Shown: positions 1 through 64,000 of the stretch, one piece after another
How positions within the stretch are numbered: the first letter of the stretch is position 1
How the letters are laid out: each line of letters begins with the position of its first letter
NCBI RefSeq assembly: GCF_013167455.1
Contig: NZ_CP038330.1
Source: Escherichia coli O157:H7
GTDB taxonomy: Bacteria; Pseudomonadota; Gammaproteobacteria; Enterobacterales; Enterobacteriaceae
Length of the DNA stretch: 64,000 bases
Direction: 5' to 3' (one strand)
Notes under the pieces: generated by a model
Told to the model about the DNA's origin: nothing
What the model saw: the letters and a program-made list of their open reading frames with translations, nothing else
Databases searched by the model: none
Made by a program: the position numbers and the translations under genes

Positions 1-322
1 ACAGACCACCAGCGCCACGGTGGTGGTGTGATTCGGAAGCTGGCAACAGGTGAACAAACGCGGCATACCGCTGGATCACCGGCAAAACAAGCCGGTTGAA
101 GTCGTCCACAGTGAAACCGAGAGAGTTCCGCACTTTCTCAATCAGTTCAGCTTGGGTTGCCAGTATCTTGTCTAGTGGGGCCACTGGCAGGCCCTTGGCA
201 AAAGGTGGGTATCGAGGGATTTCTTCATCTTCCACGTCTTTAAGCGGCAACACTCTGACGCTCGGCGCGGTCTCGATCACTCCACTTCGCCCACCAAATA
301 ACTTGTTAAGGGCTTTCAGCAT
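1..322 (-). CDS. 5' end of a conjugative relaxase-like gene (TraI/MOBH-like), partial; continues beyond window start
   Basis: Minus-strand ATG at 322 opens a frame (MLKALNKLFGGRSGVIETAPS...SESHHHRGAGG) with no stop before the window edge; absent from ORF track because open-ended. Identity from recollection of SXT/IncC-type TraI N-termini, unverified. Confidence 0.45.
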   Translation of the reverse strand, partial: MLKALNKLFGGRSGVIETAPSVRVLPLKDVEDEEIPRYPPFAKGLPVAPLDKILATQAELIEKVRNSLGFTVDDFNRLVLPVIQRYAAFVHLLPASESHHHRGAGGL

Positions 323-489
323 GTAGGTTGACCATATTCCTATCGTATTTCTCGTCGCTACATGCTCTCAAAACACCTTTAGATCGCACACACGCCTATC
401 TGTCCAATTTGGGCAGTTTGAGAAACCAGCTTTCCATCCCCCCCCTTTTAGAATGGGCTCATCGACAATTTTTTATGAGGAACGACACG

Positions 490-1107
490 ATGAGACAACT
501 GATAGCAATTCTGGGAGTGGCAATTCTGGCCGGGTGTGCCTCTAACGCCCCCGAGCAAAAGCCTCAGCCCCAGACTGCCCCTGCCGAAAATGACAAACCT
601 GCCCGAGTTAGCCGGGAACTGTCGATGGCATGGGACAACATGGGGCGCGGTGGTGCTGCATTACGTCAACCTGGTTATATCCATGTGCTGGGCGACGGTA
701 ATGTCAGCGCAACGATGAACAAGGTCAAAGATGACTCCGCTGGTTCAGATAAAACTCCAGCAGGGATCAAACAGCACGGGGATGTCAACGAAGCCATCAA
801 TACCTTCAAGTCCATGAATAAAGGCAAAGGCTACTCGCTGTACGAGTTGTCACGCTGGGAACGCTATTGCGATGGTGGCAAAGGTATGGACGAGCACGAT
901 TGGCGCTTTGTGGAAGCCGAGGGAACCACAAACATCCCCAAGGACGTTGTAACCGGCTGCATACCACCTACCCACACCTATAAAGATTATCTGAATGCCT
1001 GGACGCACTTTTGCACCAGTCAGGCTGTAACTGACGCAGATCGCCGCATTGTGCGCGAGTCCGTGCGTCCCTATTCAGTGGTGAACCCATGCAAAGCTCT
1101 GAAATAA
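490..1107 (+). CDS. putative lipoprotein
   Basis: Internal ATG at 490 preceded by GAGG; N-terminus MRQLIAILGVAILAGCAS has signal peptide plus lipobox (LAGC); the ORF track extends the frame upstream to 328. Confidence 0.6.
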   Translation: MRQLIAILGVAILAGCASNAPEQKPQPQTAPAENDKPARVSRELSMAWDNMGRGGAALRQPGYIHVLGDGNVSATMNKVKDDSAGSDKTPAGIKQHGDVNEAINTFKSMNKGKGYSLYELSRWERYCDGGKGMDEHDWRFVEAEGTTNIPKDVVTGCIPPTHTYKDYLNAWTHFCTSQAVTDADRRIVRESVRPYSVVNPCKALK

Positions 1108-1322
1108 GAAACCAGACAGAGCTAGGCCGTAAGGCTGAGCTCTTCGACGCTTTATTAATCATGCTCCAGGAGGCCGGTTCGAGGGGTAATTCCAGCGAAG
1201 CGGCCTATGTCATTTCTGGAGTCCTCGAAAACCTCTCCAGAGACTACCCCGAAGTCAAAGGTCTGGCTCAAAGCTGGACTGAGCTGGCGAATCTGGAATC
1301 AAAGATGAGAGGAGCTGCTTAA
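1089..1322 (+). CDS. small hypothetical protein (77 aa)
   Basis: ORF whose stop overlaps the topB ATG (TAATGG); no recognisable motif; weak RBS. Confidence 0.3.
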   Translation: MQSSEIRNQTELGRKAELFDALLIMLQEAGSRGNSSEAAYVISGVLENLSRDYPEVKGLAQSWTELANLESKMRGAA

Positions 1323-3514
1323 TGGACCTTTATATCTGCGAGAAGCCTTCTCAGGCAAAAGATTTGGCTGGCGTAATGAAGGCCTCCCAACGAGGTGATG
1401 GATTTCTCCATGATGGAGGAAACCGCGTTATTACGTGGGCGTTCGGCCACCTGCTGGAATTGTATATGCCAGACGATTATGACGAACGCTACAAGTCATG
1501 GTCACTGGAGACCCTCCCTATTGCACCAGAGTCATGGCGGTACAACGTTCGCAAGAGTGCGTTCAAACAGTACAAAATTGTTGAGGGACTGGTCAAAAAG
1601 GCGAGCACCATCTACATCTCAACGGACTACGACCGAGAAGGTGAGGCTATCGCCCGTTCGCTTCTGGATCGATTCCGCTACTCTGGCCCTATTCGCCGAG
1701 TTTGTTTGACGGCTCTCGATGAGTCAAGCATCAAGAAAGCGCTGAACAACGTAAAGGATGGCAAGGATACGGTCTCACTCTACTACGCCGCATTGGCACG
1801 GCAACGCGCTGACTGGTTGGTAGGCATGAACGTGAGCCGCCTCTACACAGTGCTGGCCCGAGATGTCGGCTTCAACCACACTCTTCACGTTGGCAGGGTT
1901 ATCACCCCAACCGTCGCTCTTGTTTGTCAACGGGACCGAGAGATCGCCGGTTTCACCCCCTCACCATACTGGACTCTGGGTGTGAACGTGTCCGTACAGA
2001 ATGGACAGTTTGCCGCCCAATGGATACCACCAGAAGAGTGCAGTGACGAGCAAGGCCGGTGCGTCAATAAGGCCTATGCCGAGCAGGTAGCCTCCCAGGT
2101 CAATGGTGCCAATGCTGTTATCAGCAAAGCAGAAACCAAACCAGGTAAAGAGTCAGCCCCCCTCCCCTTCGATCTAACGTCGCTGCAACAATACGCGAGC
2201 AAACGATGGGGATACACAGCTCAGCAGGTACTGGATGCAGCTCAAGCTCTGTACGAGACGCACAAAGCGACCACCTACCCTCGTACTGACAGTCGTTATC
2301 TACCCGAGAGCCAAAAGGAAGACATTCCGGACATTCTCCAGGCGCTCATTTTGTCCGATCAGAACGTCTCTGGGCTGGTGGCTGGCGCAGATCCTCATCG
2401 CAAGGCCAGGGTATTCAATGACGCCAAAGTGACCGCGCACCACGCGATCATTCCAACACCGGCCAGAACAGACATCAGTGCCATGTCTGAGATCGAGTTC
2501 AATCTTTACGACGCCATCCGTCGTTTCTACATCGCGCAGTTCTACAGCGAGTTCGAGTTCACCAAAACCTCCATCGAGGTGCAGTGTGGGCGTCACCTCT
2601 TTGCGTCCGCTGGTAAGACACCTACCAAACAAGGCTGGAAGGTTTTGTTTGCTTCTGATAGTGAAAGCAGTCCCAAGGACGAGGGGGAAGACACCGACGC
2701 GCCGGTTGAACAAGAGAAGCTCCCCAGGGTTAGCCAGGGCGAACCTGCCTTGCTGAATGGGGCCGAGCTGGCAAACAAAATGACGCGGCCAGCACCGCAC
2801 TTCACCGAAGCCACATTGCTTGCCGCGATGGAGAACATTGCCCGGTTCGTGACTGAGGAGAAGTTCAAACAAATCCTCAAAGACACAGCCGGTTTAGGCA
2901 CTCCAGCAACACGCGCAAGCATCATCCAGGGCGCTGTTGATAAAGGCTACTTCAAGCGTCAGAAAAAGGTACTGCTTGCAACTGATAAGGCTCATGCGCT
3001 TATAGCAGTGCTTCCACCAGCCATCAAATCACCCGGCATGACTGCGGCTTGGGAGCAGGAGCTTGAGAAAGTTGCCTCCGGCTCCGGGAACATGTCTGTC
3101 TTCATGAAGCAGATTTCCACCTGGATCTGCCAAATGGTTGAGCAGCTCAAAGTGGCCGCACCGGTTCTGACCAAAGAAGGTGGCGCGATGGCTAAAGCCT
3201 TCGAGGGCGCGAAGCCTCCTTCACACGAATGCTTCAACTGCGGTGGAGAGATGCACCGGATCAAAGGGAAGAACGGTTTTTTCTGGGGCTGCCAGAACGA
3301 GGCTTGCAAGAAGACGTTCCCAGACAACCGAGGGAAACCCGAGAAACGTATCGCGGCGGAGGATTGTCCAGACTGCCCAGATTGCGGTAGCCCGATGCGT
3401 CTCAGGAAAGGAAAAGCCCCTGGCAAGAAACGAGCCTCTAAGTTCTGGGGCTGCACAGCGTATCCCGATTGCAAAGGCACTATGCCCTTCAAAAAGTCGG
3501 ACTTTATGGATTGA
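1322..3514 (+). CDS. topB: DNA topoisomerase III (type IA) with C-terminal zinc ribbons
   Basis: 730 aa; Toprim-like N-terminus (MDLYICEKPSQAKDLAG...), type IA topoisomerase core, C-terminal CxxC...CxxC repeats (CFNCGGEM..., CPDCPDCGSPM..., GCTAYPDCKG). Confidence 0.9.
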   Translation: MDLYICEKPSQAKDLAGVMKASQRGDGFLHDGGNRVITWAFGHLLELYMPDDYDERYKSWSLETLPIAPESWRYNVRKSAFKQYKIVEGLVKKASTIYISTDYDREGEAIARSLLDRFRYSGPIRRVCLTALDESSIKKALNNVKDGKDTVSLYYAALARQRADWLVGMNVSRLYTVLARDVGFNHTLHVGRVITPTVALVCQRDREIAGFTPSPYWTLGVNVSVQNGQFAAQWIPPEECSDEQGRCVNKAYAEQVASQVNGANAVISKAETKPGKESAPLPFDLTSLQQYASKRWGYTAQQVLDAAQALYETHKATTYPRTDSRYLPESQKEDIPDILQALILSDQNVSGLVAGADPHRKARVFNDAKVTAHHAIIPTPARTDISAMSEIEFNLYDAIRRFYIAQFYSEFEFTKTSIEVQCGRHLFASAGKTPTKQGWKVLFASDSESSPKDEGEDTDAPVEQEKLPRVSQGEPALLNGAELANKMTRPAPHFTEATLLAAMENIARFVTEEKFKQILKDTAGLGTPATRASIIQGAVDKGYFKRQKKVLLATDKAHALIAVLPPAIKSPGMTAAWEQELEKVASGSGNMSVFMKQISTWICQMVEQLKVAAPVLTKEGGAMAKAFEGAKPPSHECFNCGGEMHRIKGKNGFFWGCQNEACKKTFPDNRGKPEKRIAAEDCPDCPDCGSPMRLRKGKAPGKKRASKFWGCTAYPDCKGTMPFKKSDFMD

Positions 3515-3528
3515 TAGAGGAATTAAGT

Positions 3529-4017
3529 ATGTTTGGAAAAATCATTTTAACTGCGATGCTCACAACCAGCTCTGCCACTGCCGAAGATGCCGGGAAGAAC
3601 ATCGCCTCAGGCTTGGCAACTGCATCTACCCGCCAAATAGGTCAGGCCATCATGCCAACTCTAGCTATCGGCTCGGCCATTGCAAAAAGCGCAGGAAAAG
3701 GCATGGTGTTAGGTTTCGCTGAGACATCTGCCAGCTATATTTCCCACGATGACCTGAGCGCCACTCGAAGCTATCAAAACCCTGAGGCTGTTGATATGGC
3801 AAAAGGCCTGGGGACCTTGAAAGACGTCCCTGATTTCCTCTACGTCATTACAGACGTAAATGCCAACATGGCTGACAAATGCAAGCGCGTCTGGGAGCCT
3901 CAATCACTGGCTTTAAGCCAATTGATTGTTGAGCTGGTGGCACTGCGTAAGACGAACAACAAAGGTAGCTACGAACAAGCGCTATCCCACCTCGATTGTT
4001 CAATATTCACAAACTAA
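3529..4017 (+). CDS. secreted hypothetical protein
   Basis: ATG at 3529 with GAGG upstream; N-terminal signal peptide MFGKIILTAMLTTSSATA; hairpin terminator follows. Confidence 0.55.
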   Translation: MFGKIILTAMLTTSSATAEDAGKNIASGLATASTRQIGQAIMPTLAIGSAIAKSAGKGMVLGFAETSASYISHDDLSATRSYQNPEAVDMAKGLGTLKDVPDFLYVITDVNANMADKCKRVWEPQSLALSQLIVELVALRKTNNKGSYEQALSHLDCSIFTN

Positions 4018-4022
4018 AACAA

Positions 4023-4045
4023 TTAAGGGGCCGTCGGCCCCTTAT
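4023..4045 (+). terminator. rho-independent terminator-like hairpin
   Basis: GC-rich inverted repeat AAGGGGCCGTCGGCCCCTTA followed by T-rich run, just after the stop at 4017. Confidence 0.5.
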
Positions 4046-4107
4046 CTTTAATTACCCAAGTTCTTTTGATACCTGAGCTACAATAGTTTTAAATCAGAAT
4101 ACCAAAA

Positions 4108-4386
4108 TCAATTCACATGGATGGCGAATACTTCAACCGGATAATCTCCAAAGTGCGGGTGCGTTATGACGTTCCTTGAGAAGCCACGCCAAGGACGAAT
4201 CTCTATCCTGGACATATCTCCAGCCTTTGGGTAGCCACACTTAACATGGACTTCATCATACTCGCGCCCCTCTAGTCTTTTTATCCAGTAGTCTGTGACG
4301 AGGCGATATTCATCTGGTTTTTCTCCAGATTTGATCTGATCGAAGTAAATCTTTTTTACGGGCAGATGAAGTATTCTCTTTTTCAT
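4108..4386 (-). CDS. ASCH/PUA-like domain protein
   Basis: Start MKKRILHL at 4386 with AGGTGG RBS; KKIYFDQIKSGEKPDEYR pattern resembles ASCH domains; last gene of the 10013->4108 minus-strand operon. Confidence 0.45.
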   Translation of the reverse strand: MKKRILHLPVKKIYFDQIKSGEKPDEYRLVTDYWIKRLEGREYDEVHVKCGYPKAGDMSRIEIRPWRGFSRNVITHPHFGDYPVEVFAIHVN

Positions 4387-4411
4387 AATCACCACCTGAT
4401 AGCTCATCAGA

Positions 4412-4618
4412 CTATCTAACTATTAGACAAAACATCCCTTTTTCAATTTCTGTCTCTCTCGCCTCATGGGCCAATACAATATCCGCGATAACACGAATAT
4501 TCCCTTCATAGTTGCGAATGGCCGCATCCCGCATCGTGTCTAAAGTGTCCTGACACTTCGCTCGCCTGAATTTAACGAGCCAACTTTGCCGATCTATCTT
4601 GTCCACACCAAATCCCAT
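4412..4618 (-). CDS. hypothetical protein (68 aa)
   Basis: ORF packed between flanking operon genes. Confidence 0.4.
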   Translation of the reverse strand: MGFGVDKIDRQSWLVKFRRAKCQDTLDTMRDAAIRNYEGNIRVIADIVLAHEARETEIEKGMFCLIVR

Positions 4619-5236
4619 TCAGCGAACCATGTATCCAGCTTCTTTTGCCGCAGCATCAAGCTCGGAGGAAAAGTTAACGTCGGACTTTTCTGCCGCGTTA
4701 TAGAGGGCTCCACACTTGGGCCATGAGCGCCCTACCAGTTTCATCGCCAACGCATCCGCCAGCATTTCTCGGATCTGTGTTTCAGCCTCACCAAAATCGG
4801 CTAGAGTTTCGTCTATGCCCGACTCTTCCATCAGCTCGATGAGCTGAGGTTGTTTGAGCCAGACGCCTGTTTGCATTTCCAACTGGTCTCTTGCATCTGC
4901 CACCAATTGGCGTTCAAGGGTGACGCCATTTACGGTCTTAACAAATTGCTTTGGCTGACGCTTTACCTTTTTTGGTCTGGACACATCAGAGATAACCGTC
5001 ACCGGCTTCCCACGCAGTTCACGCGGCAACGGTCCACTTAGCCCCAGAACTAAGCGACGAGCGTACTCATGCTCGTATGGTTTCAACCCTCGACCTTCAC
5101 GGTACATCTCAGTATCCACCAGCAGATCACCGCGCAGCCTCGCGTTTTTCCGCACTTGTTCGGACAAGACCGATTTGCCCTTCCCGCTGGCTCCCATTAC
5201 GAGCGAGTGAGATTCTACTTTGTTATCAAAAAACAT
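4619..5236 (-). CDS. P-loop NTPase / kinase-like protein
   Basis: Walker A motif GASGKGKS near N-terminus followed by DLLVD. Confidence 0.55.
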   Translation of the reverse strand: MFFDNKVESHSLVMGASGKGKSVLSEQVRKNARLRGDLLVDTEMYREGRGLKPYEHEYARRLVLGLSGPLPRELRGKPVTVISDVSRPKKVKRQPKQFVKTVNGVTLERQLVADARDQLEMQTGVWLKQPQLIELMEESGIDETLADFGEAETQIREMLADALAMKLVGRSWPKCGALYNAAEKSDVNFSSELDAAAKEAGYMVR

Positions 5237-5291
5237 AATTCCGCCCCCAAAGAGGTGTTGCTATAAAACATGGTTTGAACATCTGGCGCTG

Positions 5292-5948
5292 TTATTGCGC
5301 CCACCGATACTCTGGGCAACGCACTCTGTTGTGGCCGCTTTTCCCTTTGCTATTGGTGATGTCATCTTCATTCTTCGCAGCCCCCAGCTTACTCAGTATT
5401 TCAGCTTTTGTGGCGCGATGACCGCGTATTAAAAGAGCATTCAGCAGGTATCCAGTGAACACCTCTGTACTCGGCATACGGTCAAGCAACTCAACATACT
5501 GCTCATCCGTCAAATCATGGATCTCACAATATTTTTCCACCGCCTTTTCGTAGGCTTCTGCGTAGCCATGAGTGGAAATCCTGAAAACAATATCCCCATT
5601 GCCGTAGCCTGGCTTTGTGACGAGAAAACAAGGTGCGAAGTAGGTTCTCTTCACCCCCATCCGGCTCCGGTTCTCGATACTGATATAAGCCCTCAGCCCC
5701 TCAGCAATGATATTTGGCCCGGAGTTGCGTCGCCGCTTACAAGTCTTATTCTGACGCTTCACCTCTTCTGCCTCAGCTTCCCACTTTCGGTCCAAGCTGT
5801 AGGCCAGCCGGTGAGCTGTTGCGTAGGAATACTCTCTCAAGGAGAAGTATTCCTGCCGGTAATCATCCGCCACCCCAACTGTTCGTGCGACACGGAACCC
5901 GACGAAACCGGCGTCATGGGTTCCCTCGCCGTAGTAAATGACTGCCAT
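5292..5948 (-). CDS. hypothetical protein (218 aa)
   Basis: Start overlaps the stop of the upstream methyltransferase-like gene (translational coupling). Confidence 0.5.
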   Translation of the reverse strand: MAVIYYGEGTHDAGFVGFRVARTVGVADDYRQEYFSLREYSYATAHRLAYSLDRKWEAEAEEVKRQNKTCKRRRNSGPNIIAEGLRAYISIENRSRMGVKRTYFAPCFLVTKPGYGNGDIVFRISTHGYAEAYEKAVEKYCEIHDLTDEQYVELLDRMPSTEVFTGYLLNALLIRGHRATKAEILSKLGAAKNEDDITNSKGKSGHNRVRCPEYRWAQ

Positions 5949-7375
5949 TATTTACCTTCCTTACTTCTGATACCGTGCTGCACCACGGTATGGCGACCGC
6001 AATTCACATTCAGGTGATCCCGAACTGCGGCCATGACCGCTGAATGCAATCTGTAATCCACACTCTGCCCAAGTGTTTCTGTCGCTTGTTCTTTTGCCAT
6101 CCACGAAATATCAAAGCTATCAGGTATCGACATCAACTCCTGAACCAGATCGACCGATGGCTTGTAAATGCGGCCACCGTCTTGGATGTACACTGCATCC
6201 TTTACCCCACGATCCTGAGACTTGAGGATGGTCGGGCAACTGGTGCTTTCTCTCGTCAAGAACGCAGGCATCCTGCGAGAAGTTGACTCTCTGGCCTGAA
6301 TTGACTTCAACGCTGTGACGTCTGCACAATCCCCGAGGTGCTTCTCGATCACCGGCCACAATCGTCCACCAGCTCTCTGCTCAGGTTTCGGTGGAACGAA
6401 CCCAGGGAAGACCGACGCCACCATGTAATAGCGTTCTCGCCCCTGGTACGCGCCGAAATCCAGACCGTTCAAGACCATCTCAGTGAGGAAGTACCCCATC
6501 CGCCGCAGTGTCGTTCCCATCATCGCCCCGGCTCCGGATGCTTTGAAGTTCGGGACGTTTTCCACCAGCACGACGGCAGGGTTCACGACCTCGATCTGTT
6601 TTAGTGCCGGGTAAACCATGTCGAGCATGGTGGAGAGATCTTCAAGAGAACGCTCTTTGTCCCTTGGACTTTTGGCGTTTGAGTGGTCATCACACCCCAA
6701 CGAGTAATGGGCCAAACCAATTGGTGGGCACTCCGCCAGCAAGGCTCCAAGGCGATCCAGCTCCAGGTGATGAATGTCTTCATTCAGCAGGATACGCGGG
6801 GAGCTGTTCACCAGCGTATTGAGCGCATGTACTTCACTCAGGTTCCGCCCGGATGCTCTGTCTCTGGCTTCAACTGGACGATGTTCCAAAACAATCTCAG
6901 CCTTCCAGCCAAGCGATTCCATAACATGAATGTCTACCCCGCCAGTCAATGCCACAAAGGCACGGAAAGGGCTGGTTTTTCTGAACCGATCAGCAATGGC
7001 AAAGGCTCTGTTTGCGACGGGAGTGAAGACTACTCGACCTTTTCGCATTTCGACGTGGAAACGCTCTGTATAGCGAGGGAAGCACTTATCTATGAGCCCT
7101 TGTCCAGAAAACTCAATAACGGTTTCCAGCGGGTTGTTGGAGCGACTCTTTGGTTGATACCGGCGCTGATAAACCTGGTGTGTCTGTAGTTCATCGGTCG
7201 CTGGGATCACCGAAAAACCGCCCATCCCCTCCCCTGGCTCAACGGCGATGCCCATACCTGGCTTGAACCCCATAACATCCAAAAAGTTGGACGAAACCCT
7301 AACCTTGCGTTTATCGCCTACTCGATTGAACGCAAGTTGTTTGGTTACTACGGAGGGGGAGACGATCGGTAACAT
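5948..7375 (-). CDS. DNA cytosine-5 methyltransferase-like protein, divergent
   Basis: 475 aa; motif I-like EFSGQG, motif VI VVLVENVPNF, motif VIII-like QGRERYYMV, motif X-like GQSV; canonical PCQ catalytic motif not found (closest SLGCDDHS). Confidence 0.5.
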   Translation of the reverse strand: MLPIVSPSVVTKQLAFNRVGDKRKVRVSSNFLDVMGFKPGMGIAVEPGEGMGGFSVIPATDELQTHQVYQRRYQPKSRSNNPLETVIEFSGQGLIDKCFPRYTERFHVEMRKGRVVFTPVANRAFAIADRFRKTSPFRAFVALTGGVDIHVMESLGWKAEIVLEHRPVEARDRASGRNLSEVHALNTLVNSSPRILLNEDIHHLELDRLGALLAECPPIGLAHYSLGCDDHSNAKSPRDKERSLEDLSTMLDMVYPALKQIEVVNPAVVLVENVPNFKASGAGAMMGTTLRRMGYFLTEMVLNGLDFGAYQGRERYYMVASVFPGFVPPKPEQRAGGRLWPVIEKHLGDCADVTALKSIQARESTSRRMPAFLTRESTSCPTILKSQDRGVKDAVYIQDGGRIYKPSVDLVQELMSIPDSFDISWMAKEQATETLGQSVDYRLHSAVMAAVRDHLNVNCGRHTVVQHGIRSKEGK

Positions 7376-7378
7376 TGG

Positions 7379-7879
7379 TCAACCTCTTTTCTTCTTGTTT
7401 TGCTCGCGCTTCACCATTGCTCCAGCAGCTTTCAGAAGTCTCTGGTTCTCCGCCAGCTCCTCTTGGAGTTCCTGAGTATCCTCTTCTGTCTGAGCCTTTT
7501 TCAGCTCGGCCTCGCAATATTGGACCTCTTCCTGCAAGCTGACTTTCGCAAACTTGAGAGCGGCCAGTCGCGTCGTATAAACGCCAAAAGGCAATTCGCC
7601 ACCTTCCCGGAACTGCTTCAAGCACCAGCTCGGTATAGATGGCAACCAACCAAAGTCCCCATTCTTCCGTGACCTTTTCCCCCACGTAATCCCATCTAAC
7701 TTTTGGGCAAGATTGACATAGCGTTGATCGCTGGTTGAGTTGCGTCGTTTCTGAATAGAGCGAACTATCCACTCTGTAACCTCGACCTTTGCTTTATCAT
7801 CATCAGAGATGTAATAAAGGGCTGCGTACAACACAGCGCCTTTACGAATGACTGATGGTGGGTATGCCTGGGCTTTCAT
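7379..7879 (-). CDS. hypothetical protein (166 aa)
   Basis: ORF in operon; coiled-coil-like C-terminus. Confidence 0.45.
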   Translation of the reverse strand: MKAQAYPPSVIRKGAVLYAALYYISDDDKAKVEVTEWIVRSIQKRRNSTSDQRYVNLAQKLDGITWGKRSRKNGDFGWLPSIPSWCLKQFREGGELPFGVYTTRLAALKFAKVSLQEEVQYCEAELKKAQTEEDTQELQEELAENQRLLKAAGAMVKREQNKKKRG

Positions 7880-7887
7880 CTATCCCC

Positions 7888-8220
7888 CTATCGCTTTTTC
7901 TTTCCGACAAGACGGAGATGATCGGCGGCCAAGTCATACTGCTCGTTTTTGTCGCGGCGGCGGAATCTGTCAAAAAACTTCCCTCGTGGCAGGGTTTCTT
8001 CCATAGCGATCAGGCGGTTCAGCCACACTTCTTGAGGTAGCATCCCTGCTGGAGTCGGCCCGAGCTTACGTCCTTCCTTGACGTGCTCCATTGTTTGCGT
8101 GGCAGTAAAAATCGCACCACCAAACTTTCTCCACTTGAATTGCAGGGGCATATCTGGAGACTCATCCAGCATCAATTTCTTATTGGTTTGTTCTGTCACG
8201 ACAATTACTCCACCATCCAT
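7888..8220 (-). CDS. hypothetical protein (110 aa)
   Basis: ORF in operon, short overlap with upstream gene. Confidence 0.4.
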   Translation of the reverse strand: MDGGVIVVTEQTNKKLMLDESPDMPLQFKWRKFGGAIFTATQTMEHVKEGRKLGPTPAGMLPQEVWLNRLIAMEETLPRGKFFDRFRRRDKNEQYDLAADHLRLVGKKKR

Positions 8221-8711
8221 TCTTCACTAAGCAGGAACGCCCAGCGCTCTTCTGCTTTTTCTGGGTTGTCTTTGGCCTGTTTGATCATGATCTCGGCGGC
8301 GTTAAAGCCTACCTCTCCACTGAACCGGCCCCATGAATGGCTATGCCACTCGCGCATCACACTTCGGCCAAGCGATGCAAGTTCTGGACTTACACCCTCA
8401 TGGAGGGCATAGAGCTCCCAAGCATCCCACCCGTATCGTAATAGGTTGTGCCCTGGGGCGTTAAAGGCCTGAGCAGCCTTGAACCGCTCTCCAGGCTCCT
8501 TCCCTCTAACATCCACACCCTGGAGCACCAACCCCATTACCACTTCAATGACAGGCTCGCGTTGCTTCTTTGCCAGCTCGATGGCAGCCACCAGCATTGC
8601 TTTGGCGTCAACAAATTTCCCATGCCCTTGGCACATACCGCAGGTTTCTTTGGAAGGGGAAAAGTCATAAACACCGGAACCAGCACAAAGGCGGCATGTC
8701 AGGTCAATCAT
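8205..8711 (-). CDS. hypothetical protein with DnaJ-type CxxCxGxG zinc-finger repeats
   Basis: MIDLTCRLCAGSGVYDF...CGMCQGHGKF; start chosen at the Met giving an 8-bp overlap with the upstream gene (track start 8729). Confidence 0.4.
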   Translation of the reverse strand: MIDLTCRLCAGSGVYDFSPSKETCGMCQGHGKFVDAKAMLVAAIELAKKQREPVIEVVMGLVLQGVDVRGKEPGERFKAAQAFNAPGHNLLRYGWDAWELYALHEGVSPELASLGRSVMREWHSHSWGRFSGEVGFNAAEIMIKQAKDNPEKAEERWAFLLSEEWMVE

Positions 8712-9411
8712 GGGCTCTTCTCTCCTCATACTCTTCGATGCGCTCTTTCAGACGCTGAACCACTGGTGCGAGCTCAGGGATAGCTTCCGCTTCCTCAAGC
8801 GTGTATCGCTTGTCTTCCTGGTAATCGACTATTTGAGGAGGCCTTGGCTGTTTAGGGAACTCAGCAAAGTCATTCAGCGACATCGAGGTAGGAAGTCCTC
8901 CTTCAATCTCACCTTTTTCGTTGAGTGACTGAGTGACGATAAGCTGTGTTCCGCCCACCTCGGTATCAAAGCGGTCATCAAAGCGCTCACCGATAGTCCA
9001 GCCGCCACGGCCAAGAACACAGGTCGTACTCATACGTAGGCGATTGAATGCTTTAGCGTCATCCCAGTTCAAAGGATTTTCATCCATGAGGAAAAAAGGC
9101 GCTTCGTCCCGAACGAACACCTTGGACTTGGCGTTATCGAAGATCGGCCCAAACACCCCCTGCTGGAGGTATGGTTCGACTTTCTCTGCAAGATCCTGGT
9201 GCCCTTGAGAACGCAGCGCCTCATAGAGCTGGGTGATTGTTTGTTTGCCGGTGTCCGGAAGGCAGGACAATACTGTCTGCTTTTCCTCGTCACTCAGGCT
9301 TACCATTCTGGACAAAAAGCTGACTACCAGCTCGTTGTGCCCATCGACCGTTTCAATGTTGAGCTTGTTCTCGTCCATCTTCTTCCTCAGTAATCGGTTC
9401 GATAAATTCAA
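8704..9411 (-). CDS. hypothetical protein
   Basis: ORF in operon; true start may be the internal Met at 9378. Confidence 0.4.
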   Translation of the reverse strand: MNLSNRLLRKKMDENKLNIETVDGHNELVVSFLSRMVSLSDEEKQTVLSCLPDTGKQTITQLYEALRSQGHQDLAEKVEPYLQQGVFGPIFDNAKSKVFVRDEAPFFLMDENPLNWDDAKAFNRLRMSTTCVLGRGGWTIGERFDDRFDTEVGGTQLIVTQSLNEKGEIEGGLPTSMSLNDFAEFPKQPRPPQIVDYQEDKRYTLEEAEAIPELAPVVQRLKERIEEYEERRAHD

Positions 9412-9634
9412 TGGAGTCCATGCTTACATGACTGATAATGGCTTTCAGGCCGCAGCAGTCGCATGGTTCAAAGGTCAGTTCTGATCCCTTGGGAGACTGA
9501 TGCGTGACCGTTGCCACAGCCCCTAGAGGGATCAACCCCCAGCCGTTTTTTAGTACCCGAGTAGTTCTGACCAGCCGACCTTTGTACTCTCGTTTCAGTT
9601 TCGGATGCGGCACTACCGCATATCGCTTACTCAT
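9353..9634 (-). CDS. hypothetical protein (~94 aa)
   Basis: Start taken at internal Met (MSKRYAVV) to avoid a 95-bp overlap with the upstream gene. Confidence 0.35.
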   Translation of the reverse strand: MSKRYAVVPHPKLKREYKGRLVRTTRVLKNGWGLIPLGAVATVTHQSPKGSELTFEPCDCCGLKAIISHVSMDSIEFIEPITEEEDGREQAQH

Positions 9635-10013
9635 TTCGGTCCCCTTGTACCAAAGGCTCGACAACCAGCTCTTGAGCTTCGTCCCAGTCGGACACCTTTG
9701 CATCACCAAACGCAAAGGCAATTCGCATAGCCACTGTCGGCCTGCCTATTTTCATCAAGTAAGCCGCAGCACCGGCACACATCGACTCTTGTCCCGAAGG
9801 TGCATAGTTACCCTCTTCATCCCATTCACCACCTGACTTTGAGTGCACGGTCTTGTGGCAATGAAACGTCGTCATGTCGTTTTCAACGATGTCGTTGATG
9901 ATGCCTTCTAATCGCCCAGGGGCCAGCTCGATAGCGCCCTCCTTCCGGAATGGACAGTTGGCGCAAGGTTTCTTCAAACGGAGATGATTTGCTTGCTTTG
10001 GCATACATATCAC
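9627..10013 (-). CDS. hypothetical Cys/His-rich protein; first gene of operon
   Basis: CANCPF...HCHK motifs; followed without gaps by ten same-strand genes down to 4108. Confidence 0.45.
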   Translation of the reverse strand: MICMPKQANHLRLKKPCANCPFRKEGAIELAPGRLEGIINDIVENDMTTFHCHKTVHSKSGGEWDEEGNYAPSGQESMCAGAAAYLMKIGRPTVAMRIAFAFGDAKVSDWDEAQELVVEPLVQGDRNE

Positions 10014-10102
10014 TTTTACAGCATCATTTTATGATTCTATGATATAGCCATATTCCGTGTAGTCAATATCTCACTAACAATTACTTTCTATCGGACGCTT
10101 AC

Positions 10103-10119
10103 GCGCCCATTTTGGGCAG
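10103..10119. promoter_or_regulatory. candidate activator box GCGCCCATTTTGGGCAG
   Basis: CC-W5-GGGC inverted-repeat motif ~90-105 bp upstream of the operon start at 10013; similar boxes at 400-416, 36339-36353, 50344-50366. Confidence 0.35.
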
Positions 10120-10178
10120 ATAGACAAGTTATTTGGGCGTTTGGGCGTTTGGAGTGTGCGAGGTGGACAGCGGGGAGA

Positions 10179-10194
10179 CTTTCACATGTGAAAG
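10179..10194. promoter_or_regulatory. 16-bp palindrome CTTTCACATGTGAAAG (copy 1 of 5)
   Basis: Perfect palindrome in the divergent intergenic region; identical copies at 13594, 44203 (core), 50310, 58351. Confidence 0.6.
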
Positions 10195-10330
10195 TTTTGT
10201 TTCTTGGTATCGTTTTATTGTCTCTTGATATTATTTTATGATGCTGTAATAATCATAAATAAGGGCCGCATCGCTCTTCGACCTTCGTTGCAGCCCTTAC
10301 AACACAATCAAGCAATTAAGGAGCTTTGTT

Positions 10331-10474
10331 ATGCTGCAAGGCAATACTAACACGAATAAGCGCATCCCGCTCGCGGCGTTCATGAAATGGCCGCTGGCGA
10401 AACGTCAGGACTTCATCGACCGGGAAATGTCCGGTTGCCCCGACTTTATCAAGACGTCTTTGCTTCGGCATTAA
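10331..10474 (+). CDS. small hypothetical ORF (47 aa)
   Basis: ATG preceded by AAGGAG; followed by a hairpin terminator; below the ORF-track size cutoff. Confidence 0.3.
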   Translation: MLQGNTNTNKRIPLAAFMKWPLAKRQDFIDREMSGCPDFIKTSLLRH

Positions 10475-10496
10475 GGCGATCAGGCAGGAAAGCAAA

Positions 10497-10527
10497 GAAC
10501 CTCGCTTCGGCGGGGTTCTTCGTTTCT
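10497..10527 (+). terminator. terminator-like hairpin
   Basis: AGAACCTCGC-TTCG-GCGGGGTTCT stem-loop followed by a T-rich run. Confidence 0.4.
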
Positions 10528-10565
10528 ACCTCTTGAATGTTTCGTCAGAACAAACTGGAGCGCTT

Positions 10566-11201
10566 ATGTCACCAGAAACACAGCAACTTACATCCAAGGC
10601 TTTATCTCTCATCGAGCAGTCCCGATACAGAATGGGCACATCTCGGTTTGTTGAGGCCTTTATTGACCAGTGGGCATACTTGCAGACTGGCCTATACCCA
10701 GCCAAGGAGGAGATCCCGGAAGAACTTCAGCCGGTCGCCTTCGAGCTCTCTCACGTCCTGTCTGCCGCCATTAAGCGCGACCCCACCAGCGATGTTTTGG
10801 GTTACGTCCTAAGCATGTCTGGCTTCCACAAGAAGGGCACCAATTACTTCCCCACTCCTCCAGAGATTGGCCGCTTGATGTCACTCATTGTTGGCTCACA
10901 GTCTTCGGCAGACTTTTATGAGCCCTGCTGTGGTTCTGGCATCAACGCCATTCACTGGATGGAAAACCTGATCGAGAACCACGGTCCCGAAGCATTGAGA
11001 GAAGCCTCAATCTACCTGGAAGACATCGATCCGTTGATGGTGAAGTGCTGCATGATCCAGCTATTCCATTATTTCGAGTCCCGCAATACCACTCCCAAAA
11101 CGCTGAGTATCGTCGGCATAGACACCCTTAGCAGACGAACCAAGAACATCGCCTACTACGCCGAAAAACCTCCAGCAACCGCCGCTACCGTGGCAGCATA
11201 A
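10566..11201 (+). CDS. SAM-binding N6-adenine methyltransferase-like protein, short (211 aa), lacking the NPPY catalytic motif
   Basis: YFPTPPEIGRLM and DFYEPCCGSGINAI match the TP..V and DPxCGSG motifs of gamma-class N6-MTases; no NPP(Y/F/W) before the stop; ATG at 10566 with GGAG RBS. Confidence 0.45.
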   Translation: MSPETQQLTSKALSLIEQSRYRMGTSRFVEAFIDQWAYLQTGLYPAKEEIPEELQPVAFELSHVLSAAIKRDPTSDVLGYVLSMSGFHKKGTNYFPTPPEIGRLMSLIVGSQSSADFYEPCCGSGINAIHWMENLIENHGPEALREASIYLEDIDPLMVKCCMIQLFHYFESRNTTPKTLSIVGIDTLSRRTKNIAYYAEKPPATAATVAA

Positions 11202-11228
11202 AAAAACCCGCCGATTGGCGGGTTTTGC
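11200..11228. terminator. bidirectional rho-independent terminator
   Basis: AAAAAAACCCGCCGATTGGCGGGTTTT between convergent genes. Confidence 0.65.
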
Positions 11229-11253
11229 ATTCAATGCGCTGCTCTATGGCACC

Positions 11254-11526
11254 TTACAGTTTTCCGTACCGGTTCAAGAACGAAGACCTGTCTAAGATCC
11301 CCCAGTCTGTCAGCATGTAGTAGCCGGTGGCACCTCGTTCGCCGGTAGACTCCCTGACGAACAAGATATTCATTCCGAACTCATCACGCAGGGCAGACAA
11401 CTGTCTCTTGATCGTTGATTCAGGAATATTTGTTGCCTTGTGAAGGTCTTGGAGACTTGGCTTCTCCGTTTTAGACAGGGCATTCACCAAAGCAAATTTT
11501 CTTTTCATGTCCTGTGAGATCTTCAT
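11254..11526 (-). CDS. small HTH DNA-binding protein, third gene of the parAB operon
   Basis: ATG at 11526 with AGGTG RBS (track shows GTG at 11532); immediately downstream of parB as orf 053 is in IncC plasmids (recollection). Confidence 0.45.
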   Translation of the reverse strand: MKISQDMKRKFALVNALSKTEKPSLQDLHKATNIPESTIKRQLSALRDEFGMNILFVRESTGERGATGYYMLTDWGILDRSSFLNRYGKL

Positions 11527-11574
11527 ATTCACCTGTTCTTGACAGGCCCAACCTCTCTGGCTGGGCCTCCTTTA

Positions 11575-12756
11575 TTAGCCTTCGACACTCAGGAGTTCAA
11601 TGTCTGACACAGGCACATGAACATGCTTTTCCTTGCCTTCGCCATCGAGCGTTTTAACCCAGACAGTAGACGGAACCAGAGCAACACGGTCGGTCATGAT
11701 GACTCCACGTTTGGTCTCGCCATCCAGGTTAACGTTGACAGCAAAAATCAAACTGTCAGCCCGGACGTTCTTCCATTCCTTGTCCTTCGGCAGAGGAGGA
11801 AGAGCATCACCGCCTTCTTCATCTTTGTCCTTGCCGCTGTTATCTGGCTGCTTGACAGGATCTTTGTGCTCACCCTCTTCATCACGCAAAGGGTCTTCGT
11901 CATCATCGTCCTGACCATTGGAATTTTTACCCCCTTCCAGTTCCTCCTGGGCAAGGTTCAGGTCGTCATTCCCGGTTTGTTCCGACGTACCATCCCCACC
12001 CGAGTTGAGGGATTGCTCGTCGGTGTTGCCAGCGCCAAGCTCATCATTCTGGTGGGAGCCAGTCAGTGGGCCTTTTTCCATTTCGTCTTTGATACGTTTG
12101 GCATCATTCAGCAGCTCACGGCTTTGTTTACGAGTAATCCCGTCAGACATAGCCACCGCGCAGACGGCGCGACATCTTTCTTCATTCAGATCGAACAAGA
12201 GACGAAGGTTATTCAAGGTCTCTGTATCAGAACATACTTCATTATCGTATAACTCACGCACACAGTCAGGTAGCTTGAGCAACGACAGATGCGTAGATAC
12301 GAAAGTGATATTCTTACCGAGCCGATCAGCAATATCCTTTTGCTTCCAACCTTCTTCAATAAACAGGTTTAACGCCTCGGCAATCTCTACCGGAGTCAAG
12401 TCATCCCGCTGGATGTTTTCGATCAGCTCACCAGCAGTCTCGTCCAAGTTGTTCTGGACCTTATCATTCACCACCAAGTCAATGGTCTCGATACCAGCGT
12501 GTTTACACGCTCTCCAACGCCGCTCCCCTTTTTGGATGACGAACTTGCCTTCTTCGTTCTTCGGGAACACGATGATCGGAGACTGCTGCCCTTCGGTCAG
12601 CAAGGTTGCCGCCAGCTCTTCAATGTTACGGAAGCGCTTACGAACCTGGACCTTGGATACAACGTCGTCAACAGGTACGGTAAGAACCTCTTTGCCTTTC
12701 TTGCCTTTGGCGGCTTTAGCAAGTTCGGACAGGCCTTTTAAATTGTTCAATGCCAT
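11575..12756 (-). CDS. parB: ParB partition protein (ParB/Spo0J nuclease-like domain)
   Basis: 393 aa; ParB N-terminal domain (IIVFPKNEEGKFVIQKGERRWRACKHAG); acidic low-complexity C-terminal half; directly downstream of parA. Confidence 0.85.
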   Translation of the reverse strand: MALNNLKGLSELAKAAKGKKGKEVLTVPVDDVVSKVQVRKRFRNIEELAATLLTEGQQSPIIVFPKNEEGKFVIQKGERRWRACKHAGIETIDLVVNDKVQNNLDETAGELIENIQRDDLTPVEIAEALNLFIEEGWKQKDIADRLGKNITFVSTHLSLLKLPDCVRELYDNEVCSDTETLNNLRLLFDLNEERCRAVCAVAMSDGITRKQSRELLNDAKRIKDEMEKGPLTGSHQNDELGAGNTDEQSLNSGGDGTSEQTGNDDLNLAQEELEGGKNSNGQDDDDEDPLRDEEGEHKDPVKQPDNSGKDKDEEGGDALPPLPKDKEWKNVRADSLIFAVNVNLDGETKRGVIMTDRVALVPSTVWVKTLDGEGKEKHVHVPVSDIELLSVEG

Positions 12757-12759
12757 CGC

Positions 12760-13551
12760 TTAGCCCACCTTCTCTAATAGTTCTTCCAACACCGCCTCAA
12801 CTTCTTTGGCCGCGACATGTCCATAGCGAAGCTCCCAGACAGGGATGCCATCAGTCGTCGCCGTATCGAGCGGAGGCCGGTGCATAATTTTGTTCTCAAA
12901 CAACAGATCCGGAACTGTGTTCTCCAGCGACTTGAGGGCTTTGTCGTGATTGACAGAGCGGTCCATGTCGTTGATCACGATGCCCAGGATCTCCAAATCT
13001 TGGTTGTACGCCTCGCGCACACCAATAATCGTGTTCAGGAGACCTTCTACGCCGTCCACAGCGAAGCCAGAGAGCTTTACTGGACATGCCACATGGGTAG
13101 ACATCACCAACGCTGCCACCAGCTTTCTGCCGAGGCTAGGCGGACAATCAATCAGCACGTAGTCGTAGTTCTCAAACAGCTCAGCCAAATGGCGAGCCGG
13201 ATTCATGGCCTGGTCAAGAGGCACAGCCTCCATCTCAAACAGATCCGGGTCGTTTTTCGGCGTATGAATGAGGTCTGCACCGCAAGGGCAGTGCATGACC
13301 TCAATGCCGTCCAGCTCGTAAGCGAACAGCTCTGCGGTTTTGGTTCCTGTGAGGATGGGCTCGTAGTCACCATCCTCAAGCTCTCGTCTGGGGGCCAGTC
13401 GAGAGGACGTGTTCCCCTGACCATCCATATCCAAGACCAGCACTTTCTTTTTCTTCTGTAACGCCAGATAAAAGGCCTGCTGGATACAGAGGGTACTCTT
13501 ACCCACTCCGCCTTTCTGGTTGGCGAAGCTGATTACTTTTGCCATACCCAC
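12760..13551 (-). CDS. parA: ParA partition ATPase (type I, deviant Walker A)
   Basis: KVISFANQKGGVGKST deviant Walker A; ParA/MinD family length. Confidence 0.9.
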   Translation of the reverse strand: MGMAKVISFANQKGGVGKSTLCIQQAFYLALQKKKKVLVLDMDGQGNTSSRLAPRRELEDGDYEPILTGTKTAELFAYELDGIEVMHCPCGADLIHTPKNDPDLFEMEAVPLDQAMNPARHLAELFENYDYVLIDCPPSLGRKLVAALVMSTHVACPVKLSGFAVDGVEGLLNTIIGVREAYNQDLEILGIVINDMDRSVNHDKALKSLENTVPDLLFENKIMHRPPLDTATTDGIPVWELRYGHVAAKEVEAVLEELLEKVG

Positions 13552-13593
13552 CTCTATTTTGGTTTCTCGCAGGTGATCAAGACCACCCCCAAA

Positions 13594-13638
13594 CTTTCAC
13601 ATGTGAAAGATTGTAGCGATCATAAAATGATACTGCAA
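13594..13638 (-). promoter_or_regulatory. parA promoter with overlapping palindromic operator (copy 2)
   Basis: Minus-strand -35 TTGCAG (13633-13638), 17-bp spacer, -10 TACAAT (13610-13615), then palindrome CTTTCACATGTGAAAG (13594-13609) at the predicted start site. Confidence 0.6.
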
Positions 13639-13718
13639 TATCTAATTATGGTTCTGTTAAAACAAACTTTAAACAAAAAAACGGCCATGAAGGCCGCTTA
13701 TTGACAAGGTTTGTGCTG

Positions 13719-14030
13719 TCAGCGCAATTGATTTGCTGCTCCAAGCCCATTCGCCAATAACTGCATCGCATCGTTGAACAGCGCGGAGCCCCGTTCCGGT
13801 GTGAGCAATTCCGGCATATCTTCTCGCGGCCAAGTACCGGCTACTTGAATGAGCAAACTGGCAGCCCAGTGGATCTGCTTTTCTTCACTTTCATCGGCCA
13901 GAGTGCATACGACGGGGAAACCGTACTTACGCCCCCAGCGACTCACCTCTTTGAACGATACCAGCTCAGGCTTTTGCAAATCCCGGCTGTAGGCCTCAGC
14001 TATCATGTGGTTCAGTTCTTTAGCGTCCAT
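13719..14030 (-). CDS. hypothetical protein; last backbone gene before the resistance island
   Basis: 103-aa ORF with hairpin downstream (~13687-13703). Confidence 0.45.
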   Translation of the reverse strand: MDAKELNHMIAEAYSRDLQKPELVSFKEVSRWGRKYGFPVVCTLADESEEKQIHWAASLLIQVAGTWPREDMPELLTPERGSALFNDAMQLLANGLGAANQLR

Positions 14031-14336
14031 TTATCCCACTCTATTGTAAACAAGACATTTTTATCTTTTATATTCAATGGCTTATTTTCCTGCTAATTGG
14101 TAATACCATGAAAAATACCATGCTCAGAAAAGGCTTAACAATATTTTGAAAAATTGCCTACTGAGCGCTGCCGCACAGCTCCATAGGCCGCTTTCCTGGC
14201 TTTGCTTCCAGATGTATGCTATTCTGCTCCTGCAGCTAATGGATCACCGCAAACAGGTTACTCGCCTGGGGATTCCCTTTCGACCCGAGCATCCGTATGA
14301 GACTCATGCTCGATTATTATTATTATAGAAGCCCCC

Positions 14337-15152
14337 ATGAATAAATCGCTCATCATTTTCGGCATCGTCAACATAACCTCGGACAGTTTCTCCGATGGAG
14401 GCCGGTATCTGGCGCCAGACGCAGCCATTGCGCAGGCGCGTAAGCTGATGGCCGAGGGGGCAGATGTGATCGACCTCGGTCCGGCATCCAGCAATCCCGA
14501 CGCCGCGCCTGTTTCGTCCGACACAGAAATCGCGCGTATCGCGCCGGTGCTGGACGCGCTCAAGGCAGATGGCATTCCCGTCTCGCTCGACAGTTATCAA
14601 CCCGCGACGCAAGCCTATGCCTTGTCGCGTGGTGTGGCCTATCTCAATGATATTCGCGGTTTTCCAGACGCTGCGTTCTATCCGCAATTGGCGAAATCAT
14701 CTGCCAAACTCGTCGTTATGCATTCGGTGCAAGACGGGCAGGCAGATCGGCGCGAGGCACCCGCTGGCGACATCATGGATCACATTGCGGCGTTCTTTGA
14801 CGCGCGCATCGCGGCGCTGACGGGTGCCGGTATCAAACGCAACCGCCTTGTCCTTGATCCCGGCATGGGGTTTTTTCTGGGGGCTGCTCCCGAAACCTCG
14901 CTCTCGGTGCTGGCGCGGTTCGATGAATTGCGGCTGCGCTTCGATTTGCCGGTGCTTCTGTCTGTTTCGCGCAAATCCTTTCTGCGCGCGCTCACAGGCC
15001 GTGGTCCGGGGGATGTCGGGGCCGCGACACTCGCTGCAGAGCTTGCCGCCGCCGCAGGTGGAGCTGACTTCATCCGCACACACGAGCCGCGCCCCTTGCG
15101 CGACGGGCTGGCGGTATTGGCGGCGCTGAAAGAAACCGCAAGAATTCGTTAA
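14337..15152 (+). CDS. sul2: sulfonamide-resistant dihydropteroate synthase Sul2
   Basis: 271 aa, MNKSLIIFGIVNITSDSFSDGGRY..., recognised as Sul2. Confidence 0.97.
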   Translation: MNKSLIIFGIVNITSDSFSDGGRYLAPDAAIAQARKLMAEGADVIDLGPASSNPDAAPVSSDTEIARIAPVLDALKADGIPVSLDSYQPATQAYALSRGVAYLNDIRGFPDAAFYPQLAKSSAKLVVMHSVQDGQADRREAPAGDIMDHIAAFFDARIAALTGAGIKRNRLVLDPGMGFFLGAAPETSLSVLARFDELRLRFDLPVLLSVSRKSFLRALTGRGPGDVGAATLAAELAAAAGGADFIRTHEPRPLRDGLAVLAALKETARIR

Positions 15153-15212
15153 CTGCACATTCGGGATATTTCTCTATATTCGCGCTTCATCAGAAAACTG
15201 AAGGAACCTCCA

Positions 15213-16016
15213 TTGAATCGAACTAATATTTTTTTTGGTGAATCGCATTCTGACTGGTTGCCTGTCAGAGGCGGAGAATCTGGTGATTTTGTTTTTCGAC
15301 GTGGTGACGGGCATGCCTTCGCGAAAATCGCACCTGCTTCCCGCCGCGGTGAGCTCGCTGGAGAGCGTGACCGCCTCATTTGGCTCAAAGGTCGAGGTGT
15401 GGCTTGCCCCGAGGTCATCAACTGGCAGGAGGAACAGGAGGGTGCATGCTTGGTGATAACGGCAATTCCGGGAGTACCGGCGGCTGATCTGTCTGGAGCG
15501 GATTTGCTCAAAGCGTGGCCGTCAATGGGGCAGCAACTTGGCGCTGTTCACAGCCTATCGGTTGATCAATGTCCGTTTGAGCGCAGGCTGTCGCGAATGT
15601 TCGGACGCGCCGTTGATGTGGTGTCCCGCAATGCCGTCAATCCCGACTTCTTACCGGACGAGGACAAGAGTACGCCGCAGCTCGATCTTTTGGCTCGTGT
15701 CGAACGAGAGCTACCGGTGCGGCTCGACCAAGAGCGCACCGATATGGTTGTTTGCCATGGTGATCCCTGCATGCCGAACTTCATGGTGGACCCTAAAACT
15801 CTTCAATGCACGGGTCTGATCGACCTTGGGCGGCTCGGAACAGCAGATCGCTATGCCGATTTGGCACTCATGATTGCTAACGCCGAAGAGAACTGGGCAG
15901 CGCCAGATGAAGCAGAGCGCGCCTTCGCTGTCCTATTCAATGTATTGGGGATCGAAGCCCCCGACCGCGAACGCCTTGCCTTCTATCTGCGATTGGACCC
16001 TCTGACTTGGGGTTGA
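15213..16016 (+). CDS. strA: aminoglycoside 3''-phosphotransferase APH(3'')-Ib
   Basis: 267 aa, MNRTNIFFGESHSDWLPVRGGESGDFVFRRG..., recognised as StrA. Confidence 0.97.
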   Translation: MNRTNIFFGESHSDWLPVRGGESGDFVFRRGDGHAFAKIAPASRRGELAGERDRLIWLKGRGVACPEVINWQEEQEGACLVITAIPGVPAADLSGADLLKAWPSMGQQLGAVHSLSVDQCPFERRLSRMFGRAVDVVSRNAVNPDFLPDEDKSTPQLDLLARVERELPVRLDQERTDMVVCHGDPCMPNFMVDPKTLQCTGLIDLGRLGTADRYADLALMIANAEENWAAPDEAERAFAVLFNVLGIEAPDRERLAFYLRLDPLTWG

Positions 16017-16852
16017 TGTTCATGCCGCCTGTTTTTCCTGCTCATTGGCACGTTTCGCAACCTGTTCTCATTGCGGACACCTTTTCCAGCCTCGTTTGGA
16101 AAGTTTCATTGCCAGACGGGACTCCTGCAATCGTCAAGGGATTGAAACCTATAGAAGACATTGCTGATGAACTGCGCGGGGCCGACTATCTGGTATGGCG
16201 CAATGGGAGGGGAGCAGTCCGGTTGCTCGGTCGTGAGAACAATCTGATGTTGCTCGAATATGCCGGGGAGCGAATGCTCTCTCACATCGTTGCCGAGCAC
16301 GGCGACTACCAGGCGACCGAAATTGCAGCGGAACTAATGGCGAAGCTGTATGCCGCATCTGAGGAACCCCTGCCTTCTGCCCTTCTCCCGATCCGGGATC
16401 GCTTTGCAGCTTTGTTTCAGCGGGCGCGCGATGATCAAAACGCAGGTTGTCAAACTGACTACGTCCACGCGGCGATTATAGCCGATCAAATGATGAGCAA
16501 TGCCTCGGAACTGCGTGGGCTACATGGCGATCTGCATCATGAAAACATCATGTTCTCCAGTCGCGGCTGGCTGGTGATAGATCCCGTCGGTCTGGTCGGT
16601 GAAGTGGGCTTTGGCGCCGCCAATATGTTCTACGATCCGGCTGACAGAGACGACCTTTGTCTCGATCCTAGACGCATTGCACAGATGGCGGACGCATTCT
16701 CTCGTGCGCTGGACGTCGATCCGCGTCGCCTGCTCGACCAGGCGTACGCTTATGGGTGCCTTTCCGCAGCTTGGAACGCGGATGGAGAAGAGGAGCAACG
16801 CGATCTAGCTATCGCGGCCGCGATCAAGCAGGTGCGACAGACGTCATACTAG
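16016..16852 (+). CDS. strB: aminoglycoside 6-phosphotransferase APH(6)-Id
   Basis: 278 aa starting MFMPPVFPAHWHVSQ at the internal ATG overlapping the strA stop. Confidence 0.97.
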   Translation: MFMPPVFPAHWHVSQPVLIADTFSSLVWKVSLPDGTPAIVKGLKPIEDIADELRGADYLVWRNGRGAVRLLGRENNLMLLEYAGERMLSHIVAEHGDYQATEIAAELMAKLYAASEEPLPSALLPIRDRFAALFQRARDDQNAGCQTDYVHAAIIADQMMSNASELRGLHGDLHHENIMFSSRGWLVIDPVGLVGEVGFGAANMFYDPADRDDLCLDPRRIAQMADAFSRALDVDPRRLLDQAYAYGCLSAAWNADGEEEQRDLAIAAAIKQVRQTSY

Positions 16853-17431
16853 ATATCAAGCGACTTCTCCTATCCCCTGGGAACACATCAATCTCACCGG
16901 AGAATATCGCTGGCCAAAGCCTTAGCGTAGGATTCCGCCCCTTCCCGCAAACGACCCCTGGAAGCCCCGTAGCGACGCGGAGAGGGGCGAGACAAGCCAA
17001 GGGCGCAGGCTCGATGCGCAGCACGACATAGCCGGTTCTCGCAAGGACGAGAATTTCCCTGCGGTGCCCCTCAAGTGTCAATGAAAGTTTCCAACGCGAG
17101 CCATTCGCGAGAGCCTTGAGTCCACGCTAGATCTATCTCATCTGCGCAAGGCAGAACGTGAAGACGGCCGCCCTGGACCTCGCCCGCGAGCGCCAGGCGC
17201 ACGAGGCCGGCGCGCGGACCCGCGCCACGGCCCACGAGCGGACGCCGCAGCAGGAGCGCCAGAAGGCCGCCAGAGAGGCCGAGCGCGGCCGTGAGGCTTG
17301 GACGCTAGGGCAGGGCATGAAAAAGCCCGTAGCGGGCTGCTACGGGCGTCTGACGCGGTGGAAAGGGGGAGGGGATGTTGTCTACATGGCTCTGCTGTAG
17401 TGAGTGGGTTGCGCTCCGGCAGCGGTCCTGA

Positions 17432-18082
17432 TCAATCGTCACCCTTTCTCGGTCCTTCAACGTTCCTGACAACGAGCCTCCTTTTCGCCAATCCATCGAC
17501 AATCACCGCGAGTCCCTGCTCGAACGCTGCGTCCGGACCGGCTTCGTCGAAGGCGTCTATCGCGGCCCGCAACAGCGGCGAGAGCGGAGCCTGTTCAACG
17601 GTGCCGCCGCGCTCGCCGGCATCGCTGTCGCCGGCCTGCTCCTCAAGCACGGCCCCAACAGTGAAGTAGCTGATTGTCATCAGCGCATTGACGGCGTCCC
17701 CGGCCGAAAAACCCGCCTCGCAGAGGAAGCGAAGCTGCGCGTCGGCCGTTTCCATCTGCGGTGCGCCCGGTCGCGTGCCGGCATGGATGCGCGCGCCATC
17801 GCGGTAGGCGAGCAGCGCCTGCCTGAAGCTGCGGGCATTCCCGATCAGAAATGAGCGCCAGTCGTCGTCGGCTCTCGGCACCGAATGCGTATGATTCTCC
17901 GCCAGCATGGCTTCGGCCAGTGCGTCGAGCAGCGCCCGCTTGTTCCTGAAGTGCCAGTAAAGCGCCGGCTGCTGAACCCCCAACCGTTCCGCCAGTTTGC
18001 GTGTCGTCAGACCGTCTACGCCGACCTCGTTCAACAGGTCCAGGGCGGCACGGATCACTGTATTCGGCTGCAACTTTGTCAT
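17432..18082 (-). CDS. tetR: tetracycline repressor TetR(A)
   Basis: 216 aa from MTKLQPNTVIRAALDLLNEVGVDGLTTRKLAERLGV; ORF track over-extends the N-terminus. Confidence 0.95.
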   Translation of the reverse strand: MTKLQPNTVIRAALDLLNEVGVDGLTTRKLAERLGVQQPALYWHFRNKRALLDALAEAMLAENHTHSVPRADDDWRSFLIGNARSFRQALLAYRDGARIHAGTRPGAPQMETADAQLRFLCEAGFSAGDAVNALMTISYFTVGAVLEEQAGDSDAGERGGTVEQAPLSPLLRAAIDAFDEAGPDAAFEQGLAVIVDGLAKRRLVVRNVEGPRKGDD

Positions 18083-18084
18083 GC

Positions 18085-18140
18085 TTGACACTTTATCACT
18101 GATAAACATAATATGTCCACCAACTTATCAGTGATAAAGA
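18085..18140. promoter_or_regulatory. tet operator/promoter region
   Basis: Two palindromic operators (TTTATCACTGATAAACA and CTTATCAGTGATAAAGA) between divergent tetR and tet(A). Confidence 0.7.
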
Positions 18141-18187
18141 ATCCGCGCGTTCAATCGGACCAGCGGAGGCTGGTCCGGAGGCCAGAC

Positions 18188-19387
18188 GTGAAACCCAACA
18201 GACCCCTGATCGTAATTCTGAGCACTGTCGCGCTCGACGCTGTCGGCATCGGCCTGATTATGCCGGTGCTGCCGGGCCTCCTGCGCGATCTGGTTCACTC
18301 GAACGACGTCACCGCCCACTATGGCATTCTGCTGGCGCTGTATGCGTTGATGCAATTTGCCTGCGCACCTGTGCTGGGCGCGCTGTCGGATCGTTTCGGG
18401 CGGCGGCCGGTCTTGCTCGTCTCGCTGGCCGGCGCTGCTGTCGACTACGCCATCATGGCGACGGCGCCTTTCCTTTGGGTTCTCTATATCGGGCGGATCG
18501 TGGCCGGCATCACCGGGGCGACTGGGGCGGTAGCCGGCGCTTATATTGCCGATATCACTGATGGCGATGAGCGCGCGCGGCACTTCGGCTTCATGAGCGC
18601 CTGTTTCGGGTTCGGGATGGTCGCGGGACCTGTGCTCGGTGGGCTGATGGGCGGTTTCTCCCCCCACGCTCCGTTCTTCGCCGCGGCAGCCTTGAACGGC
18701 CTCAATTTCCTGACGGGCTGTTTCCTTTTGCCGGAGTCGCACAAAGGCGAACGCCGGCCGTTACGCCGGGAGGCTCTCAACCCGCTCGCTTCGTTCCGGT
18801 GGGCCCGGGGCATGACCGTCGTCGCCGCCCTGATGGCGGTCTTCTTCATCATGCAACTTGTCGGACAGGTGCCGGCCGCGCTTTGGGTCATTTTCGGCGA
18901 GGATCGCTTTCACTGGGACGCGACCACGATCGGCATTTCGCTTGCCGCATTTGGCATTCTGCATTCACTCGCCCAGGCAATGATCACCGGCCCTGTAGCC
19001 GCCCGGCTCGGCGAAAGGCGGGCACTCATGCTCGGAATGATTGCCGACGGCACAGGCTACATCCTGCTTGCCTTCGCGACACGGGGATGGATGGCGTTCC
19101 CGATCATGGTCCTGCTTGCTTCGGGTGGCATCGGAATGCCGGCGCTGCAAGCAATGTTGTCCAGGCAGGTGGATGAGGAACGTCAGGGGCAGCTGCAAGG
19201 CTCACTGGCGGCGCTCACCAGCCTGACCTCGATCGTCGGACCCCTCCTCTTCACGGCGATCTATGCGGCTTCTATAACAACGTGGAACGGGTGGGCATGG
19301 ATTGCAGGCGCTGCCCTCTACTTGCTCTGCCTGCCGGCGCTGCGTCGCGGGCTTTGGAGAAATTCTTCAAATTCCCGTTGCACATAG
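18188..19387 (+). CDS. tet(A): tetracycline efflux MFS transporter TetA(A), last ~9 codons replaced by ISCR2-derived sequence
   Basis: GTG start (VKPNRPLIVILSTVALDAVGIG...); 12-TM MFS; C-terminus ...RRGLWRNSSNSRCT diverges from the remembered native ...GLWSGAGQRADR at ~19355, where the ISCR2 5'-end sequence begins. Confidence 0.9.
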   Translation: MKPNRPLIVILSTVALDAVGIGLIMPVLPGLLRDLVHSNDVTAHYGILLALYALMQFACAPVLGALSDRFGRRPVLLVSLAGAAVDYAIMATAPFLWVLYIGRIVAGITGATGAVAGAYIADITDGDERARHFGFMSACFGFGMVAGPVLGGLMGGFSPHAPFFAAAALNGLNFLTGCFLLPESHKGERRPLRREALNPLASFRWARGMTVVAALMAVFFIMQLVGQVPAALWVIFGEDRFHWDATTIGISLAAFGILHSLAQAMITGPVAARLGERRALMLGMIADGTGYILLAFATRGWMAFPIMVLLASGGIGMPALQAMLSRQVDEERQGQLQGSLAALTSLTSIVGPLLFTAIYAASITTWNGWAWIAGAALYLLCLPALRRGLWRNSSNSRCT

Positions 19388-19660
19388 CCCGGCAATTCCT
19401 TTCCCTGCTCTGCCATAAGCGCAGCGAATGCCGGGTAATACTCGTCAACGATCTGATAGAGAAGGGTTTGCTCGGGTCGGTGGCTCTGGTAACGACCAGT
19501 ATCCCGATCCCGGCTGGCCGTCCTGGCCGCCACATGAGGCATGTTCCGCGTCCTTGCAATACTGTGTTTACATACAGTCTATCGCTTAGCGGAAAGTTCT
19601 TTTACCCTCAGCCGAAATGCCTGCCGTTGCTAGACATTGCCAGCCAGTGCCCGTCACTCC
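19356..19660 (-). mobile_element. truncated ISCR2 copy (terIS-side ~305 bp including the first 62 codons of rcr2)
   Basis: Identical to 23641-23945 of the complete ISCR2; encodes MPHVAARTASRDRD...EFEEFLQ then diverges. Confidence 0.8.
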
Positions 19661-19959
19661 GCGGTCTTCACTGCGTGATCGAGTTGATCGACACCCGCCG
19701 TGACACGCTCCATGAAGTGCCTGCCTGCGTCTGTTAGCCGAACGCCCCGCGCATGGCGCTCAAATAGCAGGACACCAAGGTTATCCTCCAGCGCTTTCAC
19801 ACGCGCGCTGACGCTCGACTGGCTGATACCAAGTGCCTTGGCCGCATGCCGAAAATTCAGATGCTCGGCGACGGCGATGAACTGAACAAGGGAAATGAGC
19901 GGTATCCTGCCAGACAGGATACCGACATTCACGAGGTTTCGATGGTTAGTGCGCCGCAT
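19654..19959 (-). pseudogene. truncated LysR-family regulator (N-terminal HTH fragment)
   Basis: 101-aa fragment with LysR HTH (FIAVAEHLNFRHAAKALGISQSSVSARVKALE); cut by the ISCR2 fragment; typical floR-associated lysR remnant. Confidence 0.7.
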
Positions 19960-19986
19960 CGGAGCGGGCCTGCTACCAGTCGTCGG

Positions 19987-21201
19987 TTAGACGACTGGCG
20001 ACTTCTCGGTGGCAGCCCCACGGAGCCGAAGGAGCACCAGCCCCAACGAAACCAGTACCGCCATCGCCGTGGCGTAACAGATCACGGGCCACGCTGTGTC
20101 ACCGTTTAAAAGTGCCACCGCCAATGTCCCGACAATGCTGACTATCAGGCTTTGAACGCAGAAGTAGAACGCGACCGCTGATCCCGCGATGTCGTCGAAC
20201 TCTGCCAAAGCGCCGTTCGCGGTAACGGACACCGTGAAGACAATACCGACCGCGACAACCCACATCGGTAGGATGAAGGTGAGGAATGACGGCGAGCCGT
20301 AAAGTTCGCCGATCCCCAACAGGACCGCTCCGCAAACAAGCAACGCCATCCCACGCGCCACGCATCCTGCGATGCCCCATCTGGCGACAAAGGACTTCGC
20401 GAAACGGGTTGTCACGATCATTACAAGCGCGACAGTGGCGAAGGCAAAGCTGAATCCGATCTCGGAATATTCCGCTTGGCCTATGAGCACACGGGGAGCC
20501 GTCGAGAAGAAGACGAAGAAGGTGCCCATAACGGCGCTAAAGCCGACAGTGTAAACCCAAAAAGCCGGACTCGCGAAGATCGGCAAGACAGATCGGCGCG
20601 TCTTGACTTGATCCAGAGGGCGGGTTTCGTGCCACCTGAAACCCGCATTTAGGAGTGCGAGCATCGCCAGTATAGCCAAAGTAATGAATATCGCCTGCCA
20701 TCCCAAGAACTCGCCGATCAATGCTCCGGCGATAGGGCCGAGCGCAGGCACGAACGCCAGTATCGAACTGAAAAGGCCGTAGATGACGACACCCTCAGGA
20801 CGGTTGGCATAAACGTCGCGAACCGTCGCGAACGTCGCCACCAGCATGGCCGACGCGCCCACTGCTTGAAGTAGACGGAAAGCGACAAAGGCCGGTGCAG
20901 TTGAAGACCAAGCTGCTCCCAGAGACGCAATGACGAAAGCCGTTGCGCCCGCAAGTAGAATTGGCCGTCGCCCGATTCTGTCTGAGAGCGGACCAAAAAT
21001 CACCTGGCCCACGCCGAGCATCACCATATAGAGGCTCAACGTGAGTTGGATCATAGCGGGCGTCGTGTTCAGGATGCCGGGCATCGCTGGAACGACAGGG
21101 AGATAAATATCCATCGCCAGTGAAGCGAGGATGTCGAAAGGAGCCATCAGCAGCAGTGCTGCCGGCAGCGTATAGGCCCACGCGGGGCGTGTGGTGGTCA
21201 T
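19987..21201 (-). CDS. floR: florfenicol/chloramphenicol efflux MFS transporter FloR
   Basis: 404 aa, MTTTRPAWAYTLPAALLLMAPFDILASLAMDIYLPVVPAMP..., recognised as FloR. Confidence 0.97.
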   Translation of the reverse strand: MTTTRPAWAYTLPAALLLMAPFDILASLAMDIYLPVVPAMPGILNTTPAMIQLTLSLYMVMLGVGQVIFGPLSDRIGRRPILLAGATAFVIASLGAAWSSTAPAFVAFRLLQAVGASAMLVATFATVRDVYANRPEGVVIYGLFSSILAFVPALGPIAGALIGEFLGWQAIFITLAILAMLALLNAGFRWHETRPLDQVKTRRSVLPIFASPAFWVYTVGFSAVMGTFFVFFSTAPRVLIGQAEYSEIGFSFAFATVALVMIVTTRFAKSFVARWGIAGCVARGMALLVCGAVLLGIGELYGSPSFLTFILPMWVVAVGIVFTVSVTANGALAEFDDIAGSAVAFYFCVQSLIVSIVGTLAVALLNGDTAWPVICYATAMAVLVSLGLVLLRLRGAATEKSPVV

Positions 21202-21417
21202 GACGAATCAACCCTCGATTAAGGAATACCGGGCGACGTCTGCTCGTCAGCAATCAGATGAGACTAGCCTTACAGAGCGCCGCAACAACAATACTGGTTG
21301 TTGCGGCTTACTTGTCTGCTGACTTGGAATTTCCCATCTGATTACTCCACGCTTACGAATATGAATTGCTACATTTTATCCGATTATCTTTTGCTTCGCA
21401 ATGCGGCATGGGCGCAC

Positions 21418-22302
21418 TCAGCGTTCCAGCCCCCTCTGCCGCCCTAACTGCCACGACACCGACCCGCCCTGCACGATGCCCATAACCTCGCGGCCGAGTT
21501 GGCGGTCGATGATCGGCCGCCACGGGACAAGGGTGAACTCATGGGATTTCTCGACCACGGCGAACTTGCCGCTCGATAGATGCACGGTTCCGGTAAACTT
21601 GCCGCTGACGCTCTCGCCGTCCGTGGCGGCGCGGAACGGCAGGCCCTTACTCAAAGCCATATCCGATCCGACGCCGGCTACCTCGCGCTCCCGCAGGATG
21701 GCGAGAAGGTTGCGCCGGTAGAAGACGCGGCTGTCCCGGCTGCGGGTGGCGTCGCCCTGTTCGATATGGTGCTCGCGGCGCTGGTCCATGGCTTCGCGGA
21801 CTTGTTGCCCGAAGCCGGTTGGCGCAAGGTCGGCCGTCTCGCCGTGGATCAGCCGCCGGTCCAGCCAGGTCGCGCCGTCCGATCCGATCTGTTTGTTCAG
21901 ATCGACCGGGGAAAGGACGCGAACGCTGGCCTGACTGTCTCGGCCGGCGTCATGGGCGGCGGCACGGCTGACCAGATCATCGGGGATGCGCCATTGGTCG
22001 GCGTCGATCCGCTCGACGATACCGGCCCGGCGTAGCGCCTCCAGCCGGCGCACATGGGCATCGACATAGCCCTCATAGTCGCCGCCTGGAACGCGGCACG
22101 TATAGGAAGAATAAACGCCCTTTTCACCCAAGTCCAACAGCTTTGGACCGCAGTTGACTCTTTCGACACCCCTGCGATGCAACCCAATCCGGCTGACGGG
22201 GAGCCAGCAACGCTGAAAATTTACCCTCCTCTTTCCCACTAGCGGCTCCTTTTCCGACAACCAGCACGGCGGATCCCTGCCGCGGCGCTGTGAACGCAGC
22301 AT
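21418..22302 (-). pseudogene. relaxase/VirD2-like fragment associated with the ISCR2-floR unit
   Basis: 294-aa ORF between floR and ISCR2; matches the usual virD2-remnant context (recollection); no intact relaxase motifs checked. Confidence 0.55.
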
Positions 22303-22309
22303 TTTGATT

Positions 22310-23945
22310 GGTATCGTTGGCCTTCAGGCTCGTCAGTCAAACAGACCCAGGAGCAGCTCAGCCGGTGGCGCCCGGCTTTCGGGTAACGCCCTGGTCCCGC
22401 TGGTTTCGGCTTTGTGCTTCAGGTGATCAAGGATCTGCTTGATCACTATAGGGTCTTCAATGCAGGCGATGACTTTCATGGCGCCGCCGCAGCCGCTGCA
22501 GGTCTCGATGTCGATATTGAAAACACGCTTGAGCCGTTGCGCCCATGTCATCGACGCTCGCCGTTGTGCTGGTGTTGCCGGTTCATCAGCCACCCTGACC
22601 TTGTTGCCCCTGCCCCGTTTTGCCGGCGTGACCAACGCCCGGTGCCGACTGTTGGGTGCGAACACCCCGTGGAAGCGGGTTAGGTTGACTCTGGGCTTCG
22701 GTACCAGGGCGGCCAGCCTTGCAATGAAATCCAATGGTTCGAAAATGACGTGCGTGGTGCCGTCCCGGTACGGCGTCTTGAGCTGGTAGCGCACGTTGCC
22801 GCCTCGTGTTAACGACAGCCGCTTCTCGGATACCGCCGGGCGGCTGATGTACCGGCACAGCCGTTCGAGCTTCTTGCGTTCATCGGCCCTGGCCGCCACG
22901 CCGGCGTGCAGGCTGGACCCGGCTACCTTGCCAATCCCGTCACCGAACGGATCACCACTGGTCGGCAGAGTTTGCAAAGTGAACACCTTTCGCCCCGCCT
23001 GTGAACCGACAGCGATACGGTAAGTGATCGAGTGCCCCAGCAGGGGTGTCATCGGGTCGTCATCCACCGCATCCGAGGCCAGATAGCTGTTTTCGACATC
23101 CCGTTCCAGCAGGCCTTGCCGTTCCAGATAGCGACCCACCCGGTGGGCGATGGTGTGCGTCAGCTGGGTGAGCTCTGGGCTGGTCGGCGCCTTGACCCAG
23201 CGGAAACGCGCTGAGCCGTGGGATTGCTCGACATACACACCGTCGAGAAACAGCATGTGGAAGTGAACATTCAGATTGAGCGCCGATCCAAAACGCTGGA
23301 TCAGGGTGACCGCGCCCGTCTTGGCCACTTGGTGGGTATGGCCCGCTTTCTTGACCAGGTGCGTGGCAATGACGCGGTAAACGATGCCCAGCACCCACCC
23401 CATGATCTCGGGCCGGCTGGCAAACAGGAAACGCAGCTGAAACGGGAAGCTCAACACCCACTGACGCATGGGTTGTTCAGGCAGTACTTCATCAACCAGC
23501 AAGGCGGCACTTTCGGCCATCCGCCGCGCCCCACAGCTCGGGCAGAAACCGCGACGCTTACAGCTGAAAGCGACCAGGTGCTCGGCGTGGCAAGACTCGC
23601 AGCGAACCCGTAGAAAGCCATGCTCCAGCCGCCCGCATTGGAGAAATTCTTCAAATTCCCGTTGCACATAGCCCGGCAATTCCTTTCCCTGCTCTGCCAT
23701 AAGCGCAGCGAATGCCGGGTAATACTCGTCAACGATCTGATAGAGAAGGGTTTGCTCGGGTCGGTGGCTCTGGTAACGACCAGTATCCCGATCCCGGCTG
23801 GCCGTCCTGGCCGCCACATGAGGCATGTTCCGCGTCCTTGCAATACTGTGTTTACATACAGTCTATCGCTTAGCGGAAAGTTCTTTTACCCTCAGCCGAA
23901 ATGCCTGCCGTTGCTAGACATTGCCAGCCAGTGCCCGTCACTCCC
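22310..23945 (-). mobile_element. ISCR2 (IS91-like rolling-circle element), complete copy; oriIS-side boundary approximate
   Basis: Contains intact rcr2; terIS-side end at 23945 defined by the end of identity with the truncated copy at 19660. Confidence 0.85.
22333..23826 (-). CDS. rcr2: ISCR2 rolling-circle transposase (IS91 family)
   Basis: 497 aa; HUH-type motifs (HFHMLFLDGVY), zinc-binding CxxC pairs; recognised sequence. Confidence 0.95.
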   Translation of the reverse strand: MPHVAARTASRDRDTGRYQSHRPEQTLLYQIVDEYYPAFAALMAEQGKELPGYVQREFEEFLQCGRLEHGFLRVRCESCHAEHLVAFSCKRRGFCPSCGARRMAESAALLVDEVLPEQPMRQWVLSFPFQLRFLFASRPEIMGWVLGIVYRVIATHLVKKAGHTHQVAKTGAVTLIQRFGSALNLNVHFHMLFLDGVYVEQSHGSARFRWVKAPTSPELTQLTHTIAHRVGRYLERQGLLERDVENSYLASDAVDDDPMTPLLGHSITYRIAVGSQAGRKVFTLQTLPTSGDPFGDGIGKVAGSSLHAGVAARADERKKLERLCRYISRPAVSEKRLSLTRGGNVRYQLKTPYRDGTTHVIFEPLDFIARLAALVPKPRVNLTRFHGVFAPNSRHRALVTPAKRGRGNKVRVADEPATPAQRRASMTWAQRLKRVFNIDIETCSGCGGAMKVIACIEDPIVIKQILDHLKHKAETSGTRALPESRAPPAELLLGLFD

Positions 23946-24036
23946 ACTCGATTGTAAACAAGCACACAAAACCCTTTAGTGACAACAATTTGCAAGAACT
24001 ATCAGGCTCAGTGCCATGAAAAATACCATGACCAGA

Positions 24037-24261
24037 TCATGAGGTTGAACACGGCTTGCGCCGGCAGCGTTCACGCTCCTGGTCGGCGATCTCGCCCGGC
24101 TGCAATGCTAGCTCAGCATCGGTCATGCGCTCCAGCACGTCGCGTAGGCGGATGGTGCAAGGAATGGGCGGCAGCTCGAACTCATAGCCGCCGGCGATCA
24201 TTTCGGCCGCAATCTCCTCGGTGATGAAAAACGGCTCGTCGTCTTGGTTCGGCTTCTTCAT
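24037..24261 (-). CDS. hypothetical protein (74 aa)
   Basis: ORF overlapping the resolvase stop (ATGA). Confidence 0.3.
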   Translation of the reverse strand: MKKPNQDDEPFFITEEIAAEMIAGGYEFELPPIPCTIRLRDVLERMTDAELALQPGEIADQERERCRRKPCSTS

Positions 24262-24965
24262 GCCCTTTCCTCCTGGCGCTCATCCTGGCCGACAGCGGCC
24301 AGGGCATCGGCTTCCGTCAATGCGTCCTCCACGAACGCGCCGTGCTGCTTCGCTTCGGCCTGGCTGACCTCGGCCCATATCCGTTTCACCTGGGCCGCAC
24401 TGTACCCGGCCAGCTCGGCGGTCTTGTTGATGCTGTAGCCGGACTTGCGCAGCGCGACAACTTGGGCGCGGCGCTTCGGATCAGCACGGCGGCCCTTGTA
24501 CCGCCCGGCCTGGCGGGCCAACTCAATGCCTTGGCGCTGGCGTTCGCGCCTGTCCTCGTAGTCGTCGCGGGCCATCTGCAAGGCCAGGCGAAAAAGCATG
24601 ATCTGCACGGCTTCCAGCACGATCTTGGCGACGCCCTGGGCCTCGGCCGCCAGGTCGGATAGATCGACCACGCCAGGGACGGCCAGGCGTGCGCCTTTGG
24701 CCTGTATCGAGGCCACCAGGCGCTCGGCCTCGGGCAAAGGTAGGCGGCTGATGCGGTCGATCTTCTCGGCAATGACCACCTCGCCGGGCTGTAGGTCGCC
24801 GATCATGCGCAGCAGCTCAGGCCGGTCGGCGCGTGCGCCGGATGCCTTCTCACGGTAGATGCCGGCGACGTAGTAGCCGGCGGCCTTCGCGGCCGTAGTG
24901 ATCGCCTCTTGGCGTTCCAAGTCCTGCGCGTCGGTGCTGACGCGCAGATAGACCCGCGCCACCAT
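24258..24965 (-). CDS. serine recombinase (resolvase family)
   Basis: N-terminal catalytic motif MVARVYLRVSTDAQDLERQ; C-terminal HTH (YSINKTAELAGYSAAQVKRIW); start taken at internal Met. Confidence 0.8.
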   Translation of the reverse strand: MVARVYLRVSTDAQDLERQEAITTAAKAAGYYVAGIYREKASGARADRPELLRMIGDLQPGEVVIAEKIDRISRLPLPEAERLVASIQAKGARLAVPGVVDLSDLAAEAQGVAKIVLEAVQIMLFRLALQMARDDYEDRRERQRQGIELARQAGRYKGRRADPKRRAQVVALRKSGYSINKTAELAGYSAAQVKRIWAEVSQAEAKQHGAFVEDALTEADALAAVGQDERQEERA

Positions 24966-25118
24966 CGGCGCGGCTACTGGCTTCGTCCTGCGCATACTTG
25001 CGGGCTCCTTTGGGCATACGCAAAGTGTCCGGTCATGCTACCCCCGGCCAAAAAGGCCGTCATGCGATTTATCTTGGCCGGGTCGTTATTGGCGGGTCTA
25101 AATGGCCGCTCCGTGGAT

Positions 25119-25345
25119 CTCATCGCCAGAAATGGCGATGCGAGATCCAGGGCAGGGCGGCCGCCATCGTCAGACCTGGCGATGGTCGACGCCGGCGCGC
25201 ATCGTCGGATGTGGCGATGCGAGCTCGAGGTCGGTGGCCACCGCCGGCGACCTGGTGCCATCGTCGGCAATGGCGATGCTGCAGCTCGACGTGCGCGGCC
25301 TGGTCGTCTCGGCATCGTCGGATGCGGCGATGCTCGAGCGAGGCG
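25119..25345. repeat. GC-rich iteron-like direct repeats (~5 copies)
   Basis: Repeated CATCGTC(A/G)G...TGGCGATGC units at ~25119, 25157, 25199, 25257, 25312, between the resolvase gene and IS26. Confidence 0.5.
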
Positions 25346-25574
25346 AAAAAAAACCGCCTCGGGGTGTCCGAGGCGGCAAGTCTGCATGCGGTTCAGGGAG
25401 GAAGAAACCGCGCCGGCGATCAGGGAGGAAAACCGCGCGGCCTGATGTGCAGCTCGGCCACTTTAGCCGGATTTTTCGACTTATCCGATGCGAGCGGCCC
25501 GCCGTGGGCGCTGCTCGATCTGCTGTTGCTTTTTCTCGACGTGCTTCTGCTCCTGGTGCTGCTGCTCGTCGCGC

Positions 25575-26394
25575 GGCACTGTTGCAAAGTTAGCGATGAG
25601 GCAGCCTTTTGTCTTATTCAAAGGCCTTACATTTCAAAAACTCTGCTTACCAGGCGCATTTCGCCCAGGGGATCACCATAATAAAATGCTGAGGCCTGGC
25701 CTTTGCGTAGTGCACGCATCACCTCAATACCTTTGATGGTGGCGTAAGCCGTCTTCATGGATTTAAATCCCAGCGTGGCGCCGATTATCCGTTTCAGTTT
25801 GCCATGATCGCATTCAATCACGTTGTTCCGGTACTTAATCTGTCGGTGTTCAACGTCAGACGGGCACCGGCCTTCGCGTTTGAGCAGAGCAAGCGCGCGA
25901 CCATAGGCGGGCGCTTTATCCGTGTTGATGAATCGCGGGATCTGCCACTTCTTCACGTTGTTGAGGATTTTACCCAGAAACCGGTATGCAGCTTTGCTGT
26001 TACGACGGGAGGAGAGATAAAAATCGACAGTGCGGCCCCGGCTGTCGACGGCCCGGTACAGATACGCCCAGCGGCCATTGACCTTCACGTAGGTTTCATC
26101 CATGTGCCACGGGCAAAGATCGGAAGGGTTACGCCAGTACCAGCGCAGCCGTTTTTCCATTTCAGGCGCATAACGCTGAACCCAGCGGTAAATCGTGGAG
26201 TGATCGACATTCACTCCGCGTTCAGCCAGCATCTCCTGCAGCTCACGGTAACTGATGCCGTATTTGCAGTACCAGCGTACGGCCCACAGAATGATGTCAC
26301 GCTGAAAATGCCGGCCTTTGAATGGGTTCATGTGCAGCTCCATCAGCAAAAGGGGATGATAAGTTTATCACCACCGACTATTTGCAACAGTGCC
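25575..26394 (-). mobile_element. IS26, complete 820-bp copy
   Basis: 14-bp terminal IRs GGCACTGTTGCAAA at 25575-25588 and (reverse complement) 26381-26394; intact tnp26. Confidence 0.95.
25627..26331 (-). CDS. tnp26: IS26 transposase Tnp26 (wild-type Gly184)
   Basis: 234 aa MNPFKGRHFQRDIILWAVRWY...; contains RIIGATLGF. Confidence 0.95.
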   Translation of the reverse strand: MNPFKGRHFQRDIILWAVRWYCKYGISYRELQEMLAERGVNVDHSTIYRWVQRYAPEMEKRLRWYWRNPSDLCPWHMDETYVKVNGRWAYLYRAVDSRGRTVDFYLSSRRNSKAAYRFLGKILNNVKKWQIPRFINTDKAPAYGRALALLKREGRCPSDVEHRQIKYRNNVIECDHGKLKRIIGATLGFKSMKTAYATIKGIEVMRALRKGQASAFYYGDPLGEMRLVSRVFEM

Positions 26395-27098
26395 TACATT
26401 TCAAAAACTCTGCTTACCAGGCGCATTTCGCCCAGGGGATCACCATAATAAAATGCTGAGGCCTGGCCTTTGCGTAGTGCACGCATCACCTCAATACCTT
26501 TGATGGTGGCGTAAGCCGTCTTCATGGATTTAAATCCCAGCGTGGCGTTGATTATCCGTTTCAGTTTGCCATGATCGCATTCAATCACGTTGTTCCGGTA
26601 CTTAATCTGTCGGTGTTCAACGTCAGACGGGCACCGGCCTTCGCGTTTGAGCAGAGCAAGCGCGCGACCATAGGCGGGCGCTTTATCCGTGTTGATGAAT
26701 CGTGGGATCTGCCACTTCTTCACGTTGTTGAGGATTTTACCCAGAAACCGGTATGCAGCTTTGCTGTTACGACGGGAGGAGAGATAAAAATCGACAGTGC
26801 GGCCCCGGCTGTCGACGGCCCGGTACAGATACGCCCAGCGGCCATTGACCTTCACGTAGGTTTCATCCATGTGCCACGGGCAAAGATCGGAAGGGTTACG
26901 CCAGTACCAGCGCAGCCGTTTTTCCATTTCAGGCGCATAACGCTGAACCCAGCGGTAAATCGTGGAGTGATCGACATTCACTCCGCGTTCAGCCAGCATC
27001 TCCTGCAGCTCACGGTAACTGATGCCGTATTTGCAGTACCAGCGTACGGCCCACAGAATGATGTCACGCTGAAAATGCCGGCCTTTGAATGGGTTCAT
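26394..27098 (-). CDS. tnp26: IS26 transposase, G184N variant
   Basis: Same as Tnp26 except RIINATLGF (GGC->AAC); stop codon recreated as TAG at the junction. Confidence 0.9.
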   Translation of the reverse strand: MNPFKGRHFQRDIILWAVRWYCKYGISYRELQEMLAERGVNVDHSTIYRWVQRYAPEMEKRLRWYWRNPSDLCPWHMDETYVKVNGRWAYLYRAVDSRGRTVDFYLSSRRNSKAAYRFLGKILNNVKKWQIPRFINTDKAPAYGRALALLKREGRCPSDVEHRQIKYRNNVIECDHGKLKRIINATLGFKSMKTAYATIKGIEVMRALRKGQASAFYYGDPLGEMRLVSRVFEM

Positions 27099-27161
27099 GT
27101 GCAGCTCCATCAGCAAAAGGGGATGATAAGTTTATCACCACCGACTATTTGCAACAGTGCC
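26395..27161 (-). mobile_element. IS26 truncated tandem copy 2 (767 bp; lacks the 53-bp tnp-distal end including one IR)
   Basis: Begins at the tnp stop codon directly abutting the IRL of copy 1; ends with TTTGCAACAGTGCC. Confidence 0.85.
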
Positions 27162-27865
27162 TACATTTCAAAAACTCTGCTTACCAGGCGCATTTCGCCC
27201 AGGGGATCACCATAATAAAATGCTGAGGCCTGGCCTTTGCGTAGTGCACGCATCACCTCAATACCTTTGATGGTGGCGTAAGCCGTCTTCATGGATTTAA
27301 ATCCCAGCGTGGCGTTGATTATCCGTTTCAGTTTGCCATGATCGCATTCAATCACGTTGTTCCGGTACTTAATCTGTCGGTGTTCAACGTCAGACGGGCA
27401 CCGGCCTTCGCGTTTGAGCAGAGCAAGCGCGCGACCATAGGCGGGCGCTTTATCCGTGTTGATGAATCGTGGGATCTGCCACTTCTTCACGTTGTTGAGG
27501 ATTTTACCCAGAAACCGGTATGCAGCTTTGCTGTTACGACGGGAGGAGAGATAAAAATCGACAGTGCGGCCCCGGCTGTCGACGGCCCGGTACAGATACG
27601 CCCAGCGGCCATTGACCTTCACGTAGGTTTCATCCATGTGCCACGGGCAAAGATCGGAAGGGTTACGCCAGTACCAGCGCAGCCGTTTTTCCATTTCAGG
27701 CGCATAACGCTGAACCCAGCGGTAAATCGTGGAGTGATCGACATTCACTCCGCGTTCAGCCAGCATCTCCTGCAGCTCACGGTAACTGATGCCGTATTTG
27801 CAGTACCAGCGTACGGCCCACAGAATGATGTCACGCTGAAAATGCCGGCCTTTGAATGGGTTCAT
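27161..27865 (-). CDS. tnp26: IS26 transposase, G184N variant
   Basis: Identical to the copy-2 transposase. Confidence 0.9.
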   Translation of the reverse strand: MNPFKGRHFQRDIILWAVRWYCKYGISYRELQEMLAERGVNVDHSTIYRWVQRYAPEMEKRLRWYWRNPSDLCPWHMDETYVKVNGRWAYLYRAVDSRGRTVDFYLSSRRNSKAAYRFLGKILNNVKKWQIPRFINTDKAPAYGRALALLKREGRCPSDVEHRQIKYRNNVIECDHGKLKRIINATLGFKSMKTAYATIKGIEVMRALRKGQASAFYYGDPLGEMRLVSRVFEM

Positions 27866-27928
27866 GTGCAGCTCCATCAGCAAAAGGGGATGATAAGTTT
27901 ATCACCACCGACTATTTGCAACAGTGCC
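27162..27928 (-). mobile_element. IS26 truncated tandem copy 3 (767 bp)
   Basis: Identical unit to copy 2; terminal IR TTTGCAACAGTGCC ends at 27928. Confidence 0.85.
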
Positions 27929-28074
27929 CCCAATGCGCTGTCCAGTCATGGAATTCCCTGCAAAATGTCAGGGAAGACTCTATGACCTTCAACGAGATAT
28001 GTCAATAAATTCAAAATTCAATCCTATCCTGACGCAATTTACACATGGCATCTGACATCAGGTTAGGGTATGCC

Positions 28075-29064
28075 TCAGTCTGACAGTGATGAGTCGCAGG
28101 CGTTCGGATCGGCATCGGTTTCGCTCCCGGTCTTGGCGCGCGCCTGGAAGCGCTGATAGCACTCCAGCCCGCAGAAGTGCTCGACGTATTCCGCGCCTTC
28201 CGGGGTGAAGGCGGCATCGAGCGGGATTTCCTTGCAGCACACGCAGCAACTGGTGGCAGTCGGATCATTTGCATTCATGGTGGCACCCCTCCATTGACTG
28301 ACGAAGACGGCGAATGCCGCCGCCGGCATCGGCTTGGCGAACAGGAAGCCTTGTCCTGTGTCGCAGTCCGCTTGTCGCAACAAATCAAGACTCGCCGATG
28401 TTTCCACGCCTTCGGCCACTACTTCCATGCCAAGCCCATGCGCAAGCTGAATCACGGTGCGCACGATGGTCTGGTCGCGGTGGTCGTTGGCGAGTCCGGC
28501 GACAAACGATTGGTCGATCTTGAGCGTGCTGATGGGGCAGCATTTCAGGTGTTGCAGGCAGGAATAGCCGGTGCCGAAGTCGTCGGCGGCGAAGCGCACA
28601 CCGATCTGTCGCAAAGCTTCCAGGGCGGGGAAGATCGCCGGATCACCGAACGCAACCGATTCGGTCAGCTCAATTTCAAGATACGCGGCGGGCAACCCGG
28701 CATCGGCCAGCACGCCCTTTACCCACTTGTCGAAATCTGGCCCCACTTGGCTCGCCGAAACATTGACGGCCAGCCGGAACGGTTGCCATGCCAGCACCCG
28801 CCAGTCGCGCATTTGACGGCAGGCTGCGCCCAGCACCCATGCGCCGATTTCCGGCATCAGGCCGGACGATTCGATCACGGGCAGGAACTGGCCCGGCGGC
28901 AACAGTCCGAGCGTCGGATGACGCCAGCGCAACAGGGCTTCCGCGCCGACAATCTGCTCACTGCGCAAATCGACAATCGGCTGGTAGTGCAGCTCAAGCT
29001 GCCCGCGCTCGACCGCCTGCGCCAGTTGCGCCACTGTCCATTCAATTGGCTGGGAAGCGCTCAT
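28075..29064 (-). CDS. urf2: EAL-domain protein Urf2 of mer modules
   Basis: Start [16 protein letters not shown] overlapping the merE stop (ATGA); EAL signatures (EALLRW, ELTES); ORF track over-extends to 29550. Confidence 0.8.
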
Positions 29065-29297
29065 GATCGACCTCTGAAGGCCCGCAGCAGCCGCGTCACA
29101 GACAGGACAAACAAGCCGGTCAGCGTGAGGGCTGCAATACCCCAGTGCTCGCCGATGAACGCGCCGGCCGTCGTGCCGGCCAGCACAATGGCGAGAATCG
29201 GCAAATGACAGGGACAGGTGAGCACCGCCAGCGCACCCCACAGGTAGCCGGTGAACGGCTTGTGTGTCTCGGCCGGCATGCGCTCGGGGCTGTTCAT
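29061..29297 (-). CDS. merE: MerE mercury transporter
   Basis: 78 aa, two TM helices with CPCH motif. Confidence 0.9.
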
Positions 29298-29659
29298 GGC
29301 AAACTCTCCGCATGCTGTGCCGGCGCGGTCGGCATGGCGGCCAACTGCACTTCCAGATTGGCCAACGCTTCGCGCCGGCGTTCGACGAACTGACGCAGCA
29401 CAGCAAGCTGCGCGGCAGTTTCATCGCAGTTCGCCGCATCCAGCGCCCGGCACAGCCGCGCCAATGCGCCGAGGCCGATGCCCGCCTCGAAGGCGGCCCG
29501 CACGAAGCACAGTCGCTGCAAGGCGGCGTCATCGAACAGGCCGTAGCCACCCGTGGTGCAGGCGACTGGCCGCAGCAATCCGCGCAGCAGGTAGTCGCGC
29601 ACGATATGCACGCTCACCCCGGCATCAAGGGCCAGCCGGGACACCGTGTAGGCGTTCAT
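29294..29659 (-). CDS. merD: MerD co-regulator
   Basis: Start [23 protein letters not shown] with GGAGGTG RBS; MerR-like HTH. Confidence 0.9.
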
Positions 29660-29770
29660 CGAACACCTCCTTTTGGTCGGTTCACGGCAATGCATATACC
29701 GTTTCGCCGAGTTCAATCCGCGCGCTGCGAATCCGATGCCGGTGCCGTAGAACATTGGGTCGATATCCGA

Positions 29771-30409
29771 TCACGGTGTCCTAGATGACATGGTCTGCAA
29801 CAGATGTCGATTAAACTCCTGGCCCAAGCCGAAAGCCTCGTGGACACTGACGATCGCCAATCCTTCCAATCCTTGATGCTTGGAGGCCCAGTCTTCCGCC
29901 GTCGGGACAGATGCAAAGAAATGTACATGGCAACAGAAGGACTGACGAACGTCGGCTGCTTCCTGCGGCAATACCAAGGACACCGCCATGCCGGCAGGTT
30001 CGACAGCCTGTATCTCGCTGGGTGAAACCGTGAGTGAAACGGGTGCTCCGGTTGCAGCGCAATGCGATGAGACGCGAGCTGTACGGCCGATCAGCGCCGG
30101 AAATATCAAGGTGTCCAGCGCGCACCAGGCATACAGACGGCGGTCGTCAATTTCAAAGACATACGAAGTCTCGCGCAAGGTGAGGCCGTAGCCGATGATG
30201 TTCCCATCTTTGTCATATTCGGTACTGGTGGCCTGTTCGAGTACGGCGGCCACTCGCTCAGCGGGCCAGTCGAGAATCCCGGCAAGTGTCGTTCGTGAAA
30301 CCGGACGCCCCTTGGCGAGTTCCCGCAGTAGCGGGACCAAGAGATCCGCAGTACCATTGGTACGATTGACCGAAGTGAGACGTTCTAAAATATATGGGGC
30401 GAGCTTCAT
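29771..30409 (-). CDS. merB: organomercurial lyase MerB
   Basis: Start [19 protein letters not shown]; conserved Cys/Asp region; position between merA and merD. Confidence 0.9.
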
Positions 30410-30423
30410 GGTTCCATCTCCTT

Positions 30424-32172
<1,749 letters not shown>

Positions 32173-32180
32173 TCAGTGCC

Positions 32181-32456
32181 TCACTTCTTGACGCTGGACG
32201 GATAGCCCGCGTCTTCGGTGGCCTTGGTCAGCTTCTGCACGCTGGTCTTGGCATCATCGAAGGTGACAACCGCTTCGCGTGTCTCGAAGGTCACGTTAAC
32301 TTTGCTGACGCCTTCGACCTTGGAAATCGCCTTCTTAACGGTGATCGGACAAGCGGAGCAGGTCATGCCCGGTACGGACAGCGTGACGGTCTGGGTGGCG
32401 GCCCACACGGGGGCAACAACGGCAGCGATGGCGAGAGAGGCAAACAGTTTTTTCAT
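32181..32456 (-). CDS. merP: periplasmic mercury-binding protein MerP
   Basis: 91 aa; signal peptide; GMTCSAC metal-binding motif. Confidence 0.95.
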   Translation of the reverse strand: MKKLFASLAIAAVVAPVWAATQTVTLSVPGMTCSACPITVKKAISKVEGVSKVNVTFETREAVVTFDDAKTSVQKLTKATEDAGYPSSVKK

Positions 32457-32471
32457 GATGAACTCCTGTGA

Positions 32472-32822
32472 TTAATAGAAAAATGGCATGACGTAGGGAA
32501 ATCCGAGCGCGACCAGAACCAGCGCGGCCACGACCCAGAAAATGAGCTTGTAAGTAGCGCGCACTTGGGGAATCGCACACACATCCCCTGGTTTGCAGGC
32601 TTGCGCCGGTCGGTAGATGCGCCGCCAGGCGAAAAACAGCGCCACCAACGCCGCGCCGATGAAGATCGGGCGATAAGGTTCCAACACCGTCAAGTTGCCG
32701 ATCCAAGCGCCGCTGAACCCCAGGGCGATCAGAACCAGCGGCCCCAGGCAGCAAGCCGAGGCGAGGATGGCGGCTAGCCCGCCAGTGAAGAGCGCCCCGC
32801 GCCCGTTTTGAGGTTCAGACAT
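32472..32822 (-). CDS. merT: mercuric transport protein MerT
   Basis: 116 aa; TM helices with CC pair (ASACCLGP). Confidence 0.95.
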
Positions 32823-32893
32823 ACGCTTGTCCTTTCAAATCTGGATTGGATAGCTTAAGCTTACTTCCGTACCAATGTACGGAGTCAAGCGAT
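32823..32893. promoter_or_regulatory. mer operator/promoter (divergent merR / merTPABDE)
   Basis: MerR dyad TCCGTAC-N4-GTACGGA at ~32866-32883 between divergent merT and merR. Confidence 0.8.
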
Positions 32894-33328
32894 ATGGAAA
32901 AAAATTTGGAGAATCTGACTATTGGCGTTTTCGCCAAGGCGGCCGGGGTCAACGTGGAAACAATCCGGTTCTATCAGCGCAAGGGCTTGTTGCCGGAGCC
33001 GGACAAGCCCTATGGCAGCATCCGCCGCTATGGCGAGGCGGATGTGACGCGGGTGCGCTTCGTGAAATCAGCCCAGCGGCTCGGATTCAGCCTCGACGAG
33101 ATCGCAGAGCTGCTGAGGCTGGATGACGGCACCCACTGCGAGGAAGCCAGCAGCCTGGCCGAGCACAAGCTTCAGGACGTGCGCGAAAAAATGACCGACC
33201 TGGCGCGCATGGAAACCGTGCTATCCGAACTTGTGTTCGCCTGCCATGCGCGGCAAGGGAACGTTTCTTGCCCGCTGATTGCTTCGCTGCAAGGGGAGAA
33301 AGAGCCGCGTGGTGCCGACGCGGTGTAG
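32894..33328 (+). CDS. merR: MerR transcriptional regulator
   Basis: 144 aa from [36 protein letters not shown] track over-extends upstream. Confidence 0.95.
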
Positions 33329-33344
33329 CCGAGGGTAGTTACGC

Positions 33345-33361
33345 CTTAGCGTGCTTTATTT
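33345..33361. repeat. inner part of the Tn21-family 38-bp terminal inverted repeat (mer end)
   Basis: CTTAGCGTGCTTTATTT immediately before the IS4321-like insertion; continues at 34689. Confidence 0.75.
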
Positions 33362-34688
33362 AATGAGATGGTCACTCCCTCCTTCCCGGTACTATGCTGA
33401 GGACAGGCTTTCATTCGGAGAACTATCATGGAAAACATTGCGCTCATTGGTATCGATCTGGGTAAAAACTCTTTCCATATTCATTGCCAGGATCGTCGCG
33501 GGAAGGCTGTTTACCGTAAAAAATTTACCCGGCCAAAGTTGATCGAATTTTTGGCGACATGCCCCGCTACAACCATCGCAATGGAAGCCTGTGGCGGTTC
33601 TCACTTTATGGCACGCAAGTTGGAAGAGTTGGGGCATTCCCCAAAGCTGATATCACCACAATTTGTCCGCCCGTTCGTTAAAAGCAATAAAAACGACTTT
33701 GTCGACGCCGAAGCTATTTGTGAAGCTGCATCGCGTCCGTCTATGCGTTTTGTGCAGCCCAGAACGGAATCTCAGCAGGCAATGCGGGCTCTGCATCGTG
33801 TCCGTGAATCCCTGGTTCAGGATAAGGTGAAAACAACCAATCAAATGCATGCTTTTCTGCTGGAATTTGGCATTAGCGTTCCCCGAGGAGCTGCCGTTAT
33901 TAGCCGACTGAGTACCATTCTTGAGGATAATAGTTTGCCTCTTTACCTCAGCCAGTTATTGCTGAAATTACAACAGCATTATCACTATCTTGTTGAGCAG
34001 ATTAAAGATCTGGAATCCCAGTTGAAACGAAAGTTGGACGAAGATGAGGTTGGACAGCGCTTGCTGAGCATTCCCTGCGTCGGAACACTGACAGCGAGTA
34101 CTATTTCAACTGAGATTGGCGACGGGAAGCAGTACGCCAGCAGCCGTGACTTTGCGGCGGCAACAGGGCTTGTACCTCGGCAGTACAGCACGGGAGGTAG
34201 GACGACATTGCTGGGAATTAGTAAGCGAGGTAATAAAAAGATCCGAACTTTGTTGGTTCAGTGTGCCAGGGTATTCATACAAAAACTGGAACACCAGTCT
34301 GGCAAATTGGCCGATTGGGTCAGGGATTTACTGTGCCGGAAAAGCAACTTTGTCGTCACTTGTGCTCTGGCAAACAAGCTGGCCAGAATAGCCTGGGCCC
34401 TAACGGCACGACAGCAAACTTATGTAGCATAACGGCAGAAATACACCGGTTTAAAGAATTACTGATCTGGTTTTGCGAATACTGATATTGATGATACTAA
34501 CGGCCCACCGGCCTGTTGAGGAACCTGTAAAACGGAAAGGCTCATTGAAGCCGTATATTTTCTGGAGGTTCATCAGGCGCGGAACTCATCAAGGCGCGGG
34601 AATAAAATCCCATTCAGACGCCGGATAGATTCAAGCAAGCCAACTTGTCGTCAAAATCGGTGTTGCAAAAACGGGAGTGACCATAGAT
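33362..34688 (+). mobile_element. IS4321/IS5075-like element (IS110 family), 1327 bp, inserted in the Tn21-family IR
   Basis: Length 1327 bp, IS110-family transposase, precisely splitting the 38-bp IR, the known target of IS4321/IS5075. Confidence 0.85.
33428..34432 (+). CDS. IS110-family transposase
   Basis: 334 aa; DEDD-type N-terminal domain (IGIDLGKNSFHIH) and C-terminal domain typical of IS110 family. Confidence 0.9.
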   Translation: MENIALIGIDLGKNSFHIHCQDRRGKAVYRKKFTRPKLIEFLATCPATTIAMEACGGSHFMARKLEELGHSPKLISPQFVRPFVKSNKNDFVDAEAICEAASRPSMRFVQPRTESQQAMRALHRVRESLVQDKVKTTNQMHAFLLEFGISVPRGAAVISRLSTILEDNSLPLYLSQLLLKLQQHYHYLVEQIKDLESQLKRKLDEDEVGQRLLSIPCVGTLTASTISTEIGDGKQYASSRDFAAATGLVPRQYSTGGRTTLLGISKRGNKKIRTLLVQCARVFIQKLEHQSGKLADWVRDLLCRKSNFVVTCALANKLARIAWALTARQQTYVA

Positions 34689-34709
34689 TCCGTTTTCTGA
34701 GACGACCCC
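34689..34709. repeat. outer part of the Tn21-family terminal inverted repeat; right boundary of the resistance island
   Basis: TCCGTTTTCTGAGACGACCCC, reverse complement of a GGGG..CTCAGAAAACGGA IR end. Confidence 0.7.
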
Positions 34710-34837
34710 TTGTAGGATTGGCTGTATCTGGGGACACTATAACCGTCAAAGAAGCCGGTTTGGTGTTGGTCATTGGGGTTATCCTGTGGATCTATGGTAT
34801 AATCTTAACCAAGGTCAGCAATTCCTAAGGGGGTCAA

Positions 34838-34954
34838 ATGGACGCTTTCACATTAGGCATGTTGGGGTTGCTCATTTTTTTCACTGTCGTCACTGGCGGC
34901 AGTCTGTATCTCTACCATGAGAAACAGAAGGAAAAAAAGCATCACAACGCCTAA
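34838..34954 (+). CDS. small hydrophobic peptide (38 aa), possible membrane toxin-like peptide
   Basis: Strong SD (AAGGGGG) 6 bp before ATG; MDAFTLGMLGLLIFFTVVTGGSLYLYHEKQKEKKHHNA = one TM helix plus basic tail; rho-independent terminator downstream. Confidence 0.4.
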   Translation: MDAFTLGMLGLLIFFTVVTGGSLYLYHEKQKEKKHHNA

Positions 34955-34981
34955 AGAGTAACTGCGACAATGAACGTAAAG

Positions 34982-35009
34982 GCCAGCAATAGCTGGCCTT
35001 TTTTTATAC
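34982..35009 (+). terminator. rho-independent terminator
   Basis: AAAGGCCAGCAATAGCTGGCCTTTTTTT. Confidence 0.7.
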
Positions 35010-35025
35010 TTGCAGTTTGAGGTGT

Positions 35026-35059
35026 TACATGTCACGATAAGGTAAGTGTGACATGTAAC
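35026..35059. promoter_or_regulatory. inverted repeat TTACATGTCAC-N12-GTGACATGTAA, probable operator
   Basis: 11-bp perfect arms overlapping the start of the RHH-like gene at 35048. Confidence 0.45.
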
Positions 35060-35449
35060 GGAAAAGGTGATTTTTTGAAAGTATCCAATGAAGATGCTCA
35101 GGCTACGGCGATCTATCTCCTCAGAGCTGCTTCGCGCCCAGCTTTCTGGCGTGACGTCCCATTCGATAAGAAACTTGAAGCCGTGGACAGCCTGAACAGC
35201 ATAGGGCGATCACCATCAGAACTCACTGAATGGATTAATAAATACCTGACAGCAGAGCAAATCAATAAACTCGGGACATCAATTAGGCAACGTCGCAGAA
35301 GGGGATATGGTGTTGGTAAAAGCATAACTATAAGCGATAAAGCCCACAGGATTTTGAAGCGGTTGTCAGAAGTCGATGGTTGCAGTTTGTCAGAAGTGAT
35401 CGAGAAACGCCTAGCCCGAGCTTATAAAAATACATGGGACCATAAATAG
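35048..35449 (+). CDS. ribbon-helix-helix-like DNA-binding protein (start uncertain)
   Basis: C-terminal KSITISDKAHRILKRLSEVDGCSLSEVIEKRL resembles CopG/Arc RHH; GTG start lies inside the palindrome. Confidence 0.45.
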   Translation: MTCNGKGDFLKVSNEDAQATAIYLLRAASRPAFWRDVPFDKKLEAVDSLNSIGRSPSELTEWINKYLTAEQINKLGTSIRQRRRRGYGVGKSITISDKAHRILKRLSEVDGCSLSEVIEKRLARAYKNTWDHK

Positions 35450-35562
35450 AGTGACACTAGGGGTTGCATTTTTAAAACCCGTGATAGCATCTAAATGAAC
35501 CCAAACGAATAGGGGGGCTGGCGGCGATGCCGACCATTATCCCGACAATGGAGAAATAGACC

Positions 35563-36288
35563 ATGATGACATTGACTACCGTCTCGAAGAAAACTTCAAA
35601 TAATTCAGCCCTTGTATTCTGGCGCGTTGGTACAAAACGGAAAGGCATCCTTGATGTCCATATTGATTTTGACCACGAAGAAGCGGATCTTTTGGCTGAG
35701 CTCGTAGCCATTCGCTATCTGGCGCTGGACAAACAGGTTTTTTGCAGAGAGCCAGGTGCTGGTGCTGGTTACAAGCTGGTGGTATCCAAAGGTGCAATCA
35801 AGAAGCTGGCGCTGGGCAAATCCACCAAGGCTTTTGCTTTCAAGTTTGCGGCTTGCCTCACTGGGCGTTTAAAGGGCGCTACTATTGAAGTCTCGCAGAG
35901 CATGGAGTTTATGGATGAGCCGGGAGAGGGCAACATTGAGCTCCTCGATGTGGACAAGCAAGCCTATACCCAGACCCATGACGAAATATCTACACCTGCC
36001 ATTGGCCCCGTCCTGGTTACTCAACATGCCATCGATCAGTATCAGGCCCGGATAACCTCTGGAGACCCTAAAAAACCGTGGGCCTCACTTGTTGGCCGCC
36101 TCCAGCATCCAGAGTTACAGGTTCAGCCCTTTGACGAGAAAGTGGCTCGCCATAAAGCCAGAAAGTATGGCCGCGTAGATAACGTGGAAGTCTGGGGCCA
36201 TAGAGATTCCAAGTTCAAGTACCTGATGGTGATCAACGACGACAACCAAAAACGTGTTCTTGTCACAGTGTTTGAGCGAAATGAGTAA
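35563..36288 (+). CDS. hypothetical protein (241 aa)
   Basis: ORF with reasonable spacing; no motif recognised. Confidence 0.5.
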   Translation: MMTLTTVSKKTSNNSALVFWRVGTKRKGILDVHIDFDHEEADLLAELVAIRYLALDKQVFCREPGAGAGYKLVVSKGAIKKLALGKSTKAFAFKFAACLTGRLKGATIEVSQSMEFMDEPGEGNIELLDVDKQAYTQTHDEISTPAIGPVLVTQHAIDQYQARITSGDPKKPWASLVGRLQHPELQVQPFDEKVARHKARKYGRVDNVEVWGHRDSKFKYLMVINDDNQKRVLVTVFERNE

Positions 36289-36338
36289 CCTGCTTCTCAT
36301 TTGTTCTGAATACACAACCTCTCCAAATCACGTATTCA

Positions 36339-36353
36339 TACCCTAAAAGGGCA
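36339..36353. promoter_or_regulatory. candidate activator box ACCCTAAAAGGGCA upstream of rhs
   Basis: CC-W5-GGGC motif ~65-80 bp upstream of the rhs start. Confidence 0.3.
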
Positions 36354-36420
36354 ATAACGCAGTCGTTGATAACGACTCTCCCACCTGAAAATAGCTCCAG
36401 CATAAAAACTGGAGCTGTAA

Positions 36421-39400
36421 ATGAGATCGAGACCTTCCCTTTTACTGATGCGAAACCTGCGGTCATTGGCCGTTGTGGTGCTCGCAACTTTGCCATGCGT
36501 TGCTTTTGCACAATGGCGGGTTGTAGCCGTGAGCACCGAAGTAGACAAAATGCGCTTCAACACCATCATAGACGCGCATTCCTTCATGAAGAATTATCGC
36601 TCTGGTGAGGAGCAAGGGAAGGGAACGCCAGTTGGGGATGCGCTTTATCCGGTTGCCAGTTATGGTGATGGCCGTTATGTCTCCAGGATCTGTTTTAAGT
36701 ATCTAGGTGCTACTGGCGATTATGACCCCACTACCTGCACTGGCGACCCAGCTACGGTCTACTGGCGCTCAACCTATGTTCTGCCGGGTGAGATGGATAA
36801 AACACCGTTCCTGGACAGGGATCTCGGCTTACCAACAACGACCATGTGTGTAGGGAACCCTATCCATCTTGGCACCGGCAACAAGTTCCAGGCTGAACTG
36901 GATTATCAAAGCGGAGGCTCCGACCCTTTCACATTCACCAGATACTACAATAGCCACCTTCCTGATGAAGAGCTCGGCGGCTGGCGGCATACCTACTCGC
37001 GGAGCGTCGAGGTCAACGCCTCGAAGTACGGTGAGAACATGGTTGTCCTGCACCGGCCAGAAGGGCAACAACTCGCGTTCTACAACTCGTCCTCTGTCTG
37101 GGTGCCAACATGGAAAACCGATGATACCTTGACGAAGGATGCTACCGGCTGGCGCTACACTCAATCTGACGGGGTAGTCGAGGCCTATGATGAAACCGGA
37201 CGACTGACCGGCATCGAGAAGCCCAACGGCAATCACATCACCCTGAGCTATCTGAACGGAGAGCTATCCTCGATCACTGACGGCTTTGGCCGCACCATCC
37301 AGTTCCAGTATCAAGATGGCCGCATGGTCAGTGTCACCGATCCTGCTGGTGGCAGTATTCAGTACCAGTACAACAGCGCTGGCAAGCTGGCGGAAGTGAT
37401 CTACCAGGACAATACGAGCCGCAGCTATCTCTACGATGACCCGAATGCACCGGGTTTGCTCTCTGGGCTGGTGGACGAGAACGGCAACCGTTTCGCCACA
37501 TGGGGATATGATACTCAGGGGAGAGCGGTTCTAAGCGAACACGCCGGGGGCGCAGAGAAAACTCAGGTAAGCTACAACGCTGACGGAAGCGTCTCTGTCA
37601 CCAATGCCCTCGGCCACGTTCAGCGATACACCTACAGTCGCCACAATGGGATGCTCAAGCCTGATGTGGTTGAGGGTGCGCCGTGTACCGGCTTTGTGGG
37701 CGGCAAGGAAACCTACGTCTACGACAGCAAAGGCCTCGTCTCCAGCATTACTGACCGCGCTGGGCAGAAGCGCACGTTCACCCATAACGACCGGGGATTG
37801 GAAACCACCCAGATAGACCAGGACGGGGGTAAGGTTACGACCGACTGGCTTCCTTCCAAGTCGCTCCCGGCAAAAATCACAGAACCAACCAGGATCACTG
37901 AGCTCACCTACGACACTCATCTCCGGGTGATAAGCCGCAAGGTCACTGATCGCAGCTCGGGCGCTTCCCGGACATGGACCTACACCTATGCCCCTGTTGG
38001 TACAGGAAAGCCGAGCCTGTTGGCCTCGGTTGATGGTCCGCGCACCGACGTCAGCGATGTTACGACATTTGACTACGATGACCAGGGCAACCTGATCCGG
38101 ACAACGAACGCGCTGGGGCAGGTGACGCAGTTTGGTGACTACGACGCGAACGGTCGCGCCGGGACCATTCAGGGTGTCAATGGTGTAACCCAAACCCTCA
38201 CCTATGACGCCAGAGGAAGACTTGTCAGCTCCACTGGGCCAGAAGGAACCACGGTCTACAACTATGATGCTGTGGGCCTCCTGAGTTCGCTGACCAAGCC
38301 AAATGGTGCAACCGTCAGCTATGAGTACGACGCTGCACATCGGCTGGTGGCGGAAACAGATGCACAGGGCAACCGGCGCGAGCTTGAGCTCAATGACCTC
38401 GGGAACCCAGTAGAAGAGCGACTGCTCGATGCGCTGGGCCAGACCCGTTGGATAGAGCGCCGGATCTTCAACGAAATCGGCTGGCTCTCCAGTGTCTCCG
38501 ACGCCTATAGCAATCAGTCATCGTTTTCCTACGATGTGGTGGCAAACCTGATACAGGAGACCAGTCCCTCTGGTAACACACACTCCTACAAGTACGACGG
38601 CTTCCATCACCGGACACAAACGACCGATCCCCTCGGGAAGGTCACGCAGGTGCTCTACAAGGATACCGGCGATGTTTACCGTGTCTCCGACCCTCGTTCG
38701 CGCCTGACCTACTACAGCTACAACGGCTTTGGCGAAGTGACCCAGGTCCGGAGCCCGGACACCGGCACCACCGACATTACCTATGACGAAGCCGGTAACG
38801 TGGCAACGCGCAAAACGGCCAAGGGGCAAACCACAAGCTACAGCTATGACGCGCTGAACCGGATCATCGAAACCTCCAGCGATGTCGCTGGCGAATCGCC
38901 AATTCTGTACGGGTACGACGAAGCAACCTCACCATACGGCATAGGCCGCTTGACCTCAGTCGATGATGGCAACGGTGTCCGGAGATTTGGCTACACCCCC
39001 GAAGGATGGCTGGCTTACGAAACCTGGGAAACCCACGGGCAGAGCCTGACTACCCAGTACCAATACGATGGTGCAGGCCTCGTCACGAAGATCACGTATC
39101 CCAGTGGCCGTGAGGTCTCCTACACCCGTGACTCAGCCGGTGACGTCATCGAGGTGACAACGACACAAGCAGGCACCACAACAAACCTGGCAAGCCAGAT
39201 TGAGCGAGCGCCCTTTGGCCCCGTCACCAGTATGGTCAGAGGGAACGGCATTTCAGAAAGCCGCACTCTGGATCTCGATTACCGTGTCACCGGCATCGAC
39301 GCTGCTAGGGTGCATTCGCTGGTCTATCGGTACACGCCAGACTCGTTGATTTCAGCCATAGACGACAATCTCAGCTCATCAGTCAATCAGTCACTCGGTT

Positions 39401-40674
39401 ATGACGCGGTTGGCCGCATCACCTCTGCTGAGGGGATCTATGGCGTTTTGGGCTATGGCTATGACGCCACCGGCAACAGGACCTCGATCACGACCGATGG
39501 CCTGAGCCAAAGCTACACCATCAACTACATGAACAACTGGTTGGTGAAGGCCGGGCAAACCTCCAGAAGCTATGACGCCAATGGCAACCTGACGAAGCAG
39601 GGGGCGGATACCTTCACCTATGACAGCCAGAACCGGCTGGTGGCCGCAACGGTCGCGGGAGTGACTGTAAGCTACACATACAACCATCTGGATCAGCGTG
39701 TAACCAAGACCCTAAACGGGCATACCCGGCTGCTGGTTTACGACCTGGCAGGAAACCTCATCGAGGAGCTGGACGCGGCCACTGGAGACGTGCTGGCGGA
39801 GTACATCTGGCTCGATGGGACACCCTTGGGCTTTGTTCAGTCAGGACAGACCTACCAAGTCCACGTCGATCACCTGGGCACCCCGAAGGCACTGACCGAC
39901 GTCAGCGGCCAAGTCGTTTGGAAGGCGAGCTACAGCCCGTTCGGTAAGGCCAGCATCATCATCCAGGGGCCAACCTTCAACCTGCGATTCCCAGGACAGT
40001 ATTACGACGCGGAGACCGGGTTCCACTACAACTGGCGGCGTTACTACGACCCAGCGACCGGGCGGTACATTACCAGCGACCCTCTTGGCCTGATCGATGG
40101 AGTAAACACCTACGGGTATGTGCATGGAAACCCTATGTCCAATACCGACCCGACGGGTGAATTTGCGTTTGTTGGTGCAGGTATTGGAGCTGGGTTGGAG
40201 CTACTTAGCCAACTAATCGAAAATAATGGGAGTTGGAAATGTGTTAGTTGGTCAAAAGTTGGAATCGCCGGAGCGATTGGGGCTATAGGTGGCGGCTGGG
40301 CGTCAGGAGTTTTCAGACATGCCAGCTCCGGTAAATCGTGGTTCAAATTAAGCCAAAAATGGAGCAATGTCTCACCCAGAGTAAGGAAAGTTCAAGGGGT
40401 TCCACGAGGTAATGAGCTTCACCATTGGGCTATTCAGAGAAATGGCAAGTTTGGCAAATATGTTCCTGACTCAATAAAAAACCATCCTTGGAACTTGAAG
40501 TCCATTCCAAGAGATATTCACCAAAACATTCACGGCAATGGACCTACCCCATATAGCGCATTTGGTCGTTGGTGGCACGGGACGCCTGAATGGGCAAAAG
40601 TAGCTCAAGCCTCTCCTGTTAGTGGTGGTTTAGCTGATTCAATAAATGATGAGGGATGCGGTTGTGCAAATTGA
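36421..40674 (+). CDS. rhs: Rhs/YD-repeat polymorphic toxin with Sec signal peptide and C-terminal HNH-like (LHH-type) nuclease domain
   Basis: 1417 aa; signal peptide MRSRPSLLLMRNLRSLAVVVLATLPCVAFA; many YD repeats; Rhs core end DPLGLIDGVNTYGYVHGNPMSNTDPTGE; C-terminal ~170 aa with glycine-zipper segment and ELHHW...HPWN...HQNIHG. Confidence 0.9.
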   Translation: MRSRPSLLLMRNLRSLAVVVLATLPCVAFAQWRVVAVSTEVDKMRFNTIIDAHSFMKNYRSGEEQGKGTPVGDALYPVASYGDGRYVSRICFKYLGATGDYDPTTCTGDPATVYWRSTYVLPGEMDKTPFLDRDLGLPTTTMCVGNPIHLGTGNKFQAELDYQSGGSDPFTFTRYYNSHLPDEELGGWRHTYSRSVEVNASKYGENMVVLHRPEGQQLAFYNSSSVWVPTWKTDDTLTKDATGWRYTQSDGVVEAYDETGRLTGIEKPNGNHITLSYLNGELSSITDGFGRTIQFQYQDGRMVSVTDPAGGSIQYQYNSAGKLAEVIYQDNTSRSYLYDDPNAPGLLSGLVDENGNRFATWGYDTQGRAVLSEHAGGAEKTQVSYNADGSVSVTNALGHVQRYTYSRHNGMLKPDVVEGAPCTGFVGGKETYVYDSKGLVSSITDRAGQKRTFTHNDRGLETTQIDQDGGKVTTDWLPSKSLPAKITEPTRITELTYDTHLRVISRKVTDRSSGASRTWTYTYAPVGTGKPSLLASVDGPRTDVSDVTTFDYDDQGNLIRTTNALGQVTQFGDYDANGRAGTIQGVNGVTQTLTYDARGRLVSSTGPEGTTVYNYDAVGLLSSLTKPNGATVSYEYDAAHRLVAETDAQGNRRELELNDLGNPVEERLLDALGQTRWIERRIFNEIGWLSSVSDAYSNQSSFSYDVVANLIQETSPSGNTHSYKYDGFHHRTQTTDPLGKVTQVLYKDTGDVYRVSDPRSRLTYYSYNGFGEVTQVRSPDTGTTDITYDEAGNVATRKTAKGQTTSYSYDALNRIIETSSDVAGESPILYGYDEATSPYGIGRLTSVDDGNGVRRFGYTPEGWLAYETWETHGQSLTTQYQYDGAGLVTKITYPSGREVSYTRDSAGDVIEVTTTQAGTTTNLASQIERAPFGPVTSMVRGNGISESRTLDLDYRVTGIDAARVHSLVYRYTPDSLISAIDDNLSSSVNQSLGYDAVGRITSAEGIYGVLGYGYDATGNRTSITTDGLSQSYTINYMNNWLVKAGQTSRSYDANGNLTKQGADTFTYDSQNRLVAATVAGVTVSYTYNHLDQRVTKTLNGHTRLLVYDLAGNLIEELDAATGDVLAEYIWLDGTPLGFVQSGQTYQVHVDHLGTPKALTDVSGQVVWKASYSPFGKASIIIQGPTFNLRFPGQYYDAETGFHYNWRRYYDPATGRYITSDPLGLIDGVNTYGYVHGNPMSNTDPTGEFAFVGAGIGAGLELLSQLIENNGSWKCVSWSKVGIAGAIGAIGGGWASGVFRHASSGKSWFKLSQKWSNVSPRVRKVQGVPRGNELHHWAIQRNGKFGKYVPDSIKNHPWNLKSIPRDIHQNIHGNGPTPYSAFGRWWHGTPEWAKVAQASPVSGGLADSINDEGCGCAN

Positions 40675-41086
40675 ATTTCCAGCGCTGCTTGTGAGCAGCA
40701 AGAAAAGGTCGCTCTTCGTAGTGGCATCAGAATCCGAGTTCGGGAAATGTACTATTCAGTCTTTGAGGAACGGTTATTTTGAGCTGATGGACATTTATGA
40801 TTCGGAAGGTCGTCACTACAAAATAGACGAGGTTGCGAGCTACAAGCCGCTAAGTCCATTCTGGTACTGGCCTGTAGAAATTGTGATGTATGGTTCTCGA
40901 CTGTTTAAGGCTAATTTCAATGCTGTTCTTATCTCTAATCTGGATTGCAAGGAGTTAAAATCTGAACTTTGTGATTTGGCTAAAAAGTACAGAAGTAATT
41001 TGGATTCCGGCGTCGGAATTGAAAAGATTATGGAGGAAATGGAGTCTGCCAGAACAATTAAAGAATTGATAAAGGTTTTTGGCTAG
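40646..41086 (+). CDS. putative cognate immunity protein for the Rhs C-terminal toxin (start uncertain)
   Basis: ORF overlapping the rhs stop, typical toxin-immunity arrangement; no known domain recognised. Confidence 0.5.
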   Translation: MMRDAVVQIEFPALLVSSKKRSLFVVASESEFGKCTIQSLRNGYFELMDIYDSEGRHYKIDEVASYKPLSPFWYWPVEIVMYGSRLFKANFNAVLISNLDCKELKSELCDLAKKYRSNLDSGVGIEKIMEEMESARTIKELIKVFG

Positions 41087-41238
41087 TTATTCATTGAATA
41101 CGCTGGTGTTAGTCTAGCTAACCGACGCCAGCGGCCAAGTGTTTGGAAGGCGAGCCATCATAGAGTCAGTAGAGAGAGATACTTTTGGAAATCAATAGTA
41201 TTATGATTGGTACAAATGAGTTGTAGCTCCATATTTTA

Positions 41239-41709
41239 AAGGGGGATTTCAGAGAAATGAAGAATAAGAAGGTAATAACTTTGATAATGGCCGCAGCCGC
41301 ATCATGCTCGTCAGTCTACGCCGCGACATTACCGACCAGTGAGGTAGACGCATACATACTTGCGATGAACACCATGTCACCTATCACTGCAAAGTACACC
41401 ATCTAGTACAAGCAAGCGGTTGAGCAGAAATGCAATACAGCCCTGAGCGTTGAGCAGCTCAACTCAAAGGCATTCACCAATGTTGTCCAGGCAATGGTGA
41501 GTAGTGAGACCGTCGATAGAATGGGGCTTGATGCTGCTGGTGGATCACTCCAGGATACCCTGTCTGTGATCGGCAAGAACGTCACATGCAGTGACCTGAA
41601 CGCGCCATTTAAAGCACTCTTGGATGATAAGGACTTCACCAGAAAGCATCAGCACCTATCGAAGGTGCTGCATACTTGGAATGAAGTTGTTTCTCAAAGC
41701 AAACCCTGA
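41239..41709 (+). pseudogene. signal-peptide protein gene interrupted by an in-frame TAG
   Basis: Frame opens at 41239 (MKNKKVITLIMAAAASCSSVYA...), has TAG at 41401-41403, and continues in the same frame as track ORF 41494..41709. Confidence 0.35.
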
Positions 41710-41713
41710 GTAA

Positions 41714-41742
41714 CAAAAAGGAGCCTAACTGGCTCCTTTTTT
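41714..41742. terminator. bidirectional rho-independent terminator
   Basis: AAAAAGGAGCCTAACTGGCTCCTTTTTT between convergent genes. Confidence 0.65.
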
Positions 41743-42387
41743 AATGGGGATGATGTTACGTTCGTGGACGTTATTTTCACTCGGGATATGTAACGTTGAA
41801 AAAGGCGTACCGACAAGAGAGTGGTCACATAGCTCTCCATAATAGATGAGCGACAAAATCTCTTGCTCGTTGATTTTTCCCACCTTAAAAAGGTAATTGA
41901 TTATTGCTGTATCCAGTAGGTCGTGACACCCATTAAGCAGATCCACGATATTGGCCGCAGCTTCATTTTCCTCTCCGTCATCTCGACCGGCTAATACTGA
42001 TTCAACCCAAGCCTCAAGGCTCGGATGTCCCTCAGCGAGCTCTATTTGACGGCACTCGTTCTCGATCAACCCTGTGATTGCTTCGTTGAGCGTTCCGCCA
42101 TAAGTCGGCATGTTGAGAACAACTCCAAATCCGGGGATTTCTTTTTGGATTGGCTTCGCATCCTTGGGAGCTGATTTCAGCCACAGGAAAAACCAGATCC
42201 CAGAGCTTATGTCTTCCGGCTTGACCTGGTTGGCCGCAAGGAATTTGGAAACCTCGTTACAGATGATGCCATCTGGCGCTGCCATCTCGTAAATACCCGC
42301 CATCAGATCTTCAAGGCTCTTATACATATTATCTCTCGCACCTGTACATGATGTTTTCACTATCGTTGTTAAGCGTTTTTTCAGCAA
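41725..42387 (-). CDS. hypothetical protein (start may be internal Met at 42327)
   Basis: 220-aa ORF; no motif recognised. Confidence 0.45.
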   Translation of the reverse strand: MLKKRLTTIVKTSCTGARDNMYKSLEDLMAGIYEMAAPDGIICNEVSKFLAANQVKPEDISSGIWFFLWLKSAPKDAKPIQKEIPGFGVVLNMPTYGGTLNEAITGLIENECRQIELAEGHPSLEAWVESVLAGRDDGEENEAAANIVDLLNGCHDLLDTAIINYLFKVGKINEQEILSLIYYGELCDHSLVGTPFSTLHIPSENNVHERNIIPIKKGAS

Positions 42388-42433
42388 GTATGTTCCAGCG
42401 AGACATCTTATACCATTCCATCTAAATCTGTAA

Positions 42434-42485
42434 AATTACCGTATTACCGTATTACCGTATTACCGTAATTATGATAATTACGGTA
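42434..42485. repeat. 4x ATTACCGT tandem repeat plus 15-bp palindrome TAATTATGATAATTA
   Basis: In the divergent intergenic region; the same palindrome recurs at 47386-47400. Confidence 0.6.
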
Positions 42486-42601
42486 AATAAATTTAAGTTC
42501 TTCTTGCTGTTGTTCTACTTATTAAAATGTATCTTTGAAAAAGTAGAGTTTTTGGAATAGGATAGGTGGTGCTGAATGCCCACTTTTTACAAGGAGCGCG
42601 A

Positions 42602-42886
42602 CCAGTGATTTTTGATGTAAGAGCGACCTTTGAAGTGGCACTCCAGACGGACACCCACCTGGTACTTATCGATCTGGATCAGGGAGCATCAGTTACGAAC
42701 GATGCTGATGCAGTGATCGCCTGGTTGGCCGCAAACCTCGAAGGTGGAATTGGAAAACGTAAGGTGTACTACCGGGACACCGATGGACGCTTTGATGAGC
42801 TCAAGGTTAATGCCGGTGCTTTTGCCGGATTTGCACCTTGTAGCGAAGGCCAGCAGACCACCTTGGCTGGGATGCTCGGCCAGTAA
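42602..42886 (+). CDS. hypothetical protein
   Basis: GTG at 42602 with AAGGAG 8 bp upstream (track start 42566); first gene of a six-gene same-strand cluster. Confidence 0.4.
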   Translation, partial: PVIFDVRATFEVALQTDTHLVLIDLDQGASVTNDADAVIAWLAANLEGGIGKRKVYYRDTDGRFDELKVNAGAFAGFAPCSEGQQTTLAGMLGQ

Positions 42887-42904
42887 CTTTGTGTGGAGAA
42901 CTCG

Positions 42905-43192
42905 ATGTTAAACAAAAACAAATTTGAGAAAGTTTTAAAGAGAATCCTCGATAAGAACTTTGAGCGCTGCTCTATTTGCAGGAAACCATTCCCTGGACCG
43001 TGCCATACTTTTGCTGGTTTGGATTCGGACAATAAAGTTCAGAACGTAGGTTCTTGCTGTCGGACCAGTATTGTGGACTTGCGGCATGGAGGTGTGTATA
43101 CGACCGCTCCTGTAGATACTCAAGAGGGGCAAAGTCAGGCGCGTGAGCTACTCGCAACACATCCTTGTAAGGGGATGATGGGACATGCTTAG
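42905..43192 (+). CDS. hypothetical Cys-rich protein
   Basis: ATG at 42905 with GGAG RBS; CSICRKPF...GSCCRTS. Confidence 0.4.
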   Translation: MLNKNKFEKVLKRILDKNFERCSICRKPFPGPCHTFAGLDSDNKVQNVGSCCRTSIVDLRHGGVYTTAPVDTQEGQSQARELLATHPCKGMMGHA

Positions 43193-43721
43193 CAAAAAAG
43201 TCTTTTTCATTAGTCAAGCGGAGGCCGAAAGACTGGAGCCGGTTCCCGGTGCGGCCATGATCTCCATAACTGACCCAGACAAGTCCCCTGCCGCTCTCGG
43301 ACAGTGGGGGCAGTTGTACCGCGATAGCTTCTATGACGGCGGCTATTCTGAGAACACCATCCACACGATGAAGGCAGCGTTCCGGATGAATTACGCCTCT
43401 TACATTGACTCATCCCAGGCTGAAAAGCTGTCCACCTTCCTGGATGGATTGGTTGGTAGCGGTATCGATCAGATCTTCGTTCATTGCTATTACGGAGAAT
43501 CCAGAAGTGGCGCGGTAGCGCTGTACCTCCAGAACAAACATGGATTCACTCCGAATAAGCCGATCACCAAGCCCAACCGAACAGTTTACGAATTGCTGTG
43601 CAATCCAACCAAGTTTGAACCACTGATGCAAAGCTACGAAACGCAACATATGGAGGAGGAACTACCTCTTCACCTCAAAATATGGGATTTTCTTCTCGTT
43701 GCGGTCGGGCTTAGGAGGTAA
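43185..43721 (+). CDS. protein-tyrosine / dual-specificity phosphatase-like protein
   Basis: CX5R signature VHCYYGESRSG; stop overlaps the RBS of the integrase gene. Confidence 0.5.
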   Translation: MLSKKVFFISQAEAERLEPVPGAAMISITDPDKSPAALGQWGQLYRDSFYDGGYSENTIHTMKAAFRMNYASYIDSSQAEKLSTFLDGLVGSGIDQIFVHCYYGESRSGAVALYLQNKHGFTPNKPITKPNRTVYELLCNPTKFEPLMQSYETQHMEEELPLHLKIWDFLLVAVGLRR

Positions 43722-43723
43722 CT

Positions 43724-44734
43724 TTGCACGACACAAACAATGACAAGGAAGAGCTAGTTTCACATGCGAAAGTAAATGTTCCGGCAGAACAAAGCATTCG
43801 CGGTGAACTGTTGCCGTCATCGAGCTCGCTCCGGAACATCCAGGACAACCCCGCCGTCGCCTATCTGGTGAGCCTCGGGTCAAAGCGAAGCAGGCAGACC
43901 ATGAGCTCATTCCTCAACATTGTCGCCAAGATGATCGGGTTTCAGAACCTTCGTGACTGTGCATGGAGCTCAATGAGGCGGCACCACATATTGGCGGTGC
44001 TGGAAATGCTGGGGGATGCAGGGAAGGCTCCGGCAACGATCAACACCTACCTGTCAGCGCTCAAAGGGGTGGCTCTTGAAGCCTGGACGATGAAGCAAAT
44101 TGATACGGATAGCTTCCAGCACATTAAGCAAGTCCGTTCAGTACGTGGATCTCGACTTCCTAAAGGGCGGGCACTTGAACGCCATGAGATTCGCAGCCTC
44201 TTTTTCACATGTGAAAGTGATTCAAGCGCCAAAGGGCTTCGGGATGCGGCCATTCTCGGGGTGCTCCTCGGGTGTGGCTTGCGCCGCTCGGAAATCGTTG
44301 CGCTGGACATGGGAAGCATGATCTACAAGGACCGCGCTCTCAAGGTTCTTGGCAAGGGCAACAAAGAGAGAATGGCGTATGTGCCTGGTGGCGCATGGAA
44401 AAGACTGGATAAGTGGGTTGAAGAGGTTCGAGGAACGCATGAAGGGCCTTTATTCCCGAGGATCAGGCGGTTTGATGATGTGACTGGAGAGCGGATGTCG
44501 GATCAGGCCATCTACCACATCTTGGAGACCAGAAGAGTTGAAGCCGGTCTGGAGATGTTTGCGCCCCATGACCTGCGACGCACCTTTGCCTCCTCGATGC
44601 TGGATAACGGTGAGGATATTGTGACCGTGAAGGACGCAATGGGCCACTCAAGCATTGCAACTACCCAGAAATATGACAGACGCGGCGATGAGCGTTTGAA
44701 GAGAGCGAGCCAACGCCTCGATATAGCGGATTAA
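43724..44734 (+). CDS. int: tyrosine site-specific recombinase (phage-integrase family)
   Basis: TTG start with AGGAGG RBS; C-terminal catalytic region HDLRRTFASSML...GHSSIATTQKY; contains a copy of the palindrome TTTCACATGTGAAAG at 44203-44217. Confidence 0.8.
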   Translation: MHDTNNDKEELVSHAKVNVPAEQSIRGELLPSSSSLRNIQDNPAVAYLVSLGSKRSRQTMSSFLNIVAKMIGFQNLRDCAWSSMRRHHILAVLEMLGDAGKAPATINTYLSALKGVALEAWTMKQIDTDSFQHIKQVRSVRGSRLPKGRALERHEIRSLFFTCESDSSAKGLRDAAILGVLLGCGLRRSEIVALDMGSMIYKDRALKVLGKGNKERMAYVPGGAWKRLDKWVEEVRGTHEGPLFPRIRRFDDVTGERMSDQAIYHILETRRVEAGLEMFAPHDLRRTFASSMLDNGEDIVTVKDAMGHSSIATTQKYDRRGDERLKRASQRLDIAD

Positions 44735-44738
44735 CAGC

Positions 44739-45608
44739 ATGAATGATGAAGAACTCGAACTTGCCAGAGCCGAAGCCATGAAAGCCGATAGGTGCTTTTC
44801 AAAAGGACGGCTCAGGGACGAATTTAGGATGAAGCCTAAGCCAGGAGTAGAGCCAGTTTCGTTCTACAAAAACGGGTATGGTGGCCAATTTGGAGTGTAC
44901 CGGATAGCAGATTGCCAACCAATGCGGAGAAGGGGTTGTTCACCGGCATCACAAAAGCAAATAAGGGCGCAATCCATCCTTTCGGTCAAGGCAAGAATGC
45001 GTAGCAACCTGGCAAAGGCCTCTGTCATGGCACAAAGGTGGGTCGCTCTGGAACCTCTGGTTCTCGATACCGAGACGACCGGACTTGGTGAAAGAGACCA
45101 GGTGATCGAGCTGGCTGTTACTGACATCAGAGGCGCGGTTCTCCTCTGCACCAGATTACGGCCAACCGTGGAAATAGACCCTCAGGCAATGGGTGTTCAT
45201 GGCATCACCGAGACTGAGCTGTCGAATGAGCCTACGTGGACTCAAGTTGCGCCAGCTCTCGCCCGGCTTTTGTCGGGCCGTCATCTGGTGATATTTAACT
45301 CCAGTTTCGACAGTAGGATGTTGAGGCAAACAGCCAGTGCATTTGGAGACCAACTCTCTTGGTGGCAAGAGCAGAACTGTCTGTGCGCGATGAAGCTGGC
45401 GGCTGATGCCTTTGGCTCAACCAACCGGCACGGCACAATCTCACTTGCGGATGCCACCTGCGAGGCAGGTGTGAGCTGGAAAGGTCGAGCCCATTCAGCA
45501 GCGACCGACGCTATTGCCACCGCCGACTTGGTGACAGAGATAGCCAAAGTCCAACGTGACCTCGTGGTCCAGCTCCAGGAGCTTCAAAGCAAAGGTAATT
45601 TGGAATGA
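44739..45608 (+). CDS. DEDDh 3'-5' exonuclease (DnaQ-like) with N-terminal extension
   Basis: Exo I motif VLDTETTGL, HLVIFNSSFD, Exo III HSAATDAIATADL. Confidence 0.75.
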   Translation: MNDEELELARAEAMKADRCFSKGRLRDEFRMKPKPGVEPVSFYKNGYGGQFGVYRIADCQPMRRRGCSPASQKQIRAQSILSVKARMRSNLAKASVMAQRWVALEPLVLDTETTGLGERDQVIELAVTDIRGAVLLCTRLRPTVEIDPQAMGVHGITETELSNEPTWTQVAPALARLLSGRHLVIFNSSFDSRMLRQTASAFGDQLSWWQEQNCLCAMKLAADAFGSTNRHGTISLADATCEAGVSWKGRAHSAATDAIATADLVTEIAKVQRDLVVQLQELQSKGNLE

Positions 45609-46096
45609 CAGAACAATCCTACGGCGAAAGTCTCAAATTTTTCTCAGACTGGCAGAAGGACCCCGCGAAACGCACCGGCCTGAATGTGCAACACACGCTA
45701 ACCAGAGGTGAATATCCTACGGTCAGCATCGAGATTGCGCCGATCAGGGCATCGGGGTCCAGCCCAGACTGGAAAAGCAAGATCACGGTGCAGCTCACTC
45801 GCGGCGAACTGACGGCGTTTTGCAGCGTTCTCTTTGGTTTGCGTAGCAAGGCTGAGGGTTCCTATCACGGCGACGCGAAGAATAAGAGCTTTGCGGTTTA
45901 CAACAACGGCAAGGCCGGTGTTGCGATCATCCTTAGTGAGCGAGGAAACCAGCTCCAGAATTTCATCAATGATGACGACCGAATGGAGCTCGCAGTCTTC
46001 GCAGTTCGCCAGCTTTCCAACGCATGGAAAGTTACCCCTTCTGATGCCATCGCGCTGCTACGCCAATCAGCGTGGATGGACCGAAATTTGTCCTAA
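45605..46096 (+). CDS. hypothetical protein (163 aa)
   Basis: Start overlaps the exonuclease stop (ATGA). Confidence 0.45.
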   Translation: MTEQSYGESLKFFSDWQKDPAKRTGLNVQHTLTRGEYPTVSIEIAPIRASGSSPDWKSKITVQLTRGELTAFCSVLFGLRSKAEGSYHGDAKNKSFAVYNNGKAGVAIILSERGNQLQNFINDDDRMELAVFAVRQLSNAWKVTPSDAIALLRQSAWMDRNLS

Positions 46097-46199
46097 TCGA
46101 GCAAATCTAGGCACTCTAAAAGTCGTCCTATAACCACAAAGTTAGACCATCATGCAAAGTGGGGTATAGAGGGTGCCAGCCCCACCCCAGCAGTCCCCC

Positions 46200-46292
46200 T
46201 CAGCCACATTTCTGGCTTGCCCCGCGCTTTTCTTCTTTCTCTCTTTTTCTCTCTTTTTCTCTCTCTTTCTCAATCTAATCTCACACACGAAG
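46200..46292. repeat. polypyrimidine CT-rich tract with TCTCTTTTTC repeats
   Basis: Strand-asymmetric low-complexity tract in an intergenic region. Confidence 0.5.
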
Positions 46293-46422
46293 GTCAAACA
46301 GGGCACCCGCCGACGCGAAGCGGAGGCGTATTCTTGCCCCTCCCCCTCGTTGCATGATGGTCTAAATCTGTCTACTATGTAACCAATGAACTGTTAGAAC
46401 AAACCCACACATAGGCGGCAGC

Positions 46423-47298
46423 ATGGCTAAAAACTTCATATCAGAACAATTCTCGGCCATGTGCCGCGACTTAACGAACCTGTCCTCTCTTATCAAACGA
46501 CTACCGCCACGGTACGCAAAAGTTGCGGCCATCCCTCCTACCGGAAAAGGAATGGAGAACGAGCCCGTCAACAAGATTGTCGTAACTGAACAAACTGGGC
46601 GCGAAGCTCTTGAGCTGGCAGCGCACAGCTACAGAGATCTTCACATCAACCCAGACTATTCGCAGAAGTCTGCCAGGCGCACCGTGGGGGTACTCTGGTT
46701 CTCCCCTTCCAGGATTGGTGTAGCTGACGAAATTGCGGCGACGGTTGAACGCATCAACGCGGCCAAAGCTGGTATCGAGGAGTTCATTATCTCGACGTAC
46801 CCCACCAGGCAAGAGAGGTTTGAAGCACTTCGAGCGGACTGCCCTGGTGTCATGACTCTCCACCTTTACAGACAAATTCGGTGCTATACCAATGGCGACA
46901 TCGACTCTATCCGCTTCACCTGGCAACGGAAGGACTCCTTGAAGAAGCCCGTAAAAGAGGAGCTTTTGCAACGCATCAGAGAGGAGCTGGAGCGATCTGG
47001 GCCAGACTATCAACTTCCCCTGGAGCAGCTTATCCAGAAGATCGCCAGCACCCCGGAGCCTTATCTCCGGGAGCGAAGGGAAGTAAAGGTTCAACCGGTG
47101 GCAAACGTCATGGCCGCAGGGGTACTCAAAACCGTTACCGCGCCAATGCCCCTGATCGTGCTCCAGGATAAGGATGTTCAGCTCAAATTGCTTCGTAACT
47201 TTGACGCCTCAGAACAACGCAAAACTCGATCTGATAAAGCGGCATCGGAAATCCTTGGCACCTTCGGTGGAGTCACTATCGAATCCTTCCCTGGATGA
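46423..47298 (+). CDS. hypothetical protein (291 aa)
   Basis: ORF with AGGCGG RBS; no motif recognised. Confidence 0.5.
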   Translation: MAKNFISEQFSAMCRDLTNLSSLIKRLPPRYAKVAAIPPTGKGMENEPVNKIVVTEQTGREALELAAHSYRDLHINPDYSQKSARRTVGVLWFSPSRIGVADEIAATVERINAAKAGIEEFIISTYPTRQERFEALRADCPGVMTLHLYRQIRCYTNGDIDSIRFTWQRKDSLKKPVKEELLQRIREELERSGPDYQLPLEQLIQKIASTPEPYLRERREVKVQPVANVMAAGVLKTVTAPMPLIVLQDKDVQLKLLRNFDASEQRKTRSDKAASEILGTFGGVTIESFPG

Positions 47299-47385
47299 AT
47301 CAGCGTGACCGCGTAACAAGGCTTTTCCGCAGCCGGAAGGGCTTTGTCCCACACAAACAATTCCAATCGACAGCAGCATGATATA

Positions 47386-47432
47386 TAATTATGATAATTA
47401 CCGTATTATCGTAATTATCGTAATTATCGTAA
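47386..47432. repeat. palindrome TAATTATGATAATTA followed by TCGTAATTA tandem repeats; probable kfrA operator
   Basis: Same 15-bp palindrome as at 42466; ~30-75 bp upstream of the kfrA start. Confidence 0.55.
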
Positions 47433-47459
47433 ACATTACAAATTAAAAGGAACGTTCTC

Positions 47460-58369: not shown

Positions 58370-58939
58370 GCCCTTACGGAACAAGGCGTTTATTGACAAA
58401 GCATTACATAGTTGAACATGTCAAACAAATCGCATACACTATGGAATAGGCCATTGCTAACGCTTTGGTCCCCATCTGCAACACCGCAGAGTTCTCTTTC
58501 TCAAATATCTCTTTCTGTAAACACCATCATCCTTGTGTGGTCGGGATGCGCCTTTGCCTTCCCTGCCCTCCTCAGCTCCTGCTGTATTCGCAATTTCAGC
58601 CCTCGCTGTATCCCTAAAATCACTTATACCTAAACGCTATTTAATATCACAAAATACCGCACTCCCCGTGCGCTATTTCCGCCATTCTTTTGGCGCACTT
58701 TCCATTACTATCGCAAAAATATCCGTATCCCATTGATTACTAAAAGTATTGTAACTTTGTTCCGTCGGTACAAAGTTAAGTGTATGTTTTTAAAGGTTTT
58801 TTATTGTTGACAGCATCATTATTTGGGCTTGTAAAGGCGCAAAATGTGTCAGTTTGTGACAATAGAAGAACTCTAAAAGCGTTCATCGAATAACGCACTT
58901 TTTGTATGGCTAACAACGCAGTTTAAAGGGTGGCAAACA

Positions 58940-59212
58940 ATGGATAAATGCCAATTGATAGACATCCCAAGCGACCCAGAGAAGAAACGTGAGTGGATCA
59001 AGTACAAACTCAAGATCCAGGGGCTTTCTCTGGCCGCATTGGGCAGAAAACACAAAACATCTCGGCAGGTGGTGTCTACGGCACTCTATAAGCCCAGTCC
59101 ACGCTGGGAACATGAGATAGCTACAGCTTTGGGTGTGAAGCCGTCTGAGATTTGGCCGGAGCGGTACGACGAAGAACACGAAATACCCCTCAGACATAAG
59201 GAGGCAAGCTGA
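58940..59212 (+). CDS. Ner/Nlp-family HTH DNA-binding protein (possible Acr1-type repressor)
   Basis: 90 aa; SLAALGRKHKTSRQVVSTALYKPSPRWEHEIATALGVKPSEIWPERY matches the Ner family pattern. Confidence 0.6.
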   Translation: MDKCQLIDIPSDPEKKREWIKYKLKIQGLSLAALGRKHKTSRQVVSTALYKPSPRWEHEIATALGVKPSEIWPERYDEEHEIPLRHKEAS

Positions 59213-59745
59213 TGAAGAACAAAGCCAAGGCGCTAGTTCTGTCTGCGGCTCTCCTTTCATCAACAGCGAATGCTATTGACCTGAGCGGAACCATCTTCGA
59301 CAAAGCAGCGAAAGCATATAACCTCGACCCTCTTCTAGTGTATTCGGTCGCATTGGCCGAATCTGCATCAGGGAGAGGTAATGGCTCTATAAGTCCTTGG
59401 CCTTGGACGCTTCGCGTTCCTGGGCTTCCTTTCTATGCTAAGTCGGAAGATCAGGCAAAGGCTAAGCTCGCTGAGTTTCAGCAGCAGTACGGTCGTGCCA
59501 TTGATGTCGGGTTTATGCAAGTGAGCATCCGGTGGAATGGTCATAGAGTTTCTTCTCCAGCAGATCTTCTCGACCCAGAGACCAACGTCATGGTTGGGGC
59601 AGAGGTGCTATCAGAAGCCATTCAGTCATCTCCAAATGACTTGGAGCTTGGCGTTGGCCGCTATCACGCCTGGGAAGACGAAATCCGAGCCAGAAACTAT
59701 GGTAGCCGAGTCTTGGCTATCTATCGCAACCTTCGTGATTTGTGA
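59212..59745 (+). CDS. lytic transglycosylase (SLT-domain) with signal peptide
   Basis: Signal peptide MKNKAKALVLSAALLSSTANA; SLT motifs (LLVYSVALAESASG, GFMQVS, RYHA). Confidence 0.65.
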   Translation: MKNKAKALVLSAALLSSTANAIDLSGTIFDKAAKAYNLDPLLVYSVALAESASGRGNGSISPWPWTLRVPGLPFYAKSEDQAKAKLAEFQQQYGRAIDVGFMQVSIRWNGHRVSSPADLLDPETNVMVGAEVLSEAIQSSPNDLELGVGRYHAWEDEIRARNYGSRVLAIYRNLRDL

Positions 59746-59755
59746 GGGGGGCGGA

Positions 59756-60364
59756 ATGTTGGAACTGGATATTATTGGTGCGTGGGATGCAAGAGCCGTC
59801 AACCTCGATCAAGAAGAAGCTGATAGAAACGTCTACGAGTTCGATCTGACATTGTGGAACCTGCTATCCACTCTGGCAAAAGAACGTCCAGATGATGCGG
59901 CCTCACAATTTTCTTTGGGCATGGACACCGTTCAAAAGCTGTCACTGGCAACACCTTCCCAATTGGAAGCTCTGGCCTCTGGCGTGTTGATCTCTTTCAA
60001 ACTCGAAACAGCAGAGCAGAACATCATCACGCGACTCTCTGGCGACTACGACCCTGTAGTTTTTATCAACCATAGTGTTGATGAATTTGATGCTGCCTAC
60101 TGGTTGCTATTTAACCGCGTCGCATCGAGAGACCCGGAGATGGCAAAGGAAGTTTTCGGGGTTTCGAGAGAGCTTGCGGAGCTGGTGGCTAAGGCAACAG
60201 ACAGCCAGTTGCGCCACATGTCTGGAACAACGGTTACGCATTTTACGCTTCGTTTTGCTCCGAGCATCATTGAAGAAATTCTCGATGACAGCCGGGAAGA
60301 GTTAACACACCCGGTATTGAAAAAACTGCAACAGTCTCTACAGGGACGTGGGAGGTGGAGATGA
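59756..60364 (+). CDS. FlhD-like subunit of a master transfer activator (AcaD/SetD-like)
   Basis: ATG at 59756 with GAGGGGGG RBS; ~202 aa; stop overlaps the start of the FlhC-like gene. Confidence 0.5.
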   Translation: MLELDIIGAWDARAVNLDQEEADRNVYEFDLTLWNLLSTLAKERPDDAASQFSLGMDTVQKLSLATPSQLEALASGVLISFKLETAEQNIITRLSGDYDPVVFINHSVDEFDAAYWLLFNRVASRDPEMAKEVFGVSRELAELVAKATDSQLRHMSGTTVTHFTLRFAPSIIEEILDDSREELTHPVLKKLQQSLQGRGRWR

Positions 60365-60912
60365 ACATTGGCAACTCTGGTACATTGGGTCGCTGGGTTA
60401 CAGCTCGACACATGGCCCTTGCTGGGTACATCACAAAAATCATCATGATCGAGACTGGTCTGACCTACAAACAGGTCAGACGGCTTTACCAGGATCTGGA
60501 GAGGGACGGATATACTCTGGAACGAAAATCCAGAACTTTCCGGGGTGGTGCGACACTGATTCATAGTCACACATCCAAGATACAGGCCTCTCTTCTAATG
60601 CAGCTCTACTTCAACATTGGTGGAGAAGCCGTGTTGCGGTCTGTGAACATCAAAGCCTTGAACAAGGCATTTAGAATGTATCACGCAATCCGCAAAGAAG
60701 TGCCCGGAATGAAAGGTGCTCGGTGGGCTCCGTTTGATATTACTGATGCCTGGTGTCTTGCTTCGGAGCTGAGAAGTGGGGACGCAATGCTGGAGGTGTG
60801 CGACAACTGCAAGTGTACGTACTTCACCTCTGTTAATCAAAGAACCTGCGTTGAATGTCCGTTCTGCAAAGAACAAGGAAGGCATGGTGGTGGGGAGAAA
60901 GAGTGTGCTTGA
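60361..60912 (+). CDS. FlhC-like subunit of a master transfer activator (AcaC/SetC-like)
   Basis: ATG at 60361 with GGAGG RBS; C-terminal zinc-binding cysteines CDNCKC...CVECPFC as in FlhC. Confidence 0.6.
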   Translation: MNIGNSGTLGRWVTARHMALAGYITKIIMIETGLTYKQVRRLYQDLERDGYTLERKSRTFRGGATLIHSHTSKIQASLLMQLYFNIGGEAVLRSVNIKALNKAFRMYHAIRKEVPGMKGARWAPFDITDAWCLASELRSGDAMLEVCDNCKCTYFTSVNQRTCVECPFCKEQGRHGGGEKECA

Positions 60913-60971
60913 GTAGACTATGACATTTCGGACCAGAAGATGAGCGCCCAAACTTTGCGGCGCTCATTTTT

Positions 60972-61391
60972 TTACTTCTTCTGTGGGATACGGTAGCGCT
61001 CCAGCTCGACAGCTCCCAACCCCTTGAAAGCATCCGGGCGACGTCCTTGCCCACTCCACGAAACTCCGTCTTTTGAATATTTAGCATTATCAGGTTCTGA
61101 TCTGCTCGTGAACATTTCGTTGAGCAAGCCGATGTCCACACCGCAGGATTCCATGTCGCTCATTATTCGCTCAGCCTGAGCTCGCTTTTCTTTTTCTTCT
61201 TCTTCTCGCTTTTTGTACTCTTCCTCCAGTTCATTGAGAACGCCCTTCATTCTGTCAATGATCTCCCGAACTTCATCTAACGGGAGTCCTCGCAACAGGG
61301 TGCGAATGCGGCTTTTACGCTTTAACTCTGCGATTATTAACTCTCTACGTTCAGCCGCTGATAGCGTAGAGAACTCCTCGTGGTCTTTCAT
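60972..61391 (-). CDS. H-NS family nucleoid-associated protein
   Basis: 139 aa; N-terminal coiled coil, C-terminal DGVSWSGQGRRPDAF DNA-binding motif. Confidence 0.8.
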   Translation of the reverse strand: MKDHEEFSTLSAAERRELIIAELKRKSRIRTLLRGLPLDEVREIIDRMKGVLNELEEEYKKREEEEKEKRAQAERIMSDMESCGVDIGLLNEMFTSRSEPDNAKYSKDGVSWSGQGRRPDAFKGLGAVELERYRIPQKK

Positions 61392-61392
61392 G

Positions 61393-61686
61393 TCATACGG
61401 AGCCCATCAGTTTTCCTTTAAGTGAATCACGTTGAGAGTTCAGTTTTGCGTCAGTCTGCACTGGCGAATTTTGATGCTGTGCAGGTTGACTCTCTGAACT
61501 CTGTTGCTCAAAAGACCCAATGTTGCCAGAAAATCGAAGAGAATAAAGACCCAATAGAGCAAGGGCGCGGAGCCGATCACTACGCGCCTTATGCTGCATC
61601 TGGGACAGTTCACGATAGAGCTCCGGAAAGGCTTGCTCCGATATGTTCAGATTAGATATTTTTCCATCCCATTTGCTACCAGCCAC
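61393..61686 (-). CDS. putative ParR-like adaptor of the ParM-type partition module
   Basis: 97-aa ORF immediately downstream of the parM-like gene; assignment by position only. Confidence 0.35.
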   Translation of the reverse strand: MAGSKWDGKISNLNISEQAFPELYRELSQMQHKARSDRLRALALLGLYSLRFSGNIGSFEQQSSESQPAQHQNSPVQTDAKLNSQRDSLKGKLMGSV

Positions 61687-61702
61687 AACGACCTCCTATC
61701 TA

Positions 61703-62686
61703 TCAGCCGCAGAACCAGAAGCCCCTGGCATTGGATGCCACGGATTCGTTGGGCAGTACGATCCTGCTCTTAGGGAAAAGCTCCTTGGCCGCATCTTGGT
61801 AAGCCTCGGCACCGCCGCCAGCCAGCAGAACTACGTCAGCATCCATCCCGTCCTCACGCATTGACTTCCGCATAGGGATCAAGGCGTTTTGAGCGACTTT
61901 GGTTGAGGCTTTCTTGAAGTAGTCTTTGATCGATACCTTTTCACCGTAGAGGAAGATTTCGGCCTTACCGGCACGAATAGCTTTCTCGATCTTTTCGATG
62001 CCAGGGGCACCGCCGTGGTCTTCCTGAATTAGCCGGTCCGTTTCCTGTAGCAACACCGACATCGCCTTGAGGCTGGTGCCAGATGAGTGATAGCGGACCT
62101 CTCCCTCTTCAAGAGCTACCCAGTCTACAGAAAAGAACCCAGGGTCAATTACAACGGTTTTTCCTCCCTGGATAATCTCCAGGAGGTCTTCATCTTTGGT
62201 TGAACTTACAACATCCATGTAAGCACCGGCAGGTTGAGGTACAACCACGACAGACTTAACCGCTACCGATCGTTTTGGCGTGATCTGGTGTTCACCCTCA
62301 AGCCGAGATTTCAACGCCTCTCTGCGCTCTACGTCCATGTACTGACTAACAGGCAGGCCAGTCACCAGCACATCGATCTCCTTCTGCTCGGACATCAGGA
62401 GTGCAGCGTAGAAAAGAGCCTTGTATGGATTGGTCGAAGGATAGTCACCGTGAAGCTCACGCTCCCATCCTTGCAATCGGTCAGGCTCGACGCCTGCAAC
62501 CCATTTCTCTCCATCAATCACAACCTGAATGCAGGTCCCTGCACCGCCAGTTAACTGTTGTGGCATCAGTTCCAATGGACCTGCCCCCACCGGCATGACG
62601 ACTGTGCGAGCTTCCTCACCTTTATACCCCATTGCCATTTTCAGGTTGGAGTAACCAATATCCAAACCCAGAACAAATTGACTCAT
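61703..62686 (-). CDS. ParM/StbA-like actin-type partition ATPase
   Basis: Start MSQFVLGLDIGYSNLK with GGAGGA RBS; actin/Hsp70-fold phosphate-1 motif; VLLAGGGA adenosine motif. Confidence 0.75.
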   Translation of the reverse strand: MSQFVLGLDIGYSNLKMAMGYKGEEARTVVMPVGAGPLELMPQQLTGGAGTCIQVVIDGEKWVAGVEPDRLQGWERELHGDYPSTNPYKALFYAALLMSEQKEIDVLVTGLPVSQYMDVERREALKSRLEGEHQITPKRSVAVKSVVVVPQPAGAYMDVVSSTKDEDLLEIIQGGKTVVIDPGFFSVDWVALEEGEVRYHSSGTSLKAMSVLLQETDRLIQEDHGGAPGIEKIEKAIRAGKAEIFLYGEKVSIKDYFKKASTKVAQNALIPMRKSMREDGMDADVVLLAGGGAEAYQDAAKELFPKSRIVLPNESVASNARGFWFCG

Positions 62687-62696
62687 GAAATCCTCC

Positions 62697-63175
62697 AAAG
62701 ATTGCTTTTAGATTGCTTTTCGATTGCTTGCCGCGTGTTGGATAGAGAATAAGGCTAAAAGCGGGGACAGATGGCCTGTGTAATTGCCCAAAAGGGGCAT
62801 ATAGGTTGCTTTTCGGTGGCTTTTTGATCGTTGAGTAAGGGAACCTATGGGAACGCTGCACGGATAGGCTCAGATAAACAGACCTTACCCTCGCATCGAG
62901 AACCGCTTGCCCTCCAGCATCGAGAGACGGTGGTAAAGAGGCATTTGGAATCTTTGATGCCATATCCAATATATCTGGAATCTTTAAATATAGATTCATA
63001 TGTAAAGAGGCTGTGAAAGAATAAGAGCATCAAGATTCCAGATAGATAGAGGGAAATTTGACAAATTCCAAAGATGGGTTAGCCTAGTGACAGAACTAGA
63101 TTCCAGTATTGGAATAATCAGCTTTAAATTCCAGATAGATAGTTATGTGGATAGGAATTGGATAGGAATTGGGAG
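62697..63175. repeat. centromere-like repeat region upstream of the parM-like gene
   Basis: 3x GATTGCTTTT (62697-62730), 2x GGAATCTTT, 2x ATTCCAGATAGATAG, 2x GGATAGGAATT (63150-63171). Confidence 0.5.
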
Positions 63176-63724
63176 GGTATTGAGGTGAGTCTACCAACAG
63201 AGCGATGGCTAGATCTGCTAGATCCGAAGCTCGAAGAAGAACGATCCGAGATAACAGAGGATCTGCTAGAGGCAGAGGGACGAGAGTTTGTTGCAGAGGT
63301 ACGGAGCAAACTGGATCACGCCTTAGCGGTTCTTGCTGTCGAGGCGCAGCAGGAAGCGGACATGTACTGGAACGCGCACAAATCAGCGCGTGAAGAAGCG
63401 TCAGAGGACGAACAAGGGCGTGTCGGTACACGGGTTCGCATTCTAGGCGTATCACTCGTTGCAGAGTGGTATCGCAACAGATTTGTCGAACAAGTTCCCG
63501 GACAAAAGAAAAGGGTTCTATCGACACATATCAAGAAGGGTCGCGGTCATGCCTACAGCATGTCGCACTTCAAGAAAGAGCCTGTCTGGGCACAAGAGTT
63601 GATCCAGCAAGTTGAAACCAGGTATGCCGTGTTAAGACAACGCGCCACTGCCTTAGCAAAAATTCGCCGGGCGCTAAACGAGTACGAGCGCCAGCTAAAC
63701 AAGACACATAGCGACGAGGTGTGA
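63158..63724 (+). CDS. hypothetical protein (start uncertain)
   Basis: 188-aa ORF whose 5' end overlaps the repeat region; acidic/coiled-coil-like. Confidence 0.4.
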   Translation: MDRNWEGIEVSLPTERWLDLLDPKLEEERSEITEDLLEAEGREFVAEVRSKLDHALAVLAVEAQQEADMYWNAHKSAREEASEDEQGRVGTRVRILGVSLVAEWYRNRFVEQVPGQKKRVLSTHIKKGRGHAYSMSHFKKEPVWAQELIQQVETRYAVLRQRATALAKIRRALNEYERQLNKTHSDEV

Positions 63725-63728
63725 CAAC

Positions 63729-64000
63729 ATGACAGCATCTGTAGCGGCCACTGAATTGGCGAAACTGGGGAAATGTGAAGCGATGATCAAGAAAGTCGCC
63801 AGCCATCCTCGCCCTGCCCTGTCAAAGCGCCCACAATCGCCACAGGGGACAGATAGCACCCTTCGGGGTGAGTTCGCTCATTTCCGATATGAAGCGGCAG
63901 CCCTGCGTTTTATGAGCGGCACTGCGGGGGCTAAGCGTCGCATCTACCAGCTAGTGTTTTCAGCGACGGTAGCAGCGGGAGCATTGACAATGCTGGCGGC
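63729..64000 (+). CDS. hypothetical protein, partial; continues beyond window end
   Basis: ATG at 63729 (MTASVAATELAKLGKCEAMIKK...), open to the window end. Confidence 0.35.
   Translation, partial: MTASVAATELAKLGKCEAMIKKVASHPRPALSKRPQSPQGTDSTLRGEFAHFRYEAAALRFMSGTAGAKRRIYQLVFSATVAAGALTMLA

Follow-up and report, generated by a model that had tools for sequence, protein, structure and literature searches.

Gene organization of the cluster

Six tightly packed genes encoding, among others, a phosphatase-like protein, a tyrosine recombinase and a DEDDh exonuclease raise the question of whether they form one functional unit, or whether a smaller module lies within them. The locus was found in a stretch of 64,000 nucleotides from Escherichia coli O157:H7 (contig NZ_CP038330.1; hereafter the window), which is the backbone of an IncC (A/C2) plasmid and showed 100% identity to pAR060302 and pSN254. 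The cluster is the known IncC backbone operon vcrx132-vcrx137, and the pVCR94 counterparts of the six open reading frames (ORFs) are vcrx132 and vcrx134 to vcrx137, together with one unannotated gene of 95 amino acids. The cluster is mostly ordinary; what we infer beyond the known is modest, namely the assignment of its recombinase to the recombination site RecHS.

Inspection of ORFs and start codons recovered all six genes, their motifs and their tight packing as originally predicted. All of them are located on the plus strand. From the first pair of neighbours to the fifth, the genes are 18 nt apart, overlap by 8 nt, are 2 nt apart, are 4 nt apart and overlap by 4 nt (ATGA). The first gene is real, while its proposed start at 42602 had to be moved by 3 nt, as there is no start codon at that position and the GTG lies at 42605. 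No terminator-like site was found across 42300-46500. Published RNA-seq data for pVCR94 predicted an operon of vcrx134-vcrx137 with low expression and without an AcaCD site, and the expression of vcrx135 was very low.

The RecHS site upstream of the cluster

Directly upstream of the cluster, at 42514-42547 on the plus strand, we found a 34-bp element, TCTACTTATTAAAA-TGTATC-TTTGAAAAAGTAGA, in which a 6-bp spacer separates two imperfectly inverted 14-bp arms. It corresponds to the core (IR2) of RecHS, at which A/C plasmids have been shown experimentally to recombine independently of RecA (Hegyi et al. 2017, Sci Rep 7:10595). The primers T1rev2, T1for4, recHSfor and T1rev listed in Supplementary Table 3 of that study map onto 42507-42568, and the primer R55 T1for3 maps to 42451-42473. 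IR1 (42460-42486), whose 13-bp inverted arms match perfectly around a 1-nt spacer, is located upstream of the core, and four 8-bp tandem repeats (ATTACCGT) run into it, the repeats and IR1 together spanning 42435-42486. The distance of 27 bp from the end of IR1 to IR2 agrees with the published geometry. By primers and repeat geometry, the region 42460-42568 of the window is the same DNA as the published hot spot. The cognate site of the recombinase had been suggested to lie near a CT-rich tract at 46200-46292, downstream of the genes; RecHS is found upstream instead.

According to Hegyi et al. (2017), recombination at RecHS is bidirectional, both fusing and resolving replicons, and IR1 is dispensable for it. 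A 56-bp RecHS fragment was active without accessory sequences when the whole plasmid served as the enzyme source, and the recombinase was described as plasmid-encoded and 'not yet identified'. The same study reported RecHS to be missing from 14 of 152 A/C plasmids; pRA1, although listed among these, was found here to carry a variant of the site with a different spacer. Arm-type repeats typical of an integrase attP were not found at RecHS. As read from the letters, the site is nearly palindromic and can fold into a hairpin.

The right arm of RecHS also contains the hexamer TTGAAA, which fits the -35 element of a putative sigma-70-like promoter (42535-42563, plus strand) with a 17-nt spacer and the -10 element TAGGAT. 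The consensus scan for this promoter was weak, with a match count not above that of shuffled sequences. In most of 11 aligned loci, an invariant G and a TAnnnT-like hexamer were present at the same spacing, to which pESA3 and pPHDP70 fit poorly. This element is probably the promoter of the operon, overlapping RecHS, and binding of the recombinase to RecHS could repress it and provide autoregulation.

The tyrosine recombinase and its association with RecHS

The gene vcrx135 (43724-44734, plus strand) starts with TTG after an AGGAGG sequence and encodes a XerC/D-like tyrosine recombinase. The assignment made from the letters was borne out by catalytic residues and profile matches, as the protein belongs to the Phage_integrase family with an intact R-K-H-R-H-Y set (R187/R188, K211, H282, R285, H308 and Y317, invariant in 10 homologues) and matched the phrog_1 integrase family at 5e-36. 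Its closest sequence relative in the PDB was XerD (E = 3.6e-21). The scores against the NCBIfam XerC and XerD models (TIGR02224 and TIGR02225) were 151 and 134 bits, far below the curated equivalog cut-offs of 335 and 330, respectively. Judged by these scores, Vcrx135 is a Xer-like enzyme without being an orthologue of XerC or XerD. A palindrome noticed earlier inside this gene was indeed present. The 14-bp sequence TTTCACATGTGAAA at 44203-44216 is identical to the published core of the IncC parS (Muranyi 2024) and keeps the conserved right-flank GT, identifying it by sequence identity as a ParB/KorB-like binding site; a copy with one mismatch was located at 43758-43771.

Examination of vcrx135 homologues (59-82% identity) detected the 34-bp site upstream of the recombinase gene, in the same orientation, in 14 of 15 gene contexts. 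The positive contexts were IncA pRA1, pKAM497_1, pESI, IncY p65, pESA3, pPsKG3_1, pPHDP70, Vibrio plasmids, the marine A/C-like lineages L009-L012 and L109, Marinobacterium, Marinobacter and a MAG contig, and IncFIB plasmids are also among the replicons with the site and a recombinase homologue. The copies had 0-6 mismatches, mostly in the spacer, and were located 70-500 bp from the recombinase gene when no intact gene lay between them, and up to about 1.5 kb away when genes did. No site was detectable in the 781 bp of upstream sequence available for the homologous locus L108. As a control, 79 loci (0.6 Mb) of more distant XerC/D-like recombinases were searched, giving no match at up to 8 mismatches. 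The spacers varied (TGTATC, TGTACC, TGACGC, TGGTGA, TGTCTA, TATATC and TGTTCG), whereas most loci kept the same arms, the pattern that a core site should show. In Oceanisphaera, the arms had changed on both sides with their symmetry kept. Among the loci examined, those of IncY and pESA3 had the site and the recombinase gene by themselves, and in pESI only decayed remnants of the first ORF of the cluster and of the phosphatase gene were left between them. Hegyi et al. (2017) did not report that RecHS accompanies one recombinase family on replicons other than A/C plasmids.

No other site-specific recombinase is annotated in pAR060302 outside the resistance islands, and the enzymes of such islands (TnpR, IntI1 and a serine recombinase) act on known sites of their own. 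From this and from the co-occurrence, which is strong and correlative in nature, comparative genomics points to Vcrx135 as the cognate recombinase of RecHS.

The Whirly-fold protein downstream of the recombinase

The last gene of the cluster, vcrx137 (45605-46096, plus strand), encodes a protein with a predicted fold of the Whirly, MRP1-MRP2 and PC4-like type, and is a probable single-stranded nucleic-acid binder. Neither the protein nor any of 21 homologues matched a Pfam family, Whirly included. In AFDB50, 136 matches reached E <= 0.001; the best 50 of them came from bacteria or metagenomes, and almost all bore the label uncharacterised. This gene was the most consistent neighbour of the recombinase clade: in all 11 of the other contexts examined for the Whirly-like family, a recombinase gene was present within approximately 2.5 kb, immediately adjacent in most. 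We regard vcrx137 as the ancestral neighbour of the recombinase gene, and its product may modulate recombination.

This association bears on two alternatives to a recombinase acting by itself on double-stranded RecHS. One is that the recombinase and a Whirly-type single-strand-binding partner, joined in some lineages by the phosphatase-like enzyme processing phosphotyrosyl-DNA or DNA ends, act on hairpin or single-stranded RecHS at conjugative entry rather than in plain double-strand resolution; we regard this as unlikely. The other, which seems rather improbable, is a two-component module in which the recombinase relies on the Whirly-fold protein as an accessory factor, either for activity or for directionality, the stand-alone copies of the recombinase in enterobacteria being degenerate or assisted by the host. 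The recurrent neighbourhood, the nucleic-acid-binding type of the fold and the hairpin potential of RecHS agree with such a module, but the recombinase and its site are conserved without a Whirly gene on IncY, pESA3 and pESI plasmids, and insertions between the two genes (an exonuclease gene, hipBA or an opposite-strand ORF) are tolerated. The Whirly-fold protein might then bind RecHS DNA in single-stranded or extruded form, possibly when the plasmid enters a recipient by conjugation. The near-universal pair of recombinase and Whirly genes, like the lineage-specific pair of phosphatase and recombinase genes, leaves room for accessory roles in recombination.

The phosphatase-like protein, the exonuclease and the small ORFs

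The gene vcrx134 (43185-43721, plus strand) encodes a protein of 178 amino acids carrying the P-loop HCX5R(S/T) as VHCYYGESRSG at residues 99-109. In a family of 23 sequences, C101 was nearly invariant, and R107 and S108 were invariant. The Pfam DSPc match was weak (E = 0.007), and some homologues had a precomputed PF00782 match. The AF2 model (pLDDT 93.3) was compared with the PDB by Foldseek; the top 50 matches were all chains of the DUSP/PTP family, mostly with a probability of 0.9-1.0, at TM-scores of only 0.31-0.45. The conserved HCxxGxSRS motif and the exclusively DUSP-type top matches sustain the earlier description as phosphatase-like, and the model predicts a dual-specificity-phosphatase fold. 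The protein also matched the phage family phrog_5614 (4e-16). Adjacency of phosphatase and recombinase genes recurred in IncA, IncC, marine A/C-like and Vibrionaceae plasmids, and a vcrx134-like gene without any recombinase was found in four other mobile-element contexts. From these gene neighbourhoods, the phosphatase appears linked to the recombinase in some lineages only, as a variable passenger.

The gene vcrx136 (44739-45608, plus strand) encodes a DEDDh 3'-5' exonuclease, with a PF00929 (RNase_T) match of 1.2e-16 over residues 107-264 and the catalytic residues D110, E112, D191, H252 and D257, including the H-x4-D motif, read from the translation. The predicted N-terminal extension of about 110 residues proved to be real: RNase_T begins at residue 107, and the N-terminal domain of about 105 amino acids is conserved in the family. 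The protein fell short of the NCBIfam equivalog cut-offs for the DNA polymerase III epsilon subunit (61 bits versus 196 and 60 versus 223). The tblastn search found the gene in 3984 plasmid records, most of them without a vcrx135-type recombinase. A DEDDh exonuclease gene following yacAB on IncI1 and IncI-gamma plasmids encodes a protein with 50% identity over 98% of the length, N-terminal domain included; on these plasmids, unlike on IncC, it adjoins neither a recombinase nor a phosphatase gene. By itself, the gene is carried by thousands of IncI-type plasmids, and the full-length family was also present on a Pseudomonas megaplasmid. Only in IncC does the exonuclease gene lie beside the recombinase gene; none of the other recombinase loci examined had it, and the IncA plasmids pRA1 and pKAM497_1 carry hipBA at its position. 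On this distribution, vcrx136 would be a passenger gene of the IncC cluster.

The first ORF, orf93 (vcrx132; 42605-42886, plus strand), has AAGGAG 9 nt upstream of its GTG start and encodes a small protein that gave no family match in profile searches. Homologues with 52-61% identity lie between the site and the recombinase gene in marine A/C-like plasmids, and the ORF is truncated in pESI and pRA1; its dN/dS was 0.35. The second ORF, orf99 (42905-43192, plus strand), annotated neither in RefSeq nor in pVCR94, encodes a small Cys-rich protein (95 amino acids from its ATG) with no significant Pfam match. Photobacterium and Vibrio plasmids have a correspondingly placed ORF with 63% identity over 87 amino acids, and the dN/dS of orf99 against a 59%-identical homologue was 0.12. 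These comparisons mark orf99 as a real gene.

The original prediction had coupled the recombinase, the phosphatase and the exonuclease functionally and had offered a defence or anti-defence system as one possibility. The gene-neighbourhood comparison revealed no conserved linkage for such coupling, and PADLOC gave no system-level match for the cluster: vcrx136 showed domain-level matches to DEDDh and PDC-S48 models, and the other six proteins searched (from the five remaining genes and the upstream vcrx131) had none. That all six genes constitute one DNA-processing or defence/anti-defence system, for example by trimming and dephosphorylating recombination intermediates or foreign DNA, would agree with the overlapping or abutting gene ends, with products that, where identifiable, act or could act on nucleic acids, with the recurrent phosphatase-recombinase adjacency and with the resemblance of the exonuclease domain to PADLOC DEDDh modules. 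This is very doubtful in view of the wide occurrence of the full-length exonuclease family without this recombinase, its replacement by hipBA in IncA, a phosphatase-like family that occurs without a recombinase and has a phage family (phrog_5614), the recombinase and site standing alone on IncY and IncFIB plasmids, and the PADLOC result. As the exonuclease and the phosphatase occur without the recombinase, and the site and the recombinase occur without both, the cluster appears to be a mosaic and not one machine.

Discussion

These results suggested, with a probability that we put at roughly 0.8, that the locus is an IncC mosaic cluster in which RecHS and vcrx135 form a simple-site core module and the other genes are accessory cargo. 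The module would be of the Cre/loxP or ResD/rfsF type, with Vcrx135 bound to the two 14-bp arms of RecHS and strand exchange taking place over the 6-bp spacer. Its physiological role is likely to be multimer resolution, keeping the low-copy IncC plasmid monomeric, and as a by-product the plasmid would fuse with any other replicon whose site shares its spacer. Cargo would have built up between the site and the recombinase gene (the two small ORFs and the gene for the DUSP-fold phosphatase) and just downstream, where the exonuclease gene would fill an insertion slot that is taken by hipBA in IncA plasmids. Of the earlier suggestion of a dimer-resolution unit with accessory nucleases, dimer resolution is the best fit, while the coupling to a nuclease was not upheld.

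The 14 + 6 + 14 bp core at 42514-42547 has the architecture of a simple site. Cre/loxP of phage P1 and ResD/rfsF of F likewise use one short site with inverted arms and a 6-8 bp spacer, and in all three cases the site lies by the recombinase gene on a low-copy replicon, and both fusion and resolution occur. Vcrx135 differs in being XerC/D-like by sequence, Cre not being among its PDB sequence matches, and RecHS is, to our knowledge, unrelated in sequence to loxP. The closest sequence relatives are the XerC/XerD enzymes acting on dif and cer, whose spacer is also 6 bp; in contrast to the distinct XerC and XerD arms of that system, the locus has a single recombinase gene and near-identical inverted arms.

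That another plasmid-encoded enzyme acts on RecHS, with Vcrx135 serving, for example, chromosomal integration or inversion, would suit its very low expression and one Whirly/recombinase locus on a contig of 413 kb, possibly part of a chromosome, but is hardly credible when unrelated replicons carry the site and the recombinase as a pair, no rival recombinase is annotated outside the resistance islands, attP-type arm repeats are missing from RecHS and IR1 is dispensable.

IncC plasmids are major vehicles of multidrug resistance, and naming the RecHS enzyme would close the gap left in 2017. The IncA spacer (TGACGC) differs from the IncC spacer (TGTATC), which predicts no IncA-IncC fusion by RecHS, and the spacer of the pESI site is identical to that of IncC. 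Any RecHS-bearing replicon was reported to fuse with an IncC helper and to be transferred at about one tenth of the helper frequency (Hegyi et al. 2017). Given this published fusion and the presence of the same site on pESI, IncY, IncFIB and marine plasmids, IncC could fuse site-specifically with these replicons. Such fusion could carry unrelated replicons into new hosts and thereby offer a route to hybrid resistance-virulence plasmids.

Sequence identity and annotation of the cluster

The 3.9 kb around the cluster was 100% identical to that of more than 900 IncC (A/C2) plasmids, including pAR060302, pSN254 and peH4H-type records. In pAR060302, the region is annotated, in order, as two hypothetical genes, a tyrosine recombinase gene, a 3'-5' exonuclease gene and another hypothetical gene, preceded by an Rhs toxin gene and followed by genes for a Tus-like terminator protein, a KfrA-like DNA-binding protein, UvrD and traF/H/G. 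The corresponding names in pVCR94 are vcrx132 (orf93), vcrx134 (phosphatase-like, 43185-43721), vcrx135 (recombinase, 43724-44734), vcrx136 (exonuclease, 44739-45608) and vcrx137 (the final cluster gene, 45605-46096). All six ORFs of the original prediction were present and as tightly packed as it described, the first having its start at GTG 42605 behind AAGGAG rather than at 42602. The second ORF, orf99 (42905-43192, 95 aa, Cys-rich), is missing from the annotations of both RefSeq and pVCR94, the latter calling a 153-bp minus-strand ORF, vcrx133, there instead. As an ORF of 59-63% identity occupied the corresponding position in Vibrionaceae plasmids and dN/dS was 0.12, orf99 was regarded as a real gene.

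The published RNA-seq analysis of pVCR94 predicted vcrx134-137 to be an operon with low expression, and no terminator-like site was found inside the cluster. Control of the operon by the transfer activator AcaCD was rejected, as the published table contains no AcaCD site upstream of it. The segment 36421-41086, upstream of the cluster, encodes an Rhs-repeat protein of 1417 aa whose C-terminal tip is variable; a 146-aa ORF follows and overlaps it, and the two look like a toxin-immunity pair.

Recombination site upstream of the cluster

Directly upstream of the first cluster gene, an 8-bp repeat occurred four times, together with a perfect 13-bp inverted repeat (42460-42486, 1-nt spacer) and a 34-bp site (42514-42547) composed of two 14-bp inverted arms and a 6-bp spacer. 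This is the geometry given for the IncA/C RecHS by Hegyi et al. (2017), whose primers mapped to 42328-42568. Judged by this geometry and the primer positions, the element, which the original prediction overlooked, is this published "recombination hot spot". Hegyi et al. (2017) showed that two RecHS copies recombined without RecA, with cointegrates both formed and resolved, that a 56-bp RecHS fragment was enough for recombination and that the enzyme was plasmid-encoded, and wrote of the recombinase that it "has not yet been identified". No later naming of the enzyme was found in the searchable literature, including searches by the site sequence and by vcrx134-136. The original prediction suggested looking for the cognate site near the CT-rich tract at 46200-46292, a candidate rejected here as the tract showed neither half-site similarity to RecHS nor a match in Rfam.

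A promoter-like element had its -35 hexamer within the right arm of RecHS, and most aligned loci kept a -10-like hexamer at the same distance from it. This arrangement suggests that vcrx135 could repress its own operon, like ResD of F. The TAATTACGGTAA motif, with 8-bp ATTACCGT repeats, was located at 42435-42486 upstream of RecHS and at 47385-47430 upstream of the KfrA-like gene, with four matches versus 0.08 expected. Similar ACCGTAAT repeats stood ahead of the site in the marine, Marinobacter and Marinobacterium loci and were absent from the IncY, pESA3 and pESI loci. The TAATTACGGTAA/ATTACCGT repeats may serve as an operator for an A/C-type regulator.

Co-occurrence of the site and the recombinase

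The recombinase vcrx135 was XerC/D-like, with scores far under the equivalog cut-offs, and kept all catalytic residues. Matches to the recombinase were present in 1941 plasmid records. Its homologues were gathered from unrelated replicons, and the region upstream of each was checked for the 34-bp site. The site was detected upstream of the recombinase gene, and co-oriented with it, in 14 of the 15 gene contexts, with 0-6 mismatches that fell mainly in the spacer. Besides IncC itself, whose vcrx135 is the reference, the site accompanied recombinases with identities of 82% (pESI of Salmonella Infantis), 80% (IncA pRA1), 75% (pKAM497_1 of Aeromonas), 69% (a Marinobacterium contig), 67% (the marine A/C-like plasmids L009-L012), 66% (Marinobacter), 64% (the marine A/C-like contig L109), 63% (pESA3 of Cronobacter, IncFIB), 62% (the Pseudoalteromonas plasmid pPsKG3_1 and Oceanisphaera), 61% (the IncY plasmid p65 of E. 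coli), 60% (pPHDP70 and Vibrio plasmids) and 59% (the MAG contig L018). In Oceanisphaera, both arms were changed with their symmetry kept. For the remaining context, L108, the 781 bp of upstream sequence at hand contained no detectable site. The site was 70-500 bp from the recombinase start in loci with no intact genes in between, and intervening genes extended this to as much as about 1.5 kb. The arms were near-invariant in most loci and the spacer took at least seven forms, which is the pattern expected of the core site of a tyrosine recombinase.

A profile scan of genome contigs with the recombinase alignment returned nearly exclusively chromosomal XerC/D-type genes, which served as a negative control. 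No site match at 8 or fewer mismatches was found in 79 loci (0.6 Mb) with these more distant XerC/D-like recombinases. The co-occurrence with the site, the controls, the intact catalytic residues and the lack of any other site-specific recombinase annotated on pAR060302 outside the resistance islands together point to vcrx135 as the RecHS recombinase, a correlative assignment to which we give a probability of about 0.8.

In pRA1 (NC_012885), the site at 5752-5785 had intact arms and the spacer TGACGC, identical to that of pKAM497_1. This IncA reference plasmid was scored as 'RecHS missing' in Supplementary Table 2 of Hegyi et al. (2017). The pESI-like plasmid NZ_CP103792 (4470-6011) carried a site with the IncC spacer and one arm mismatch, together with the 82% identical recombinase.

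Genes accompanying the recombinase

The phosphatase-like vcrx134 is one of a small family in which an HCxxGxSRS loop is conserved, and it also has a phage family. Its AF2 model was confident, and its top Foldseek hits were only dual-specificity phosphatases, with modest TM-scores. In IncC, IncA, marine A/C-like and Vibrionaceae plasmids, the gene was situated after the site and ahead of the recombinase, and pESI had a decayed remnant of it there; in NZ_CP103792, a decayed orf93 and phosphatase-gene remnants occupied this interval. Family members also occurred with no recombinase nearby, beside umuDC-like genes, in a methylase/DUF2786 region, before parA/korB and in a PRTRC cluster. In L109 (2069-2974), the phosphatase-like domain formed the C-terminal part of a 301-aa ORF with about 125 extra N-terminal residues.

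The exonuclease vcrx136 was a bona fide DEDDh enzyme by sequence, with an N-terminal domain conserved across the family. Among the contexts examined, it stood beside the recombinase only in IncC; the marine relatives had nothing in that slot, and in the IncA-type plasmids pRA1 (7916-9484) and pKAM497_1 (6779-8338) it was filled by hipBA, with the recombinase gene on one side and the Whirly-like gene on the other. This position appears to be a hot spot for insertion. The full-length exonuclease family was found alone after yacAB on IncI plasmids, and also alone on a Pseudomonas megaplasmid. The exonuclease and its downstream gene were rejected as a pair, as the small ORFs that follow the exonuclease gene in IncI and Pseudomonas plasmids were unrelated to vcrx137 and to each other.

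No sequence-family match was found for the Whirly-fold protein vcrx137, and AFDB50 returned more than 100 structural relatives, those listed being nearly all uncharacterised bacterial proteins. In all the other vcrx137-family contexts examined, a recombinase of the vcrx135 clade lay within about 2.5 kb of the family gene, usually immediately upstream. The recombinase and site were present without vcrx137 on the IncY, pESA3 and pESI plasmids. Deletion of vcrx137 has been reported to leave exclusion unaffected.

The parS palindrome and the repeat near the Tus-like gene

The TTTCACATGTGAAA palindrome occurred in the window as five perfect copies and one near copy (10180-10193, 13595-13608, 43758-43771, 44203-44216, 50311-50324 and 58352-58365) versus 0.01 expected by chance. 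Two copies lay within the recombinase coding sequence, where a palindrome had indeed been placed (44203-44216). It is the 14-bp core sequence of IncC parS, the binding site of the KorB-like ParB (Muranyi et al. 2024), and has no part in recombination.

A 29-nt inverted repeat (46136-46164 / 46343-46371; 86% complementary, arms 178 nt apart) flanked the CT-rich tract a short distance upstream of the Tus-like gene and had no match in Rfam. The arms, which we take to resemble Ter sites (ATG.TG....TAAA) loosely, may represent two Ter-like sites in opposed orientation.

Interpretation

The cluster is mosaic in composition. For four of its six proteins, neither PADLOC nor NCBIfam gave a match. The conserved core is RecHS and vcrx135, a simple-site module like Cre/loxP or ResD/rfsF, for which multimer resolution is the likely role and intermolecular fusion a probable side activity. 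The Whirly-fold gene is the usual neighbour of the recombinase and may modulate it. The two small ORFs and the phosphatase-like gene are inserts of particular lineages, placed after the promoter/site and ahead of the recombinase, and the exonuclease is an IncC-specific insert. The outcome that the original prediction named as refuting a coupled phosphatase-recombinase-exonuclease system, individual matches to unrelated families without conserved linkage, held for the exonuclease and partly for the phosphatase, and did not hold for the recombinase-site or recombinase-Whirly-fold gene pairs.

Annotation or the literature already covers the genes, RecHS and the parS motif. New here are the proposed RecHS recombinase, the site accompanying it on many non-A/C replicons, the fold assignments and the spacer classes, including the variant in pRA1. 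From the TGACGC spacer of pRA1 and pKAM497_1, IncA and IncC plasmids are predicted not to fuse with each other site-specifically. The IncC spacer and related recombinase of pESI suggest possible site-specific cointegration of IncC with pESI. In practice, RecHS may offer a site-specific fusion route between IncC and pESI-, IncY- or IncFIB-type plasmids of matching spacer.

Follow-up and report, generated by a model that had tools for sequence, protein, structure and literature searches.

Closely spaced, inverted pairs of polar replication terminators are known from plasmid R6K and from Bacillus subtilis, where IRI and IRII lie upstream of the autoregulated rtp gene. Both pairs form mini traps that are placed asymmetrically to the origin, and for neither pair are we aware of a report of a conserved homopurine/homopyrimidine element between the terminators. 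On the chromosome of Escherichia coli K-12, TerB (AATAAGTATGTTGTAACTAAAGT) is found on the sense strand of tus, 10 bp ahead of the start codon. Through this site, which is part of the tus promoter, the gene is autoregulated (PMC8707476). Plasmid-borne tus genes have been annotated and discussed as a likely source of the chromosomal gene (PMC6549158), and one was also annotated in the paper on pAQU1. In the searchable literature, to which subscription journals do not belong, no description was found of Ter sites of IncC plasmids, of their paired arrangement beside tus or of the tract enclosed by them.

Here we analyze a window of 64 kb of an IncC (IncA/C2) conjugative plasmid backbone. The original prediction for this stretch had pointed to a CT-only tract of ~90 bp with repeats in an intergenic region and had suggested that such a triplex-capable sequence might mark a site of recombination or replication pausing; it mentioned neither the 29-nt inverted repeat around the tract nor the Tus homologue encoded by the next gene downstream. 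Taking both into account, the tract very probably lies within a compact Tus-Ter fork trap, in which paired Ter sites stand beside the plasmid's own tus gene. While R6K uses the Tus protein of its host and the RTP protein of B. subtilis is unrelated to Tus, the IncC plasmid supplies its own Tus. By its protein family and the inferred arrangement of its sites the locus is a putative Tus-Ter fork trap, compact and self-encoded, with a conserved tract that has no described counterpart.

The IncC Locus and Its Tus Homologue

The 800 bp around the tract are 100% identical to hundreds of IncC plasmids, with 1027 matching records in PLSDB, and the hosts of identical IncC plasmids include Klebsiella, Salmonella, E. 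coli, Vibrio, Proteus and Shewanella. In enterobacteria and vibrios, IncC and IncA plasmids belong to the principal carriers of multidrug resistance. On the 5' side of the tract, a 178-aa ORF and genes for a tyrosine recombinase and an RNase T-type 3'-5' exonuclease are followed by a 163-aa ORF, all on the plus strand and corresponding to vcrx134-137 of pVCR94. On its 3' side lie, in this order, tus (vcrx138), a KfrA-like gene, a 92-aa ORF, a gene for a UvrD-like helicase and traF-H-G. The predicted location, intergenic and downstream of a recombinase-exonuclease cluster, is therefore correct. The features of the locus are as follows.

43724-44734, plus strand: tyrosine recombinase gene
44739-45608, plus strand: 3'-5' exonuclease gene
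46097-46422: intergenic region of 326 bp that holds the tract
46136-46164, minus strand: left arm of the inverted repeat, putative Ter site (Ter-L), with the core TAGACCATCATGCA at 46143-46156 in the orientation of E. coli TerB on the minus strand
46159-46185, plus strand: hairpin-capable sequence GTGGGG...CCCCAC, directly inside Ter-L
46165-46226, plus strand: C-rich, G-poor segment (27 C and 14 G) between Ter-L and the tract
46227-46271, plus strand: uninterrupted C/T run of 45 nt, the minus strand being all purine
46240-46259, plus strand: two exact tandem copies of TCTCTTTTTC, the variable-number unit
46266-46282, plus strand: near-invariant block TTTCTCAATCTAATCTC at the 3' end of the tract
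46308-46328, plus strand: GC-rich hairpin block CGCCGACGCGAAGCGGAGGCG, which includes GCGAAGC
46343-46371, plus strand: right arm of the inverted repeat, putative Ter site (Ter-R), with the core TGCATGATGGTCTA at 46351-46364 in a TerB-like orientation relative to tus
46350-46378, plus strand: putative tus promoter TTGCAT-17 nt-TACTAT, read by eye, with the -35 element inside Ter-R
46423-47298, plus strand: tus homologue of 291 aa (vcrx138 of pVCR94)

The product of vcrx138 matches the Pfam family Ter (PF05472) with an E value of 2.9e-46 and the E. coli Tus structures PDB 1ECR and 2I06 with an E value of 2.4e-21, at ~30% identity to E. coli Tus. It retains the equivalents of I79, F140 and G149 of the E. 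coli protein. An Arg replaces His144, and there is a gap at Arg198; these two differences count against a trap. In E. coli Tus, these five residues belong to the cytosine-6 pocket.

In RNA-seq data of pVCR94, the operon call is split between vcrx137 and vcrx138, and vcrx138 forms a transcription unit of its own. A terminator scan found no intrinsic terminator between these two co-directional units.

The position of the locus relative to the origin follows from pVCR94deltaX, in which repA occupies coordinates 817-1917 and at least 11 iterons are found at 2039-2798, downstream of repA. The window ends at pVCR94 coordinate 816, and repA and the iteron origin start immediately past it; the closing segment of the window (63185-64000), with mobI and a small ORF, equals pVCR94deltaX coordinates 1-816. 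We assume that oriT lies just upstream of mobI, as reported for this plasmid family, which would place it at ~63 kb in the window. The repA iterons are thus ~19 kb to the right of the proposed trap and, measured the other way, at a distance of at least 100 kb. GC skew does not change clearly across the locus, which counts against a terminus, but is uninformative in a mosaic window.

Paired Ter-like Sites around the Tract

The two arms of the 29-nt inverted repeat are 86% complementary, lie 178 nt apart and enclose the tract. Their core motif occurs at two places in the 64 kb, compared with 0.17 expected by chance, and otherwise only as one weak match. This third Ter-like match (GTCAGGCCATCATGCCA at 3641-3657) has 3 mismatches and may be due to chance. 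Ter sites of the host type were not found in the window (no matches to GNRNGTTGTAAYKA), and the likeness of the IncC cores to the E. coli consensus is modest. Nonetheless, the IncC core GCATGATGGTCTAA has GYATGWTG in common with TerB, including the G equivalent to G(6). We read the inverted 14-mers as candidate Ter sites of a fork trap of ~200 bp, to which the Tus homologue would bind.

The non-permissive faces of Ter-L (rightward) and Ter-R (leftward) would both point inward to the tract. This orientation is inferred because outward faces would leave the spacer unreplicable, and it agrees with the homology to TerB. The locus resembles E. coli tus-TerB in its Tus-family protein, in a Ter-like site that lies upstream on the tus sense strand and over putative promoter elements, in the shared GYATGWTG and in the opposed orientation of the sites; the non-permissive faces of the IncC pair would point inward. 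Unlike the E. coli trap, which extends over hundreds of kilobases, it is ~200 bp wide and comprises only two sites, both of which lie beside tus. It further differs in the Ter sequence (GCATGATGGTCTAA in IncC as compared with GTATGTTGTAACTA in E. coli) and in the conserved spacer tract, which is without a chromosomal counterpart.

The putative tus promoter scores 7 of 12 against the consensus and was not called by the promoter scan, which returned nothing above the tool thresholds at this locus. Equivalent hexamers with the same spacing are present in the IncA, Vibrio and Moritella loci, and the distance from the tract end to the putative -35 is 79 bp. Tus probably autoregulates its expression via Ter-R, which overlaps this promoter, as is the case at TerB. 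Two other promoters were considered and discarded. A left promoter after Ter-L would depend on a -10-like element (TATAGA/TATAAA) that is short of its final T and not found in several lineages. A promoter activated by AcaCD would need a binding site, and none is present at the locus, Table S3 of the AcaCD study containing no peak between vcrx137 and vcrx138 (PMC4207636).

Composition of the Pyrimidine Tract

The interval 46200-46292 (93 bp), for which a CT-only sequence had been predicted, is 78% pyrimidine and contains 12 A and 8 G. The tract itself is real, although at half the proposed length, since the pure run amounts to 45 nt. Among the purine and pyrimidine runs of the 64 kb it ranks first, ahead of one of 26 nt. 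In 200 first-order Markov simulations, the longest run had a mean of 17 nt and a maximum of 34 nt, and we therefore consider the tract to be beyond chance. A minus-strand ORF (60972-61391) contains the third-longest purine or pyrimidine run of the window, a 23-nt pyrimidine run at 61185-61207 that probably encodes a Glu/Lys-rich stretch.

The repeats that had been noted in the tract are confirmed by the exact tandem copies of TCTCTTTTTC, and Tandem Repeats Finder reports a 10-bp unit in 4.0 degenerate copies with 93% matches. The tract also has the highest signal of helically (10-bp) phased T-tracts in the window. Its mirror symmetry amounts to 64% identity overall, with arms of 16-18 nt that contain no more than 2 mismatches. 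As a pure homopurine/homopyrimidine run with partial mirror symmetry the tract qualifies as an H-DNA motif, and it could form a triplex. Folded as single-stranded DNA, the purine strand is unpaired and no more stable than shuffled sequences (z -1.07). A G-quadruplex on this strand was rejected, as the four-run motif occurs in only 4 of 17 lineages.

The tract resembles known H-DNA mirror repeats, such as (GA)27 in SV40, (GAA)n and the PKD1 tract, in its purity, its partial mirror symmetry and its presumed stall-prone orientation (PMC11667243). Those fork-stalling sequences are accidental or pathological and usually longer, whereas the IncC tract is short (33-55 nt) and conserved, would stand next to a barrier that is programmed, and has a sequence-specific block at its end.

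Tract Alleles among IncC Plasmids

Among ~970 IncC plasmids with identical flanks, three main tract alleles are found that differ by 10-bp units.

35 nt: one copy of TCTCTTTTTC, ~277 records, including pVCR94deltaX (read in L003)
45 nt: two copies of TCTCTTTTTC, ~544 records, including this window
55 nt: three copies of TCTCTTTTTC, ~115 records (read in L002)

The one-, two- and three-copy alleles are the product of ordinary slippage of the 10-bp unit. The prediction would have been given up had the tract been absent or, without consequence, highly variable in close relatives; it is present in essentially all IncC plasmids and in distant relatives, and varies by whole 10-bp units. A coding tract was dismissed, since ORFs cross it on both strands and every one of them is frameshifted by the 10-bp alleles. 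A phase-variable contingency locus was also considered in view of the variable copy number and rejected, as the tract is intergenic and lies 79 bp upstream of the putative -35. The 10-bp copy-number variation can serve as a marker for plasmid typing.

Copy-number differences between otherwise identical IncC backbones, together with a 5' part of the tract that drifts between lineages, are what one would expect of a neutral, slippage-prone spacer of low complexity between selected Ter sites, perhaps made or kept by repeated fork stalling. We regard such a spacer as quite improbable, however, because the purity of the tract and its 3' block persist in lineages with 47-62% Tus identity, in which the surrounding spacer is unalignable, and because an analogous tract is found in an unrelated Ter pair on pPrY2001 (see below).

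Conservation in Other Lineages

Seventeen non-redundant lineages were collected by Tus protein searches in plasmids, a genome scan and a pattern scan of metagenomes. The metagenome loci were picked with TCTAATCTC; the lineages L010, L029 and L059 were found without this pattern, yet carry the TTTCTCAATCTAATCTC block. Tus identity to the IncC protein ranges from 47 to 94% across the 17 lineages, all of which show the same order of elements: Ter-L, a C-rich and G-poor stretch, a CT tract ending in TTTCTCAATCTAATCTC, a variable stretch, Ter-R and tus. The orientation of the spacer is also identical in all of them. The 14-nt Ter core is invariant, and in the 17-lineage alignment the only other near-invariant sequence is the 3' part of the tract with its terminal block, the remaining spacer being saturated with change. 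Between Ter-L and the tract there are 56-77 nt, and between the tract and Ter-R 71-152 nt. The tract itself is 19-55 nt long, with A interruptions in the L010 and L011 lineages. In the L010 (Pseudoalteromonas-type) family, a position flanking the core is changed on both arms (T>C and A>G), and this paired change fits one protein reading both sites.

The hairpin inside Ter-L folds in most lineages with differing stems (GAGTGGG/CCCACTC, GTGTGGGG/CCCCACAC, TTAAGGGTTT/AAACCCTTAA and GGCCAG/CTGGCC), with a mean z of -2.0 over the 17 lineages. On the other side of the tract, GCGAAGC forms part of the block GCCGnAGCGAAGCGnAGGC, which is found again in the L138, L059/L148 and L141 lineages; L059/L148 and L141 are distant ones.

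The near-invariance of TTTCTCAATCTAATCTC and the preceding ~20 nt, which are conserved like the Ter cores in an otherwise saturated spacer, could also reflect a cis site that acts through its sequence or architecture. It might be bound by a protein of the plasmid or the host, such as a Tus accessory factor or the nearby UvrD-like helicase, or it might be statically bent and in this way arrange the two Tus-Ter complexes or the tus promoter. The top phased T-tract score, indels of whole 10-bp helical turns and the linkage of a UvrD-like gene to tus would all suit such a site, which we nevertheless consider unlikely. The 10-bp steps are a trivial consequence of the 10-bp repeat unit, the spacing between tract and tus promoter ranges from 71 to 152 nt, and pPrY2001 is without the block. 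Furthermore, no candidate protein or motif emerged, the IHF, Fis and DnaA consensus sequences and the oriC 13-mer being misfits by eye.

It had further been proposed to test the tract as a recombination site of the adjacent recombinase. In IncC plasmids it does lie ~1.5 kb downstream of the tyrosine recombinase gene (vcrx135). However, the module of tract and repeats travels with tus and not with the recombinase, which in other lineages is kilobases from the module or not in the upstream flank examined (2-3 kb in L139 and L142; ~0.6 kb, annotated as hypothetical, in L010 and L011). In addition, the constant orientation of the spacer and repeat arms that are 178 bp apart, instead of surrounding a crossover region of 6-8 bp, argue against a recombination site, and we regard this function as extremely improbable. 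What holds of the proposed replication or recombination mark is thus a triplex-capable sequence between Ter-like sites beside tus, while its tie to the recombinase is not supported.

An exact scan for TGCATGATGGTCTA in 100,044 species genomes returned mostly single matches that are due to chance or lie in coding sequence. Inverted pairs at a distance of ~180-200 bp were found in a Marinobacterium genome and in a marine metagenome-assembled genome. Two Moritella species have three matches each on separate contigs, compared with ~0.04 expected per genome. In both Moritella genomes, one of the 14-mers lies at promoter distance upstream of a tus homologue (45% identity), and the others adjoin housekeeping genes such as radA and fliG. 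We read these matches as a probable chromosomal Tus-Ter system with the same site as IncC. A single Ter site, the one proximal to tus, is present at the tus loci of E. coli, Moritella and a Xenorhabdus plasmid, and these loci lack a tract. Neither Ter-like 14-mers nor a tract are present at the tus gene of pECTOK-001_1 (L012), which is 46% identical to that of IncC; the 520 bp upstream of this gene contain an array of approximately six repeated units, in which CCCC-loop-GGGG is followed by a TTAACGG-like sequence.

An Independent Arrangement in pPrY2001 and pJPM24

The Tus proteins of pPrY2001 and pJPM24 share 32% identity with the IncC protein; relatives of the pPrY2001 protein were all either at least 95% or less than 60% identical to it. 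Beside tus, pPrY2001 (L155 3317-3496), like pJPM24, carries a perfect 19-nt inverted repeat (AAATATGCCAACATACAAA / TTTGTATGTTGGCATATTT) that holds the E. coli Ter core GTATGTTG. A 42-nt run inside this repeat is purine on the sense strand of tus, which is also that of the rep operon, and the TTTCTCAATCTAATCTC block is missing. Fourteen 22-nt iterons (L155 1148-1989) are located upstream of rep, and rep and the iterons lie 1.3-2.3 kb upstream of the tract.

Compared with IncC, the polarity of the pPrY2001 tract is flipped relative to tus and local transcription and is the same relative to the nearest origin. Since the iterons are on the opposite side in pPrY2001, the purine strand would be the lagging-strand template of the origin-proximal fork in both plasmids. 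This comparison of polarity comprises two independent arrangements, as all other lineages share the synteny of IncC. A plasmid of Pseudoalteromonas was considered as a third arrangement and turned out to be syntenic with IncC. In pAQU1, repA is CDS 001 and tus is CDS 191, and we take this plasmid to be IncC-syntenic as well.

Transcription and RNA as Alternative Explanations

The base composition of the spacer offers another explanation. The 120 nt at 46180-46299 contain 48 C and 11 G and are the strongest plus-strand C>G window in the 64 kb, and the left spacer has more C than G in all 17 lineages. The locus could accordingly be a Rho-loading (rut) insulator: a CU-repeat RNA of ~120 nt, transcribed by read-through from vcrx134-137 across Ter-L, would release RNA polymerase before it reaches the Tus-bound Ter-R and the tus promoter. 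Like rut sites, the sequence is C-rich, G-poor, unstructured and YC-rich over ~120 nt, which is beyond the 70-80 nt of such RNA generally called for, and it is placed between co-directional units; no conserved RNA secondary structure covers the tract. The lack of an intrinsic terminator together with the RNA-seq split between vcrx137 and vcrx138 would suit an insulator, as does the C>G bias, which runs ~60 nt past the tract and fits Rho loading better than it fits a fork brake. In pPrY2001 and pJPM24, however, the tract is purine-rich on the strand of the rep operon and tus, and a divergent upstream gene in L010 and L011 leaves no obvious read-through to be stopped. Moreover, Rho loading would need neither the purine-free purity of the tract nor the invariant 17-mer nor a place between paired Ter sites, in all of which the tract is unlike rut sites. 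We therefore judge an insulator of this kind to be doubtful.

The tract might also act at the RNA level, as a leader or small RNA whose CU-rich sequence base-pairs with ribosome-binding regions rich in purines. The best same-strand duplex partner within 4.5 kb downstream, in both IncC and IncA, is a 26-nt purine run at 48471-48496, where the KfrA-like gene meets the 92-aa ORF; it lies at the 3' end of the former and covers the ribosome-binding site of the latter, which starts at 48500. Against this, there is neither a credible promoter nor a conserved structure, the polarity is flipped in pPrY2001, the duplex target is inconsistent in other lineages, and pairing of this kind is to be expected between any two runs of CU and GA. 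An RNA function is hence very unlikely. Related searches ended in the same way: matches to Rfam families were at chance level only (E > 2), RNAalifold yielded only long-range pairing of the repeats, which the Ter sites explain, with the tract left unpaired, and the top matches among RNA-RNA targets of the CU tract were generic purine-rich coding runs that were inconsistent across lineages.

Proposed Role in Replication Termination

The compact Tus-Ter trap is most likely the place where IncC plasmids finish copying their DNA. With the origin ~19 kb to the right, the leftward fork would enter through Ter-R, which should be permissive from that side, traverse the ~180-bp spacer, of which the tract is the conserved core, and lock at Ter-L. 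The remaining 100 kb or more would be replicated by the other fork, until it meets the one parked at Ter-L. A terminus of this kind would be similar to the asymmetric one of R6K and to the inverted pair of B. subtilis.

We tentatively favor a role of the tract itself as a polar brake of homopurine/homopyrimidine DNA that acts on the fork before it reaches the Tus-Ter lock, a function that we hold possible without giving it even chances. As a rule, stalling at H-motifs is most pronounced where the purine strand serves as lagging-strand template (PMC11667243), and the purine strand of the tract would be the lagging-strand template of the very fork that is to be arrested. A transient purine-motif triplex could slow this fork in the tract, which would thus serve as a speed bump or holding element ~70 bp before the lock at Ter-L and either raise the efficiency of arrest or stabilise the parked fork. 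A brake is favored by the occurrence of the tract only together with paired Ter sites, by a polarity that follows the origin, by the mirror arms, the phased T-tracts and the unpaired purine strand, and by a distance to Ter-L that ranges less widely than that to Ter-R. On the other hand, the argument from polarity covers only two independent arrangements, with 19-55 nt the tract is shorter than most fork-stalling H-motifs and has A interruptions in two lineages, and an action based on composition would leave the near-invariant TTTCTCAATCTAATCTC block unexplained.

A more far-reaching proposal, which we put forward as speculative and rather less than probable, is that the triplex-prone tract was selected as an orientation-specific brake that works together with the Tus-Ter lock. 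It would then be the first natural case of non-B DNA with a constructive part in programmed termination, and the compact trap would be the ancestral plasmid form that was later domesticated by chromosomes. The locus would provide a concrete example for the domestication of chromosomal tus from plasmids (PMC6549158). It also gives candidate Ter sequences for the plasmid Tus family and a defined terminus of 230 bp, and it offers a natural system for the question, prompted by studies of barrier efficiency and replisome speed, of whether a triplex-prone tract aids a protein barrier in stopping a replisome.

Finally, the gene for the UvrD-like helicase (48766-50298 in the window; 1912-2655 in L010) keeps its linkage to tus and directly adjoins it in the Pseudoalteromonas plasmid. 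E. coli UvrD is reported to help strip Tus from Ter, and the UvrD-like gene and tus could form a functional pair.

Follow-up and report, generated by a model that had tools for sequence, protein, structure and literature searches.

The interval at 62697-63175 of the window (the whole stretch of 64,000 nucleotides analyzed here) is the stretch separating parM/stbA (vcrx152) from mobI in an IncC conjugative plasmid, and we find that it very likely consists of two conserved cis-acting modules split by a variable spacer, rather than of a single centromere. Hundreds of IncC (IncA/C2) plasmids match the final 2.7 kb of the window (61300-64000) at 100% identity, and 964 records in all do so at 99% or more; the gene names used here were taken from the RefSeq annotation of one matching record, NZ_CP041209.1. 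The literature already describes the locus, its oriT and promoters, and the existence of a second (type II) partition system. What we add is a specific proposal for the IncC parC iterons and for their arrangement around the promoter P152, which would be a small refinement of the published picture.

The interval lies upstream of two divergent genes, parM on the minus strand and mobI on the plus strand (Table 1). The sequence-only reading of this DNA had placed it upstream of an actin-type ATPase gene, and this is borne out by the matches of ParM to the Pfam families ALP_N (E = 2e-33) and MreB-like_C (E = 2e-10). Just 17 bp past the end of parM begins a 97-aa ORF, the candidate ParR adaptor. Pfam identifies the upstream acaDC genes as FlhD/FlhC, and acr2, of the H-NS family, is found within the same gene cluster as parM. 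We also considered whether the repeats might be replication iterons for RepA; the repA gene is located beyond the end of the window, and the literature puts oriV elsewhere on the plasmid. A 125-aa ORF on the minus strand (62622-62999) overlaps the start of parM and was treated as spurious; a shorter ORF overlapping it is annotated as "hypothetical" in one record. We dropped an RNA-gene reading after an Rfam scan of 62500-63300 returned one chance miRNA match, far under the threshold. A simple scan for sigma-70 promoters and terminators found no site in 62600-63250; the scan was uninformative, and its empty result is consistent with an activator-dependent P152 and an imperfect mobI -10 element.

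Table 1. Features in and around the parM-mobI intergenic region, and the second partition system, in window coordinates.
Feature	Position	Strand	Source or remark
KorB/ParB protein	11575-12756		
ParA	12760-13551		
parS cores TTTCACATGTGAAA	10180, 13595, 44203, 50311, 58352		one-mismatch copy at 43758
H-NS family protein	60972-61391	minus	RefSeq
97-aa hypothetical protein (vcrx151), candidate ParR adaptor	61393-61686	minus	adjoins parM downstream
parM/stbA (vcrx152), actin-like ATPase	61703-62686	minus	RefSeq ParM/StbA family; Pfam
Proximal iteron cluster, candidate parC half	62700-62732	minus	GATTGCTTTTa, GATTGCTTTTc, GATTGCTTGCc; 11-bp phased
P152 TSS	62738-62740	minus	PMC4207636 Table S3
Likely -10 hexamer TATTCT	62746-62751	minus	read from the sequence
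AcaCD box of P152	62775-62803	minus	PMC4207636 Table S3
Distal iteron cluster, candidate parC half	62804-62836	minus	GGTTGCTTTTc, GGTGGCTTTTt, weak GATCGTTGAGt; 11-bp phased
Variable spacer	62840-62940		holds GCATCGAGA x2 and one of two GTAAAGAGGC copies
TGGAATCTT x2	62943-62985		second copy (62967-62985) is the conserved inverted oriT repeat CCAGATAnAT; R55 ~97-139
GGAATCTTT x2	62947, 62977		
Fully functional oriT	63001-63185	plus	R55 139-323, PMC5587640
ATTCCAGATAGATAG x2	63035, 63128		
First direct copy of ATTCCAGATAGATAG (oriT repeat)	63035-63049	plus	invariant in relatives
mobI promoter	63058-63091	plus	-35 TTGACA 63058-63063; -10 TAGCCT 63080-63085; TSS ~63091
Core oriT	63089-63162	plus	R55 227-300; holds one CCAGATAGATAG and one 14-bp direct repeat
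Palindrome ATTCCAGTATTGGAAT in core oriT	63100-63115		
CCAGATAGATAG copy in core oriT	63131-63142		
Overlapping 14-bp direct repeats TGGATAGGAATTGG x2, 11-bp period	63148-63172	plus	transfer-essential; within R55 280-323
GGATAGGAATT x2	63149, 63160		
mobI, GTG start, oriT-specific mobilisation factor	63185-63724	plus	RefSeq "MobI(A/C)"; Pfam MobI E = 3.8e-31

The interval holds 24 repeated 9-mers, compared with a mean of 0.81 (maximum 8) in dinucleotide-preserving shuffles, and ranks with the most repeat-rich 479-bp segments of the 64 kb. The four repeat families listed in the sequence-only reading are all found where it put them and at a density far above that of the shuffles, with one correction: GATTGCTTTT, given as occurring three times, is exact at 62700 and 62711, but the third copy at 62722 is GATTGCTTGC, which agrees at 8/10 positions. 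Two further phased copies had not been listed, GGTTGCTTTT at 62804 and GGTGGCTTTT at 62815. There is inverted symmetry as well: TCTGGAATCTT (62969-62984) pairs over 16 nt with AAGATTCCAGAT (63032-63047) at 94% complementarity, and two families described as direct repeats, GGAATCTTT and that beginning ATTCCAGAT, are also inverted copies of each other. An AT-rich makeup (31-47% GC) raises the odds of short repeats, and one could suppose that these are non-functional remnants or chance low-complexity sequence of intergenic DNA. We give this explanation virtually no credence: none of the 1000 shuffles reached the observed repeat load, the motifs and their geometry are kept in plasmids whose ParM is only 76-80% identical, and published deletions show that the distal (oriT) repeats are functional, which refutes the explanation for that part of the interval.

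The mobI-proximal part of the interval, 63001-63185, is almost certainly the IncA/C oriT together with the mobI promoter. The single IncA/C oriT was mapped through mobilisation of subclones and through deletions (Hegyi et al. 2017, PMC5587640). In plasmid R55, positions 139-323, directly upstream of mobI, form a fully active oriT with its core at 227-300, while the segment 97-139 is dispensable, its absence having had no effect on mobilisation. Deletion of both overlapping 14-bp direct repeats abolished transfer. The same study reported a GC content of 37% for the oriT region and a main mobI promoter with a -35 TTGACA, a 16-bp spacer, a -10 TAGCCT and a TSS about 93 bp before the GTG; the nic site, at which TraI cleaves, was unmapped as of that report. 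To carry R55 coordinates to the window we used an offset of +62862, taken from the many IncC records that start at window position 62863, and checked the transfer on the -35 and -10 boxes, the TSS and the 14-bp repeats; the coordinates so obtained are indirect and may be 1 bp off. We find all of the published features (promoter boxes, TSS, direct repeats and GTG) at consistent spacing in the window, and a GC content of 31-38% over 62950-63200. This is the same locus as the oriT-mobI region of R55, R16a and pVCR94, short inverted repeats included, with no difference within 63001-63185.

Given their positions in the transferred map, both copies of ATTCCAGATAGATAG and both copies of GGATAGGAATT are oriT repeats. 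Two of the four families that had been read as a centromere filling some 470 bp thus fall inside the mapped oriT and mobI promoter, and that claim fails for them. The GGAATCTTT pair is in or next to the dispensable R55 segment 97-139, just outside the oriT, and represents an inverted form of the oriT repeat. Among the listed families, only that of GATTGCTTTT would fit a centromere.

The oriT module has a regular internal layout in related plasmids. Counted from the mobI start, CCAGATAGATAG occurs three times, inverted at about -218 and direct at -147 and -54, in IncC, IncA, pAsa4b and an Aeromonas plasmid; the V. owensii plasmid has four copies. Plasmid pPROV008-1 carries a third 11-bp copy of GGATAGGAATT, and a third copy of the direct repeat has been reported for R16a (PMC5587640). 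To the published IncA/C oriT our analysis adds a third, inverted CCAGATAnAT copy that lies outside the functional oriT (62967-62978) and keeps its geometry across relatives. It falls in the second TGGAATCTT copy, which forms the left arm of the 16-nt inverted repeat with 63032-63047. When folded as single-stranded DNA, the core oriT is no more stable than shuffled sequence (z about -1.1), and only the inverted repeat at 62960-63055 stands out (z = -2.8). MobI recognises the oriT region and recruits the MOBH12 relaxase TraI (bioRxiv 10.1101/2025.04.21.649884). We suggest that the CCAGATAGATAG and GGATAGGAATT repeats are the protein-binding sites, presumably those of MobI. According to published work, MobI and TraI process this module, which combines the oriT with the mobI promoter.

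The parM-proximal module is built around P152, a promoter that is silent without AcaCD and activated by it (Carraro et al. 2014, PMC4207636). For pVCR94deltaX, Table S3 of that study gives an AcaCD motif at 120163-120191 (negative strand, p = 2.1e-10, ChIP-exo/MAST), a TSS at 120126-120128 and the vcrx152 start at 120074 (PMC4207636); we transferred these coordinates to the window with the vcrx152 start codon as the anchor. The resulting 5' UTR of parM is 53 nt long, and the core of the AcaCD box, TGCCCAAAAGGGGCA at 62785-62799, is invariant in relatives. Flanking P152 are two clusters of an iteron with the consensus G[AG]T[TG]GCTTTT, in four good and two weak copies. The proximal iterons (62700, 62711 and 62722) lie in the 5' UTR, downstream of the TSS, and abut the Shine-Dalgarno sequence, and the distal iterons (62804, 62815 and 62826) lie directly upstream of the AcaCD box. 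On the sense strand of parM the order is CTCAACGATC-AAAAAGCCACC-GAAAAGCAACC-(AcaCD box)-...TATTCT...-TSS-GGCAAGCAATC-GAAAAGCAATC-TAAAAGCAATC-TTTGGAGGATTTC-ATG. Each unit contains an A4-5 tract, at a phasing of about 11 bp. Exact matches to GRTKGCTTTT, a motif derived from this same sequence, are found on both strands of the 64 kb only at 62700, 62711, 62804 and 62815, and none is near the other AcaCD-like boxes of the window. We propose that these iterons, which are the only credible candidate in the interval, probably constitute the parC of the plasmid.

To see how the interval varies, we aligned six plasmids (two IncC, a variant IncC, an IncA, pAsa4b and a V. owensii plasmid) whose ParM proteins share 76-100% identity with that of the window. 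The alignment has two conserved blocks, one holding the iterons and the AcaCD box and the other the oriT, and a poorly conserved, gapped middle at about 62840-62940; the non-conserved spacer between the modules measures roughly 100-160 bp. The positions of the proximal iterons are conserved in the IncA, variant IncC, pAsa4b, Aeromonas and V. owensii relatives. When we searched without bias for the most repeated 9-mer (at most 1 mismatch) over the 175 bp preceding parM, the iteron came out on top in the IncC, variant IncC, IncA and V. owensii plasmids, and only 0-3 of 200 shuffles equalled it. Two metagenomic relatives are syntenic with IncC here, encode a ParR of about 48% identity with a putative strand KFSNLKIS versus KISNLNIS, and are without the AAAAGCAATC unit. 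In one of these, L007, TGAGTCCCT is found at -134, -123 and -30, the places of the IncC iterons; taken one by one, the repeats of the two metagenomic relatives fall short of significance (21/200 and 30/200 shuffles do as well). The oriT repeats, by comparison, keep their sequence in relatives whose parM-proximal repeats change. The covariation of ParR and repeats, seen in these few sequences, favours a co-evolving, specific binding protein.

The candidate for this binding protein is the 97-aa product of vcrx151. We identified 53 homologues, none of them annotated, and their alignment displays a conserved N-terminal part of about 50 aa, a variable linker and a conserved C-terminal LKGKLxGSV. 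This is the layout expected of a ParR-type adaptor, with a putative DNA-binding domain and a putative ParM-binding tail. Searches of Pfam, NCBIfam and PDB-sequence profiles, and Foldseek against the PDB, gave no meaningful match. AlphaFold models the monomer at a pLDDT of 67 and a tandem-dimer construct at 49; the monomer has helices at 21-28 and 32-52 after an extended segment (pLDDT 74-86 there) and no paired strand. A ribbon-helix-helix fold was not confirmed by AlphaFold, Foldseek or the profile searches. For a comparison with characterized systems we retrieved an SXT/R391-type locus through the published srpC probe sequence. The 97-aa family aligns with SrpR in hhalign at a probability of 96.9% (E = 1.5e-10), over both the N- and C-terminal conserved parts, and SrpM of this element is 58% identical to the ParM of the window. 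The profile comparison shows the 97-aa protein to be homologous to SrpR, which binds the centromere of SXT/R391.

Beyond these homologous parts, the IncC and SXT/R391 loci share much of their organization. In both, parM-parR (or srpM-srpR) is divergent from mobI with the oriT beside mobI, an activator of the FlhDC type drives the promoter (AcaCD in IncC, SetCD in SXT/R391), and repeats in the 5' UTR abut the Shine-Dalgarno sequence. However, the repeat sequences themselves are unrelated, the IncC ones being 11-bp direct iterons (GATTGCTTTT) that differ from srpC. IncC also differs in having a further pair of iterons upstream of the activator box, no int downstream and a second partition system, parABS. 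In SXT/R391, the specific target of SrpR is a 251-bp fragment next to srpM that includes four 13-bp repeats of the 5' UTR (Carraro et al. 2015, PMC4489591), and srpM, srpR and srpC are all required to stabilise a test plasmid (PMC4489591). Binding and stabilisation were thus demonstrated for srpMRC, to which the IncC locus is likened by sequence.

These comparisons bear directly on the claim of the sequence-only reading that the whole array of about 470 bp is one extended, ParR-bound, parC-like centromere. Repeats do occur throughout the interval, and SrpR both shifts the full intergenic fragment of SXT/R391 and shows some affinity for oriT DNA. Nevertheless, binding of SrpR to the oriT fragment is non-specific and is competed away by non-specific DNA (PMC4489591), and the distal 185 bp of the interval have been mapped functionally as an oriT and promoter. 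The repeat families at opposite ends have unrelated sequences, with the non-conserved spacer between them, and those of the oriT remain constant in relatives while those near parM change. We therefore regard a centromere of this extent as highly improbable. The narrower claim, that ParR binds a parC-like site upstream of parM, is plausible at 62697-62836, and the rest is spacer and oriT.

A different explanation for the parM-proximal repeats is that they are promoter architecture, either DNA-bending A-tracts or binding sites of the H-NS-like Acr2 or some other regulator that tunes the AcaCD-dependent P152, or that they act as an RNA element in the 5' UTR. The parM-parR pair would then have no dedicated cis site here, or no partition role. 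The A4-5 tract of each unit at its ~11-bp phasing, the presence of acr2 in the gene cluster, the transcription of three of the iterons and the dispensability of the locus in transposon screens (PMC10954446) all agree with such a role. Yet one of the clusters is upstream of the promoter and is untranscribed, and no other AcaCD-like box in the window has the iteron motif beside it. L007, with its diverged ParR, has non-A-tract TGAGTCCCT repeats at the same positions, which a specific, co-evolving binder fits better, and the homologous SrpR binds repeats at the equivalent place. On balance we consider the promoter-architecture explanation unlikely and continue with the iterons as the candidate parC.

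The proposed arrangement resembles that of plasmid R1, whose parC has ten 11-bp iterons, arranged as one set on either side of the promoter (Dam & Gerdes 1994 and Moller-Jensen et al. 2007, as cited in later work). Common to IncC and R1 are the gene order parC-parM-parR, the 11-bp iteron period, two iteron clusters that bracket the operon promoter and would allow autoregulation, and a small adaptor that is conserved in its N-terminal domain and its C-terminal peptide. In contrast to R1, IncC has 4-6 iterons instead of 10 and a promoter that needs the plasmid activator AcaCD. Searches of PDB and Pfam detected no sequence similarity between the IncC adaptor and the ParR of R1 or pB171, and the IncC ParM scores 39.7 bits against the NCBIfam ParM equivalog, for which the cut-off is 417 bits. 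We propose a model in which AcaCD activates P152 of the parM-parR operon and dimers of the 97-aa SrpR homologue would then occupy successive iterons, to either side of the promoter, along a single face of the helix. The resulting partition complex would capture the ends of ParM filaments through the conserved C-terminal peptide of this protein, so that plasmid copies are pushed apart. ParR bound to the iterons in the 5' UTR and beside the AcaCD box may also exert feedback on P152, probably damping it as ParR does at the parC of R1.

With respect to the type II definition, the locus has an actin-like ATPase and, directly downstream of parM, an SrpR-homologous adaptor; short repeats upstream of parM and over its promoter are found at 62697-62836 and not at 62840-63175. 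The plasmid's other partition system is the IncC parABS with its parS sites (Szabo et al. 2024, PMC10954446). The sequence-only reading had credited the element with two partition systems, and it does encode both ParA and ParB/KorB (11575-13551), as published for IncC (PMC4489591, PMC8373056, PMC10954446). We also considered the interval as a parS region for ParB and rejected this; it has no TTTCACATGTGAAA core, and the window has six matches elsewhere.

Previous work already called vcrx152/vcrx151 a putative, AcaCD-controlled parMRC of IncA/C, beside the essential parABS (PMC4489591 and later studies), and this "putative" IncC parMRC is not among the non-mutable maintenance loci in transposon screens (PMC10954446). 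One may ask whether a parMRC next to the oriT functions mainly in conjugation and not in vertical inheritance. This idea comes from the dispensability of parMRC for maintenance in these screens, from the finding that the partition proteins of R1 enhance transfer (PMC4949242), and from the 4-14-fold drop in R391 transfer upon deletion of srpMR (PMC4489591). Iteron-bound ParR and ParM filaments might then place the oriT and relaxosome at the mating apparatus or, alternatively, segregate freshly replicated or transferred copies in the transfer-competent state, and the iterons bracketing P152 would couple parMRC to activation by AcaCD. We hold a mainly conjugative role to be rather doubtful.

The division of the interval has a practical consequence, in that constructs for partition tests must leave out 63001-63185; a functional oriT and a strong promoter would otherwise be included. 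IncC plasmids are major carriers of multidrug resistance, and the sites for their maintenance and transfer are therefore useful as targets.

Six copies of the IncC ParB-binding parS core TTTCACATGTGAAA are found in the window (five exact and one with a single mismatch) where 0.01 would be expected by chance, and the copy at 13595 lies just upstream of parA. The plasmid's type I partition system, ParABS, has these six copies as its centromeres and stands beside the putative type II system parM-parR. The parA and parB genes, parB with a KorB domain, adjoin sul2 approximately 50 kb upstream of mobI. In NZ_CP022359.1, a 100% match, the relative orientation of the parA/parB and mobI regions is the reverse of that in the window, which suggests that the IncC backbone of the source plasmid has been rearranged or deleted.

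Coordinates of features in the window and in two comparison loci
Feature	Sequence	Position	Strand
parS core	TTTCACATGTGAAA	10180, 13595, 43758, 44203, 50311, 58352	
parA and parB	window	11000-15000	-
Resolvase gene	window	24258-24995	-
Palindromic units	window	25120-25343	
IS26-like array	window	25628-27883	
Repeat-rich region	window	42000-42500	
Tandem repeat	window	42435-42467	
Inverted CCAGATAnAT copy	window	62967-62985	
oriT repeat variant	NZ_CP096363.1	2100-2136	
CGAGACGCCAAAC motif	L027	3430-3650	

Other repeats occur in the window. Five copies of the ~20-nt palindromic unit CATCGYCNGANNTGGCGATG, irregularly spaced at 35-59 bp, adjoin the resolvase gene and could form a res-like array or another recombination or regulatory array. 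The three IS26-like transposase units (240-aa ORFs, Pfam DDE_Tnp_IS240) are arranged head-to-tail with 99% identity, an unusual array because its 767-bp period is shorter than a complete IS26 of 820 bp. Four perfect tandem copies of ATTACCGT lie within a region that scored as repeat-rich.

At the transfer origin, the third copy of CCAGATAnAT is inverted and lies beyond the limits of the functional oriT as published; its position, at a distance of ~71 bp from its neighbour, is kept in relatives (IncA, pAsa4b, Aeromonas, and V. owensii). The 16-nt inverted repeat that it forms with 63032-63047 folds better as single-stranded DNA than shuffled sequences do (z = -2.8). Among the comparison loci, plasmid pPROV008-1 (NZ_CP096363.1) carries an oriT repeat variant, with a third copy of the direct repeat, identical to one reported for R16a, in which mobilisation was unaffected (PMC5587640). 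Upstream of mobI in L027, an SXT/R391-type element of Vibrio mytili, the motif CGAGACGCCAAAC is repeated in both direct and inverted orientation. This SXT-type motif differs from the IncC oriT repeats, in parallel with the MobI proteins, which have diverged as well.
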